A DNA stretch of 64,000 bases from Victivallales bacterium (GTDB lineage: Bacteria > Verrucomicrobiota > Lentisphaeria > Victivallales > UBA1829): assembly GCA_045589595.1 (NCBI GenBank), contig JAZNPK010000010.1, positions 3 to 64,002 on the forward strand, read 5' to 3'. Position 1 is the first letter of the stretch, and each line of letters begins with the position of its first letter. This document shows positions 1 to 64,000 of this stretch, in pieces. The notes beneath the pieces were generated by a model. It did not search any database and was not told where the DNA came from. It saw only the letters and a list, made by a program, of their open reading frames with translations. A program made the translations under genes and the position numbers.

Positions 1-9248: not shown

Positions 9249-9989
9249 ATGAGTATTGAAAAGATCAATGTGACCGTATGGAACGAAAACTGGCATGAAC
9301 GGGAAAATGAATTTATCCGTTCTGTCTATCCCAAAGGCATCCACGGTGCCATTGCGGAAGCACTGGAAGCCGATGGCTCATTCAATGTCCGTACCGCCAC
9401 ACTCGAAATGCCGGAACACGGTCTGACGCAGGAAGTGCTGGATCAGACAGATGTTCTTTTCTGGTGGGGACATTGCAAACATGGTGCTGTTGCCGATGAG
9501 ATCGTGGACCGCATCCAGAAACGGGTGATCGAAGGTATGGGGCTGATCTGCCTCCATTCTGCACATTTTTCCAAGATTTTCCGCCGTATGATGGCGACGG
9601 ATTGCTCTCTCAAATGGCGCGAATGGGCGGAAAAGGAACGGATCTGGGTCATCGAACCCGGTCATCCCATCGCGCAGGGGCTCGGACAGTATTTTGAACT
9701 GGAACATTGCGAAATGTACGGGGAACGCTTTGATATTCCCACACCGGATAAAGTTGTATTCATTTCCTGGTACGAAGGCGGCGAAGTCTTCCGCAGCGGT
9801 GTTACCTATGAGCGCGGCAACGGCAGGATCTTCTATTTCTCCCCGGGTCACGAAACGTTCCCCATCTATTACGATACCAACATCCGCAAGGTCCTTACCA
9901 ATGCGGCGAAATGGGCGGCGCCCCGTTTCCAGAATCGTGAACACATCTGCCCCTGCGTTGAACCGCTGGAACCGATCGTCAAAAAATAA
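9249..9989 (+). CDS. ThuA domain-containing protein (trehalose-utilisation-like)
   Basis: Typical ThuA pattern: [32 protein letters not shown]. Confidence 0.85.
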
Positions 9990-10010
9990 TCTCCGGAAAA
10001 ATACCACAAA

Positions 10011-11084
10011 ATGAAACACAAATTCAACGGAAAATTACGTTGCGGTGTTGTTGGTCTCGGGGTGGGAAAACGGCGTCATATTGAAGGATACCGCACCCAT
10101 CCCAATGCGGAAGTTGTGGCGATCGCGGATCTTGATCCCGCCCGGCTCAAAGATGTGGGCGATGCATACGGCATTGATAAGCGTTATCCCACTCTGACCG
10201 ATATGCTCCGTCACGAAAAACTGGATGTGGTCTCCATTGCCACGCCCAATAAATTCCACAAACCCCTCACAGTGGAAGCACTGGAAGCCGGTTGCCACGT
10301 TCTCTGCGAAAAACCCATGGCATTGAACGAACAGGATGCACTTGATATGATCGATGCATCCAAACGGACCGGCAGACGGGTCATGATCAACTTTTCCTCC
10401 CGCATCAGTCCGGAAGCATACGCCATCAAGCGTGCTGTCGATACCGGTATCCTCGGCGATATTTATTTCGCCAGAAGTATCTGGATGCGCCGCAGACGGC
10501 TGCCGGGATTCGGCGGCTGGTTCGGCAAAAAAGAACTGGCGGGCGGCGGACCGCTGATCGACATCGGTGTACACCGTCTGGACCTCGCGCTCTGGCTGAT
10601 GGGGTTCCCCAATCCCACATGGGTCATGGGTTCCACATACGATCCCATTGCTCAGGAGATCGCAAAGCGGGAGAAGAAAGAGTACGACGTGGAAGACCTT
10701 GCCGTTGCTATGATCAAGTTTGATAACGGTGCCACGCTGGAACTGGAAGCGTCCTGGTGTGCCAATATCAAAGAACGGGAACACGTTTCCACCCGTCTTC
10801 TCGGTACGAAAGCCGGGATGCTCCATCACAATATCGGCGATGTTTATGATTCGTTTGCCGAGATCTATCTGGAAAAAGACGGATGCCAGTATGATATGAC
10901 GCTCCATCCCCCGGTCCCCGATGTGCATGTGAATATGTACAATCTCATTGAGGCGATCCTGACCGATACGCCCCACGATTGTACGCCGGAGCAGGGACTT
11001 TGCAATATGCGCATCATCGATGCGATCTACAAGAGCGCGGCATCCGGCTTGCCGGTACAGATCAAACAGAAAAAATGCAAGTGA
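10011..11084 (+). CDS. Gfo/Idh/MocA family oxidoreductase
   Basis: Motifs RCGVVGLGVG (Rossmann) and CEKPMA. It is a paralog of the next gene. Confidence 0.85.
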   Translation: MKHKFNGKLRCGVVGLGVGKRRHIEGYRTHPNAEVVAIADLDPARLKDVGDAYGIDKRYPTLTDMLRHEKLDVVSIATPNKFHKPLTVEALEAGCHVLCEKPMALNEQDALDMIDASKRTGRRVMINFSSRISPEAYAIKRAVDTGILGDIYFARSIWMRRRRLPGFGGWFGKKELAGGGPLIDIGVHRLDLALWLMGFPNPTWVMGSTYDPIAQEIAKREKKEYDVEDLAVAMIKFDNGATLELEASWCANIKEREHVSTRLLGTKAGMLHHNIGDVYDSFAEIYLEKDGCQYDMTLHPPVPDVHVNMYNLIEAILTDTPHDCTPEQGLCNMRIIDAIYKSAASGLPVQIKQKKCK

Positions 11085-11103
11085 GCATACAGGAGAATAT
11101 GTT

Positions 11104-12237
11104 ATGGCAGTGAAAAAAGCAACTGTAAAATGTGCCGCTGCAAAAAAAGCACCGGCAAAGAAGAAACCGGATCCGAACCGTAAACTGCGCTGCGGCGTTG
11201 TCGGGTTGGGGATCGGTCAATGCCACGTGGCGGGATACCGCAGCCATCCCAATGCCGAACTTGTGGCGGTGGCGGATATTGACCCTGTCCGTCTGGAAGA
11301 GATCGGCAACAAGAAACTCAATGTGGCAAAACGCTATTCCACGCTTACGGAAATGCTGGCGAATGAAGACCTTGATATCGTGTCCATTGCCACGCCCAAT
11401 AAATTCCATGCCCCTCTGACGATCGAAGCCCTCAAAGCAGGTTGTCACGTCCTTTGCGAAAAGCCCATGGCAATGAATGTGAAAGAGGCGGAGGAAATGA
11501 TCAAAGTCGCAAAGAGTGTGGGCAAACGGATCATGATCGACTTTTCTTACCGCACAAGCGAACAGTCTGTTGCGTTGAAACGCGCTGTGGAAAGCGGCAC
11601 GCTGGGCGATATCTATTATGCCCGGACCCAGTGGCTGCGCCGTCGCGGGGCACCGCTCGGCACACAGGGCTGGTTCCGCAGAAAAGAACTCTCCGGCGGC
11701 GGACCGCTGTTGGATCTGGGCGTACACCGTCTTGATCTCGCGCTCTGGCTTATGAATTATCCGAAACCCGTGTGGGTAATGGGATCTGCGTACAATCATC
11801 TGGCGCAGAAACTGCAGGCGCAAGACGGTCATCAGTACGATGTGGAAGACCTTGCTGTTGCGCTGGTCAAATTTGAAAACGGTGCCACGCTGGAAGTGGA
11901 AGCCTCCTGGCTGACGAATATCCGGGAAAATGAATTGATGTCGACCCGTCTTCTCGGAACGAAAGCCGGTCTCCTTCAGCACAATAAAACCGATGGCGCT
12001 GATTTCGGCGGCTATACATTTGACGCGGAGATCTTCACCGAACTGGCAGGCTGTCAGTACGATATGAAACTGCATCCGCCGGTGCCCGCCGCAACGAGCC
12101 ATTTCTACAATTTTGTGGATGCCATTCTCAACGACAAACCCCACGATGCCACCGGCGAACAGGGACTTCTTGTTATGCAGATCCTGGAAGCGATCTACAA
12201 GAGCGCAAAGACCGGAAAACCCGTACAGATCAAGTAA
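11104..12237 (+). CDS. Gfo/Idh/MocA family oxidoreductase with a Lys/Ala-rich N-terminal extension
   Basis: Paralog of 10011-11084. Start set at ATG 11104 after an AGGAG RBS; ORF-track start 11020 overlaps the upstream gene. N-terminus is MAVKKATVKCAAAKKAPAKKKPD. Confidence 0.85.
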   Translation: MAVKKATVKCAAAKKAPAKKKPDPNRKLRCGVVGLGIGQCHVAGYRSHPNAELVAVADIDPVRLEEIGNKKLNVAKRYSTLTEMLANEDLDIVSIATPNKFHAPLTIEALKAGCHVLCEKPMAMNVKEAEEMIKVAKSVGKRIMIDFSYRTSEQSVALKRAVESGTLGDIYYARTQWLRRRGAPLGTQGWFRRKELSGGGPLLDLGVHRLDLALWLMNYPKPVWVMGSAYNHLAQKLQAQDGHQYDVEDLAVALVKFENGATLEVEASWLTNIRENELMSTRLLGTKAGLLQHNKTDGADFGGYTFDAEIFTELAGCQYDMKLHPPVPAATSHFYNFVDAILNDKPHDATGEQGLLVMQILEAIYKSAKTGKPVQIK

Positions 12238-12254
12238 GAGAAAGAAGAACGGCT

Positions 12255-13151
12255 ATGAAAAATATTCTGATCGGAACGATGGCAAAAGCCAATGCCGGTA
12301 CGCCGGATTACATCCGCAATCTTGGAAAACTGGGCTTTGAATGTACGGAAGTCACATTCGGTCACGACTGCAGCTGGCTGATGTCCGGCATTGATCTTGA
12401 TGCTTATGCAGCGGCGTGCAAACAGGCTGTGGATGATGCCGGTATGGAAATGTCCGCGCTGGGCGTTTACGGCAATCCTCTGATCGATACGGAAGAAGGA
12501 AAGACCTGCCTCAAAAGCTGGGAATTTCTCATTGATCATTGCGATAAATTCGGCACAAAACTCATCTGCGGTTTTACCGGCTGCGTGATCGGCAAACCGG
12601 TTCCGGAATCCATCCCCCAATACAAAGCAGTCTTCGGTGATCTTTCCGCCCGTGCAAAAGAACAGGGCGTGCGGATCGCCTTTGAAAACTGTCCCATGGG
12701 CGGAAACTGGAAAAACTGCAGCTGGAATATTGCGTTCAATCCCCGCGCGTGGGAACTGATGTTTGAAGCACTTCCCGCCGACAACATCGGGCTGGAATGG
12801 GAACCGGCGCATCAGATGATGCAGCTCATCGATCCCATGGAACAGCTGAAAGAATGGGTCGGAAAGATCTTCCACATCCACGGAAAAGACGGTGAGATCG
12901 ACCATGCCAAACTGGCGAAATTCGGTATCTGCGGCGAAAGTTTCCCCGGCACACACAGAAATCCCGGATTCGGTCAGTGCAACTGGACGGACATCATTTC
13001 CATTCTGCGTGCGGGCGGCTTCGATGGCAACATTGATATTGAAGGGTGGCACGACGCTGTCTATCGCGGCGAATGGGAAATGACCGCGCAAGTCCACAGC
13101 CTGAACTACCTCAAGAATGCCAGAGGCGGCGATTATATCCCCAACTTCTGA
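12255..13151 (+). CDS. sugar phosphate isomerase/epimerase (xylose-isomerase-like TIM barrel)
   Basis: Motifs RIAFENCP, HIHGKDG and IDIEGWHD are typical of the AP_endonuc_2 / xylose isomerase-like fold. Confidence 0.8.
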   Translation: MKNILIGTMAKANAGTPDYIRNLGKLGFECTEVTFGHDCSWLMSGIDLDAYAAACKQAVDDAGMEMSALGVYGNPLIDTEEGKTCLKSWEFLIDHCDKFGTKLICGFTGCVIGKPVPESIPQYKAVFGDLSARAKEQGVRIAFENCPMGGNWKNCSWNIAFNPRAWELMFEALPADNIGLEWEPAHQMMQLIDPMEQLKEWVGKIFHIHGKDGEIDHAKLAKFGICGESFPGTHRNPGFGQCNWTDIISILRAGGFDGNIDIEGWHDAVYRGEWEMTAQVHSLNYLKNARGGDYIPNF

Positions 13152-13176
13152 CAGACAGTACAGACGCATCCCGGCA

Positions 13177-13210
13177 ACGCCGGCGGTCAACTGACTGCCG
13201 GCGTTTTTTA
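13177..13210 (+). terminator. Rho-independent terminator of the ThuA/Gfo/isomerase operon
   Basis: Stem ACGCCGGC/GCCGGCGT (13177-13184/13197-13204) followed by T6. Confidence 0.7.
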
Positions 13211-13225
13211 TGTGTCGTCACGGCA

Positions 13226-13256
13226 TAAAAAAAGCCGGTGCATTTCTGCATCGGCT
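13226..13256 (-). terminator. Rho-independent terminator for the minus-strand secreted-protein operon
   Basis: 10-bp stem AGCCGGTGCA/TGCATCGGCT (one G-U pair) with a TTTC loop. A U7 run follows on the minus strand. Confidence 0.7.
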
Positions 13257-13283
13257 TTTTGGTTTCTGCTTGTTGAACCGGGA

Positions 13284-15734
13284 TTATTTTCCGGTCTGGA
13301 GCAGACGGTTGGTCAGGTATTCGCGGCGAAGCTGTTCGACTTCGAATTCGATCCCCTTCCAGCGGGGCAGGGCGTTCACATAAACGTCAGCCACATCTGC
13401 ATCGCTCATATCTTCCGTGACCCGGGCAGCATAGGCATCCAGTTCTTTTTCCAGATCGGCAAGGCATGCCTGATAGAAGGCGGGATCGCCCACAACTTCA
13501 TCATTCCAGAGCTGGAAGATGCTGATCTTGGTATGCGGTGAACGGCTGACCGGTTTCCAGTTGCGGAAGGTGCGGAAGAGGATCTTTTTCCGGATCTCAT
13601 TGAGCTGTTTGGGCGTCAGCGTGAATTTCAGACTGCCCCAGGCGCCGGAAGAGTGGATGTCCTGACTGCCGCCCCAGGAGAAGCCGCCGGAGGGAGTCCA
13701 GGCAAGACATTCATACCGCCATTCGGAACCGTTGGCAGGCAGTTTGTTGTAGAACTGATCCCAGGAGAAGAAGAGATGCAGCACATAATCGTTGTCCGTG
13801 AATTCCACTTCGGATTTCAGGGAGAAACGGGGATCTTTATCCGTGATGCGTCTGTGGTTCTTGTTGTTGTACGTCGTGTTGAACACGTAACTGATGCCGG
13901 TGGCAGGTCTGCTGCCCATACAGATGTAGGGCTGATTTCTGCCCGGCGCAAAATACATTTCCGTACCGATGCCTCTGGCAAATCCGGCTTCGATGGATCT
14001 GGCGTTTTCGGCTTCCGCGCGGAGGAACACATGCAGACCGTATGCGTCGCACAATGCGGTCAGTTCCATGGTCTTGACCGCCTGAGCATTTTTATCGATC
14101 TTGATATAGCTGCGGTCGCCTGTGGCAACGTCAGTTTCAAGGAAGTCCATTGCGCCCTTGAAGGGGATATCGCAATACTGTTTTTCCAGTTTGTCATAAA
14201 TGAGCCGCCAGTCGGCAACACCCACCACGGGTTTGTCGAAGTACGGAACATTCATGCTGCGGACAGGTTTTTCCATGAAATATTTTTCGTAAGCGGCACT
14301 GTATTTTTCCGCCAGATCGGATCTGTTCCATGCGGTGAGGCAGGTACGGGCCGCGCTCTGGTAGAGAGACGCTTCATCCTTGCGGGGCAGCTTGGCATCT
14401 TTGATGATCCCTTCGATGGGTTTACCGCTCAGGATCGCTTCATAAACCTTGAACAACGTCGTATCTTTGGGCGTGAGTTTGGGATTCTTCTGGTATTCCG
14501 CGATCTTTTTGACGGCTTCGTCATTTTTGCCGAGCGCGCCCAGAGAGATCACATGGATACGGCCGTTTGCCGCGCTTGTGGTCAACAGCGGTGAACCTTC
14601 GTACACATCTGCCCATTCCACAACGAGTTTGTAGTCACGCATCTGGAACGGATGGGAGAGACAGTTCTGATATCTCCAGCCGCCCAATTTCAATTCGGCG
14701 GGGATGCCTTTCAGGGATTTACGGGCTTTGGCTTCTTCTTCCGTGCCGTAGAAATACGCCAGATATTCTTTGGCGACCCAGACGCGCTGGATGGGCTGAT
14801 TCTTTTCATCAAGGACAAACTTGACGGCATCGTTTTTCAGGCGTTTCTGCAGACTGTCTCTGGAGCTGCACCATATCAGTTTTTCGTAGAGATTGTTTGC
14901 TTCGTCCCAGATGGTGAGTGCATCGTCCGGCTTTCTGAAATGCAGGGCGATCTGCGCACCTGCCTGAGCCCCGGTCACGGGATCCAGCTTGATGGCTTCG
15001 CGGATCAGTTTGAGCGCATCTTCATAGCGGTCTTCGTAACGGTACACTTCGGCGAGATATGTGAGGATCTTCGCTTTTGCAACATTGTCCAGATCGGGCA
15101 GTTCAAGACATTTTTTCGCAAAGTCGGCGGCTTCTTTCAGTTTTTCTGCCACGCAGAAATGCTGGACCATTGCCCGGATGGCAAACGTCTTTTTGCTGTT
15201 GGCAAGGACGGACTGATCCAGTTTCAGGATCTCGTCAACAGTCTCTGCGATACATTTGTCTGCGGCTTCGTAACTGTATCTGCCGGGCGTCATCCAGGAG
15301 GGGACTTCCGCATAAGTGATGATGTTTTCGTAAATGATCACCTGGAGTCTGGGATCGGCATAACGGGGATCTTTCAGCAGAGCACGGATGTGATTCGCCC
15401 GGTCTGTACGCTGGATCTTTTTCTTTTCCAGGCCGTTGACAAAGTCCCGGATCTCGGTGCGTTTTTCAAGAAATTCCTCCCAGGCTTTTTTCTTTGCGAG
15501 GGCTTCGGCTTCCCGTTTTTTGCGGGCTTCCTGCCATTTGCGTTCTTTTTCGGCGCGTTCTTTGGCGCGGGCTTCGTCTGCGGCTTTCCGTTTGGCGGCT
15601 TCAGCAGCGGCTTTGTCGGCTTTTGCCTTATCAGCCGCGGCGGCAGGGGCAGGAGCCGCTTTTTCCTGTGCTCCTGCAGGAACAGCAACGCACAGCGCCG
15701 CGAGCAGGGTATATGTAAGAAGAGAATGTTTCAT
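13284..15734 (-). CDS. secreted protein: signal peptide, K/A/E-rich coiled coil, helical (TPR-like) repeats and a C-terminal aromatic-rich beta domain
   Basis: Start set at MKHSLLTYTLLAALCVAVPAGAQE (ATG 15734, GGAGA RBS). This lies 14 nt after the upstream stop. ORF-track start 15995 overlaps the upstream gene and is rejected. Confidence 0.75.
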   Translation of the reverse strand: MKHSLLTYTLLAALCVAVPAGAQEKAAPAPAAAADKAKADKAAAEAAKRKAADEARAKERAEKERKWQEARKKREAEALAKKKAWEEFLEKRTEIRDFVNGLEKKKIQRTDRANHIRALLKDPRYADPRLQVIIYENIITYAEVPSWMTPGRYSYEAADKCIAETVDEILKLDQSVLANSKKTFAIRAMVQHFCVAEKLKEAADFAKKCLELPDLDNVAKAKILTYLAEVYRYEDRYEDALKLIREAIKLDPVTGAQAGAQIALHFRKPDDALTIWDEANNLYEKLIWCSSRDSLQKRLKNDAVKFVLDEKNQPIQRVWVAKEYLAYFYGTEEEAKARKSLKGIPAELKLGGWRYQNCLSHPFQMRDYKLVVEWADVYEGSPLLTTSAANGRIHVISLGALGKNDEAVKKIAEYQKNPKLTPKDTTLFKVYEAILSGKPIEGIIKDAKLPRKDEASLYQSAARTCLTAWNRSDLAEKYSAAYEKYFMEKPVRSMNVPYFDKPVVGVADWRLIYDKLEKQYCDIPFKGAMDFLETDVATGDRSYIKIDKNAQAVKTMELTALCDAYGLHVFLRAEAENARSIEAGFARGIGTEMYFAPGRNQPYICMGSRPATGISYVFNTTYNNKNHRRITDKDPRFSLKSEVEFTDNDYVLHLFFSWDQFYNKLPANGSEWRYECLAWTPSGGFSWGGSQDIHSSGAWGSLKFTLTPKQLNEIRKKILFRTFRNWKPVSRSPHTKISIFQLWNDEVVGDPAFYQACLADLEKELDAYAARVTEDMSDADVADVYVNALPRWKGIEFEVEQLRREYLTNRLLQTGK

Positions 15735-15747
15735 TGTTCGTTCTCCA

Positions 15748-17649
15748 TTATTTGCTGATGGATTTGAGAGCCATGATATGGCGGATGATTTCCAGACGGG
15801 CTGCAGAAAGATCGAAGGAATCCGTATCAAGTTCTGCAAGGACCTGCATGGCTTTGCGTGCAACATCGCGCACTCTGTAATCCTTGGAGTGCTGCAGGGG
15901 TTTTGCCAACTTCTGGAGCAGTGTGGCATAACGGATGTCGTCCATACCTTCGCGGAATGCTTCCCACGCAAGGGTATCAATGATACCGCCGCCATCGCCG
16001 TACACGAAGTTCATGGGTTTATAGCCTTTGCCTTTCAGGTCGTTGTAACCGTTCAGGTGGTGGGCGTAATTGAAATGGCAGCTCAGACCCGCACGGTAGG
16101 GACCGAAGCCGTACTGACGGCGGATGAATGCCGGGTTTTCCACACCGACATGCTGCTGGGCGTACCAGCCGAAGTAACCGTCGGGAGCGACAAAGTGGTA
16201 TTTGTCAGTGTGGTTTTCATTGTTCTGATCGGGCGTGACCGGGGGCCAGTACAGGTCTGCGAGGGTACAGCCTGCAACATAACCGTAACGGCTGTTGATG
16301 GCGAAACGGAAACCGTGTTCCCGGTAAATATCGACCATTTCACGGGCGGCGACCAGCGCGGCATAACCGTATTCGTCACCCCAGGTCCCGATGAAACCAT
16401 CGGTGGTGCCGTACATTTCAAGATGACTTTCTTTCTGGCGGCGTGCGTCAAACTTCATGTTGGACGTATGGGAGAAATTGAACCGCAGGGAAACGGTCTT
16501 GTCTTCCGTCATACCGGCTTCTTTCACAAGATCCCGGTGTCCGCCGCGATTCCGGAACATGGGACGCGTTTCACCGTGTTCCACAAAGTTTTTCAGTATG
16601 GAGAGCAGCTGCTGTCTCATCAGTTCATAATTGTTGCCGTTGAGATGCAGAATGATCTCGGGACTGATATATTCGCAGAAATAGACCAGAAATTCTTTGT
16701 CGGTGTCAAAGTAGGTTGCCGGTTTGGGCAGACTGAAGGGCAGAACACGCAGTTCCACCGGGATGGAGGCGATCTGTTTGCCGTCTTTCTTCAGGGCAAT
16801 TGCACCCTTATAGAGACCCGGCTTCTGATTGTCTTTCACATGGGCTGTCAGGAAAAATTCCTTGAAGTGGGCTTCATCAAGAGTCGCACCCTGGAATGTT
16901 TCCGCATCCTTGAAGTTGGGTTTCATGCTGGGGAAGCCTTCCGGACCACGGTAGCGGGTCGCGTCTTCAATGGGATAGTCTACATTCGGCGGGGGATTGA
17001 GCCAGCGGTAGGAAACTTTTCCGTCTTCCTCAGTCAGACGGGCATAGTTGGTTTTTTTCTGCGTGTCAACTTTGATCAGATCTTCATCGTTGAGCAGGAG
17101 TTCCGGACAGAGTTTCAGAGTCTTGTCCTGGAAATAGCTGTACCAGCCGTTGCCGTTCTGATACCAGACCTTGACCGTCTTCAGGTCCAGATCTTTTTTG
17201 GAAAAGACTGCGCCGTCTTCCGATTTGAGATCGCTGACCTCAAACGCAACTTTGCCGAAAGATTTCAACGGATACAGCAAAACCGCACCCGGTTCATATT
17301 CATTCTGCGCCGCAATGATCCGGAAACCGGTACCGGGTTTGCCGTCAAAGGGATATACATCCGGCAGATACTGGGTTTCACTCATGGCAGGTACGCTGTA
17401 ACTGACCACATTGGTTCCGGCAGGAAGCCGGGGAAAATCTTTTGCAACACGGACAGCCGTCGTCTTCACTTTGTCAGACGCTTTGTCCAGATTTTTCAGA
17501 AGAGTCTGAAATGTACCTTGCGCTGAACACAACGCCTTGTACTCGTTCAGCCAGCCAGCCGTCTGTTCCGGCGCCGGCACCTCCACCTGCGCAGAAAGCG
17601 TGAATGCCCCCGCACAGCAGAGAATCGCACTGAGAAGTTTTCGCTTCAT
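15748..17649 (-). CDS. secreted DUF4091-type putative glycoside hydrolase
   Basis: Signal peptide MKRKLLSAILCCAGAFTLSAQ. The internal FVEHGETRP segment and C-terminal WEAFREGMDDIRYATLLQKL parallel the CDS at 4536-6164. Confidence 0.65.
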   Translation of the reverse strand: MKRKLLSAILCCAGAFTLSAQVEVPAPEQTAGWLNEYKALCSAQGTFQTLLKNLDKASDKVKTTAVRVAKDFPRLPAGTNVVSYSVPAMSETQYLPDVYPFDGKPGTGFRIIAAQNEYEPGAVLLYPLKSFGKVAFEVSDLKSEDGAVFSKKDLDLKTVKVWYQNGNGWYSYFQDKTLKLCPELLLNDEDLIKVDTQKKTNYARLTEEDGKVSYRWLNPPPNVDYPIEDATRYRGPEGFPSMKPNFKDAETFQGATLDEAHFKEFFLTAHVKDNQKPGLYKGAIALKKDGKQIASIPVELRVLPFSLPKPATYFDTDKEFLVYFCEYISPEIILHLNGNNYELMRQQLLSILKNFVEHGETRPMFRNRGGHRDLVKEAGMTEDKTVSLRFNFSHTSNMKFDARRQKESHLEMYGTTDGFIGTWGDEYGYAALVAAREMVDIYREHGFRFAINSRYGYVAGCTLADLYWPPVTPDQNNENHTDKYHFVAPDGYFGWYAQQHVGVENPAFIRRQYGFGPYRAGLSCHFNYAHHLNGYNDLKGKGYKPMNFVYGDGGGIIDTLAWEAFREGMDDIRYATLLQKLAKPLQHSKDYRVRDVARKAMQVLAELDTDSFDLSAARLEIIRHIMALKSISK

Positions 17650-17801
17650 CGTTTTGCCTTTCTTCGTTACTTTATGGTTTCCGTTTGATGTTGATGTCAA
17701 TAGAAAGTTTTATGTTAATCTAATATATGTATCGGAGATTGCAAGCCGCTTTTGTATAAAATATAGAAAAATATTATGTGGCGTTCAGGCATATCGCAGG
17801 T

Positions 17802-17935
17802 GCCCGGCGCGGCACCGCGCGGTACACCGCGCACATTTTTCCGGCGGCGGTTCACCGCCGCCCGGAAAAATGAAGGAACCGCCGCTGCCCCCGAAATGAT
17901 CGGGGCAGGGGCAGTTCCCGGTGCCGCGCCTGGGC
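17802..17935. repeat. Nested palindrome element C (closing stem plus three hairpins)
   Basis: GCCCGGCGCGGCACC (17802-17816) pairs with GGTGCCGCGCCTGGGC (17920-17935), with one bulge. Inner hairpins lie at 17817-17832, 17835-17871 and 17885-17908. Confidence 0.7.
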
Positions 17936-17943
17936 GCGTAAGT

Positions 17944-19896
17944 TCAGAATGTGAAGCGGAAGATGATCTGTTCGCAGACGGCGGGCGCGCGGTCCAACTG
18001 TACGATCGAGTCATTGATGCGCCGGAACGGGATTTCTTTCCATGTACCGTCGAGGGTGAGTTCTTCCACATACGCCGGTGTGCGGACGAGGCGGACATCC
18101 GTATGATCCAGAATATCGACCGAAAGATTCTGGACCACAAGCAGTTCCCGTTTATCTGCAAGGATGCCGTGGCGGACGAGTGTCTGCTGATCGGCATTTT
18201 CCACGCTCATTTCAAAGGTGGAACCGTTCAGGGCGTCAAGGATCTTTTTCAGCCACTGACGGCGGGCGGGACGCAGGATCTTGAAAAATTCCATATCGGT
18301 ATGCCAACCGGCAACCGCGATCCTGCCGCCCAGTTCGTTGGTGAAGAACGTCACTGCGGGTGCAACGGGTTTCAGTTCATCAAAGCGGGGATTGCCCTGT
18401 GCGAACATCGTCAAGACCTGAACCTGATCGTTGATGGGGACCAGTTCCGCCAATTCGGGATCCCACTGACACCATGCGGTGAGATTGGTTTCCGGATCGA
18501 ATTCCGTACTGAAATGGAAATCATCGCCGCCGTCAGATGCGGTGACGCCCATCAGCGGACCGTAGCCCCGTTCGGTCAGGATTTTTGCCGCTCTGCCGTC
18601 GATGAGCAGTTTTCCGGAGAACATGCTGCGGATCTCTTCATCTTTGAGCAGGGGGATCTCTGCGGACGTGAGTGTCTGGATCAGATCCGTTTCCGGAGCC
18701 GTATAGAACACCGGGAATGCGAAGGGGGAGAATACCTGCAGGTTCCAGCAGCGATAAGGCATACTGGGTTCACCGGCAAGACAGGGGTGCAATGCTGCCG
18801 GGGGATGGAACATGGGAGATGCCACACCCTGCCACCGGATCCCGTCCACGGTTTCCGCCAGTTTTTCATAAAACGCCATATTGTCCCGCAGTTTTGCTTC
18901 GTACCGGGCCTGTGATCCGGTATTGACGGGCTGATTGAATTCACTTACCCAGAGTTTGCTGCCGTTCAGACCGCAGAGGATCCCATTGACGATATGGGCG
19001 TGGAACATATTCGCGCCGACGCTGTAATAATTCTGGGGGAATGTATCGCTTTCCGCGATCAGATCTGAAACGCCGCTGATCTGGTATTTCACGATGTAAG
19101 TATTGTAGAGTTTGCCGAAAAAAGTGTTCCGGTGCTGATTGCCGTAAATGGCATTGTTGATCCGGATGAACGGTTCTGTTTTGCCCGCAAGAATATGTGC
19201 GGCATCGCTGACAAAACCATAGCCCAGACTGGGGGCGCAGAGACCGCAGCGGCAATCGGGATCCACGCTGTCGATGGCTGCCCGGATCTCTCCGGCAAAA
19301 TCGAGAACCGTTTTGCGCCGGATCTGCATCACCGTCTGGATCACCGGATCTTCAATCGGGCGGGTATTGATGATCTCCTCCAGTTCCGCTTTGGTGTAAT
19401 TCGCACCGAGGGCGCGGTTGTATTCCGCCATGTGCAGCGGACAGAAACATTCGTTGCGGCGCAGCCCGAAGTCGTCATCCACCAGCAGGAATGCCGCACC
19501 CGCACGGACCGTTTCCGCGCAGGCTTCCCGGATATATGCAACAAAATCCGGATCCAGGTGACACATCCGCTGGGATTTCTTATCGCCCAATTCAACAGAA
19601 CGCTGCCAGGTCTCATCCGTCATGGGAACTTTGCCCGACCAGCCATGTCCCTGTGTACTCTGGATCAGTACGCCCAGTTCAATATCCGTCCCTTCAAGTG
19701 CTGCACGGATATGCCGGAATGCCGCTGTCAGCTGATCGATCTTTTTCCGCGCCGGATAACCGGTGGGGTGATAACTGAAACTGAGCGCGAAGCAGTCAAG
19801 TTTTACATCCCGGTGCTGACGGAGGATTTCCGAAACTGCAAAATCCACATCACGGAAAACAGGTACGATATTGATGAAATGCAACTTCTTTGCCAT
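17944..19896 (-). CDS. hypothetical 650-aa cytoplasmic protein (possibly carbohydrate-active; family not recognised)
   Basis: Long ORF with coding-like composition, an AAGGA RBS and no signal peptide. It sits inside a glycan-utilisation gene neighbourhood. Confidence 0.7.
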   Translation of the reverse strand: MAKKLHFINIVPVFRDVDFAVSEILRQHRDVKLDCFALSFSYHPTGYPARKKIDQLTAAFRHIRAALEGTDIELGVLIQSTQGHGWSGKVPMTDETWQRSVELGDKKSQRMCHLDPDFVAYIREACAETVRAGAAFLLVDDDFGLRRNECFCPLHMAEYNRALGANYTKAELEEIINTRPIEDPVIQTVMQIRRKTVLDFAGEIRAAIDSVDPDCRCGLCAPSLGYGFVSDAAHILAGKTEPFIRINNAIYGNQHRNTFFGKLYNTYIVKYQISGVSDLIAESDTFPQNYYSVGANMFHAHIVNGILCGLNGSKLWVSEFNQPVNTGSQARYEAKLRDNMAFYEKLAETVDGIRWQGVASPMFHPPAALHPCLAGEPSMPYRCWNLQVFSPFAFPVFYTAPETDLIQTLTSAEIPLLKDEEIRSMFSGKLLIDGRAAKILTERGYGPLMGVTASDGGDDFHFSTEFDPETNLTAWCQWDPELAELVPINDQVQVLTMFAQGNPRFDELKPVAPAVTFFTNELGGRIAVAGWHTDMEFFKILRPARRQWLKKILDALNGSTFEMSVENADQQTLVRHGILADKRELLVVQNLSVDILDHTDVRLVRTPAYVEELTLDGTWKEIPFRRINDSIVQLDRAPAVCEQIIFRFTF

Positions 19897-20023
19897 TTGC
19901 CGTTTTTCCTTATGTTGTTTGTTGAAACGGTATGTTGAAAGAGGATGGAATCAGTTCAAATATAATCTGTTCCGGTGATAATACAATCGGAAAACAGAAA
20001 AAATCAACAAAAAACGGAAGCGT

Positions 20024-21052
20024 TCAATACCCGCCCAGACTTTTGAGCCACGGCACAATATCGTATCCCCTCAGCGGAAGGTCCATAAAGGTCTTGGGGA
20101 AACACAGCCCCGAAAGCCCGATAAGACACAGCACAATGGCACTGATCTGAAGCGCCGTGACTTTTTCCCGGAGTTTCAGAATGGAATACAGAGAGAAGGA
20201 CACGATACAGCTGCCCACCATCAGCGGATAACACACCGATCCCGCTCCGGCTCTGCCCATCGCATCCAGTCCGGGATAAAGAAGCACATACGCCAGAAAC
20301 AGATTGAAGGGCAGCATCCCGAGAACATAAAGATACAGCCAGGGATTTTTCAAACCGGAAAACATCTCGCCCGCACTGTTTCTGTCGCGGACATACCGGA
20401 CAAAGATCCAGATGCACGCAGCAAACAGTGTGCCTCCCGCCGCGCACAGAGACCGCAGGATGGGAGAAATCAGTTTCGGACTTTCAAAATAGGCGGAGGG
20501 CGCTGCGGAAATATTCTGCTGAAGGGCTGTAATGGCAAGAGCAAGCAGCGCATAAAACCGCCAGGATTTCCTGATCGCCGTGGCAGGCTGGACTTCCTGC
20601 TGATTTTTTGCCATGGTGAAAAATACAAGTGCGATCCCGACCAGAATGATCCCCGCAAGATTCGGCACCGTTATGGCCTGGGCAAATAGCAGCAGCCCCA
20701 CCATATAGGGAAAAATCAGAGCAGACTGCATAATGCCCCAGACCGCGCCGTTCGGACCGCGTCTCATACCCGCGCTCATTGCCTGAAGCCCGAAGTAGTT
20801 CACAAAGTTGCCGCAGAACAATGTTGCGCAGGTGAACAGGATTTCTTTCGTGCCGCATGGAGTCGGTTTCATGAAGAAAAATGCAATGCACGAGCCGACA
20901 AGCAGGGTCGCAACTGCGCCGGTAAATTGTATCAGCGCCGTTTCAACTCCGCGTTTCGGAGCATCACCGAAAATGATGCCCACCAGACACCAGCTTGCCC
21001 CGACCATCAGCAGGGCGAAGATACCGAAAACGAGATCGGGTAACCCGAACAT
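20024..21052 (-). CDS. polytopic membrane transporter, DMT-superfamily-like (RhaT-like sugar:proton symporter candidate)
   Basis: About 10 hydrophobic segments in about 342 aa. Start set at MFGLPDL (ATG 21052, AAGGAT RBS). Confidence 0.6.
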   Translation of the reverse strand: MFGLPDLVFGIFALLMVGASWCLVGIIFGDAPKRGVETALIQFTGAVATLLVGSCIAFFFMKPTPCGTKEILFTCATLFCGNFVNYFGLQAMSAGMRRGPNGAVWGIMQSALIFPYMVGLLLFAQAITVPNLAGIILVGIALVFFTMAKNQQEVQPATAIRKSWRFYALLALAITALQQNISAAPSAYFESPKLISPILRSLCAAGGTLFAACIWIFVRYVRDRNSAGEMFSGLKNPWLYLYVLGMLPFNLFLAYVLLYPGLDAMGRAGAGSVCYPLMVGSCIVSFSLYSILKLREKVTALQISAIVLCLIGLSGLCFPKTFMDLPLRGYDIVPWLKSLGGY

Positions 21053-21157
21053 GATCCAGAATCCTTGTTGCTTTCTGTTTTGCTTTGGAAAAGGTGTATC
21101 CTTTAATATACACCTGCAACGCCTTGTCTGCAAGCGCAGAAAATCATGTCAGGATGA

Positions 21158-22522
21158 TTATTTTTCAAATGTTACCAGAAATGCAGCGGAGCCGTTTCCG
21201 TTTTTGATCAGGGTCAGTGTATTGTTCCGCCAGATCAGTTGCGCCGGAACCAGATCATGATCGTTGTCCAGCACCATCGCCGTAACGGATTTTGCGTCTT
21301 CCATACCTGCAACTTCCACCTCGATCGTGGCTCTGGTCCCCAGAAAATCTGTGATCAGCAGACTGCCTTTGTTCTGTTCCGGATCGACAGCCGCAATGGT
21401 ATAAGTCTTCCGGTGAAGGGCGGTCGATTCCACCTTTTCGGAATTTTCCGCAAGAAACTGACCGAACATCTTCATGGAATAGAAATTTTTTGTCAGGCGT
21501 CTGAACTCATCCCGGAATCCCCACGTCCCGTCAATGGCAGCCCCGTAATAGAATCCGGAATCCAGCGGCTGATCCTGCCAGCCGGAAAGGACCGCAAGAT
21601 TGAAACAGGCGGAATCAATGCCGTGTATGCCGCAGGGACCTTCCACCGCATGACTGCGCAGTTCCGGCGTGGCACTTGACTGGACCCCGACCCATGATGT
21701 GATGTAATGCCATTCATTGATGCAGGTCTCGGTCTCTGTGAAACCGCGTGCATCCAGTTTTTCACGGACCCGGCGCGGCTGTTCGATCAGATCGTCTGCG
21801 TTGGCGGAATAACAGTGCCAGGAGAAAAAGTCGGGCTTGACACCGGCTTCTTCGCAGGCGGTCAGAATGAGATTGAGATACCAGTCACTGATGCCGCAGA
21901 GTGCAGGTCCGCCGATTTTGAGTTCAGGAAATTCGCTTTTCAACCGTTTGAGTACCGTTACAAAAAGTTTTACAAAACCCTCTTCCGTGCCGCACCAGGC
22001 TTTTGTACTCAGATCCGGTTCGTTCCAGAATTCCCAGTAAATCATATCGTTGTACTCAAAACCGTTCGCCCAGCCCTTTGTATAGTGCCGCACGATCCCT
22101 GCCAGAACTTCAGCATATTTTTCATAATCTTCCGGGGGCAGGGTGTTGTAATGTTCATCCGCTCCGCCGGTCCCTGTGTGTTCAATGCTGGTGCCGAGAC
22201 GGTAGAAGACCGCCATGCCGCAGTCATGCGCCAACTTGATGATGTCGTCGGTCGCGCGGAAATAATAATTTTCCGGTTTTGACGGATCAAGATGCATCAG
22301 CGGAAAAATAAAATGCGTGTCGATCATACGCTGTCCGGCATTCCACAACGCCCAGTCGTGCGTACGCGTACCCCAGAAATTCATTTCCTTGAATTCCTGC
22401 GTAAAATCAATGAGCGCGCGCGAGGCGAGGGGCGTACAGGAATTGCTGCCGTGCTGTTTGTGACGCAGTGTCCCGGTCCGTTTGGAAAAATCCACTTTCG
22501 CTGCTGTCGTGACTTTGGACAT
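21158..22522 (-). CDS. glycoside hydrolase, clan GH-A (family uncertain, GH39/GH5-like)
   Basis: WEFWNEPDL is a clan GH-A acid/base NEP motif, and CINEWHY is a candidate nucleophile region. The start could alternatively be 22549. Confidence 0.7.
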   Translation of the reverse strand: MSKVTTAAKVDFSKRTGTLRHKQHGSNSCTPLASRALIDFTQEFKEMNFWGTRTHDWALWNAGQRMIDTHFIFPLMHLDPSKPENYYFRATDDIIKLAHDCGMAVFYRLGTSIEHTGTGGADEHYNTLPPEDYEKYAEVLAGIVRHYTKGWANGFEYNDMIYWEFWNEPDLSTKAWCGTEEGFVKLFVTVLKRLKSEFPELKIGGPALCGISDWYLNLILTACEEAGVKPDFFSWHCYSANADDLIEQPRRVREKLDARGFTETETCINEWHYITSWVGVQSSATPELRSHAVEGPCGIHGIDSACFNLAVLSGWQDQPLDSGFYYGAAIDGTWGFRDEFRRLTKNFYSMKMFGQFLAENSEKVESTALHRKTYTIAAVDPEQNKGSLLITDFLGTRATIEVEVAGMEDAKSVTAMVLDNDHDLVPAQLIWRNNTLTLIKNGNGSAAFLVTFEK

Positions 22523-22676
22523 AAGAACTATCCTTTCTGAAAAGTTCATTGTTTTTTTTATTCAGAACTGCTTGCAAAAAAAAGTTCATTGCTTTATATT
22601 ACACCCGATCCGGAAAAAATTCAATGCACTATCCTGACGATTTTCTTATCTTTACTGCCAAAACGGAGATGTGGCG

Positions 22677-23546
22677 ATGGAAGAAAAAAAACTCTATTAT
22701 CTGTATGACGAAGAACGTCTGCTGGATTATCCCTACCGTCTCATCGCCATCGGTTGGATGCCTCATCATATCCACTTTCATAAAAATGCGAACCTGAAGT
22801 GCAGTTTTGTCTGTATTTCCAGCAATATGGAAAGCGCCGGATGCCATATCAGGAATGGTGTGGAGATCAATTCGGAACCGAATCGTTTGCCGCATTTCGG
22901 CATGCTGAAGCCCGGAACGCGTATCCATACCATCAAGGCGTCTTATCACGACGAGATCTTCTTCATGTACCCGGCAGAAACGTATGAGGATCTGCTGAAA
23001 CTTTTTCAGTGCAGTGAAGATGAAAGCTCCTTTTCTTTTTCTGCTGTTCCGGAAGATATCGTGATCGAGATCCGGAAGGAATTGCTCAACCTCAACAGCC
23101 CCGGTACCGCGGACCGTCTCGACCAGTTGGCGATCCGTCTCTTTTCCGAGATCATTCTGCGCCGCCGGATAAATGACGATAAAACCGATACACCATCCAT
23201 TAAACTCCATACCATCGCCGCTGAATTGAAACGGGGCGTTCCCCTGCAGCACCTCCTGAAAGAATTCGGATACAGCGAACGCACCTTTTACAGAGAATGG
23301 AAAAAAATCTGCGATGTGCCCCCCAATGAATACAGGATCCAGGCAATGCTTCATACCGCGTGTACCCTTCTGGCTGAAGGCGGGATGACTCACGGCGAGA
23401 TCGCTCAAGTCTGCCGGTTCGATAATATGAGCTACTTTTATCAGCAGTTCCGGAAACGGATCGGTATGACTCCCGGTGCGTACCGGAAAAAACATAAACA
23501 TAACATTTTCCCCGCAGAACAGAAGGCTCAGACTGATGAAGATTGA
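22677..23546 (+). CDS. AraC family transcriptional regulator
   Basis: C-terminal AraC HTH (ERTFYREWKKICDVPPNEYR ... MSYFYQQFRKRIGMTPGAYR). It is divergent from the GH gene. ATG 22677 is preferred over GTG 22671 because of RBS spacing. Confidence 0.85.
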   Translation: MEEKKLYYLYDEERLLDYPYRLIAIGWMPHHIHFHKNANLKCSFVCISSNMESAGCHIRNGVEINSEPNRLPHFGMLKPGTRIHTIKASYHDEIFFMYPAETYEDLLKLFQCSEDESSFSFSAVPEDIVIEIRKELLNLNSPGTADRLDQLAIRLFSEIILRRRINDDKTDTPSIKLHTIAAELKRGVPLQHLLKEFGYSERTFYREWKKICDVPPNEYRIQAMLHTACTLLAEGGMTHGEIAQVCRFDNMSYFYQQFRKRIGMTPGAYRKKHKHNIFPAEQKAQTDED

Positions 23547-24108
23547 TCCCATAGACATCATCCTGAAATTTTATCCGGACGATACCCCGCAACGGCAGAT
23601 GCTCCTGAAACACAGTCATCAAGTCCGGGATAAAGCACTGGAGATCCTCCGGTCTCTGCCCCCGGAAAACGCTGAAAACGGGGAACTTGATCCCGATACC
23701 GTCGCAGCCGGCGCAATGCTGCACGATATCGGGATCTGCCGCTGTTATGCACCCGGTATCCTCTGCAACGGCCCCGAACCGTACCTCGCGCATGGTATCA
23801 TCGGCGCCGGAATGATCCGGCAGCTCAATCCGGAACTGGAAGTCTTCGCGCGGATCTGCGAACGCCATACCGGCAGCGGATTGACCGCAGATGAAATACG
23901 ATGTCAGAACCTGCCCATCCCCGAACAGGATTATCTGCCGGAAACAAAGTGCGAAAAGTTGATCTGCCTCGCCGATAAGTTTTTTTCCAAGTCCGGCGAT
24001 ATGAAAGAAAAATCCATCAGCCATATCCGGAAAAGTATGGAAAAATTCGGTGCCGGTCCCCTGAAACGGTTCGATGACCTGATGAAAGAATTCAACCTGA
24101 TCCGGTAA
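23536..24108 (+). CDS. HD-domain phosphohydrolase
   Basis: Motifs HSHQVRDKA and LHDIG (HD motif). The start overlaps the AraC stop by 11 nt. Confidence 0.8.
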   Translation: MKIDPIDIILKFYPDDTPQRQMLLKHSHQVRDKALEILRSLPPENAENGELDPDTVAAGAMLHDIGICRCYAPGILCNGPEPYLAHGIIGAGMIRQLNPELEVFARICERHTGSGLTADEIRCQNLPIPEQDYLPETKCEKLICLADKFFSKSGDMKEKSISHIRKSMEKFGAGPLKRFDDLMKEFNLIR

Positions 24109-24126
24109 AAAAGAAAAACGGTCAGA

Positions 24127-24225
24127 GGCGGCGGGCGCGGCACGCCGCAAAAATGTTTTTTTGCGGCTGGACAGCTGCCGCTGTCCGTGGCGGTCTGCGA
24201 CCGCCACAGTGCCGCGCCCGCCGCC
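24127..24225. repeat. Nested palindrome element D (closing stem plus three hairpins)
   Basis: 17-bp perfect closing stem GGCGGCGGGCGCGGCAC (24127-24143) / GTGCCGCGCCCGCCGCC (24209-24225). Inner hairpins lie at 24144-24167, 24169-24186 and 24187-24207. Confidence 0.8.
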
Positions 24226-24265
24226 GGAAATCTGCTTGAGTTCTCCGGAATCGGGGCAAAAAAAA

Positions 24266-24341
24266 TGGAGCCAATGATCGGAATCGAACCGATGACCTGT
24301 TCATTACGAGTGAACTGCTCTACCGACTGAGCTACATTGGC
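24266..24341 (-). tRNA. tRNA-Thr (anticodon CGU)
   Basis: The reverse complement folds as a canonical cloverleaf. Arms are acceptor GCCAATG/CATTGGC, D stem GCTC/GAGC, anticodon stem GTTCA/TGAAC with loop CTCGTAA, and T arm ATCGG-TTCGATT-CCGAT. The CCA end is encoded. Confidence 0.95.
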
Positions 24342-24355
24342 ATCACATGCGGACT

Positions 24356-24383
24356 AATATAGCACGCTTTCCATTGATTTCAA
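24356..24383 (-). promoter_or_regulatory. sigma70-type promoter for tRNA-Thr
   Basis: On the minus strand: TTGAAA (24383-24378), 16-nt spacer, TGC-TATATT (extended -10, 24364-24356). The -10 lies about 15 nt upstream of the mature 5' end. Confidence 0.5.
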
Positions 24384-24419
24384 GCGCAAATACAAAAAAA
24401 ATCCTTTTTTATCCCCGCG

Positions 24420-24743
24420 TCAGATGGGAAATTGCAGGTTCAAATAATACAGCCACATCAGAACTGCCAGCGTTGCTGCGCCTGCGGCAAAAATCGCACG
24501 GGTCCAACTCTTGAAGATGAACGCGCAGATCATCAGCAATGCGCCTGCTGCTGTCACAAGAACGGAGAGGGGCAGTCCGCAGCCGATCGCCACATAAAGA
24601 CAACCTTTGACGGTATGGGCGGTGGCGGTCGGTTCCTGCAGAAAGGGGCGGGTAATCAAAAGCCGGACGAATCCGTAGATCAGTCCGGCAAGAGATAACA
24701 TGATCACGACGGGGAGCATCAGAATGGAGATGATCAGCTTCAT
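24420..24743 (-). CDS. small hydrophobic membrane protein (3-4 TM), unknown function
   Basis: Starts 22 nt downstream of the guaB stop with a GAGG-like RBS and is strongly hydrophobic. The antisense ORF 24432-24698 is rejected. Confidence 0.55.
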   Translation of the reverse strand: MKLIISILMLPVVIMLSLAGLIYGFVRLLITRPFLQEPTATAHTVKGCLYVAIGCGLPLSVLVTAAGALLMICAFIFKSWTRAIFAAGAATLAVLMWLYYLNLQFPI

Positions 24744-24765
24744 GACCGCCGCCTCGTCAACAGGA

Positions 24766-26265
24766 TCAGTTTTCCTGCATGTAATTTGGTGCGTCTTTCG
24801 TCATCAGGATATCGTGGGGATGCGCTTCTTTCAACGCAGAACCGCTCACGCGGATCACTTTCGCAGTTTCGCGCAGGGCAGGCAGCGTCCGGGCGCCGCA
24901 ATATCCCAGAGAATATTTCAGACCGCCGATGAACTGATGAATAACTTCCCACAGAGAGCCGCGGTAGGGGACCATCCCTTCCACACCCTGGGGAACCAGT
25001 TTCTTGGTATCGTCAACATCGCGCTGACCGTACCGTTCACGGCTGCCTTTGTTTTTCTGCATTGCTTCCAGAGAACCCATACCGCGGTAGATCACATAGC
25101 GTCTGCCGTTGCGGAATGTCTTTTCGCCGGGGCCTTCCAGTGTTCCGGCAAGCATGCTGCCCATCATGACGCTGGAAGCGCCGATGGCAAGCGCTTTTGC
25201 CACATCGCCGGACTGCTTGATACCGCCGTCTGCAATAATGGGAACTTCTTCGCCGATGGCTCTGTAAGCTTCATAGACTGCTGTGACCTGAGGCGTACCG
25301 ACGCCTGCCACAACGCGGGTCGTGCAGATGGAGCCGGGGCCGATCCCGACCTTGACAGCATCCACACCGGCATCCAGCAGGGCTTTCGCCGCATCATAGG
25401 TGGCAATGTTGCCGGCAACGATGTCGATGCCCGGATAACGGTCTTTGAACATCTTGACGGTATCGATCACGCCTTTGCTGTGACCGTGTGCTGTATCCAC
25501 AACAAACGCATCGACTCCGGCATCTGCCAGCGCCTGAGCGCGTGCTTCATCGTAAGGGCTGATGGCGGCAGCCGCACGCAGACGGTGTTCGCCGTCGCGG
25601 TTGTACGCCGGTTCCATATTTTCAATGATCGAACGGACATCGGAGAAACTGTAAAGACCCGTCAGGAAGCCGTTGGCATCGATGGTGGGCAATTTGCCGA
25701 CTTTGTTCTTCAGCATGATCTGGAACACTTCCTGAAGGGAAGATCCTTCGGGCGCGGTCACCGGAGGTCTGGTCATCACATCCGCGATCTTTACATCATA
25801 CTGCGTCATGAACTTGATGTCGCGGGCAGTGATGATGCCCACAAGTTTGCCGTCAGAATTGATGATGGGGAAGCCGGAGAAAGAATAATCGTTGCACTTC
25901 TTTTCGTTGAGCATTTCCTGAACCGTCTGGTCCTCACGGAATACGACCGGCGTACGGATGAAACCATTGAGGTACTGCTTGACTTTGCGGACTTCATCCG
26001 CCTGCGCTTCCGGACTCAGGTTTTTATGGATCACACCGATCCCGCCGAGCTTCGCCATGGCAATCGCCATCTCACTCTCTGTCACCGTGTCCATCGCAGC
26101 ACTGATGAAGGGGATGTTCAGCTTGATGTTCCGGGTGAAATTCGTGGAAACATCCGTTTCATCCGGCAGAAAATCGGCATACTGAGTCAGGAGGGAAATG
26201 TCGTCATAGGTCAGACCTTCATGTTTGAACGTCGCCATGAACCCGTCAATGTACTGGTTGCTCAT
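24766..26265 (-). CDS. guaB: IMP dehydrogenase
   Basis: Motifs [18 protein letters not shown], a CBS pair, and the catalytic loop [12 protein letters not shown], plus GGIKQSGD. Start set at MSNQ (ATG 26265, GGAG RBS). Confidence 0.92.
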
Positions 26266-26305
26266 AATCACATTCTCCGTAGCAAGTTTTATCATTTGCC
26301 AATGT

Positions 26306-26333
26306 AATATAGCAGAAAAATCCTGTTTTTCAA
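26306..26333 (-). promoter_or_regulatory. sigma70-type promoter for guaB
   Basis: On the minus strand: TTGAAA (26333-26328), 16-nt spacer, TGC-TATATT (26314-26306). This is the same 9-mer found upstream of tRNA-Thr and hisD. Confidence 0.5.
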
Positions 26334-26382
26334 GTTCAAGAACGCAAAATATAAAAAAATATCAGAATTTTTTAACGCCACG

Positions 26383-26550
26383 CACACCCGCAGCACAAAC
26401 AGGGCGCGGCAGCGCATCCCGCCGGCGGGATGCCGCGTCCTTTTTTCCGGCAGCAGCCCGCCCGCGGGCGTCTGCCGGAAAAAAGAATGCCAGCCGTGAG
26501 CGTGCTGCTCACGGCTGGCTGCCGCGCTTTGTTTTGTGCTGCGAGGTGTG
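26383..26550. repeat. Nested palindrome element E (closing stem plus three hairpins)
   Basis: Left arm 26383-26413 pairs with right arm 26518-26550 (about 27 bp with a bulge and an internal loop). Inner hairpins lie at 26414-26433, 26440-26485 and 26489-26519. Confidence 0.75.
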
Positions 26551-26551
26551 C

Positions 26552-27352
26552 TTAAATCGTTTCGAGATGTTTCCGCAGCTCGCTGATACGGCATCTGGAC
26601 CGGCAGGGATAGTATGGCATTTTACCGGTACTGCGGAGGATATCGGCATACCGTTCATTCAGTGTACCTCTTGCGGAGATGAACTGACCCCAGAATCCGT
26701 AATGCCACTGGATATCTGTAACGGGTTCGCTCATATTATCGAGCCACTCCTGCGGGAAATAGGACAGCCATTTTTTATTCTGGTTGAGCCATGTTCCTGT
26801 GGCGATAACGGTTGCGCCGTATTCGGTTTCAGCCTTGTCGCACAGTTGGAGCAGACAATTTTTCAGGTACTGCGGATCATCGAAGATGGAGTGCGGGGCA
26901 ACGGCGTTGGCGATATGGAAGCCCAGAGAGATCGCTTCCGGATTATCCTTGTTCGCTTCGAGATTGTGGCGCAGACTGCCGCACTGATAGCCGCGCAGAC
27001 CGCTTTTATCCAGATAATCTTTCAGCAGGCGTTTATCCAGAGAGGGGCGGAACACCTGAAATGCTTTTTCTTCAAATGCGGCTTCATCGTCTTTGTATTG
27101 TTCAAAGATTTCTTCCGCCTGTTTTTCCATTGTGAGCCACGGTTCCTCATCGAAATAGAATTCGACGGGGTTCAGCAGTCCCTTGTTCGCATGAGTTTTC
27201 CGGTAGATATCCACTCTGTTCCGGAGGGCGTTCTGAAAGGTTTCTTCCGGATGTTCTTTCAGCCAGCGGTGGAGAAAAAAGAGTTTCAGCCGGACAATGC
27301 CATGCATATATTCACGATGTTCCCCGATGGTCTTGATTTTCGGTTCTTCCAT
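26552..27352 (-). CDS. hypothetical 266-aa protein, last gene of the nrd/trxB operon
   Basis: ATG 27352 is preceded by a GAGGAG RBS immediately after the trxB stop. No family is recognised. The C-terminus carries CRSRC. Confidence 0.65.
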   Translation of the reverse strand: MEEPKIKTIGEHREYMHGIVRLKLFFLHRWLKEHPEETFQNALRNRVDIYRKTHANKGLLNPVEFYFDEEPWLTMEKQAEEIFEQYKDDEAAFEEKAFQVFRPSLDKRLLKDYLDKSGLRGYQCGSLRHNLEANKDNPEAISLGFHIANAVAPHSIFDDPQYLKNCLLQLCDKAETEYGATVIATGTWLNQNKKWLSYFPQEWLDNMSEPVTDIQWHYGFWGQFISARGTLNERYADILRSTGKMPYYPCRSRCRISELRKHLETI

Positions 27353-27366
27353 GAGTTGCTTGCTCC

Positions 27367-28302
27367 TCAAAACTGTCGTGTTGCCTCAATATATTTACAG
27401 GCGGCGAGTGCTGCCACTGCGCCGTCGCCGGTAGCTGTTGTGATCTGACGGACAAATTTGCTGCGGCAGTCACCGGCAACAAAAACGCCGGGCGTTGCGG
27501 TCAGACACTGTTCGTCGGACACGATATAGCCGTACTGGTTCAGTTCCGCCACATCGGCAAAGGGTTTGTTTTCGGGGACCTGACCGATCGCCACGAAAAT
27601 ACCGTTCACGGGGAAACGGCTGACTTCTCCGGTCTTCTGATTTTTCAGTTCCAGTGCTTCCAGATCTTCCGTTCCTTCCAGTCCGGTGACGATGGTATCG
27701 AAAATGAAACTCACATTGCTGCGCGCCTGAAGATTTTTGATCAGAGCCTCTTCGCCGGTGAGAAAACTCAAATTCTGGATCACGGTAACTTTTGTACAGG
27801 TTTCAGAGAGCAGCACCGCATCCTGCAGCGCGCTGTTGCCGCCGCCGATCACTGCCACTTCCCTGCCGGCAAAGAACGCACCGTCGCAGAGAACGCAGTA
27901 GGAAACGCCGTTGCCGGTGAGTTCCTCCTCGTTGGGCAGTCCCAGCGTCCGGTGTTTTGAGCCGGACGCGATGATGACCGCCTTTGCAAGATATTCGCCC
28001 CGTTCTGTGATAACGCTTTTCCATTCGCCGCCATCCAGAACGTTGATCACGGCATCCACATCCAGTTCAGCGCCGAGATCCAGAGCCTGATCAATGAGTT
28101 TTTCCGCCAGATCGTTTCCGCTGATGGCGGGGAACCCGGGATAATTTTCCACCAGCGGGGAATGGGTGATCTGACCGCCGAACGTATCTTTTTCGAGGAT
28201 CATAACGCTTTTTCCGGCGCGCCGTGCGTAGATCGCAGCAGTCAATCCGGCGGGACCGGCTCCTGCGATCACGATATCATACTGGGGGGTATCCGTTTCC
28301 AC
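27367..28302 (-). CDS. trxB: thioredoxin-disulfide reductase-like flavoprotein (atypical: CVLC dithiol, no HRRxxxR motif)
   Basis: Low-Mr TrxR architecture: [15 protein letters not shown] (FAD), CVLCDG redox centre, [18 protein letters not shown]. The position of E. coli HRRDGFRAE reads QNLSFLTGE. Confidence 0.85.
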   Translation of the reverse strand: [311 protein letters not shown]

Positions 28303-28307
28303 GGTTC

Positions 28308-30719
28308 TTATTCTCCTTCTTCCGTAAATTTGCGGATGTTGGAGACATTGACGATCAGATCGGTCTTTTCGCCATCCTGAATCACCAGCGTGGGCGTCTG
28401 TTTGATGCCGAGCCGTGCCACTTCATCTTTTGCATCTTCCGCGAGACGCACCTGATACTGGAATCCGGCTTTGTCGAGGAAGTGTTTTGCCATTTTGCAA
28501 TTGGGGCAGGTGCGGGTGGTGAAGAGGATCAGACCCGGATCAGATGTGGTGGAGGTGCTGCAATCTGCCGCCGGAGCCGCTTCTGCTGCGGGCGCTGCTG
28601 CTGCCGCCGGAGCGGTGTTCTTGCGGTTTTCAGGCTGCTTGTTCAACGCGATCTGGGCGTCATAGGTTTTGCGGTCGCGGAATTCCTGAGACTTGCCGTC
28701 ATTCCAGTTCTGGACCGGACGGTAGTAACCGGTGATACGGCTGTAAACTTCAGTGGTCTCACTGCATTTCGGGCAGGTGAAGACTTCACCGGCGATATAG
28801 CCGTGATTTTTGCAGACGGCGTATGTGGGGGACAGGGTGTAGTACGGCAGTTTGTAATTTTCCGCGATCTTGCGGACGAGGTTTGCCGCGCTCTTCCAAT
28901 CCGGCAGCTTTTCGCCGAGGAACGCGTGGAACACGGTACCGGACGTATAAAGCGTCTGGAGTTCATCCTGAATATCCAGTGCGGAGAAGATGTCTTCCGT
29001 GAATCCGACGGGCAGGTGGGAGCTGTTGGTGTAGTAGGGCGTTTCGCCTTCGCAGCCCGCAGTGATGATGTCGCTGAACCGTTTTTTGTCGTGTTTGGCA
29101 AGACGGTAAGCGGTGGATTCTGCCGGAGTCGCTTCCAGGTTGTACAGGTCACCGTATTTTTCCTGATAGTCGGAGAGGCGTTCCCGCATGTGGTTCAGCA
29201 CTTCCTGCGTGAATTCCTGGGCTTCCTGATGCGTCAGATCGCAACCGATCCATTTTGCGTTCAGACACGTTTCGTTCATCCCCACCAGACCGATGGTGGA
29301 GAAGTGATTGTTGAAGGTGCCGAGATAACGCTTCGTGTAGGGATAAAGACCGCCGTCCAGCAGTTTTGTGATGATGGTACGTTTGATCTTGAGAGAGCGT
29401 GCGGCAATGTCCATCAGGTGATCCAGGCGGCGGAAGAAGTCTTCCTTATTGGCAGCCAGATAGCCGATACGGGGCATATTGATCGTCACCACACCGATAC
29501 TGCCGGTGCTTTCGCCGCTGCCGAAGAAACCGCCGGATTTCTTGCGGAGTTCGCGCAGGTCGAGACGGAGACGGCAGCACATACTGCGGACATCGCTGGG
29601 TTCCATATCGCTGTTGATGTAGTTGGAGAAGTAGGGCGTACCGTACTTGGAGGTCATTTCAAACAGCAGTTTGTTGTTTTCCGTTTCGGACCAGTCAAAG
29701 TCGCGGGTGATGGAGTAGGTGGGGATTGGATACTGGAAACCGCGTCCGTTGGCGTCGCCTTCGATCATCGTTTCGATGAACGCGCGGTTGACCATGTCCA
29801 TTTCCTTTTTGCAATCTTTGTACTTGAATGGCATTTCCTTGCCGCCCACAATGGCGTTGAGTTCCGCCAGGTCGTTGGGAACTGTCCAGTCCAGCGTAAT
29901 ATTGCTGAAAGGAGCCTGTGTGCCCCAGCGGGAGGGCGTATTCACACCGAAGATGAAGGATTCAATGCACTTTTTGACCTGATCGTAGTTCAGGTTGTCC
30001 GCCTTCACAAAGGGAGCCAGATAAGTATCGAAAGAGGAAAACGCCTGTGCGCCCGCCCATTCGTTCTGCATGATGCCGAGGAAGTTCACCATCTGGTTGC
30101 AGAGCGTGGCAAGGTGTTTTGCCGGATTGGAGGTGATTTTGCCGCCGACGCCGCCCAGACCGACCTGGATCAGCTGTTTCAGAGACCAGCCCGCGCAGTA
30201 ACCGGTGAGCATGGAAAGGTCATGGATATGCAGATCGGCATTCCAATGGGCGTTGGCGATTTCATCGTCGTAACCTTCGCTCAGCCAGTAGTTTGCAGTA
30301 ATTGCGCCGGAGTTGGAAAGGATCAGACCGCCCACGGAATAAGTCACTGTGGAGTTTTCTTTGACGCGCCAGTCATTGATCTTGATGTAGTCATCCACTG
30401 TCTTTTTGTAGTCGAGGATGGAGGATTTGACATTACGCAGCTGTTCGTGCTGACGGCGGTAGATGATGTATGCTTTCGCCACATCGGCATAACCTGCCTG
30501 CACCAGCACCGCTTCCACACTGTCCTGAATGTCTTCAACTGCGATCAGACCTTCTTTGATTTTCGGTTCAAAATCTGCCGTTACTTTCAATGCCAGAAAG
30601 TCGATCACAGAGGGATGACTCTGTTTTTCCTGTGCGTCAAATGCCAGTCTGATTGCCGCCGCGATCTTGCTGATGTTGAAGTCCACGACTTTCCCGTCAC
30701 GCTTTTGTACCTGATACAT
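28308..30719 (-). CDS. nrdD: anaerobic ribonucleoside-triphosphate reductase (class III) with a C-terminal thioredoxin-fold domain
   Basis: N-terminal ATP-cone (VQKRDGKVVDFNISKI), a C-terminal Zn site (CKNHGY...CPKC) and the glycyl-radical motif SRITGYYRPV. These are followed by an Ala/Pro linker and a CPNC thioredoxin-fold domain. Confidence 0.92.
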   Translation of the reverse strand: MYQVQKRDGKVVDFNISKIAAAIRLAFDAQEKQSHPSVIDFLALKVTADFEPKIKEGLIAVEDIQDSVEAVLVQAGYADVAKAYIIYRRQHEQLRNVKSSILDYKKTVDDYIKINDWRVKENSTVTYSVGGLILSNSGAITANYWLSEGYDDEIANAHWNADLHIHDLSMLTGYCAGWSLKQLIQVGLGGVGGKITSNPAKHLATLCNQMVNFLGIMQNEWAGAQAFSSFDTYLAPFVKADNLNYDQVKKCIESFIFGVNTPSRWGTQAPFSNITLDWTVPNDLAELNAIVGGKEMPFKYKDCKKEMDMVNRAFIETMIEGDANGRGFQYPIPTYSITRDFDWSETENNKLLFEMTSKYGTPYFSNYINSDMEPSDVRSMCCRLRLDLRELRKKSGGFFGSGESTGSIGVVTINMPRIGYLAANKEDFFRRLDHLMDIAARSLKIKRTIITKLLDGGLYPYTKRYLGTFNNHFSTIGLVGMNETCLNAKWIGCDLTHQEAQEFTQEVLNHMRERLSDYQEKYGDLYNLEATPAESTAYRLAKHDKKRFSDIITAGCEGETPYYTNSSHLPVGFTEDIFSALDIQDELQTLYTSGTVFHAFLGEKLPDWKSAANLVRKIAENYKLPYYTLSPTYAVCKNHGYIAGEVFTCPKCSETTEVYSRITGYYRPVQNWNDGKSQEFRDRKTYDAQIALNKQPENRKNTAPAAAAAPAAEAAPAADCSTSTTSDPGLILFTTRTCPNCKMAKHFLDKAGFQYQVRLAEDAKDEVARLGIKQTPTLVIQDGEKTDLIVNVSNIRKFTEEGE

Positions 30720-30790
30720 AGCCTCTTTTCGTCCTTTTGTTTTTTTGGTTGTTATATGTATAGTTGTGCTTATTTTTTTCTTTTTCCGCT

Positions 30791-31507
30791 TTACATTCCG
30801 CGCAATTCCGCCGCCGGGATATACGGTTTCACTGTTTCCAGACAGGCGTGCATGAGTTCATCGCTCAACGCGCCCATATCCGGCATATCTCCCAGCAGTT
30901 CGCCGTGTTCTGTGAATTTCTGGAGAAAATAGCGGGGCGCCCCCTGCAGCCATTGTCCGACAGCCTCAAAATCTTCCGGTGTATGGAAGGGATGCGCAAC
31001 AGTGGTCCGGAATTCGTGATCGATCCTGCTGTTCCGCAGCAGTTCCACACTGTTCCGCACAGCGTCAAGGGAAAAGCCCGGAACATTCCCCACCGTTTCC
31101 GCATATTTTTCCGGCGAATTTTTTATATCCATCGCCACATAATCCGTAAGATCTGCTTCCAGCAGACGCTGCAGCCGGTCCGGAAACGAGCCGTTGGTAT
31201 CCACTTTGATCCTGTAACCGAGGTTGCGGACTGCACGGAGCATTTCAAAGATCCCGTCGCCGAGCAGCGGTTCGCCGCCGGTAAAACATACACCGTCCAG
31301 CAATCCCTGCCGCTTTTTCAGAAATGTCAGGATCTCTTCTCCGGTAAACAGACCGGATCGGTCTCCGTCCGGCAGAACAAGCATGGCGTTGTGGCAGAAC
31401 GGACAACGGAAATTACACCCGTGTGAAAACACAGTACAGGCGACCCTGCCGGGATAATCCAGCAATGTCATTTTCTGCAATCCGAACCGTTTGTTTTTCA
31501 AATCCAT
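30791..31507 (-). CDS. nrdG: anaerobic ribonucleotide reductase activating protein (radical SAM)
   Basis: Motifs DYPGRVACTVFSHGCNFRCPFCHN (CxxxCxxC) and GVCFTGGEPL. Start set at MDLKNKR (ATG 31507). Confidence 0.88.
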   Translation of the reverse strand: MDLKNKRFGLQKMTLLDYPGRVACTVFSHGCNFRCPFCHNAMLVLPDGDRSGLFTGEEILTFLKKRQGLLDGVCFTGGEPLLGDGIFEMLRAVRNLGYRIKVDTNGSFPDRLQRLLEADLTDYVAMDIKNSPEKYAETVGNVPGFSLDAVRNSVELLRNSRIDHEFRTTVAHPFHTPEDFEAVGQWLQGAPRYFLQKFTEHGELLGDMPDMGALSDELMHACLETVKPYIPAAELRGM

Positions 31508-31578
31508 GGTGTTATTTCCGCAAAGTCGTTGCTTTTCAACAGAAAACACAATTCCTGTATCCCCGTAAAAACAGAAAA

Positions 31579-31627
31579 CCACAAGATATTGTGCCGTTAA
31601 GTGGCTAATGTAACACCATTTTGTGGG
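31579..31627 (-). promoter_or_regulatory. Two candidate NrdR boxes
   Basis: CCACAAGATATTGTGC (31579-31594) and AACACCATTTTGTGGG (31612-31627). Both resemble the 16-bp palindromic NrdR box (acaCwAtATaTwgTgt). Their centres are about 33 bp apart. Confidence 0.55.
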
Positions 31628-31634
31628 ATGTCAA
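31607..31634 (-). promoter_or_regulatory. Candidate sigma70 promoter of the nrdG-nrdD-trxB operon
   Basis: On the minus strand: TTGACA (31634-31629), 16-nt spacer, TACATT (31612-31607). The distal NrdR box fills the spacer. Confidence 0.4.
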
Positions 31635-31816
31635 CAAAGAAAACGAAAAATTTTGATCAAATTTTTTCGGGATTTTTTTCATTTGCCTCTTGACACTGCG
31701 TAAGACGATGGGATTTCAAAAATCCCCCGGCTAAAAGTTCATCGCTCCGATATCAGCTGCAAACCGTTTCAAGGCGGCAACATCGTTCCGGGGATCAGCC
31801 GCAGTACATCAGCAGG

Positions 31817-33655
31817 TCATTTTTTTGCGGATGGGGCTGACGGCGAAAAATCCAGCCGTCTGACATTTTTGAAGGCATTGAATCGGGGATTGGTCAACAG
31901 CGCTTCGCCATCGATCCCCTTGATCCGGGCGTCGCGCCACGATGCGGGGAACGCTTCTTCGATCTTTGCGTCCAGCTGCAGAAGTGCAAGCCGGTTGTTC
32001 AGCTCGGATGCCACTGCCGCCGCCCCGTTTTGCTGCCGGTTGACAATGTAATAATTCCACAATGCCAACAGCGGATAAGGATCCGCCGGATACAATTCCG
32101 CTTCACGCATGAGATGATGCAGCCCCTCTTTCGTTTTCCCCTGCGACAACAGCAGTCTGCCCCGGAGAAAATGAATGTGGGCAAAATCCGGAACCGCCAT
32201 TTTATCAAAGGATTCCAGCAGCCGCAATGCCGTTTGCTGTTCCTCCTTTCTGTTGGTACAGTAACGCAGTGCCGTCTGATACCGGTAGAACGCCGTATTG
32301 TCCCACCCGTCCGCTTTCATACATTGTTCATAGTGATACCGGTTCAGGGGATCACCGGCAGCCGCCAGCCGTTCCCCTTTGCGGAAATGCCACGATGCAT
32401 AAAAATTCATACCCGCCATCACTACGCCCGCAATGATCAACGCCGCACCCGGAATACAAATGATCCGCGACCAGCGTTTTCTGTTCATTCCTGTGTGGGG
32501 CAGGGCGCGCCATAACATGCCGGTCAGCAGCAATGCCAGAACATTGCAGGGCGGGCGTTCCATGATCAGATCAAACTGACTGTGCCACGCAAAGATCAGC
32601 CACCCCGCAAGATAAATACACCACTCCGGACGCCGCACAAAACGACAGGAAAATACAGCAGGAACGATCCACAGGATCACCCATGCCGCCAATCCGGTCA
32701 ACCCCACCCCCGCCGCCATATAAAGCAAATGATTGTGAGGATGATCGATCCGGTCAGCCGCGTAAGGTTTCAGAAAATAATCCAGTGTGCGGTACGGCAG
32801 AAACGCCTGTTCAAAAGCCGCCGGACCGTGTCCCGCGACCGGCGCATCCGCAATCAGTGCGGGCGTCTGGACATAGTAAAAGATCCGGTCGTCCCGTTCA
32901 AGAAAATGCTGTACAGATGGCGTATCTTTCAGCAGAAATACCAGTACGCAGAAAAATGCACAAAGTCCGCCGGTGATCAGCAGTGCTTTTTTCCGGTTGC
33001 GGGCGAACGCAATAAACAGTACCGCACCCGTTCCGAGGAGAACCGGCAGCACCGCCAGAGTGTCGCAGACAAACAGAATGTATCCGGCGATCACTGCGCA
33101 GGGCAGGGCGATCCGCAGGAATTTCCGCCAGTTGCCCCCGGTCGCCCGATACCATGTCCATGCGGCAAAGGGCGCACCGCCCAGAATGAGCGCAGAGTTC
33201 CAGTTTTTGTTCATGGCAAGTCCGCCGATGAAAACCGTGTTCATGGCAAAACGCTCGTACAGCGACTGGATCAGCGTCAGACACCACAGCGCCGTAATGA
33301 TCCACGGCAGATATTTCCGCAATTCCCTGCGGTATAGATAGGCAAATGCCGGTATGATCAGATAGGAAAAAGATGTCGCCCCGTCTGCCGCCGGAAAATC
33401 ATGGTACGCCGTATGCCAGAGCAGCAGCGCCGCAAATGTGATGCCTGCCGCGTGAAACCACCAGGGAAAAACAGACAGTTCCCGGAACCGCCCCGGTACG
33501 AGCAGGATCGCACCGCCCGCCAACAGAGTCAGGCTTGCCGTGCTGAAACCGAAAAGGATCCACTCCGGCGCACCGATGATGAGCCGGTTCGGATAGACCA
33601 GAAACAGAGCCGCGAGAAACAGCAGCAATGGCAGTTTTTCGCGGATCGATGTCAT
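31817..33655 (-). CDS. O-antigen ligase-like (Wzy_C domain) polytopic membrane protein with C-terminal TPR repeats
   Basis: More than 10 TM segments and a periplasmic-loop motif RIDHPHNHLLYMAAGVGLTG typical of Wzy_C/WaaL/PglL proteins. The C-terminal soluble region is TPR-like. The start overlaps the kinase stop by 4 nt. Confidence 0.75.
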   Translation of the reverse strand: MTSIREKLPLLLFLAALFLVYPNRLIIGAPEWILFGFSTASLTLLAGGAILLVPGRFRELSVFPWWFHAAGITFAALLLWHTAYHDFPAADGATSFSYLIIPAFAYLYRRELRKYLPWIITALWCLTLIQSLYERFAMNTVFIGGLAMNKNWNSALILGGAPFAAWTWYRATGGNWRKFLRIALPCAVIAGYILFVCDTLAVLPVLLGTGAVLFIAFARNRKKALLITGGLCAFFCVLVFLLKDTPSVQHFLERDDRIFYYVQTPALIADAPVAGHGPAAFEQAFLPYRTLDYFLKPYAADRIDHPHNHLLYMAAGVGLTGLAAWVILWIVPAVFSCRFVRRPEWCIYLAGWLIFAWHSQFDLIMERPPCNVLALLLTGMLWRALPHTGMNRKRWSRIICIPGAALIIAGVVMAGMNFYASWHFRKGERLAAAGDPLNRYHYEQCMKADGWDNTAFYRYQTALRYCTNRKEEQQTALRLLESFDKMAVPDFAHIHFLRGRLLLSQGKTKEGLHHLMREAELYPADPYPLLALWNYYIVNRQQNGAAAVASELNNRLALLQLDAKIEEAFPASWRDARIKGIDGEALLTNPRFNAFKNVRRLDFSPSAPSAKK

Positions 33656-35934
33656 TTTCCGGCGTCGGCTTCCGCTTCACCTGCCGCAGGTGCTGCCGCA
33701 GAAGCACCACTTTTGCCGGAGAGCGTCTGAAGCTGTTTGATGCCTTCCGGATTGAGAGCGGAGGCTTTCGCTGTATTGCCGCAAAGCAGATAGTAAAGCC
33801 ACAGGGATTCCGTCGCTTCCGCTTTTGCCGCAACCGCTTCCACAACTTTTTCCACTTCCGCGGCATCCAGTTTGTCAAAGGGTTTCAGCATACCGGACGG
33901 CAGTTTGAGAAGCAGACGGGTCCCTTTCTTGGTCTTTCTGAGGGTGATCGTGTGCTTTTTGCCGCCGATCTCCGCCACAACACCATCCAGATTATCGTCC
34001 ATGGTTTGCAGCCATTGTCCGATCTTCACCGCCTGCTGCAGTGATGTGATCAGACCGGATGCCCAGACTTTTGTATCGTTCGCCGCTTTGGAGACATCCG
34101 CATCTTCCGCGTTCAGCTCTTCATTCGCCAGACAGCTTTCAAGAGCTTTCTGCATGGTCTTGAGATTTTCAACCGGATTCTTGGTGCCGTCTCCTTCGCC
34201 GGCAGCAAGGAAATCTGCCGCCGCCTGTTTCTGACGGTCTGCCACTGCTTTCTTCTGGGCTTCCAGAAGGCGTTTCGCTTCTTCCGCTTTCCGTTTCGCT
34301 TCCGCTGCAGCCTGAAGCTGACGGCGTTTCGCTTCTTCCGCTTTCCGTTTTTCAGCGGCAATACGGGCAGCTTCCTCGTCCCGTTTCTGCTGTTCAAGTT
34401 CCAGCGTTTCTTCGTGACGGCGTACTGCGTTCTGGCGGTGCTGATCCAATGCCACTTCTTCCGCTTTTGCGTAATACATCAGCATTTCAGCGAATTGTTC
34501 CTTTTCGCCGGCAGTTTTCGGCGCGCCGAATTCAGGATTCGTCATGACCTTTTCGCAGAGTTGGAGGATCTCAGCAGGTTTTTCCGCATTGTATTTTGCA
34601 TGAGCGCAAACTTTTTCCAACTCGATCTCAAACGCAGTCTTCTTCGGCGGAGGGGGCGCTTTCGGCTGTTCCACCGGCTTTTCACGGTTCATCATCAGCG
34701 GAACGGCAACACCGCCGCCAACCAGCAGAAGACCGACAACGATCCCGGCAACGATCAATCCCGTCTTGCTGCCGGATTTTGCCGCTTTGCCGCCTTTTTT
34801 GCCTTTTTTCTGTTTGCCGATATTGATGGAGGATGCCGTATTGCTGAGTTTCATCACCGGAGCGGTTCCGGTAAGACCTTTATTGCTTTTGAGTTTCAGC
34901 GGTTGACTGCTGCCCGCAGTTTTGAGTTTCATCACCGGCGGCTGTGCCTGCTGGACTTCGCCCGGAGGCGGCAGCATGATCGTGCTTGTAACACCATCCA
35001 CCGCGTGGCGGAGCTGACGGATGTCTTCCACAAGACTGTCGGCATTCTGATAACGGTCCTGGGGATCACGCGCCATCATCTTCATAATGATCGCCGAGAT
35101 CTCCGGCGAAACTGCCGCATTGATCTGATCCGGCGGGATCAGCGTGCCGCTCAGATGCTGCTGGGCGATCTCCACGGCTGTCGCGCCTTCATAGGGGAAT
35201 CTGCCGGTCACAAAATGATAGAAGGTCGCACCCAGACTGTAAATATCGCTGCGGACATCCATCGGTGCGCCTGTCAGGTGTTCCGGGCTGATGTACTGGG
35301 GCGTTCCCATAAATTCATCCGATTCACTGTCGTCCAGATCGCCGCCGATACTGGCAAGCCCCAGATCGGAGAGCTTGGCTCTGCCGCTGTTGGTCAGCAT
35401 GATATTGTCCGGCTTGATGTCTCTGTGGATCAGTTTCTGTTCGTTCCATGCGTAACTCAACGCTTCGGCGATCTGCTGGATGATCAGCAGTGCCTGATCG
35501 CCGGGGATCAGATGATATTCCGAAAGGACGTCTTTCATCGTCCTTCCTTCAATATCTTCCATGGCAAAATAGAAGATCCCTTCGTCTTCCCCGACGGCGT
35601 AAGCCTGAACGATATGGGGGTGATTCAGTTTCGCAGATGCCCGGGCCTCTTTGATGAAACCGACCACAAACTGGGAATCGTTTGCGTAGTTGTCGGCAAG
35701 GATCTTCAGGGCAGTGGAACGGTCAAGGGAGATCTGGTGAGCAAGGTAAACGACGCCCATACCGCCCCGTCCCAATTCCTTCTGAATGATAAAGTCGGCA
35801 ATGACCGCACCGGGGGCAACTCTGGATTCCGGTGTCGTTACAACAGCCCCGCAATGACCGCATTGCACCGCGATCCCGAGGTCTGTGTTTTCAACAGCAA
35901 CAATGCCTTTACAGGCTGAACATTGAAAGCGCAT
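33652..35934 (-). CDS. Ser/Thr protein kinase with N-terminal zinc ribbon, one TM segment and an extracytoplasmic coiled-coil region
   Basis: Zinc ribbon CSACKG...CGHCG. Hanks kinase motifs are GRGGMGVVY, ALK, HRDIKPDNIML, DLG and GTPQYISPE. The TM segment is GLIVAGIVVGLLLVGGGVAV. Confidence 0.88.
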   Translation of the reverse strand: MRFQCSACKGIVAVENTDLGIAVQCGHCGAVVTTPESRVAPGAVIADFIIQKELGRGGMGVVYLAHQISLDRSTALKILADNYANDSQFVVGFIKEARASAKLNHPHIVQAYAVGEDEGIFYFAMEDIEGRTMKDVLSEYHLIPGDQALLIIQQIAEALSYAWNEQKLIHRDIKPDNIMLTNSGRAKLSDLGLASIGGDLDDSESDEFMGTPQYISPEHLTGAPMDVRSDIYSLGATFYHFVTGRFPYEGATAVEIAQQHLSGTLIPPDQINAAVSPEISAIIMKMMARDPQDRYQNADSLVEDIRQLRHAVDGVTSTIMLPPPGEVQQAQPPVMKLKTAGSSQPLKLKSNKGLTGTAPVMKLSNTASSINIGKQKKGKKGGKAAKSGSKTGLIVAGIVVGLLLVGGGVAVPLMMNREKPVEQPKAPPPPKKTAFEIELEKVCAHAKYNAEKPAEILQLCEKVMTNPEFGAPKTAGEKEQFAEMLMYYAKAEEVALDQHRQNAVRRHEETLELEQQKRDEEAARIAAEKRKAEEAKRRQLQAAAEAKRKAEEAKRLLEAQKKAVADRQKQAAADFLAAGEGDGTKNPVENLKTMQKALESCLANEELNAEDADVSKAANDTKVWASGLITSLQQAVKIGQWLQTMDDNLDGVVAEIGGKKHTITLRKTKKGTRLLLKLPSGMLKPFDKLDAAEVEKVVEAVAAKAEATESLWLYYLLCGNTAKASALNPEGIKQLQTLSGKSGASAAAPAAGEAEADAGK

Positions 35935-35993
35935 TTTCTGATTGAATTCCTTTTATTTATCGTCTTCTGATGACGTTTGTTTTCGGTTTCGGA

Positions 35994-36782
35994 TCACTTG
36001 CTTTTGATCTCTGTTTCGTAAGTCACTCTGCCGGAAAGTCCGCTGATCTTCATGATCTGATAGACCTGCTGATTTTTTGCCCGGGGAGTCAAACGGAGAT
36101 CTTTCAAATGGGGATCAAAATAACCTTCTGTCACATAGATCTCCAGAATATCTTCTTTCGATCCCTGATCCACAAGGTCTTCCTGATTGGAGCTGGTGTA
36201 AAGCTGACCGTTGGGGCTGATGATGACATAACGCTCAAAGTCGATTTTACAGTCAGAGTCGGAGAAAAGATCATCATCGCTGAATGTTTCATAAATGCGG
36301 CGGAGATTGCCCACATGAACATTCTTGATCGGTCTGTCGAGAACGGAAAAATGTGCGTCATTATCGCTGATGATGGAGCCTTCCGGCAAACGGACCCAGT
36401 CCGAATTGGGCAGCCACATGACAAAGTAAAATTCGTTGGTGCTGGTCTTGGTCACCAGCGCTGTACGGCAGGACGCATTGTAGTAGCCGGCAAGTTTGGA
36501 GGAGTCCTTGTCTGTTCTGTCACCATCCAGATCGTTTTTGCGCAATTCTTCCATGCGGGGGAAGATCACCGCCACATAACAATGATTGGTCAATGCGTAG
36601 TTTCTGGCAATGGCGATCTGACCTGCAATTTCCTGCGTTGCATGCGTCAGGACTTTACTGCGGGAAATTCGTGTGAAGGAGGGGACCGTGATACCGATGA
36701 GCATCCCCATCAGGATCATGACCACGATCAGTTCGATCAGGGTGAACGAACGGTTCCGGCTGTTTTGTTTCAGTTTCATCAT
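35994..36782 (-). CDS. prepilin-type N-terminal cleavage/methylation domain protein (pseudopilin)
   Basis: N-terminus MMKLKQNSRNRS-FTLIELIVVMILMGMLIGI: FTLIE with Glu at +5, then a hydrophobic helix. Confidence 0.8.
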   Translation of the reverse strand: MMKLKQNSRNRSFTLIELIVVMILMGMLIGITVPSFTRISRSKVLTHATQEIAGQIAIARNYALTNHCYVAVIFPRMEELRKNDLDGDRTDKDSSKLAGYYNASCRTALVTKTSTNEFYFVMWLPNSDWVRLPEGSIISDNDAHFSVLDRPIKNVHVGNLRRIYETFSDDDLFSDSDCKIDFERYVIISPNGQLYTSSNQEDLVDQGSKEDILEIYVTEGYFDPHLKDLRLTPRAKNQQVYQIMKISGLSGRVTYETEIKSK

Positions 36783-37444
36783 TTATCTTTTTCTCCCGCC
36801 GCTGAAGATTGCTGTTTGAGTTTTTCAGCCGCCAGCCACGCCTGTCCGCGGCGCTGACGGTTCTTTTTCACCAGTTCCCGGTATTTTTCCCGCGGAATGA
36901 TCTTCTTTTTGGCACGCAGACAATCTTTATATTTGTCCACGGTCTTTTCGAAGTTGTCAAATGCTTTGTCAAAGTAATCTTTATTGCCGGAAAAACGGGC
37001 TTTGTCCAGAATACTGACCGCCTGTTTGATTTGCATTCCGGCTCTGCCCAAATTGATGTACCAGTCCAGTTCATGACGGGTCACTTCCTGCAGATCGTCT
37101 TTGGAAATGTCATTCATAAAAAGCGTTTCATAGGGAAAGAAATGTTTTCTGAACTCAATGGACGAGATCACATATTCTTTTCCTTCGGCAAGTTCCCCTT
37201 CTTTCGCTTTCTTCCGGACGTTGGTGTTGTTGGCAGGATCCTTCCGGTATTTTGCCGTAGCCCAGTCTGTGAAAGTCTTGATCTTGTCCAATACAAATGT
37301 TTCATTGTATGGGGGAGCCAGAACTTCCTCCGGCACCATAACGCGTTTCTGACGCTGCTGCGCCGGCAGAAGCACGGCTGCGAACAGCAGAAGAAGCGTC
37401 AGCGCCGCACTGAAAATTTTTCCGGTATTATTCCGCATATTCAT
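36779..37444 (-). CDS. hypothetical exported or membrane-anchored protein
   Basis: N-terminal hydrophobic signal IFSAALTLLLLFAAVLLPAQQ. It overlaps both neighbouring genes, indicating translational coupling within the pseudopilin operon. Confidence 0.65.
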   Translation of the reverse strand: MNMRNNTGKIFSAALTLLLLFAAVLLPAQQRQKRVMVPEEVLAPPYNETFVLDKIKTFTDWATAKYRKDPANNTNVRKKAKEGELAEGKEYVISSIEFRKHFFPYETLFMNDISKDDLQEVTRHELDWYINLGRAGMQIKQAVSILDKARFSGNKDYFDKAFDNFEKTVDKYKDCLRAKKKIIPREKYRELVKKNRQRRGQAWLAAEKLKQQSSAAGEKDK

Positions 37445-40400
37445 ATTTCACAACTCCCCATGTACCTTCCGTCTGATTGAATTCCAGATCAATGATGACC
37501 TTTGTTTCGCCGGTGATGGCATCTGCACCGGCGTCAAATCTGCCCTTCTGTGCATCTACGATCGCTTCCAGCAGCACGCCGTTGGGCGGGTTTGCAAACA
37601 GGGAAACATTATCTTCCGCCGCATCCGAAAACTTGCGGTACCCGGCTTGGAACTGGGCTGCTGTGTTTTCTTCTTTTCTCAGATTTGCAGAACTGATCTG
37701 CGCGATCTTACCGTCGTTGTTCCAGTCTTTCACCGTAACGGCATCACCGGCATCACGCAACGTCTGCACGATCATGATCGCTTTGAGTTTTTTCGGCGTG
37801 GAATTGACTTTGACAAGATTGATGAATCTGCCGATGATCTGTTCTTCCTGCGCGTCAGTTTTGTTCTGCCCGCCGTCTGCGACCTGACGGATCGGGAACA
37901 GGATATCACCGTTTGAATTGTCGATCGCCAACAAGTCGGAACGGCGGAAGAAACGGTATTTGAACTTATCCTTGTCATCCTCATAACACTCGCCATTGTC
38001 GCTGCCGTTATCTTTTTCTGCGCTGTAGAGACCATCCCAGCCGTTACCGCCGTAGATCGCTCTGTCAAGTGTAGAGGCGAGAATGAGAGCATCGTACTCG
38101 TAATCCGGTTTGTTGCCGTGTCCATTGGGATAGATGATCTCTTCCGTTTCCGTGCTGTTGATGACGGCATTCGAGTCTTCTATACCGCTGCGGTCCAGAC
38201 CCTGACGGAGATAATTTCCGTGGACCCGGATGGGCATATTGTTGAAGAGAGAACCGTAAATAACATTGCGGATGTCCGTATTGGTCTGACGCGCCAGTGC
38301 CACTTTGCCGAGAACAACAGCGTCATTGACCATTTTGAGCTGATCAAGGATGGGCGCATCACCGTATTTGTATTCCCCGCCGCCGAGGTCTTTGAATCCT
38401 TTTGCCTTGATGTAGGCTGCGCGGGACACACTGATATTCAGACTCTGCCATTTCGCTGCACGGTGGATCGCTCCCAGTTCCCAGAGGGATTCCATCGGCA
38501 TTTCACCGCGTCCTTCAATATAATGACGGATAAACGCTGTGGAAATATGGGTTTCGCGGGTCGCTTTTTCCTTGATGCCGGTATAGGTGATCGCGCCGAT
38601 ACCACCGCCGATGCCACCACCGATGCCTCCGCCGATACCACCGCCGATGCCTCCGCCGATACCGCCGCCGATACCGCCGCCGATACCGCCGCCGATACCG
38701 CCGCCGCCACCACCGCCGCCTTTCTGGCTGCGTGCCCAGGCGGGATCACTGGTGACTTCATAGTCCTGAGTCGCGCGATCACCGCTCTTCTTGCCGTATT
38801 TGCAAGTGACAACAGAGTTTGTACCGATCTGTCCTTTCAGAGACAGCGAGTGTTCGTTTTTGTTGCCCATCAATGTGTTGAGGTAATTTGCATACTGCTG
38901 GTTGTCCCGGTCTTTCTTCTTTTCGTCCCGGACGCTCCAGTCGCCGCTGTTCAGGTTCTGACGGGGATCATCCACTTCCATGTCGCGGTAATAAACCACA
39001 CCCGAACCTGCATTGTAGAGCGAGACATTCACTTCATCATTCCATGCTGTATCCACATTGATATTGGCGCAGTCCACATATTCTTCCGCTTTGCCTTCGG
39101 GGAATGTGGCGCATTTTGACTGTCCTTCTTCGGACGTGGTCTTTCTGCGTTTCAGCAGCAGACGCTGGATGTTGACTTTCACATTTCTGATCTTGATCCG
39201 TTCACTGAGGGAGGCATCGTTAAAAGTTCCGGCATTTGCAGTGAAGTTGCGGGTGGCAATGACTTTTTCATCTTCCTCCGCAAGATATGCAAAATATCCG
39301 GTCTTCGCAACCGTGGACGAATAACTCATAATGTCTTCCGCCCGCGTCTGTGTCAGACTTTTCAGATCAATGGTGACGGGTGTGGCGTTCCACTGATTTG
39401 TCTGGGGTTCCAGAAATTCAAAGGAGAGAGTACCGATGATCTCCGGGGTGTACCGGCTGAAATCGCAGGGATTTCTCGGTGACGGTTCCTGGGCATCATT
39501 GGCGTTGTCGCCCAGTGTGTTATAGTACATATCCACCAGTTCCGTGATGAATTTGTAGTCCAGTTTGTATTCCACTGAAATGGTCTGAATCTGGCTGTTC
39601 GCCGGCTGGTCAATGTGCTGGTCTGCACTGAAATGAAGCAGGAAGAAATGTTCATTCAGGTACAGGGTCCGTTTCAAACCGGTATATTTCGGCGGTGTGT
39701 CTTTCCATTTATCCGGATCGACATCGGACACGACCGGGCGGCTTGCGGGTGAACAGAAGTTCAGCAGGTTCGCGAGGATCTGGTTCCGTTTATCTTCTTC
39801 ACTATCCCAGCCGCCTTCTTTATCCGCCCAGTTTTTGAACCAGGGGATACCGCCGGTATTCAAATCGTCTTTTGTGGGATTTTCGGGAACGAACGGAACA
39901 GGATCGGCGATCAGATCCCCGATTCCCAAATTATTCCAGTCCGTACGGCGCATATTGAAACGGTGATAAAATTCGCCTTCATCTTCGCTGCCGTTTTCGT
40001 TTTCGTCTTCCCACCAGGCTTCTTTATCGCCGGTTGTTTCCACGGTGAGATATTTTTCCACATTGGCAACGATCTGTGCGTAGTCCGCCTTTTCGGCATT
40101 GGATGCGGAAGATCCGGGCTTTTCATTGCCAAAAGAGGAGAGCAGATCCTGCGTATTCTGCCAGATCCGGTAATTTCTGCCGCCGAAATCGGCGCGGGTG
40201 CTGTAGAATTTTGACCGCAGGGAGGATGTCACAGCTCTGCCGTCGCCGAGGTTTTCGATCTTCTGGGACTGACCGCCATCGGAGGGCGGGATGTTCAGCG
40301 CACCATCGCTGTCGCTGCCGTTATTCAGCGTGAAAAACAGTTCAGCCGCAGAGTTGCCGAGGCGTTTTGCGCAGTAGTTGCAGCCGTCTGCAAGGTCCCG

Positions 40401-41051
40401 GTTCTGTTCTGTGGTCAGGTGTTTGCAGTAAACATGGTTTGCAATGGCGTTGGGATTCAGGCGTGCCAGAGTGGGAATGGTGATGTAGGCAAAACGGGCG
40501 ATCACAGCACCGCTGTGGTTCGAGTTTCCGCTGGCGGGTCTGCCTTTCGGTTCATGGATATACTGCCAGTTCGGCAGTGTTTTTGCATCGTATTCCCGGT
40601 TTCCGTGCTTGTCTTCGGAATAGGTCGGCAATGCCGGTTTCGTACCGTCGGAATTCTCGGAATTGGCTTCAAATGCGAAGTTTGTACCGTCTTCCAGTTT
40701 CCAGATCCAGTCAAAGTCGTACCGGTCATCTTTGATCTCTTTCCATTTTTTACCGCCTTCTGCATCGGGATCATCATCATCCGCATCTTCGCCGGATGCG
40801 ACGGAGGAAAAGAGCAGCTGATCCTGAAAACGTGTGGATTTATTGATGCCGATGATCACGCGGGGGATCAGGGATTTTGCCAGAATACGGGCGGAAAGGT
40901 TTTCACGCTGGATGGAGGAGATGGTGGACTCCACTCTTGCTTTTGATGCAAACATCATTGCGACGACAACCAGTACGGAAAGGACCCCCAATGCAAACAG
41001 CAGAGCGGTACCTTTGTTCTTTCTCAGATTTTTCCATTTTGATTTTTTCAT
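37428..41051 (-). CDS. giant GspK-like minor pseudopilin (1207 aa) with a (GGGI)9 glycine repeat
   Basis: N-terminus KNKGTALLFALGVLSVLVVVAMMFA matches the uncleaved GspK/PulK-type anchor. Start set at ATG 41051 (AGGTG RBS); the ORF-track TTG start at 41069 is rejected. Confidence 0.7.
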   Translation of the reverse strand: MKKSKWKNLRKNKGTALLFALGVLSVLVVVAMMFASKARVESTISSIQRENLSARILAKSLIPRVIIGINKSTRFQDQLLFSSVASGEDADDDDPDAEGGKKWKEIKDDRYDFDWIWKLEDGTNFAFEANSENSDGTKPALPTYSEDKHGNREYDAKTLPNWQYIHEPKGRPASGNSNHSGAVIARFAYITIPTLARLNPNAIANHVYCKHLTTEQNRDLADGCNYCAKRLGNSAAELFFTLNNGSDSDGALNIPPSDGGQSQKIENLGDGRAVTSSLRSKFYSTRADFGGRNYRIWQNTQDLLSSFGNEKPGSSASNAEKADYAQIVANVEKYLTVETTGDKEAWWEDENENGSEDEGEFYHRFNMRRTDWNNLGIGDLIADPVPFVPENPTKDDLNTGGIPWFKNWADKEGGWDSEEDKRNQILANLLNFCSPASRPVVSDVDPDKWKDTPPKYTGLKRTLYLNEHFFLLHFSADQHIDQPANSQIQTISVEYKLDYKFITELVDMYYNTLGDNANDAQEPSPRNPCDFSRYTPEIIGTLSFEFLEPQTNQWNATPVTIDLKSLTQTRAEDIMSYSSTVAKTGYFAYLAEEDEKVIATRNFTANAGTFNDASLSERIKIRNVKVNIQRLLLKRRKTTSEEGQSKCATFPEGKAEEYVDCANINVDTAWNDEVNVSLYNAGSGVVYYRDMEVDDPRQNLNSGDWSVRDEKKKDRDNQQYANYLNTLMGNKNEHSLSLKGQIGTNSVVTCKYGKKSGDRATQDYEVTSDPAWARSQKGGGGGGGGIGGGIGGGIGGGIGGGIGGGIGGGIGGGIGGGIGAITYTGIKEKATRETHISTAFIRHYIEGRGEMPMESLWELGAIHRAAKWQSLNISVSRAAYIKAKGFKDLGGGEYKYGDAPILDQLKMVNDAVVLGKVALARQTNTDIRNVIYGSLFNNMPIRVHGNYLRQGLDRSGIEDSNAVINSTETEEIIYPNGHGNKPDYEYDALILASTLDRAIYGGNGWDGLYSAEKDNGSDNGECYEDDKDKFKYRFFRRSDLLAIDNSNGDILFPIRQVADGGQNKTDAQEEQIIGRFINLVKVNSTPKKLKAIMIVQTLRDAGDAVTVKDWNNDGKIAQISSANLRKEENTAAQFQAGYRKFSDAAEDNVSLFANPPNGVLLEAIVDAQKGRFDAGADAITGETKVIIDLEFNQTEGTWGVVKYEYAE
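38595..38720 (-). repeat. In-frame 12-nt tandem repeat encoding G5-(GGGI)9-G
   Basis: The plus strand reads GCC GAT followed by eight 12-mers ending in GAT, then a run of eight Gly codons. Three consecutive perfect copies of ACCGCCGCCGAT lie at 38661-38696. Confidence 0.95.
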
Positions 41052-41065
41052 GTCTGCACCTGCTT

Positions 41066-41806
41066 TCAACGGGGTTTGACCAAGGTCAGATCAACGGGAA
41101 TGACCCGTGTGAAATACTGATAACGCTGGATCAAGGCATCATTGCTGTTGCCGAGCGCTTTTTTGATGCGGGTTTCGTCAACATTGTTTTCTTCCGCATC
41201 TTTGAGACTCTTGTATCCCAGACGGAGCGTATCCTCATCCAGCAGCGCCATTTGCAGGATCAGCGTATGAGGCAGACCGTTCAGGGCTTTCTGATAAGAA
41301 CCGTCGCCGGATGTGGAGAGCTGCTGAAGAACTTCCTGGTCGATTTTGAATTTTGCCACATTTTTCAGCAGAATGGCTTTGTGGCTGGGATTGCGTTCAA
41401 AAGCCAGATCGTCTTCGATCCAACGGTAAACTTCCATCGTCAGGGTATATTTTGACTTGTTATAGGAGTAAACGACCCGGCAGAGCTGATCAAGCGTACC
41501 CATACGCTTTGTCAGGACCTCAAGCGTTTCGCCGTTGTCTTCGATCTTGATAACATCGTTGTTATCATAGTTATCGCCTTTGTCCGTGAAAAAGTCGGCA
41601 GCACCGATATCGGTTTCGATGATCCCGATCACCGTACGGGCGTCTTCAAAAATATTCATCTTGCTGATACCGAGGGATGTGGTTTTCTGGGTCTGATTCA
41701 GCATGGAAAGCAGAGAGTACACGATCAGAGACAGCAGCCCGGTCGCCATCAGCATTTCAAGAATGGTGAAGGAAAATTTTCTTTTCAAAAGGTTTCTTTT
41801 TTTCAT
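41066..41806 (-). CDS. prepilin-type N-terminal cleavage/methylation domain protein (GspJ/PilW-like)
   Basis: N-terminus MKKRNLLKRKFS-FTILEMLMATGLLSLIVYSLL. Confidence 0.8.
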   Translation of the reverse strand: MKKRNLLKRKFSFTILEMLMATGLLSLIVYSLLSMLNQTQKTTSLGISKMNIFEDARTVIGIIETDIGAADFFTDKGDNYDNNDVIKIEDNGETLEVLTKRMGTLDQLCRVVYSYNKSKYTLTMEVYRWIEDDLAFERNPSHKAILLKNVAKFKIDQEVLQQLSTSGDGSYQKALNGLPHTLILQMALLDEDTLRLGYKSLKDAEENNVDETRIKKALGNSNDALIQRYQYFTRVIPVDLTLVKPR

Positions 41807-41814
41807 ACTTCACC

Positions 41815-42711
41815 TCAATAGTCCGTGTAGTAATATTCTTTGACAAAGAACTTTTTTGTCCGCCGGTCGTAAGGGAGATAACCCGGCCAGGAAAGTTCCA
41901 CATAAACCCGGCGCCAGAGTTCTTTTTCGGAGCGCGGCGCTGTTGAGCCGTCACTGAATTTGATTTTATCCGTGAACGTATTGCCTTCCGATTGCGTATA
42001 ATCATAGGGGACGACACCCATGGGGATCTCACGGTTGAAACGGATCTGATTCCCGTGGGAGTCATAACCGATGGTTTCCTTGTTCTGGACGCCGCCGCTG
42101 CCGTACGCTTTGATGGCATCAAAACGATCTGCAAGGTCAATTTCCACCGGCGTCACAAAAATACGGAAGCCGACGATCGCCACCGGGGGCGAGATCTCAT
42201 TATCCGGCGTTTCCTTGAAGAACAGCAGTTTGTTGCGGTCGCCGTTGATGGAGATGCAGCCGCCTTCATCGGAGCCGTACAGACAGTACAGATCTTCCCC
42301 CATGTAGGACTTTAATTTTTCGAGCTGGGTACGGTCTGTCCGTCCCTTCAGGAACAAATCATTTTTCAGCACATCTTCATCCAGAAGTCTGTCCTCTTCG
42401 GTGTCGCCATCGCCTTCCGATTTCAGGACAGCGCAGAATTCATTCATCAGATCTTCTTTGTCCTTATTGCTCAGAACGCCGTTGCGCTCGATCTTTTTGA
42501 GCAGGACCGGCTGCTGGACCAGACGATCCATCTCTGCAAAAAGAAGTGCCGCAGAGTCCGCCAGATAAGTGTCAAAGGATGTTGTTTGCGCGGTTTTCAA
42601 TGCATAAGGCAAAATCGTCATAACGCCAACGACTCCAACGGCAGTCACCCCCAACGCCAGAGAGACTTCCACCAGATTGAAGAACCGTTTGAGCTTTCTT
42701 TTAAGCTTCAT
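41815..42711 (-). CDS. degenerate prepilin-like protein, first gene of the pseudopilin operon
   Basis: N-terminus MKLKRKLKRF-FNLVEVSLALGVTAVGVVGVMTIL has Glu at +5 and a hydrophobic helix. ATG 42711 follows an AAGGTG RBS. Confidence 0.6.
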   Translation of the reverse strand: MKLKRKLKRFFNLVEVSLALGVTAVGVVGVMTILPYALKTAQTTSFDTYLADSAALLFAEMDRLVQQPVLLKKIERNGVLSNKDKEDLMNEFCAVLKSEGDGDTEEDRLLDEDVLKNDLFLKGRTDRTQLEKLKSYMGEDLYCLYGSDEGGCISINGDRNKLLFFKETPDNEISPPVAIVGFRIFVTPVEIDLADRFDAIKAYGSGGVQNKETIGYDSHGNQIRFNREIPMGVVPYDYTQSEGNTFTDKIKFSDGSTAPRSEKELWRRVYVELSWPGYLPYDRRTKKFFVKEYYYTDY

Positions 42712-42864
42712 AGCTGCACCTTTCATCGGGTATATTCTATTTTCTGACAATATATCACCGTATATATACCACAACTTTCGCTATTAAGCAAGCGGAAAAC
42801 GATTTTTTTTCAGTATTTTTTTATTATAGATGTAAGAAAGTAGGTCGATCGTGTCTGAAAACGC

Positions 42865-42898
42865 AAAAAACCGCACCTCCGATCGACGGAAGTGCGGT
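42865..42898 (-). terminator. Rho-independent terminator of carB
   Basis: Stem ACCGCAC(C)TCC/GGA(A)GTGCGGT with a 7-nt loop, followed by U6 on the minus strand (plus-strand A run 42865-42870). Confidence 0.7.
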
Positions 42899-42925
42899 CT
42901 TGTGCGGTCGATCCGCAGAACGCTG

Positions 42926-46144
<3,219 letters not shown>

Positions 46145-46305
46145 GACAAAGATCTCCTTCCACAGATGTTTTTTTGAATTTTTCAGACCGCTTTGTAATA
46201 TGCCACTTTTTTTGATTTTTTCAAGCCGGATTATGAAAATATACAGAAGGATTTTGTTTTTATGCGAAAGAATTATTTTTTTCAGAACTTTGATACTGAT
46301 TATAC

Positions 46306-46334
46306 TGGAAAAATGTTCTGTCATGTGCTATATT
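46306..46334 (+). promoter_or_regulatory. Candidate extended -10 promoter for hisD
   Basis: TGGAAA (46306-46311), 17-nt spacer, TGC-TATATT (46326-46334). The -10 lies 39 nt upstream of the hisD ATG. Confidence 0.35.
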
Positions 46335-46372
46335 ATTGCGTCATTTATTTTTTTTGAAAGGATAAACCGAAA

Positions 46373-47674
46373 ATGCTCACTGTTCTGCGGAATGATCCGA
46401 AACGCGCTGATCTGCTCGACGCATTGTATTGCCGTCCCGCATGTCCTGCCTCAGTCGAAACGGCTGTCGCAGAGATCATGGACGACGTCCTGAAAAACGG
46501 CGATGAAGCCATCTGCCGCTATCTGAAAAAATTTGACGGCGTAACGCTGTCTCCTTCAGAATTTCTTGTTTCTGACGATGAGATCGCCGAAGCGGAAAAA
46601 CTGGTGGACCCCGCCATGAAACGCGCCATCCGGCACGCACTCGCCAATATCCGGGCGTTCACGAAAAAAACACTGCCCCGCAACTGGAAATTTTCGCCCC
46701 GCAAAGGCGTGATCCAGGGGGAACGGTTCACCCCGATGGAACGTGTGGGCTGCTATGTTCCGGGCGGGACAGCGCCGCTGGTCTCCACTTCGATCCATAC
46801 CGTCGGGATCGCCAAAGCCGCCGGTGTGCGTGAGATCATTGCTGCAACTCCGCCCATGAAAAACGGAAAAATCAATCCCGCCACGCTTTATGCACTCAAA
46901 ACGGCGGGCGCAACAGAGATCTGCAAACTGGGCGGTGCATACGCGGTTGCCGCTCTGGGATACGGCACAAAGACCATCCGCAAAGTGGAAAAACTGGTCG
47001 GTCCCGGCAATGCGTATGTGGCTGCTGCAAAGAAACGGGTCTATGGTTCCGTTGCCATCGATATGGTGGCAGGTCCTTCCGAGATCATGGTGATCGTTGA
47101 CAAAGATGCCGATCCGGTTTTCGCAGCGGCGGATATGCTGTCGCAGGCAGAACACGGCTCCGGTCTGGAACAGGCGGTTTGTGTGTCCGATTCCGCAGAA
47201 ATGCTGGAGGCGGTCAAGGCGGAATATCTGCGCCAGAAAGCTTCACTGACCCGGCAGGGACCCATTGAAAAAGTCACGGAAAACGGGATCTTCTTCATTG
47301 AAGCTGCCGATATGGATGACGCGGCGGAGATCGCATCCTCTTACGCGCCGGAACACCTGGAGATCCAGACCGCATTCCCCGAAAAAGTTGCGGCGAAAGT
47401 CCGGGCTGCCGGTGCCATTTTCCTCGGTGCATGGACGCCTGAGCCTGCCGGTGATTTTACTTCCGGACCCAGCCACGTTCTGCCCACTGCCGGTACAGCA
47501 AAGTTCTTCCACGGGATCTCCGGTGCCGATTTCATGCGCCGGAGCAGTATCATCAAATATACAGAAAACGCTCTTCTTGCCGAAGTCGATGACATCGCCC
47601 GGTTTGCCCGGATGGAAGGTTTGGATGCTCACGGCAGAAGCGCAACCGTCAGACGCGACCGCGAAATCAAATGA
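46373..47674 (+). CDS. hisD: histidinol dehydrogenase
   Basis: Typical length, with motifs SQAEHG, GPSHVLPT and YVPGGTAPL. Confidence 0.92.
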   Translation: MLTVLRNDPKRADLLDALYCRPACPASVETAVAEIMDDVLKNGDEAICRYLKKFDGVTLSPSEFLVSDDEIAEAEKLVDPAMKRAIRHALANIRAFTKKTLPRNWKFSPRKGVIQGERFTPMERVGCYVPGGTAPLVSTSIHTVGIAKAAGVREIIAATPPMKNGKINPATLYALKTAGATEICKLGGAYAVAALGYGTKTIRKVEKLVGPGNAYVAAAKKRVYGSVAIDMVAGPSEIMVIVDKDADPVFAAADMLSQAEHGSGLEQAVCVSDSAEMLEAVKAEYLRQKASLTRQGPIEKVTENGIFFIEAADMDDAAEIASSYAPEHLEIQTAFPEKVAAKVRAAGAIFLGAWTPEPAGDFTSGPSHVLPTAGTAKFFHGISGADFMRRSSIIKYTENALLAEVDDIARFARMEGLDAHGRSATVRRDREIK

Positions 47675-47686
47675 GGCAGGTGTACT

Positions 47687-48766
47687 ATGGATGACCAGAA
47701 CAAAACCTATGTTTCCTATTTCCGCCCGGAGATCGATGCCATGGAAGGGTACACCCCCGGTGAACAGCCGAAGGTGAAGGATATTCTGAAACTCAATACC
47801 AACGAAAGTCCCTATCCCCCGGCTCCCGGCGTGAAAAAGGCTCTGGCGGAATTTGATACGCAGGATCTCCGGCTCTACCCCGATCCGGTCGCGCTGTCTG
47901 TCCGTTCCGAAATCGCCGCCATGCTGGGGCTGTCCTCTCACGATCAGGTGATCGCCGGCAACGGATCGGATGACATCCTCAACATTGCCATCCGCTGTTT
48001 CTGCGATGCGACCCGTCCTGTGGCGGTCCTGGATCCCAGCTACTCTCTCTACACGACACTTGCCGCGCTTCAGGGTGCTGAATGTATCAAGATCCCGCTG
48101 AATACCACCGACTTCTCCCTGCCGGATGATCTTCTGGCAAAGGCGGAGCGGGCGAATCTGCTGATCATCACCCGCCCCAATGCGCCTACGGGCAATTCCT
48201 TCCCGAAGCGTACGATCGATGCCATCTGCCGGGATTTCAAGGGTGTGGTGCTGATCGATGAAGCTTATGCGGATTTTGCGTCTGACACCTGTGCTGATTT
48301 TGTGAAGCGTCACAACAACGTGATCGTGGCGCGGACCTTTTCCAAGAGCCGCAGTCTTGCCGGATTGCGTTTCGGTTATGCGATCGCCTGCCGGGAACTC
48401 ATCGACGGGCTTATGAAGATGAAAGATTCCTACAATGTGTCCATGCTGACACAGCGTCTGGCATTGGCGTCTCTCTGGGACAGACGGTACTTCAATGAAT
48501 GTATCGCCAAAATCAAACTGGCGCGGGAAATGCTCTTCGTCGGGCTGCTCGATCTCGGGTTCCGGGTGATCGAATCGGAAACAAATTTCCTTTTCGCATC
48601 TCCGCCGGATGGTGACGGACTTGCCTACTTCCGTAAACTCCGGGAAAACAATGTGATCGTCCGCTACTTCCCCGGACCTGTTACCGGAAAATTTGTCCGG
48701 ATCTCCATCGGTACGGAGCAGCAGGTATCCAAAGTATTCATGCTGACCCGCAGTTTTTATTCCTGA
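47687..48766 (+). CDS. hisC: histidinol-phosphate aminotransferase
   Basis: Class II aminotransferase pattern: NTNESPYPP, IDEAYADF, and FSKSRSLAGLRFGY (PLP-binding Lys). Confidence 0.9.
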   Translation: MDDQNKTYVSYFRPEIDAMEGYTPGEQPKVKDILKLNTNESPYPPAPGVKKALAEFDTQDLRLYPDPVALSVRSEIAAMLGLSSHDQVIAGNGSDDILNIAIRCFCDATRPVAVLDPSYSLYTTLAALQGAECIKIPLNTTDFSLPDDLLAKAERANLLIITRPNAPTGNSFPKRTIDAICRDFKGVVLIDEAYADFASDTCADFVKRHNNVIVARTFSKSRSLAGLRFGYAIACRELIDGLMKMKDSYNVSMLTQRLALASLWDRRYFNECIAKIKLAREMLFVGLLDLGFRVIESETNFLFASPPDGDGLAYFRKLRENNVIVRYFPGPVTGKFVRISIGTEQQVSKVFMLTRSFYS

Positions 48767-48788
48767 CGGGGGGAGGGAGGACGCCGCT

Positions 48789-49517
48789 ATGAGATCCTGT
48801 CTGTTTCTTCTGATACTGACCCTGATCTGCTGCGGATCGTTGTCTGTACCCCTGTACGGTGAAGTTTATTCTCTCTGGCCGTTTTCCGGCAGCGGCAGCT
48901 CCGCCGAAACCCTTTCCGGTGCAGAGCCGCGGAATTTCTGGAAGGAAAAAATCCGTGTCAACGGCACGGATATGGAGCTTGAGATCTTTCTGCTGGAACG
49001 GACCTTGAAAGATGTTGCCGGATCACTCCGCAAAGATTCCGGCAGAAAACAGAATGTGTATGCCGCGGGAAACTCTCTGCTGGTGGAGGAAGCGGAAAAA
49101 AACGGATCGGTCAAACGGACATTCTATCTGGAATTGCCGGGTGTTCATTCTCTGCTGCAGTTTCAGATGATCCTGCCGCCGGGCCGCCGGACAGCCACAC
49201 GGAATGACTGGACAAAGGAACTGCCGCTCATTGCTGATGCTGAGGATATGACCTGCATGGAATTTCCGGTCCGCCGCGCAGTTTTCGGTGCGTTCCTGCT
49301 GAAAAATGCAACGGTGCCCCAGGTGTTGAGCGATCTGACCGTGCGGATCAGAGCCATGGGCTGGGAGCAGGTCAGCCGGGAAGCGGATGATGTTTTTACC
49401 GGATCCGGCGAAGTTTTTCTGAAACACGATCCTTATTCTATTATGATCCTCGGCGTAACTGCCCACAACGATGGTGTCCGGGTTTCCATGTATTCCAGAC
49501 CTATTGAGAAAAAATAA
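48789..49517 (+). CDS. hypothetical exported protein
   Basis: Signal peptide MRSCLFLLILTLICCGSLSVPLYG. No family recognised. Confidence 0.65.
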   Translation: MRSCLFLLILTLICCGSLSVPLYGEVYSLWPFSGSGSSAETLSGAEPRNFWKEKIRVNGTDMELEIFLLERTLKDVAGSLRKDSGRKQNVYAAGNSLLVEEAEKNGSVKRTFYLELPGVHSLLQFQMILPPGRRTATRNDWTKELPLIADAEDMTCMEFPVRRAVFGAFLLKNATVPQVLSDLTVRIRAMGWEQVSREADDVFTGSGEVFLKHDPYSIMILGVTAHNDGVRVSMYSRPIEKK

Positions 49518-49532
49518 GCGGGGACTGCGCCT

Positions 49533-51422
49533 ATGAAAATTTCTTCCTGCGTATGGCTGACGGGTCTCTGTGCCGCGTTGTTGCTGACGGGCTGTCTCAC
49601 GCCGGATCCCTCGGTCAGAGTCGCGGATCCGGAAGATCGCAGCGGGTATTATGAGCAGGCGATGACCCGGAGCGGCGGTTATTCTTTCCGCACCATGAAT
49701 TTTCTCCGGGCCAATCTGTTTCTGGAGATGCTGCAGGAATCACCCCGGGAATTGCTCCGGACACTGGAAGGGATCCAGCGGAGTTGGACCGGTGATATGC
49801 CGGAGATCATGTCCGACATCTGTTTCAATGTGGCGGAACACCTTCCGGATGAAGATGAAGCGGTATCTTTTTATCTTTCCGCCGCCATGTACGCCTATGA
49901 TGAATTGTTCGGCGCGCCGTCTGCGGAACAGAAAAATGAAAAGTTTGATCCGTCCCGCTGTCAGCTTCTTGTGCGTTACAACGCATCTGTGGCGCAGATT
50001 TTTGAATACATCCGCCGGAATGGATTGTTGAAACGGGATTCTTACGAACTGAAAAATGCCACCGGTGTCCGGCTGCGGTTCGGAAAAACAGTCACTGAAC
50101 TGCCTTACGGCGATGATTATGAGGATCTGCTGCCTTGCTCCACATTTCAGGTCTATGATATGCAGTTGATCAATCAGCGGTTCGGTGTCGGTGTGCCGAT
50201 GATCGCGCTCGCCCGACCCGAAAACCGCGGAAAACTGGTGCGTATGTCCCCCAGTCTGCCGATGCCGGCAACGCTGGTGCTGAAACTGGACAGAAAAAAG
50301 AACAGCGATAGCGTGGATGCAGTATTTCATCTTTATGATACATTTGTAAAAGAGGAGATCAAGCTCGCGGGCGACACGGTCCCGCTGGCATTGGATTATT
50401 CCACGCCGCTGGCTTCTTTTGATCACTACAATGTTTTTATGACGAAAAATCTGATCCAGTACATGCTGGATCCTGCATCCGGCACAAGGACCACCGGTCT
50501 GTATCTGCTGGAACCGTATAATCCGGACAAGATCCCGGTGGTATTTGTTCACGGTCTGATGTCGGCGCCTGTCACATGGGTCAAAATGCTGAATGTGCTG
50601 CGTCATTATCCCCGTCTCCGCAGTAAATATCAGTTCTGGTTTTTCAAATATTCCAGCGGCAATCCGGTCCTTGCCTCAGCCGCCACGCTCCGGGATGCGT
50701 TGAACGAAGCGGAAAAAACATTTGCCGTAACGCCGGAAGCCAGAGCCACTTTCAACCGTATGGTCCTGGTGGGACACAGTATGGGCGGTTTGATCTCAAG
50801 GGTGGTAACGCAGGACGATCCGGAATATTTTGTGGAGAGTTACACCGGCGAGCCGTGGGAAACATTTTCAAAACAGCTTTCTCCGGAGGAAATCGCCGGA
50901 TTTGAAAAGATTTTCTTCAAAAAGCCGCCCTATATCAGCCGTCTGGTGATGATGGCGGTGCCGCATCGCGGGTCCAGTATGGCGAAATGGTCTGTTGCAC
51001 GGATCGGCAGCAACCTGATCCGGATCCCCGGCGATGTGCTCAAGCAGTCGGCTCTGATTTTTAAAACGCTGCTCCGTATCAGAGAAAAAGACAGTTCCGG
51101 GGATTACTGGCGGGCAATGGTCTTTACCGGGATCGACAATCTTGATCCCGACAACCGGTTTATCACCATTCTTTCCGGATCGCCCTTCGCATCGGACATC
51201 CCCCGTCATTCCGTGATCGGCAACAATGAGCGTGACGGCGTTCCCGGCGGCACAGATGGCGTGGTCCCGTACACCAGTTCCCATGTGGATGGTGTTGAAA
51301 GTGAATGGATCGTGAAATCGGGACACAGTGTTCATCAGAGTCCGGCGGCGATCCGCATCCTTGCCCGGATCCTTCATCAGCATCTGGAAGAAAACGGAAA
51401 GAACGTCAAGGTGAAAAAATGA
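49533..51422 (+). CDS. lipoprotein, alpha/beta-hydrolase fold (esterase/lipase-like)
   Basis: Lipobox LLLTGC, oxyanion-region VFVHGLMS, and nucleophile elbow VLVGHSMGG (GxSxG). Confidence 0.75.
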   Translation: MKISSCVWLTGLCAALLLTGCLTPDPSVRVADPEDRSGYYEQAMTRSGGYSFRTMNFLRANLFLEMLQESPRELLRTLEGIQRSWTGDMPEIMSDICFNVAEHLPDEDEAVSFYLSAAMYAYDELFGAPSAEQKNEKFDPSRCQLLVRYNASVAQIFEYIRRNGLLKRDSYELKNATGVRLRFGKTVTELPYGDDYEDLLPCSTFQVYDMQLINQRFGVGVPMIALARPENRGKLVRMSPSLPMPATLVLKLDRKKNSDSVDAVFHLYDTFVKEEIKLAGDTVPLALDYSTPLASFDHYNVFMTKNLIQYMLDPASGTRTTGLYLLEPYNPDKIPVVFVHGLMSAPVTWVKMLNVLRHYPRLRSKYQFWFFKYSSGNPVLASAATLRDALNEAEKTFAVTPEARATFNRMVLVGHSMGGLISRVVTQDDPEYFVESYTGEPWETFSKQLSPEEIAGFEKIFFKKPPYISRLVMMAVPHRGSSMAKWSVARIGSNLIRIPGDVLKQSALIFKTLLRIREKDSSGDYWRAMVFTGIDNLDPDNRFITILSGSPFASDIPRHSVIGNNERDGVPGGTDGVVPYTSSHVDGVESEWIVKSGHSVHQSPAAIRILARILHQHLEENGKNVKVKK

Positions 51423-51775
51423 ATGGCAACGGTGGAAAACTGATCTGGATCTTCGGGATCGCGGCGGCGGTGATCTTTGCCGCATCCGGCATCGGCAGCT
51501 GGTTGACGCATAAAGAACTTCTGGAGTATCACAATTCGCAGTTCCGGACCGTTCAGACGCTGCTCCCTGCCGGTGCTTCGTGGGGGGCCTGTCAGGACGC
51601 CCTGAAAGAAAAAAGTTTTGTTGTCACAGAGGAAAGTCCTTCCGTATTTCTGATCGTCTGGAATACGCCGGAGGAATCAAAACGCCTTCAGAACAAAAGA
51701 CTTGGCGTGCCTCTTGCCGCACGGGTGGAACTGGATGGGGCTGGAAAAGTCCTTTCCGTTGACGGTGTTGAGTGA
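51419..51775 (+). CDS. small N-terminally anchored protein (118 aa)
   Basis: The ATG overlaps the upstream stop (ATGA). It has a single TM segment LIWIFGIAAAVIFAASGIGSWL. ORF-track start 51305 rejected. Confidence 0.55.
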   Translation: MNGNGGKLIWIFGIAAAVIFAASGIGSWLTHKELLEYHNSQFRTVQTLLPAGASWGACQDALKEKSFVVTEESPSVFLIVWNTPEESKRLQNKRLGVPLAARVELDGAGKVLSVDGVE

Positions 51776-51781
51776 GCCATT

Positions 51782-53353
51782 ATGTTTGTGTCTGTTGAAA
51801 AACTGGTTCTTTCCGCCGCCCGTCTGCCGGAATCCATTGATCTTGAACTGACGGATCATATTGCGCGGCATCTGAAAATCAAGCCGGGGCAGGTCCGTTC
51901 CTACCGGATCCTCAAGCGCAGTCTGGACGCCCGGAAAAAGCCGGATGTGAAGATCCAGTACCGCCTGACTGCCGAGTTGGATGACCGGGCGTGTCCCGCC
52001 GGAGTCGAACCGGTTGCCGCTCCGGAAAAAACGATCCCTTTTGAACCTGTCAACCGCCGCACATTGAAACACCCCGTAGTGGTGGGAGCCGGTCCCGCCG
52101 GATTGTTTGCCGCCTATACTCTCGCTCTCGCGGGCGCGGAACCTGTCGTGCTGGAGCGGGGCAGGGATGTGGTCCGGCGCAAAGCGGACATCGATGAATT
52201 TTTTGCCATGCGGCATTTGAATACGGAAAGTAATTTTCTTTACGGCGAAGGCGGAGCAGGGACGTGGTCCGACGGCAAACTTTACACACGGATCCGGGAT
52301 CCTCGTATGGATTTTGTCATGCGTTCTTTTGTGGATTGCGGCGCGCCGGAACAGATCCTGTATTTCAGTCATCCCCATCTGGGCAGCGACCGTTTGCCGG
52401 GGATCGTATCTGCGCTCCGGAACAGGATCATTGCGCTGGGCGGTACATTCCGCTGGGACAGCCGGGTGAAAGATGTGATCATCCGTGAAGGGACCTGCCG
52501 CGGTGTGGTCCTGGACAGCGGGGAGACGATCGATGCGCCTGCAGTTCTTATCGCGTCAGGTCACAGCGCCGTGGATCTGATCCTCGGTCTCACGAAAAAA
52601 GTGCCGTACCGCCTGAAGGGATTTCAAACCGGTATGCGGATCGAACATAAACAGCGGTTCATCAACCGGATGCAGTTCGGGATGGAACGCCCCTGTGCGG
52701 CTCTGGGCGCGGCGGAATACAACCTTGCCATGTCGCCCCCGGACGGCGCGGCGACTTTCTGTATGTGTCCCGGCGGCGAGATCATCCCGGCTGTCTGCGA
52801 ACCCGGAACGCTCTGCACCAACGGAATGAGTCTTTACGCGCGGTCCGGTATCTTCGCCAATTCAGCCGTCATTACCACACTGAACGGAGAAGATTTTGCC
52901 TCGGCGGAAGATGCTTTTGCTCTTCTTGCGGGTCTGGAACGCCGTGCTTTTGAAGCCGGCGGCATGGATTATACCGCTCCGGCACAGTCCGCCGCCTGTT
53001 TCCTTGATGGCGAAACGGGGCATATCAATGACGAAACATCTTATCGGCTGGGTCGCGTTCCGGCGCGTCTGGACAGGATCCTGCCGGATAAGGTGACGTC
53101 GATCCTGCGGCGTGCGCTGCTGCGGTTCGACCGTTTGATGCCGGGCTTCATCCGTGATGGCGTCTTTACCGGCGTGGAAACAAGAGTTTCAAGTCCGGTC
53201 CGGTTCGACCGGGACCCTGTTACGCTTGCTTCTTCCGGCTGCCGGGATCTGTATCTGGCAGGGGAGGGTGCCGGAATGGCTGGCGGGATCACATCCGCCG
53301 CCGTGGACGGGGTGCGGCTCGCTGCCGCCATGCTGGGGATGACAGCGGATTGA
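51782..53353 (+). CDS. FAD-dependent oxidoreductase (COG2509-type)
   Basis: N-terminal segment KRSLDARKK, dinucleotide fold VVVGAGPAGLFAA, and C-terminal AGEGAGMAGGITSAAVDG. Confidence 0.8.
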   Translation: MFVSVEKLVLSAARLPESIDLELTDHIARHLKIKPGQVRSYRILKRSLDARKKPDVKIQYRLTAELDDRACPAGVEPVAAPEKTIPFEPVNRRTLKHPVVVGAGPAGLFAAYTLALAGAEPVVLERGRDVVRRKADIDEFFAMRHLNTESNFLYGEGGAGTWSDGKLYTRIRDPRMDFVMRSFVDCGAPEQILYFSHPHLGSDRLPGIVSALRNRIIALGGTFRWDSRVKDVIIREGTCRGVVLDSGETIDAPAVLIASGHSAVDLILGLTKKVPYRLKGFQTGMRIEHKQRFINRMQFGMERPCAALGAAEYNLAMSPPDGAATFCMCPGGEIIPAVCEPGTLCTNGMSLYARSGIFANSAVITTLNGEDFASAEDAFALLAGLERRAFEAGGMDYTAPAQSAACFLDGETGHINDETSYRLGRVPARLDRILPDKVTSILRRALLRFDRLMPGFIRDGVFTGVETRVSSPVRFDRDPVTLASSGCRDLYLAGEGAGMAGGITSAAVDGVRLAAAMLGMTAD

Positions 53354-53448
53354 AGGTGTTATATTTTAAAAAAATTCTGTTTCCGGATTGCAATACGCTG
53401 ATCTTGTTGTATCTTACCGGAGTAAACTTATTGATTTGGAGCTGAAGA

Positions 53449-54426
53449 ATGGACAGATATTTTGAGATTCAACTGGACAACGGGGCAACTTATGTGGCAG
53501 TTTCTGATGATGCCCTGAGTATGAAAAACGGCGATTTTTGTGTGATCCGCAAAGATTTTTATCTTGATTACGGTCAGGTGACGAAAGAAGTGCCCAAGCC
53601 GGAGGAACCGGCGAATAAAGACCAGCCGGACATCAAAAAGACGGATATCCCCCGAATCCAGCGCAAAGCCACAATGGTGGATCAGAGCAGCAATAACGAA
53701 AATACCATGCGTGCAAAATCCGCCCTGCGTATCACTCAGCAGTATGTGACCCGGCTGGAACTGCCGATGAAACTGATCAATGCACATTATGCGCTGGACG
53801 GCAAATACCTGATGGTGCAGTTCAGTGCAGACGGCAGAGTCGATTTCCGGGAACTGGTGAAACTGCTTTCCCAGGAACTGAATACCCGGATCGAACTGCG
53901 GCAGATCGGCGTCCGTGACGAAACCGCTGTGATCGGCGGCATCTCCGTTTGCGGCAGACCCCTGTGCTGTTGTGTGTTCCTGCAGGATTTTGCATCGATC
54001 AACGTGAAGATGGCGAAGGAGCAGGATCTTTCCCTGACGCCCAGCACCATCTCCGGTATCTGCGGCAGACTGAAATGCTGTCTCAAGTACGAACACGAAG
54101 GTTATCTTGAACTGGAAGCCGGTATGCCCCGCAGAGGCGATTGCTGCGAATGTAAAGAGGGCAGAGGACGGATCATCGACCGCAATCTTCTGACTCAGAA
54201 AGTCGTTGTCCAGCTGGATGATACCGGCAGAACTGTGACCTGCGATAAGGAAGAAGTCTCTGTGATCTATCCGGACAAATATAAAGTCCAGAAAAAAGAA
54301 CAGTCCGGCGGCGGAAACAACAACGGAAACGGCGGACAGCCGCAGCGTCAGCAGCAGAAAAATCAGGATGGCGCCGACCGGAAAAAAAATCACAACGGCG
54401 GCAAGGGGCGCGATCAGGATCAGTGA
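53449..54426 (+). CDS. PSP1 domain protein (RicT/YaaT-like)
   Basis: Cys-rich PSP1 core: SVCGRPLCCCVFL ... ISGICGRLKCCLKYE. The C-terminal tail is rich in Gln, Asn and Gly. Confidence 0.85.
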   Translation: MDRYFEIQLDNGATYVAVSDDALSMKNGDFCVIRKDFYLDYGQVTKEVPKPEEPANKDQPDIKKTDIPRIQRKATMVDQSSNNENTMRAKSALRITQQYVTRLELPMKLINAHYALDGKYLMVQFSADGRVDFRELVKLLSQELNTRIELRQIGVRDETAVIGGISVCGRPLCCCVFLQDFASINVKMAKEQDLSLTPSTISGICGRLKCCLKYEHEGYLELEAGMPRRGDCCECKEGRGRIIDRNLLTQKVVVQLDDTGRTVTCDKEEVSVIYPDKYKVQKKEQSGGGNNNGNGGQPQRQQQKNQDGADRKKNHNGGKGRDQDQ

Positions 54427-56969
54427 TCGGTTTTCGGGCGTCTGACGCCCCGGTGCGCAACTGCCTGCGTCGGATCTTCCGGCCAGTCATGTTTCGGGTA
54501 TCTGCCCCGCATATCTTTCCGTACAAGAAAATAGGATTCTTTCCAGAACGATTCCAGATCTTTTGTTTTCTGGACCGTCCGCATTGCCGGTGACAGAATA
54601 TCCATCAGCAGCGGTACTCTTCCGCCAGCCAGCTGCGGTGCTTTTTTCAAGCCGAAGATCTCCTGAAGACGCACGGACACAGCCGGCTGCATGGGATCGG
54701 AATAATCCAGCGTGATATGGCTGCCGCTGGGAACTTCCAGTTTTTCCGGCGCCAGTTCCCGCATTGCCATCAGTGCCCGTGGCGAAATGGTGCTTTCCAG
54801 AATGGCGCGGTAGTTGAGTTTTTTCAGATCCTCCAGCCGTTTGAAGCCGGAAACAAAGGGTGCCAGCCAGTCTTCCAGATGTTCCATCAGACCTGCTTCG
54901 CTGAGGTCGGGATAATCGTCGGCGTACCCGTTTTTGTGAAGAAATGTCACGCGGTTCCGGAATGCAAGTTCATTTTTTGAAAGATCCAGCGCCTGAAATC
55001 CGGTTTTCCGGATGCCTTCAAGAAAAACCGCAAGCACCGTTTCCGCCGGGGGATCACTGACCTGTTTTTTTTCCAGCACAAGACTGCCGTGCGCCTTGAC
55101 GCGGTAACAGCGGACGGATTTGCTGTTGTTGTCCCAGACCGCCTCAAACCGTTCCCGGATGCAGTTGCTGAGAAGGTTGTGCAGATCGTTTTCCGCAAGC
55201 GGTGCCGCCAGCCGGATCTTTGTAATGCCCCGGTGGGTGGATGTTTCGCCCACAGCAAGAAAATCAAAGCGTGTCAGGGGATCGTTCCGGTCCAGTTCCG
55301 CCGTGACGCCGTTGGCAAGCGTGTATTGGACCGGTCCGGTGCCGGTGAGCGTTGTTTCCCGTTTTTTTGCAACGCGTTCCGGGTACGCCAGAGCCAGCAG
55401 TTTACCGGGTTCGCGGATGGATCTTTTCCGGTCCTGCGGCAGAAGACGGCGCAGACGGTCCATATTCTGCAGGATCCGGCTTTTTGCTCTGTGATCGCAG
55501 GGGATGCCGCGGTCTCTGCCGAGCGCATCCAGACGCAGCGCAAGATCAGCGGAATCCGTCCGGACAAAATCCTTTTCCGCAAGGATCGCCGCCAGCCGGA
55601 CAGCTTCCTCCGAACAGCCGGTGAGGATCATGTGTCCTGCGCGGGGATGTACCGGAAGATCCAGCAGCTGCCTGCCGTGAGGCGTAAGCGTAAGGTTGTC
55701 ATCCGCCGCTCCCAGATCCTGAAGGACCCGGACCGCCTGCTGCAGATGTACATCCGGCGGTGCATCGGGGAAGGGCATGGTGTGAACTTTATCCGGGGGG
55801 ACGCCCCAGTTCAGCAGTTCCAATGTCAGTTCACACAGATCGGTTTCCATGATCTCCGGGGGACGGTGTGCTTCAAAAGACCGTTCCTCCACATCGGTCC
55901 ACATACGGATGCAGACGCCTTCCGCAGTTCGTCCGGCGCGTCCTCTGCGCTGTTCTGCCGATGCGAGGGAAACGCGGATCGTTTCCAGTCTGTCCATTCC
56001 GTTTGCGGGCGAGAATCTGGGGATCCGCATCCAGCCGGAATCGACAACGATCCTTACGCCGTCGATGGTGAGGCTGGTCTCTGCGATGGCGGTGGAGAGG
56101 ATCACTCTGCGCGCATCGGGCGTGGTTTCCGGCGTGAAAACCCGGTCCTGATCGGCGGCGGAGAGATTGCCGTACAGGGGCAGGATCTTCATCAGACCAT
56201 CGGCATTGAGGGCGTCAAGTTCCTGCTGAACCCGATGGATCTCACCTTCTCCCGGCAGAAAAACGAGCGTATCTCCGGGAAAATGATTCAGGGCGTTCCG
56301 CACAGTCCCGGCGATGAGTTTTGCTTCTTCCACCGCAGTTGCTCCGGGGGGGATCACACCGGTGTGGAGCGTCTTTACAGGGAACATCCTGCCGGGGATG
56401 TGAATGGTTGATGCGTCAGGCAGAAGTCTCTGCAATGCAGGGAGTTCCAATGTTGCCGACATGACGGTGATCCGCAGGTCGGGGCGGAGATTCTCCCGGA
56501 CATCCAGCGCCAATGCAAGCCCCAGATCCGCATGGATGCTCCGTTCATGAAATTCGTCAAAAATGATCAGCCCCACATCGGGCAGTTCCGGGTTGTTCCG
56601 GATCATCCGCGTGAGAATGGCTTCCGTTACGACTTCGATCACCGTATCCCTGCCGCAGACGGTGTCCGTACCGGTGCGGTAACCGACATGTCCGCCGCAT
56701 TTTTCGCCGAGAAGAAACGCCATCCGGGATGCCGATGCCCGCGCTGCGATCCGGCGCGGTTCCAGCATGATGATCCGTCTGCCGTTGAGCCACGGTGCGT
56801 CCGGAAATGCCAGAGGAACGAGGGTACTTTTCCCCGCTCCGGGTTCCGCGGAAAGCAGCAGGGATGCACCATCCGGCTCCAGGGCGGCGCGGATCTTTGC
56901 CAGATGTTCCGTAACAGGCAGAGACGGCAGATTTGCTGCCGGAATGGCGAATGGGACCTGATTTTTCAT
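54420..56969 (-). CDS. hrpB: ATP-dependent RNA helicase HrpB
   Basis: Motifs AEPGAGKST (Walker A), IIFDEFHERS (DEAH box) and QRRGRAGR. The length and C-terminal region are typical of HrpB. Confidence 0.88.
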   Translation of the reverse strand: MKNQVPFAIPAANLPSLPVTEHLAKIRAALEPDGASLLLSAEPGAGKSTLVPLAFPDAPWLNGRRIIMLEPRRIAARASASRMAFLLGEKCGGHVGYRTGTDTVCGRDTVIEVVTEAILTRMIRNNPELPDVGLIIFDEFHERSIHADLGLALALDVRENLRPDLRITVMSATLELPALQRLLPDASTIHIPGRMFPVKTLHTGVIPPGATAVEEAKLIAGTVRNALNHFPGDTLVFLPGEGEIHRVQQELDALNADGLMKILPLYGNLSAADQDRVFTPETTPDARRVILSTAIAETSLTIDGVRIVVDSGWMRIPRFSPANGMDRLETIRVSLASAEQRRGRAGRTAEGVCIRMWTDVEERSFEAHRPPEIMETDLCELTLELLNWGVPPDKVHTMPFPDAPPDVHLQQAVRVLQDLGAADDNLTLTPHGRQLLDLPVHPRAGHMILTGCSEEAVRLAAILAEKDFVRTDSADLALRLDALGRDRGIPCDHRAKSRILQNMDRLRRLLPQDRKRSIREPGKLLALAYPERVAKKRETTLTGTGPVQYTLANGVTAELDRNDPLTRFDFLAVGETSTHRGITKIRLAAPLAENDLHNLLSNCIRERFEAVWDNNSKSVRCYRVKAHGSLVLEKKQVSDPPAETVLAVFLEGIRKTGFQALDLSKNELAFRNRVTFLHKNGYADDYPDLSEAGLMEHLEDWLAPFVSGFKRLEDLKKLNYRAILESTISPRALMAMRELAPEKLEVPSGSHITLDYSDPMQPAVSVRLQEIFGLKKAPQLAGGRVPLLMDILSPAMRTVQKTKDLESFWKESYFLVRKDMRGRYPKHDWPEDPTQAVAHRGVRRPKTDH

Positions 56970-57081
56970 AAAAATGTTAAAAAAATGCTGATTTTTTTGT
57001 TTTTGCTATATAAAAATACACGCGAAGGGTGTATATTGCAAGGCAATACTGTAAAAACCAGAGAATTTTCAGGAGTAAGCT

Positions 57082-59007
57082 ATGAAAAAAATCGAAATCG
57101 TACGCGGCGGAACCACTTTTACTTTTGAGGCTCCGAAGGGGATCTATTCCTTTTCCGGCAAAGTCTTTTCACTGAACGGACTGAGTCCCGCTCTGTATAT
57201 GAACGGCGCAAAAACTTCTTTCGGTGCATGGAAGATCGTAAAAGAATCGGAAACCGGTATGACTGCGCAGGCGTCCGGAAAAAGCGGCATCTGGGATTTC
57301 AAAGCATCCGTGGATAAAAACGGCAAACTGGTTCTCGGACTTTCCTGCCGTCTGAAAGAACCCTGCGAAGATCTGGATATCCGTTACTTTGAAAATGCAG
57401 CCATTCCCGCCGATCATCTTGCCGCGCAAGGCAACAAGACCGGCGGATGTGAACTTTACAAACTGACCGGAAAAGATGTGAAGAAGGAAGATTTCAAGAG
57501 CGCATCCGTGATGACGATCACGAAAAAGAAAGTGCAGTTGACCGTGTCTTCTCCGCTCCGCGGCGATCATCTTGAATCTTATACCGGCCGCGTGAAAAAA
57601 GGCGGACTGGAAGATGTTCAGGCTGGAGCAGTGATCCGCCACATCACCGCGAAAAACATCAAACTCAAAGAACTTTCGATCCGTGAAGGTGACGGTTTTC
57701 AGGCGCTTTACGCTTACGCTGATGAAAACTGCAAACTCAAACGGGATCTCAGCCCCTATGTCGCTCCCGGCTGGAACTCCTGGGATTATTACCGCTGGAC
57801 GATCACTGAAGATGAAGTGCTGGAAAACGCTGAATTCATCGCACACGATCCCGTTCTTTCCAAACATGTGAAGAAGATCATCATTGACGATGGCTGGCAG
57901 TATGCTTACGGCGAATGGAAAGCCAACAGCTACTTCCCCCACGGCATGAAATGGATGGCGGAGCAGCTCAAAAAAATGAAATTCATGCCGGGTCTCTGGG
58001 TCGCACCCAATATCATCGAACCCCAGTCATGGATCGCCCAGATGGAACCGGATATGCTCGCAAAAGCGGAAAACGGACAGGGCACGCTCTGCTGGGAATG
58101 TATGAAACGCCACGGATTCATTCTTGACCCGACGGTGGAAAAATCCAGAAAGTTCATCTACGATCTCTTTGACGGTCTCGTGAAGGACGGCTTTGAATAT
58201 TTCAAGGTGGACTTCCTCTGGGGGCTTTACGGTGCGCGTCAGTTTACGGATAAAAAAGTCGGACGCGGCAATCTTGTGGATCTGACGCTCGGACCCGCAC
58301 GGGAAGCGATCAACGGCAAAGCCCATCTGCTGGGCTGCGGTTATCCCTTCTGCGGCGGTGAGATCGTGGATATGGCGCGTGTGGGCGGCGACATCCATTC
58401 CCGCTGGAGCAGTATCAAAGCCAATACCCCGTCCATCGCCCTGCGTTACTGGGCAAACAAGAAACTCTGGATCAACGATCCGGACTTTGCGCTGTGCCGC
58501 GGCTTCGATACATCCGAAGACCCGGCAATGAATCAGATGCGCTGCTGTATGGTGTATGTGAAACCGGATGAAAAAGATCCCGATTTCTTCGGCGGAAAAT
58601 GGGAACTGGTGGATGTGAACCGGTCTCAGGCGGAAGTCCTCCTTTCGCTGGTGATCTGTGCCGGCGGTTCGGTGAACCTGTCCGACAAGATGACGCGCCT
58701 GAACGAGTCCGGGCTGGATCTCGCCCGCCGTACGGTCGCTGCGGAAAGCGGAGATGCGGCGCTGCCCCTTGATCTGTTCAGCGAAAATCTGCCGAAATAC
58801 TGGGTGCAGAAAGTCGGCGACCATCACCGCGTGCTGATGATTAACTGGGAAGATGCGCCCGCAGTTCTGCGGATGGATCTGAATCAGCTCGGTCTGCCTG
58901 CCGGAAAACTCCGGAACTTCTGGAACGATAAAGCCGTCAAGGCGAAAAACGGCGTGATCGAGGTGGAACTCGCACCCCGGTCCTGTCTCTTTACGGAGGT
59001 CCGGTAA
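57082..59007 (+). CDS. alpha-galactosidase-like glycoside hydrolase (clan GH-D, GH36/GH27-like)
   Basis: Motifs GWNSWDYY, IIDDGWQ and YFKVDF (candidate nucleophile Asp region). No signal peptide. Confidence 0.65.
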   Translation: MKKIEIVRGGTTFTFEAPKGIYSFSGKVFSLNGLSPALYMNGAKTSFGAWKIVKESETGMTAQASGKSGIWDFKASVDKNGKLVLGLSCRLKEPCEDLDIRYFENAAIPADHLAAQGNKTGGCELYKLTGKDVKKEDFKSASVMTITKKKVQLTVSSPLRGDHLESYTGRVKKGGLEDVQAGAVIRHITAKNIKLKELSIREGDGFQALYAYADENCKLKRDLSPYVAPGWNSWDYYRWTITEDEVLENAEFIAHDPVLSKHVKKIIIDDGWQYAYGEWKANSYFPHGMKWMAEQLKKMKFMPGLWVAPNIIEPQSWIAQMEPDMLAKAENGQGTLCWECMKRHGFILDPTVEKSRKFIYDLFDGLVKDGFEYFKVDFLWGLYGARQFTDKKVGRGNLVDLTLGPAREAINGKAHLLGCGYPFCGGEIVDMARVGGDIHSRWSSIKANTPSIALRYWANKKLWINDPDFALCRGFDTSEDPAMNQMRCCMVYVKPDEKDPDFFGGKWELVDVNRSQAEVLLSLVICAGGSVNLSDKMTRLNESGLDLARRTVAAESGDAALPLDLFSENLPKYWVQKVGDHHRVLMINWEDAPAVLRMDLNQLGLPAGKLRNFWNDKAVKAKNGVIEVELAPRSCLFTEVR

Positions 59008-59010
59008 TCT

Positions 59011-59610
59011 ATGCAGATCAAGAGTTTTCTTCTTGCGGCACTGCTGCTGTTCTGCGGAGTCCTTGCCGCGCAGCAGAAGATCGCCGTGGTTGACATGCAG
59101 AAAGTCTTTTCCGGTTACGACCGGACGAAGACCATTGAGCTGAAGATCAATCAGCAGGTCGATATCTACAAGCAGTATGCCGCCGGGCTGATGAAGGAAT
59201 ATCAGACCCTGCGTGCCGAGTTTGAAAAATTGCGTGACGAATCCCAGAACATTGCCCTGAGCGAGTCGGAACGGGAAAACCGGCGTCTCCGCGCTGTGGA
59301 AAAAGCAGAGCAGGTCAAACGCAAAGAAAATGAACTGGAAGATTACAACAAGTCGCGTCAGAAACAGATGAAAGAACAGTTTGAAAAACTCCGTGCCGAA
59401 GTGCTGGAGGAGATCAAAGCTGTTGTGAAAAATAAATGCGTGCTGGAAGGATGGACGATGGCGCTGGACAAATCCGGCGTCACCATGTCCGAACTGCCGC
59501 TGGTCATTTACAATACCCCTGCCGTTGATCTGACACAGTCCGTTCTGGAAGAACTGAACCGTGCCTACCGCACCGGCAAAAAGAAAAAAGATAAACCCGT
59601 TGCAAAATAA
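59011..59610 (+). CDS. OmpH/Skp family periplasmic chaperone
   Basis: Signal peptide, then KIAVVDMQKVF and a long coiled-coil body. The size of about 200 aa fits the family. Confidence 0.8.
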   Translation: MQIKSFLLAALLLFCGVLAAQQKIAVVDMQKVFSGYDRTKTIELKINQQVDIYKQYAAGLMKEYQTLRAEFEKLRDESQNIALSESERENRRLRAVEKAEQVKRKENELEDYNKSRQKQMKEQFEKLRAEVLEEIKAVVKNKCVLEGWTMALDKSGVTMSELPLVIYNTPAVDLTQSVLEELNRAYRTGKKKKDKPVAK

Positions 59611-59629
59611 CGAAAGAGATACAGACATC

Positions 59630-61594
59630 ATGAGCGAAAGCAGTTATTACGTCACAACCCCCATCTACTATGTGAACGATAAACCCCATATCGGTCACGC
59701 CTATACCACAGTGCTGGCAGACATCCTTGCCCGTTATCACCGTGCAGCCGGAGACGACACCTATTTTCTCACCGGCACCGATGAACACGGACAGAAAGTT
59801 CAGAAAGCCGCCACGGAAAACAATATGACGCCTCAGGAACAGTGCGATGCCACCGTGATCCGTTTTCAGGAACTCTGGCAGAAACTGGGCATCACCAACG
59901 ATGACTTCATCCGCACGACTCAGGACCGCCATAAAAACATTGTCCGCGCCATCATGCAGGATCTTTATGACCGGGACCTGATCTACAAAGCGGAATACAA
60001 AGGCCGCTACTGCGTTCCCTGCGAACGGTTCTTCACGGAAAAAGATCTGGCGGAAGGCGGACTCTGCCCCGATTGCGGCAGACCCACCGATGAGATCATC
60101 GAATCCAATTACTTTTTCCGCATGAGCAAATATCAGGACTGGCTGATCGGATATATCACGGATCATCCGGATTTCATTCAGCCTGCATTCCGCGCCAATG
60201 AAACGCTGGGCTTCCTCCGCAAACCGCTGGAAGACCTTTGTATCTCCCGTCCGAAATCCCGTCTGGCGTGGGGGATCGAACTGCCTTTCGATCCGGATTA
60301 CGTCTGCTACGTCTGGTTCGATGCCCTGATCAACTATATTTCCGCCATCGGCTACAGATCCAACGATGAACTGTTCAACCGCTTCTGGAAATCCTGTCAC
60401 CACCTGATCGGCAAAGACATCCTGACCACTCATACGGTGTATTGGCCCACCATGCTGAAAGCCATGGGCGTGGAAATGCCCAACAGCATTTTTGCCCACG
60501 GCTGGTGGCTCTCCGGCACTGACAAGATGAGCAAATCCAGAGGCAACGTTGTGAACCCCATGGATATGGCGGACCGGTACGGCGTGGATGCGTTCCGTTA
60601 CTTCCTGATGGCGGGTATGACGCTCGGCAATGATGCATCTTTCACGGAAGGTGAATTTATTGCCCGCTACAACAGTGATCTGGCGAACGACCTCGGCAAT
60701 CTGTTGAGCCGCGTGGTGAAACTGGCGATCAAGAATTTCGATGGCAAACTGCCCGCCCCGGATGATTTGGAACTGCTGGATAAGGAACTGGGGGCGAAAG
60801 CGTATCAGGCGATCGATCAGCTCGCGGCATCTGTCAACAGTATGAAACTGGATAAAGGCATCGATGCTGTGATGAATGTGGTCCGTGCCGGAAACCGTTA
60901 TCTGGAACAGACCGCCCCGTGGACTCTGGCGAAGAACGGCGATATGAAACGCCTCGGCACCGTCCTCTACACGGCTGCGGAAGTTCTCCGGATCGTGTCC
61001 GGTCTCTTTATGCCTCTGATGCCGGAAAAAATGGCGGAACTGCGCCGCACTCTCGGTATGACGGAAGAACAGGTGCAGGCATTTGATTTTGAATCGCTCC
61101 GCAACATCGGAACATTGACGCCCGGTACGCCGCTGAAAGATATTGCCGGTCTCTTCCCCCGTATTCAGGTGGAGGAACCCGTCTGCAGCAAACCGGCACA
61201 GCAGAAACCCGCTCCGGAAAAAGCCAAAAAGGTCAAAGCCAAAGCGGAAGAACCTGCTCTGCCGGAAGGCGTGATCACCATCGATCAGTTCATCAAAGTC
61301 CAGTTGAAGACCGCAAAGGTCCTGACAGCTGAACGGGTGGAAGGTACGGAAAAACTGATGCGCCTGACCATTGAAGTCGGCGAAGAAAAACGCCCCCTTG
61401 TGGCAGGGATCGCCCAGTTCTATACGCCGGAGGAATTGATCGGAAAGATCATTGTGATCGTTGCCAATCTGCGTCCGGCAGTGATCCGCGGCAATGAATC
61501 CCACGGTATGCTGCTGGCGGCAAAATGTGATGCCGGTCTGAAACTGGTGACTGTTGACGGCGGCGATTTCCCCAGCGGGGTAAGTATCGGTTAA
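59630..61594 (+). CDS. metG: methionine--tRNA ligase
   Basis: HIGH motif (KPHIGHAYT), Zn knuckles (CVPCERF...CPDCG), KMSKS (DKMSKSRGN) and a C-terminal EMAP-type tRNA-binding domain. Start set at MSESSYY (ATG 59630). Confidence 0.95.
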   Translation: MSESSYYVTTPIYYVNDKPHIGHAYTTVLADILARYHRAAGDDTYFLTGTDEHGQKVQKAATENNMTPQEQCDATVIRFQELWQKLGITNDDFIRTTQDRHKNIVRAIMQDLYDRDLIYKAEYKGRYCVPCERFFTEKDLAEGGLCPDCGRPTDEIIESNYFFRMSKYQDWLIGYITDHPDFIQPAFRANETLGFLRKPLEDLCISRPKSRLAWGIELPFDPDYVCYVWFDALINYISAIGYRSNDELFNRFWKSCHHLIGKDILTTHTVYWPTMLKAMGVEMPNSIFAHGWWLSGTDKMSKSRGNVVNPMDMADRYGVDAFRYFLMAGMTLGNDASFTEGEFIARYNSDLANDLGNLLSRVVKLAIKNFDGKLPAPDDLELLDKELGAKAYQAIDQLAASVNSMKLDKGIDAVMNVVRAGNRYLEQTAPWTLAKNGDMKRLGTVLYTAAEVLRIVSGLFMPLMPEKMAELRRTLGMTEEQVQAFDFESLRNIGTLTPGTPLKDIAGLFPRIQVEEPVCSKPAQQKPAPEKAKKVKAKAEEPALPEGVITIDQFIKVQLKTAKVLTAERVEGTEKLMRLTIEVGEEKRPLVAGIAQFYTPEELIGKIIVIVANLRPAVIRGNESHGMLLAAKCDAGLKLVTVDGGDFPSGVSIG

Positions 61595-61627
61595 GTTGAA
61601 CTGCAGCAGAGGAGCAGAAGAAATAAA

Positions 61628-63091
61628 ATGTTGATGTTTTTGTCAGGTCTTGTATTGTTGATCGCCGGTTATTTTACCTACGGGCGTCTGGTGGAAAAGA
61701 TCATCGGACCCGATGACCGGAAGACTCCGGCGGTGGAAGTGAACGACGGCGTGGATTATCTGGTGCTGCCGAAATGGAAAAACATGCTGATCCAGCTGTT
61801 GAACATTGCCGGTGTGGGACCGGTGATCGGGGTGATCCTCGGAGTCAAGTTCGGGGAGATCGTTTTTCTCATCATCCCCATCGGCTGTGTGATCGCCGGG
61901 GCAACTCATGACTTCCTCGCCGGGATGATGTCGCTCCGGGACAACGGGGCGAACCTGACAAAGATCATCCGCACCAATCTCGGCAAAGGGTACGCCGGAT
62001 TCTTTTCCGTGTTCACGGTGGGATTGCTGCTGCTGGTGGTGGCTGTCTTCATCAACATCCCTGCCAATCTCTGCAGCAATCTGATCTGCGGCGATTCCTC
62101 CATCTTCTGGTTGTGTGTCGCTCTGATCTTTGCTTATTATGTGATCGCCACATTGTTCCCGGTCGACAAGATCATCGGCACGATCTATCCCTTCTTTGCC
62201 GCCATGCTCCTGCTCGGTTCCGCGGCACTGTTTGTGGTGATGATGGTGGACGGCGCCCTGAATCCGGATCTTCTGGAGGAATCCGCAATGTTTGAACTGG
62301 CAAAATTCAAGCCGCCCCATGCGCCGATCATTCCCCTGTTGTTCGTGACCATTGCCTGCGGGATCATTTCCGGGTTCCACGCCACGCAGTCGCCCATTGT
62401 TGCCCGGACGATGAAAAGCGAACGGGAAGCGCGGATCACCTTCTACGGCATGATGATCGCAGAAGGCGTGATCGCCATGATTTGGGCGGGCGCTGCACTG
62501 ATCATCTACAATCAGTTCCCTGAGTTTATGGCAAGGAATCCCAACAGCACCCTCAGCAAGATCACAACGGAAATGCTGGGACCCGGCATGGGAACGGTTA
62601 CGGTAGTCGCGGTAATCATTCTGGCGGTGACGTCCGGCGATACGGCGTTGCGCAGTACCCGTCTGATGGCGTCGGAGATCTTCCGTATCCCCCAGATCAG
62701 GATCACGAACCGGATCCTGGTCTGTCTGCCGCTGATTCTGGTCGTGGGGGCTTTGCTCTTCTGGTCGAACAGCGATGAAAAATCGTTCAGCTATCTCTGG
62801 AACTACTTTGCATGGGGTAATCAGGTCCTTGCCGCCTCCACGCTGATGGCGGGTACGGTCTGGCTGATGCGCCGCGGCAAAAATATGCTGATCGCATTGG
62901 TTCCGGGCATGTTTATGACCTTCATCATTGCCGCATACATCCTCTGGACGAGCAAGGAGCATAAACAGGCGTACGGCTTCGGTCTGCCCCTGTGGCTCGC
63001 GTGTACCATCGGTATTCTGGTGGCTTGCGGTGCGGCGTTCTGCGCTTACCGTCTCGGCAAAAAGAAAAATGATGAATTGATCCCGGAATAA
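61628..63091 (+). CDS. cstA: carbon starvation protein A family transporter
   Basis: The N-terminus LIAGYFTYGRLVEKI ... LLNIAGVGPVIG is a CstA signature, and the protein has many TM segments. Confidence 0.88.
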   Translation: MLMFLSGLVLLIAGYFTYGRLVEKIIGPDDRKTPAVEVNDGVDYLVLPKWKNMLIQLLNIAGVGPVIGVILGVKFGEIVFLIIPIGCVIAGATHDFLAGMMSLRDNGANLTKIIRTNLGKGYAGFFSVFTVGLLLLVVAVFINIPANLCSNLICGDSSIFWLCVALIFAYYVIATLFPVDKIIGTIYPFFAAMLLLGSAALFVVMMVDGALNPDLLEESAMFELAKFKPPHAPIIPLLFVTIACGIISGFHATQSPIVARTMKSEREARITFYGMMIAEGVIAMIWAGAALIIYNQFPEFMARNPNSTLSKITTEMLGPGMGTVTVVAVIILAVTSGDTALRSTRLMASEIFRIPQIRITNRILVCLPLILVVGALLFWSNSDEKSFSYLWNYFAWGNQVLAASTLMAGTVWLMRRGKNMLIALVPGMFMTFIIAAYILWTSKEHKQAYGFGLPLWLACTIGILVACGAAFCAYRLGKKKNDELIPE

Positions 63092-63114
63092 AAAGGATAC
63101 TGCTTTATGGCATC

Positions 63115-64000
63115 GGGTAACGGCTTGAGACCACAGATCGCCCGGATCGGCGATTATATGATCGAGGGACAACTCGGTACCGGCGGCATGGGCGTTGTCT
63201 ATAAGGCGCGCCAGATTTCCCTGCACCGGACCGTTGCGCTGAAAGTCCTCCGGGACAATCTGGCATCGGATCAGGTCTATATGCAGCGGTTCTTTTACGA
63301 GGTGCGTCTGCTTGCCAGTATGGAACACCCCAATATGGTCCGGGTCTTCGAGGCGGGAAGAGACCGGGGCAGTATTTATTTCTCTATGGAATATGTGGAA
63401 GGCAGCGATCTGAAAAACTGTCTGGACCGCCGGAAAAAGTTTACAGAAAAGAAAGCCGCAGATATCGGTGCAAAGATCGCCGCAGCACTTGCTTTCGCTT
63501 GGAACAAAGAGCGTCTGGTCCATCGTGACATCAAGCCTGCCAATATTATGCTTCTGCCGGACGGATCGGCAAAGATCCTGGATCTGGGCATTTCAAAAAA
63601 GTTGGGAAACAGCGAAGAAATGCTCCAGACAAGTTCCGGTGTGATGGTCGGTTCCCCCACATATATGAGCCCGGAACAGGCGCGGGCGGATCAGGATCTG
63701 GATTTCCGGACCGATATTTATTCCCTCGGCGTATCCCTGTTCCAGATATTGGCGGGTGAAGCACCTTACGCCGGAAAAAATGCCGTGGCTGTGGTGACGC
63801 AGCATCTTTCCGCGCCGATCCCGGATGTCCGGATGTACAGACCCGATGTCTCCGGAAAATTCGCCCGTGTGATCCGCAGAATGATGGCAAAGGAACCTGC
63901 CGACCGTTACGACTCATGGGAAGAAGTGGAAGCGGAAATGAAAGCCATTGTCGCACTCCCGAAACGGCGGTTCAGACTGCCTTATTTCGGCAGACTGGTC
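63115..64000 (+). CDS. Ser/Thr protein kinase, 3' end beyond the window
   Basis: Not in the ORF track because no stop codon lies within the window. Translation from ATG 63115 gives MASGNGLRPQIARIGDYMIEGQLGTGGMGVVYKARQ...ALKVL, then HRDIKPANIML and DLG. Confidence 0.85.

Follow-up and report, generated by a model that had tools for sequence, protein, structure and literature searches.

A probable NADH-preferring thioredoxin reductase encoded behind a redoxin-fused class III ribonucleotide reductase

The window studied here, the whole 64,000-nucleotide stretch of DNA from a Victivallales bacterium, carries directly behind nrdD a gene for a flavoprotein that resembles thioredoxin reductase along its length and has none of the residues that hold the phosphate of NADPH. 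This raises the question of what reduces the flavoprotein and what it reduces in turn. Because the NADPH-phosphate residues are swapped and the gene stands behind a redoxin-bearing NrdD, the enzyme most likely feeds NrdD from NADH. We imagine an NADH-preferring thioredoxin reductase, drawn from a clostridial stock of NADPH enzymes and travelling with a thiol-type NrdD, with electrons running from NADH to FAD, to C136/C139, to the redoxin, and on to NrdD; we give this reading a probability of roughly 0.65. The flavin-disulfide relay would follow from the thioredoxin reductase family, NADH is the presumed donor by convergence on the Thermotoga pattern, and the NrdD redoxin is the putative acceptor by synteny and a complex model.

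The reductase and its dinucleotide site

The gene (27367..28302, minus strand) is a single trxB-like open reading frame with a GTG start, encoding 311 amino acids. We annotated it as a low-Mr flavin thioredoxin reductase of QNL type from the reading frame, TIGR01292, and a structure model. Its motifs are GAGPAG (residues 14-19), CVLC (136-139), GGGNSA (153-158), and AGD (276-278), and both Pfam and NCBIfam assign the protein to the low-Mr thioredoxin reductases. The model, built from an 80-row alignment (pLDDT 89), matches solved thioredoxin reductases with TM scores of 0.90 to 0.92; the lowest rmsd among the matches listed is 1.6, to 7JYP (TM 0.92). The marks of the low-Mr flavin family are present, namely, the FAD GxGxxG, the GD, a CxxC in the second domain, and the fold, and the full-length likeness claimed in a preliminary description of the sequence is borne out by motifs, family profiles, and fold match alike. 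The TIGR01292 score, 326.5 bits, lies just below the curated cut-off of 343.45; since a member of the QNL clade from elsewhere (G113) passes, this cut-off does not cleanly separate the types.

Both cysteines of the redox-active dithiol, C136-V-L-C139 (27886..27897, minus strand), are invariant in all 121 proteins of a set made up of the query and the 120 best of 8000 scored homologues. The preliminary description had set CVLC against CATC. The motif is indeed CVLC, but as a difference it is minor, position 137 being Ala in 90 of the 121 and Val in 31, and we dropped it as a meaningful change.

The segment QNLSFLTGE (176-184; 27751..27777, minus strand) replaces HRRDGFRAE in alignment with E. 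coli TrxB and relatives. The H-R-R…R of E. coli TrxB corresponds to Q176-N177-L178…T182, and residues 172-185 contain neither His nor Arg, just as had been described for this segment. Across the 121 proteins, Q176, N177, L178, T182, G183, and E184 do not vary. Chance, sequencing error, or a pseudogene is ruled out by the open frame and the invariant motif, and the invariance of the Q-N-L…T-G-E set points to a selected new site, not to decay.

Compensating Arg or Lys residues, which the preliminary description had named as grounds against its reading, were looked for by alignment, the basis on which the phosphate pocket was judged throughout; within 172-185, none of the columns is predominantly basic in the 34 Q[ND]L sequences. 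Column 186 is Lys or Arg in 65% of these 34 and Ala in the query protein, and the other basic columns (116, 118, 124, 147, 171, 194, and 220) are also basic in at least half of at least one HRR group. The pyrophosphate-binding loop GGGNSA (27829..27846, minus strand) is intact, with GGGNxA found in 34/34 Q[ND]L loci and 120/121 homologues. R285-Q286 (27445..27450, minus strand), which we take to lie near the nicotinamide, aligns with the same pair in the canonical NADPH enzymes (NTRs) and the Thermotogae-type enzymes and with Leu-Gln in TRi-like enzymes. These two residues, like I-G at 239-240 (Ile or Val at 239), are kept in all 34 Q[ND]L loci. Given that GGGNxA, I-G, and RQ are retained and that no basic replacement appears, it seems that the phosphate pocket was remodeled and the dinucleotide site otherwise kept, and the alignment supports loss of the NADPH 2′-phosphate site in the QNL protein.

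The electron donor

The protein shares architecture, FAD motifs, CxxC, and GGGxxA with the canonical NTRs (E. coli TrxB, B. cereus 7AAW, and the clostridial enzymes). Its top raw score is to 7AAW (E-value of 6e-79, 42% identity), and the QNL clade is nested among clostridial HRR enzymes. It differs from the canonical NTRs in Q-N-L…T for H-R-R…R, in a Gln at the E160 position, in its score below the TIGR01292 cut-off, and in reading GNG rather than G[R/K]G at residues 130-132, where N occurs in 18 of the 34 Q[ND]L loci. G[R/K]G is the thioredoxin-binding motif of NTRs according to a passage of PMC5627308.

The precedent for NADH comes from Thermotogae. 7JYP, the Thermosipho africanus thioredoxin reductase (E-value of 1e-72, 41% identity), reads VQNLPYLTAA at the position of QNLSFLTGE. 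It and the T. maritima enzyme share with the QNL protein the fold, GGGxxA, and RQ, as well as the replacement of HRRxxxR by Q-[N/L]-L-x-x-L-T; they differ in that the loop ends in TAA rather than TGE, in the low identity, and in a separate origin. The partners would differ as well, in that the Thermotogae-type loci read have a gene for a 221-aa, two-CxxC redoxin upstream, whereas the proposed partner of the QNL protein is a small redoxin fused to NrdD. A metagenome pattern scan returned 19 loci of the 7JYP type, all of them thioredoxin reductases (QNL in 17, QLL in 2). The metagenome Thermotoga-type enzyme L135 has QLLETLTA, C147/C150, G251, P254, and a 25.2-kDa redoxin gene upstream. The same numbers are given for T. 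maritima thioredoxin reductase, which "preferentially oxidizes NADH" in the portion of PMC8395237 available to us (also PMC5627308, likewise in part); from this numbering, L135 would be the T. maritima enzyme. For the thioredoxin reductase of T. acidophilum, another enzyme that lacks HRRxxxR, a later report gives activity with NADH and none with NADPH (PMC6262447). The preliminary description did not mention the NADH-preferring Thermotogae precedent with Q-x-L-x-x-x-T. In the literature searched, we found neither a cofactor for the 7JYP enzyme nor any paper on 7JYP. E. coli AhpF, an NADH-linked enzyme, has EFAPEMKAD at the aligned phosphate site. The classic NADH signature has an acidic residue, and the Gln of QNL is not acidic.

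Trees were built with motif columns 174-185 masked (a 241-row FastTree and a 79-row IQ-TREE subset). The QNL clade, of 33 rows (SH-aLRT 98), was nested among clostridial HRR enzymes, in a group with a support of 96, and the Thermotogae-type clade (support 100) was placed apart from it. Forcing the QNL and Thermotogae types together was rejected with a p-AU of 0.00036, in a test on 47 rows (21 versus 26; LG+G4, quick tree, masked columns) whose grouping was picked after the first tree. Horizontal transfer from Thermotogae is ruled out by the same value. With a shared origin rejected, the QNL motif is a case of convergence, and because the same substitutions arose twice, we read them as selection for the same donor. 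The QNL enzyme is not an orthologue of the Thermotogae enzyme (41% identity, against 42% to the B. cereus NTR), and the donor assignment therefore rests on convergence. The QNL clade also takes in P0122, which has the HRR motif, and two further Q variants; the nesting of P0122 under masking suggests a reversion or recombination.

Two alternatives on the donor are to be weighed. The foremost, in our judgment an unlikely one, is relaxed specificity, with NADH and NADPH used about equally or a weak preference for NADPH remaining. Being uncharged, Gln and Asn could still admit a phosphate, and T. maritima thioredoxin reductase still turns over NADPH, with a Km of 780 μM (PMC6544261, in the part available to us). 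Both motif states can also serve the same job, as 10 nrdD-linked enzymes are HRR and P0122 sits in the QNL clade. However, all three phosphate-holding Arg residues are lost with no replacement, and the invariant set looks like a newly selected site rather than a decaying one. About equally unlikely is an FFTR-like function, in which ferredoxin or flavodoxin would feed the QNL enzyme and low-potential electrons would pass to the NrdD redoxin. HRRxxxR is absent here as it is in FFTR, DTR, and TRi (6GNA, 5J60, and 5NII), which share the thioredoxin reductase fold with CxxC; the host, presumably a fermenting anaerobe, carries two small ORFs resembling ferredoxins; and in a sister state of nrdD-linked enzymes, TLFD, found at eight loci, the second Gly of the pyrophosphate loop has also become Asp, so the site can decay further. 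It also counts against the NADH reading that the Gloeobacter enzyme (GvDTR), which is without HRR, uses neither pyridine nucleotide (PMC8154056, in part), and the same is reported for D. vulgaris TRi, with its GEGxxA and TQGK motifs, in PMC5627308.

Nonetheless, ferredoxin is the weaker reading, since GGGNSA and R285-Q286, lost in the ferredoxin-type and TRi-type enzymes, are kept. We take 6GNA to be a clostridial FFTR and 5NII to be D. vulgaris TRi. Together with 5J60, they score far worse than the NTRs and 7JYP, by roughly 40 orders of magnitude (1e-41 for 5J60 and 2e-34 for 6GNA), and the QNL protein, at 311 aa, is longer than 6GNA (288) and the TRi-like proteins (about 284). 5J60 and 6GND are tied to ferredoxin-type enzymes through papers. 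The clostridial FFTR is described as being without both GxGxxA and HRRxxxR (PMC10880999, in part), whereas the QNL protein has lost only HRRxxxR, and it has neither the T[Q/N]GK nor the GEGxxA of TRi. The Gloeobacter enzyme requires a C-terminal Trp tail for ferredoxin binding (PMC8154056, same portion); the QNL protein, in contrast, has a short tail ending in Phe, and this aromatic end is not conserved (TRQF here; TRMM, EMER, DSLQ, and DSKK in relatives). No ferredoxin-type motif was found in the DNA of the 34 Q[ND]L loci. The FFTR and DTR comparators of the preliminary description do lack HRRxxxR, but by sequence score they are not the closest kin; of the donors it proposed for a route to the ribonucleotide reductase, NADH is favored and ferredoxin is not, and the link to the reductase itself finds support. 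Three short reductases (L055 to L057) were considered as FFTRs and rejected when the one tested, L055, proved closest to 5NII; they entered the trees as TRi-like stand-ins in place of characterized FFTR sequences.

The nrdD operon and the proposed path

The reductase gene is the third in the order nrdG, nrdD, trxB, GNAT-like ORF, terminator-like hairpin. Its start lies 5 bases past the nrdD stop, and the end of nrdD contains AAGGAG, which resembles a ribosome-binding site. The nrdG activase gene, of the NrdG2 type (30791..31507, minus strand; TIGR02495 over cut-off), likely starts at the ATG at 31507 and not at the GTG at 31582; the alignment of its relatives begins only at about residue 24-33. 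Upstream of nrdG are a candidate NrdR box, a palindrome at 31579..31594 matching what we take to be the NrdR consensus, a weaker second copy at about 31612-31626, and a sigma70-like promoter (31634-31607), each of them not above chance on the window alone. An NrdR-like box is present in 27 of 30 nrdD loci, and nrdR is encoded in the genome. Further such sites lie elsewhere in the genome (G000:C18:28057, C11:26887, and C32:222559), the C18 site about 290 bases from nrdR (C18:28344-28778).

The 272-aa ORF that overlaps the trxB stop (26552..27370, minus strand) has no Pfam or NCBIfam match and is GNAT-like by language-model features; its ESM Atlas neighbors are hypothetical proteins frequent in Lentisphaerota, some with GNAT_C. 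It is probably cotranscribed with trxB. We rejected it as part of the module, as it adjoins trxB in only one other locus (L009). The hairpin that follows it (26489..26519, minus strand; 13 pairs) is terminator-like by consensus match only. Elsewhere in the window, a 1213-aa ORF in which a GGGI stretch recurs (37428-41069, minus strand) lies beside genes with prepilin-type N termini (35994-36782).

The class III ribonucleotide reductase itself (nrdD, 28308..30719, minus strand; 803 aa) has an ATP cone, C175, a finger loop of M380-C381-C382-R383, E529, and the glycyl-radical motif RITGY. After an Ala/Pro-rich linker, it ends in a glutaredoxin/NrdH-like domain (28308..28529, minus strand; PF00462 over cut-off) with CPNC at 738-741. 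The betaA Cys (C175), the double Cys (C381/C382), and E529 align with T. maritima NrdD, giving the features of NrdD2 (PMC4493059, PMC9669993); the E529 position is Leu in formate-type P. copri NrdD, which we take 8P23 to be. By analogy with N. bacilliformis NrdD, the chemistry here would be of thiol type. PMC4493059 takes the third Cys together with the Glu as the mark of NrdD2 and names the MCCR form NrdDh4. The protein shares these features with thiol-dependent NrdD2 enzymes (N. bacilliformis, T. maritima, and NrdDh4) but differs in its C-terminally fused redoxin, in the reductase gene next to it, and in keeping Met380, which the thioredoxin-only subclades are without (PMC9669993). All 49 fused NrdDs compared read RSMCCRL, Met380 included, and 48 of them have LEATPAES. 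In one genome the fused nrdD appears to be split in two near residues 275-308 (L175; G135:C60:8912-11209), perhaps through an insertion, a frameshift, or an assembly fault. A RefSeq survey lists one glutaredoxin:NrdD fusion in the portions of its text and supplement available to us (PMC6187632), and the accessible part of PMC9531940 added nothing on redoxin fusions.

In the genome (96.75% complete), PF02867 found no class I or II large subunit. The sole PFL-family protein (L195; G000:C13:8253-9632) falls far below the PFL cut-offs over the 460 residues scanned, and no NCBIfam family scored above cut-off on the scanned part of this glycyl radical enzyme.

Modeled together with NrdD residues 726-803, the TrxB dimer scored 0.76, against 0.00 for the best control. 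The pass mark was reached by 116 of 157 solved pairs and 2 of 215 mismatched ones. The runs share at least 96% of their contacts, and partner pLDDT is at least 87. In the model, the CPNC loop is placed against residues 37-46 and 61-82 of the FAD domain, and no confident contact to C136/C139 is listed. Because complexes of thioredoxin reductase with thioredoxin have been solved, this pass may be memory. We imagine that NADH would reduce the FAD, that the domains would then rotate so that FAD could reduce the C136-C139 dithiol, and that this dithiol would reduce the CPNC disulfide of the fused redoxin. The tethered redoxin could then restore the active site of NrdD after each turnover by reducing its disulfide, formed between C175 and either C381 or C382. 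In genomes without another TrxB, the QNL enzyme would probably reduce free thioredoxin too.

Distribution, origin, and implications

We compared 99 TrxB loci chosen by similarity to the query, and so not at random, among them 34 Q[ND]L, 50 HRR, and 8 TLFD. All 34 Q[ND]L genes lie downstream of, and on the same strand as, an nrdD whose product has a CPNC domain; the distance is at most 164 bases in 33 and 1.1 kb in 1. In 32 of these loci the nrdD fusion could be read in one frame, and in the other two the locus ends too early to show it; L010 and L021 are apparently the same gene. Linkage to nrdD is seen in 10/50 HRR and 8/8 TLFD loci. The TLFD enzymes (L011, L012, L013, L014, L086, L092, L094, and L097) have TLFD[RK]FFGD, a GD[GA]NTA loop with G154 replaced by Asp, and Tyr161, and they form one clade (support 96). 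They may be the best candidates in the nrdD-linked lineage for a non-pyridine donor or for differently bound NADH. The three Firmicutes genomes with the short TRi-like reductases (G151, G153, and G154) also carry a TLFD enzyme linked to nrdD, and a search at an E-value of 1e-30 found no HRR TrxB in them. In the class to which L011 belongs, presumably Clostridia, 300 genomes were scored; 58 pass at 1e-100, and at least 35 of these are nrdD linked (20 Q[ND]L, 5 TLFD, and 10 HRR), counts that are a floor in a set whose center genome was picked for the trait. Since kin are not independent, these locus and genome counts, like those for Lentisphaeria below, are descriptive.

Within the class Lentisphaeria (151 genomes), 27 have a fused NrdD, 11 with the QNL gene adjoining and 16 without; for 3 of the 16, less than 700 bases of downstream sequence are available. 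All 16 genomes encode one TrxB of ordinary score at another locus, with HRR read directly in only 1. The QNL enzyme is thus dispensable for the NrdD fusion. In 8 of the 10 other Lentisphaeria carriers (those 8 genomes being 92 to 97% complete), the QNL enzyme is the only TrxB found, and 7 of these 8 encode a free thioredoxin. A strictly private reductase is ruled out by both groups of genomes, those without the QNL gene and those with no other TrxB. The QNL enzyme is dedicated by position and regulation, yet interchangeable with an NTR.

One could suppose that it is a general thioredoxin reductase merely coregulated with nrdD and that NrdD runs on formate via Met380. The carriers with no other TrxB would fit this idea, as would the Met380 of every fused NrdD, given that most double-Cys NrdDs retain Met and might use either reductant (PMC9669993, in part). 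We consider it very improbable. Every Q[ND]L locus lies behind a redoxin-fused nrdD, CPNC is conserved in all, a canonical HRR TrxB that clears the cut-off and a WCGPC thioredoxin are encoded at other places in the Victivallales genome, and no canonical PFL was found.

The best-scoring named homologues of the QNL protein are from Lentisphaeria and Victivallales, with Clostridia next, so that the host would be an anaerobe of gut type within Lentisphaeria. In the trees, Lentisphaeria sequences interleave with clostridial ones, and the NrdDs are 70 to 78% identical across both phyla; together, these observations suggest that the QNL module was transferred from Clostridia to Lentisphaeria. At 55.3% G+C, against 52.0% for the genome, trxB bears no sign of recent transfer. 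A plasmid search gave best matches of at most 47%, and the module was not seen among the 15 matches listed of 1046.

NADH-preferring thioredoxin reductases and thiol-dependent NrdDs are each already known, and all of the parts are of known kinds. What is added is a test of separate origin, three motif states, and the distribution relative to canonical TrxB. We found no description of the QNL clade or operon, and no assay of a clade member, in the literature searched; Wei 2014, Wei 2015, and Yang and Ma 2010 may bear on the former. A broader proposal seems to us evenly balanced: that this is a second, independent NADH-specific thioredoxin reductase, that with the redoxin-fused NrdD it makes up a self-contained, formate-free NADH-to-dNTP module, that this module moved from Clostridia to Lentisphaeria, in some of them displacing the NADPH enzyme to become the sole thioredoxin reductase of the cell, and that HRR, QNL, and TLFD form a natural series for donor change in thioredoxin reductase. 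If the NADH reading is right, many gut anaerobes would make DNA precursors from catabolic NADH through a two-protein chain, rather than from formate or NADPH. The locus is also a compact test system for whether MCCR-type class III enzymes use thiols or formate. Sorting TrxBs by motif absence into NTR and "probably FFTR," as in the available part of PMC10880999, can miss an NADH class.

Two other TrxBs of the class Lentisphaeria (L035 and L040) are about 470 aa long, one of them with glutaredoxin-like repeats before the reductase domain.
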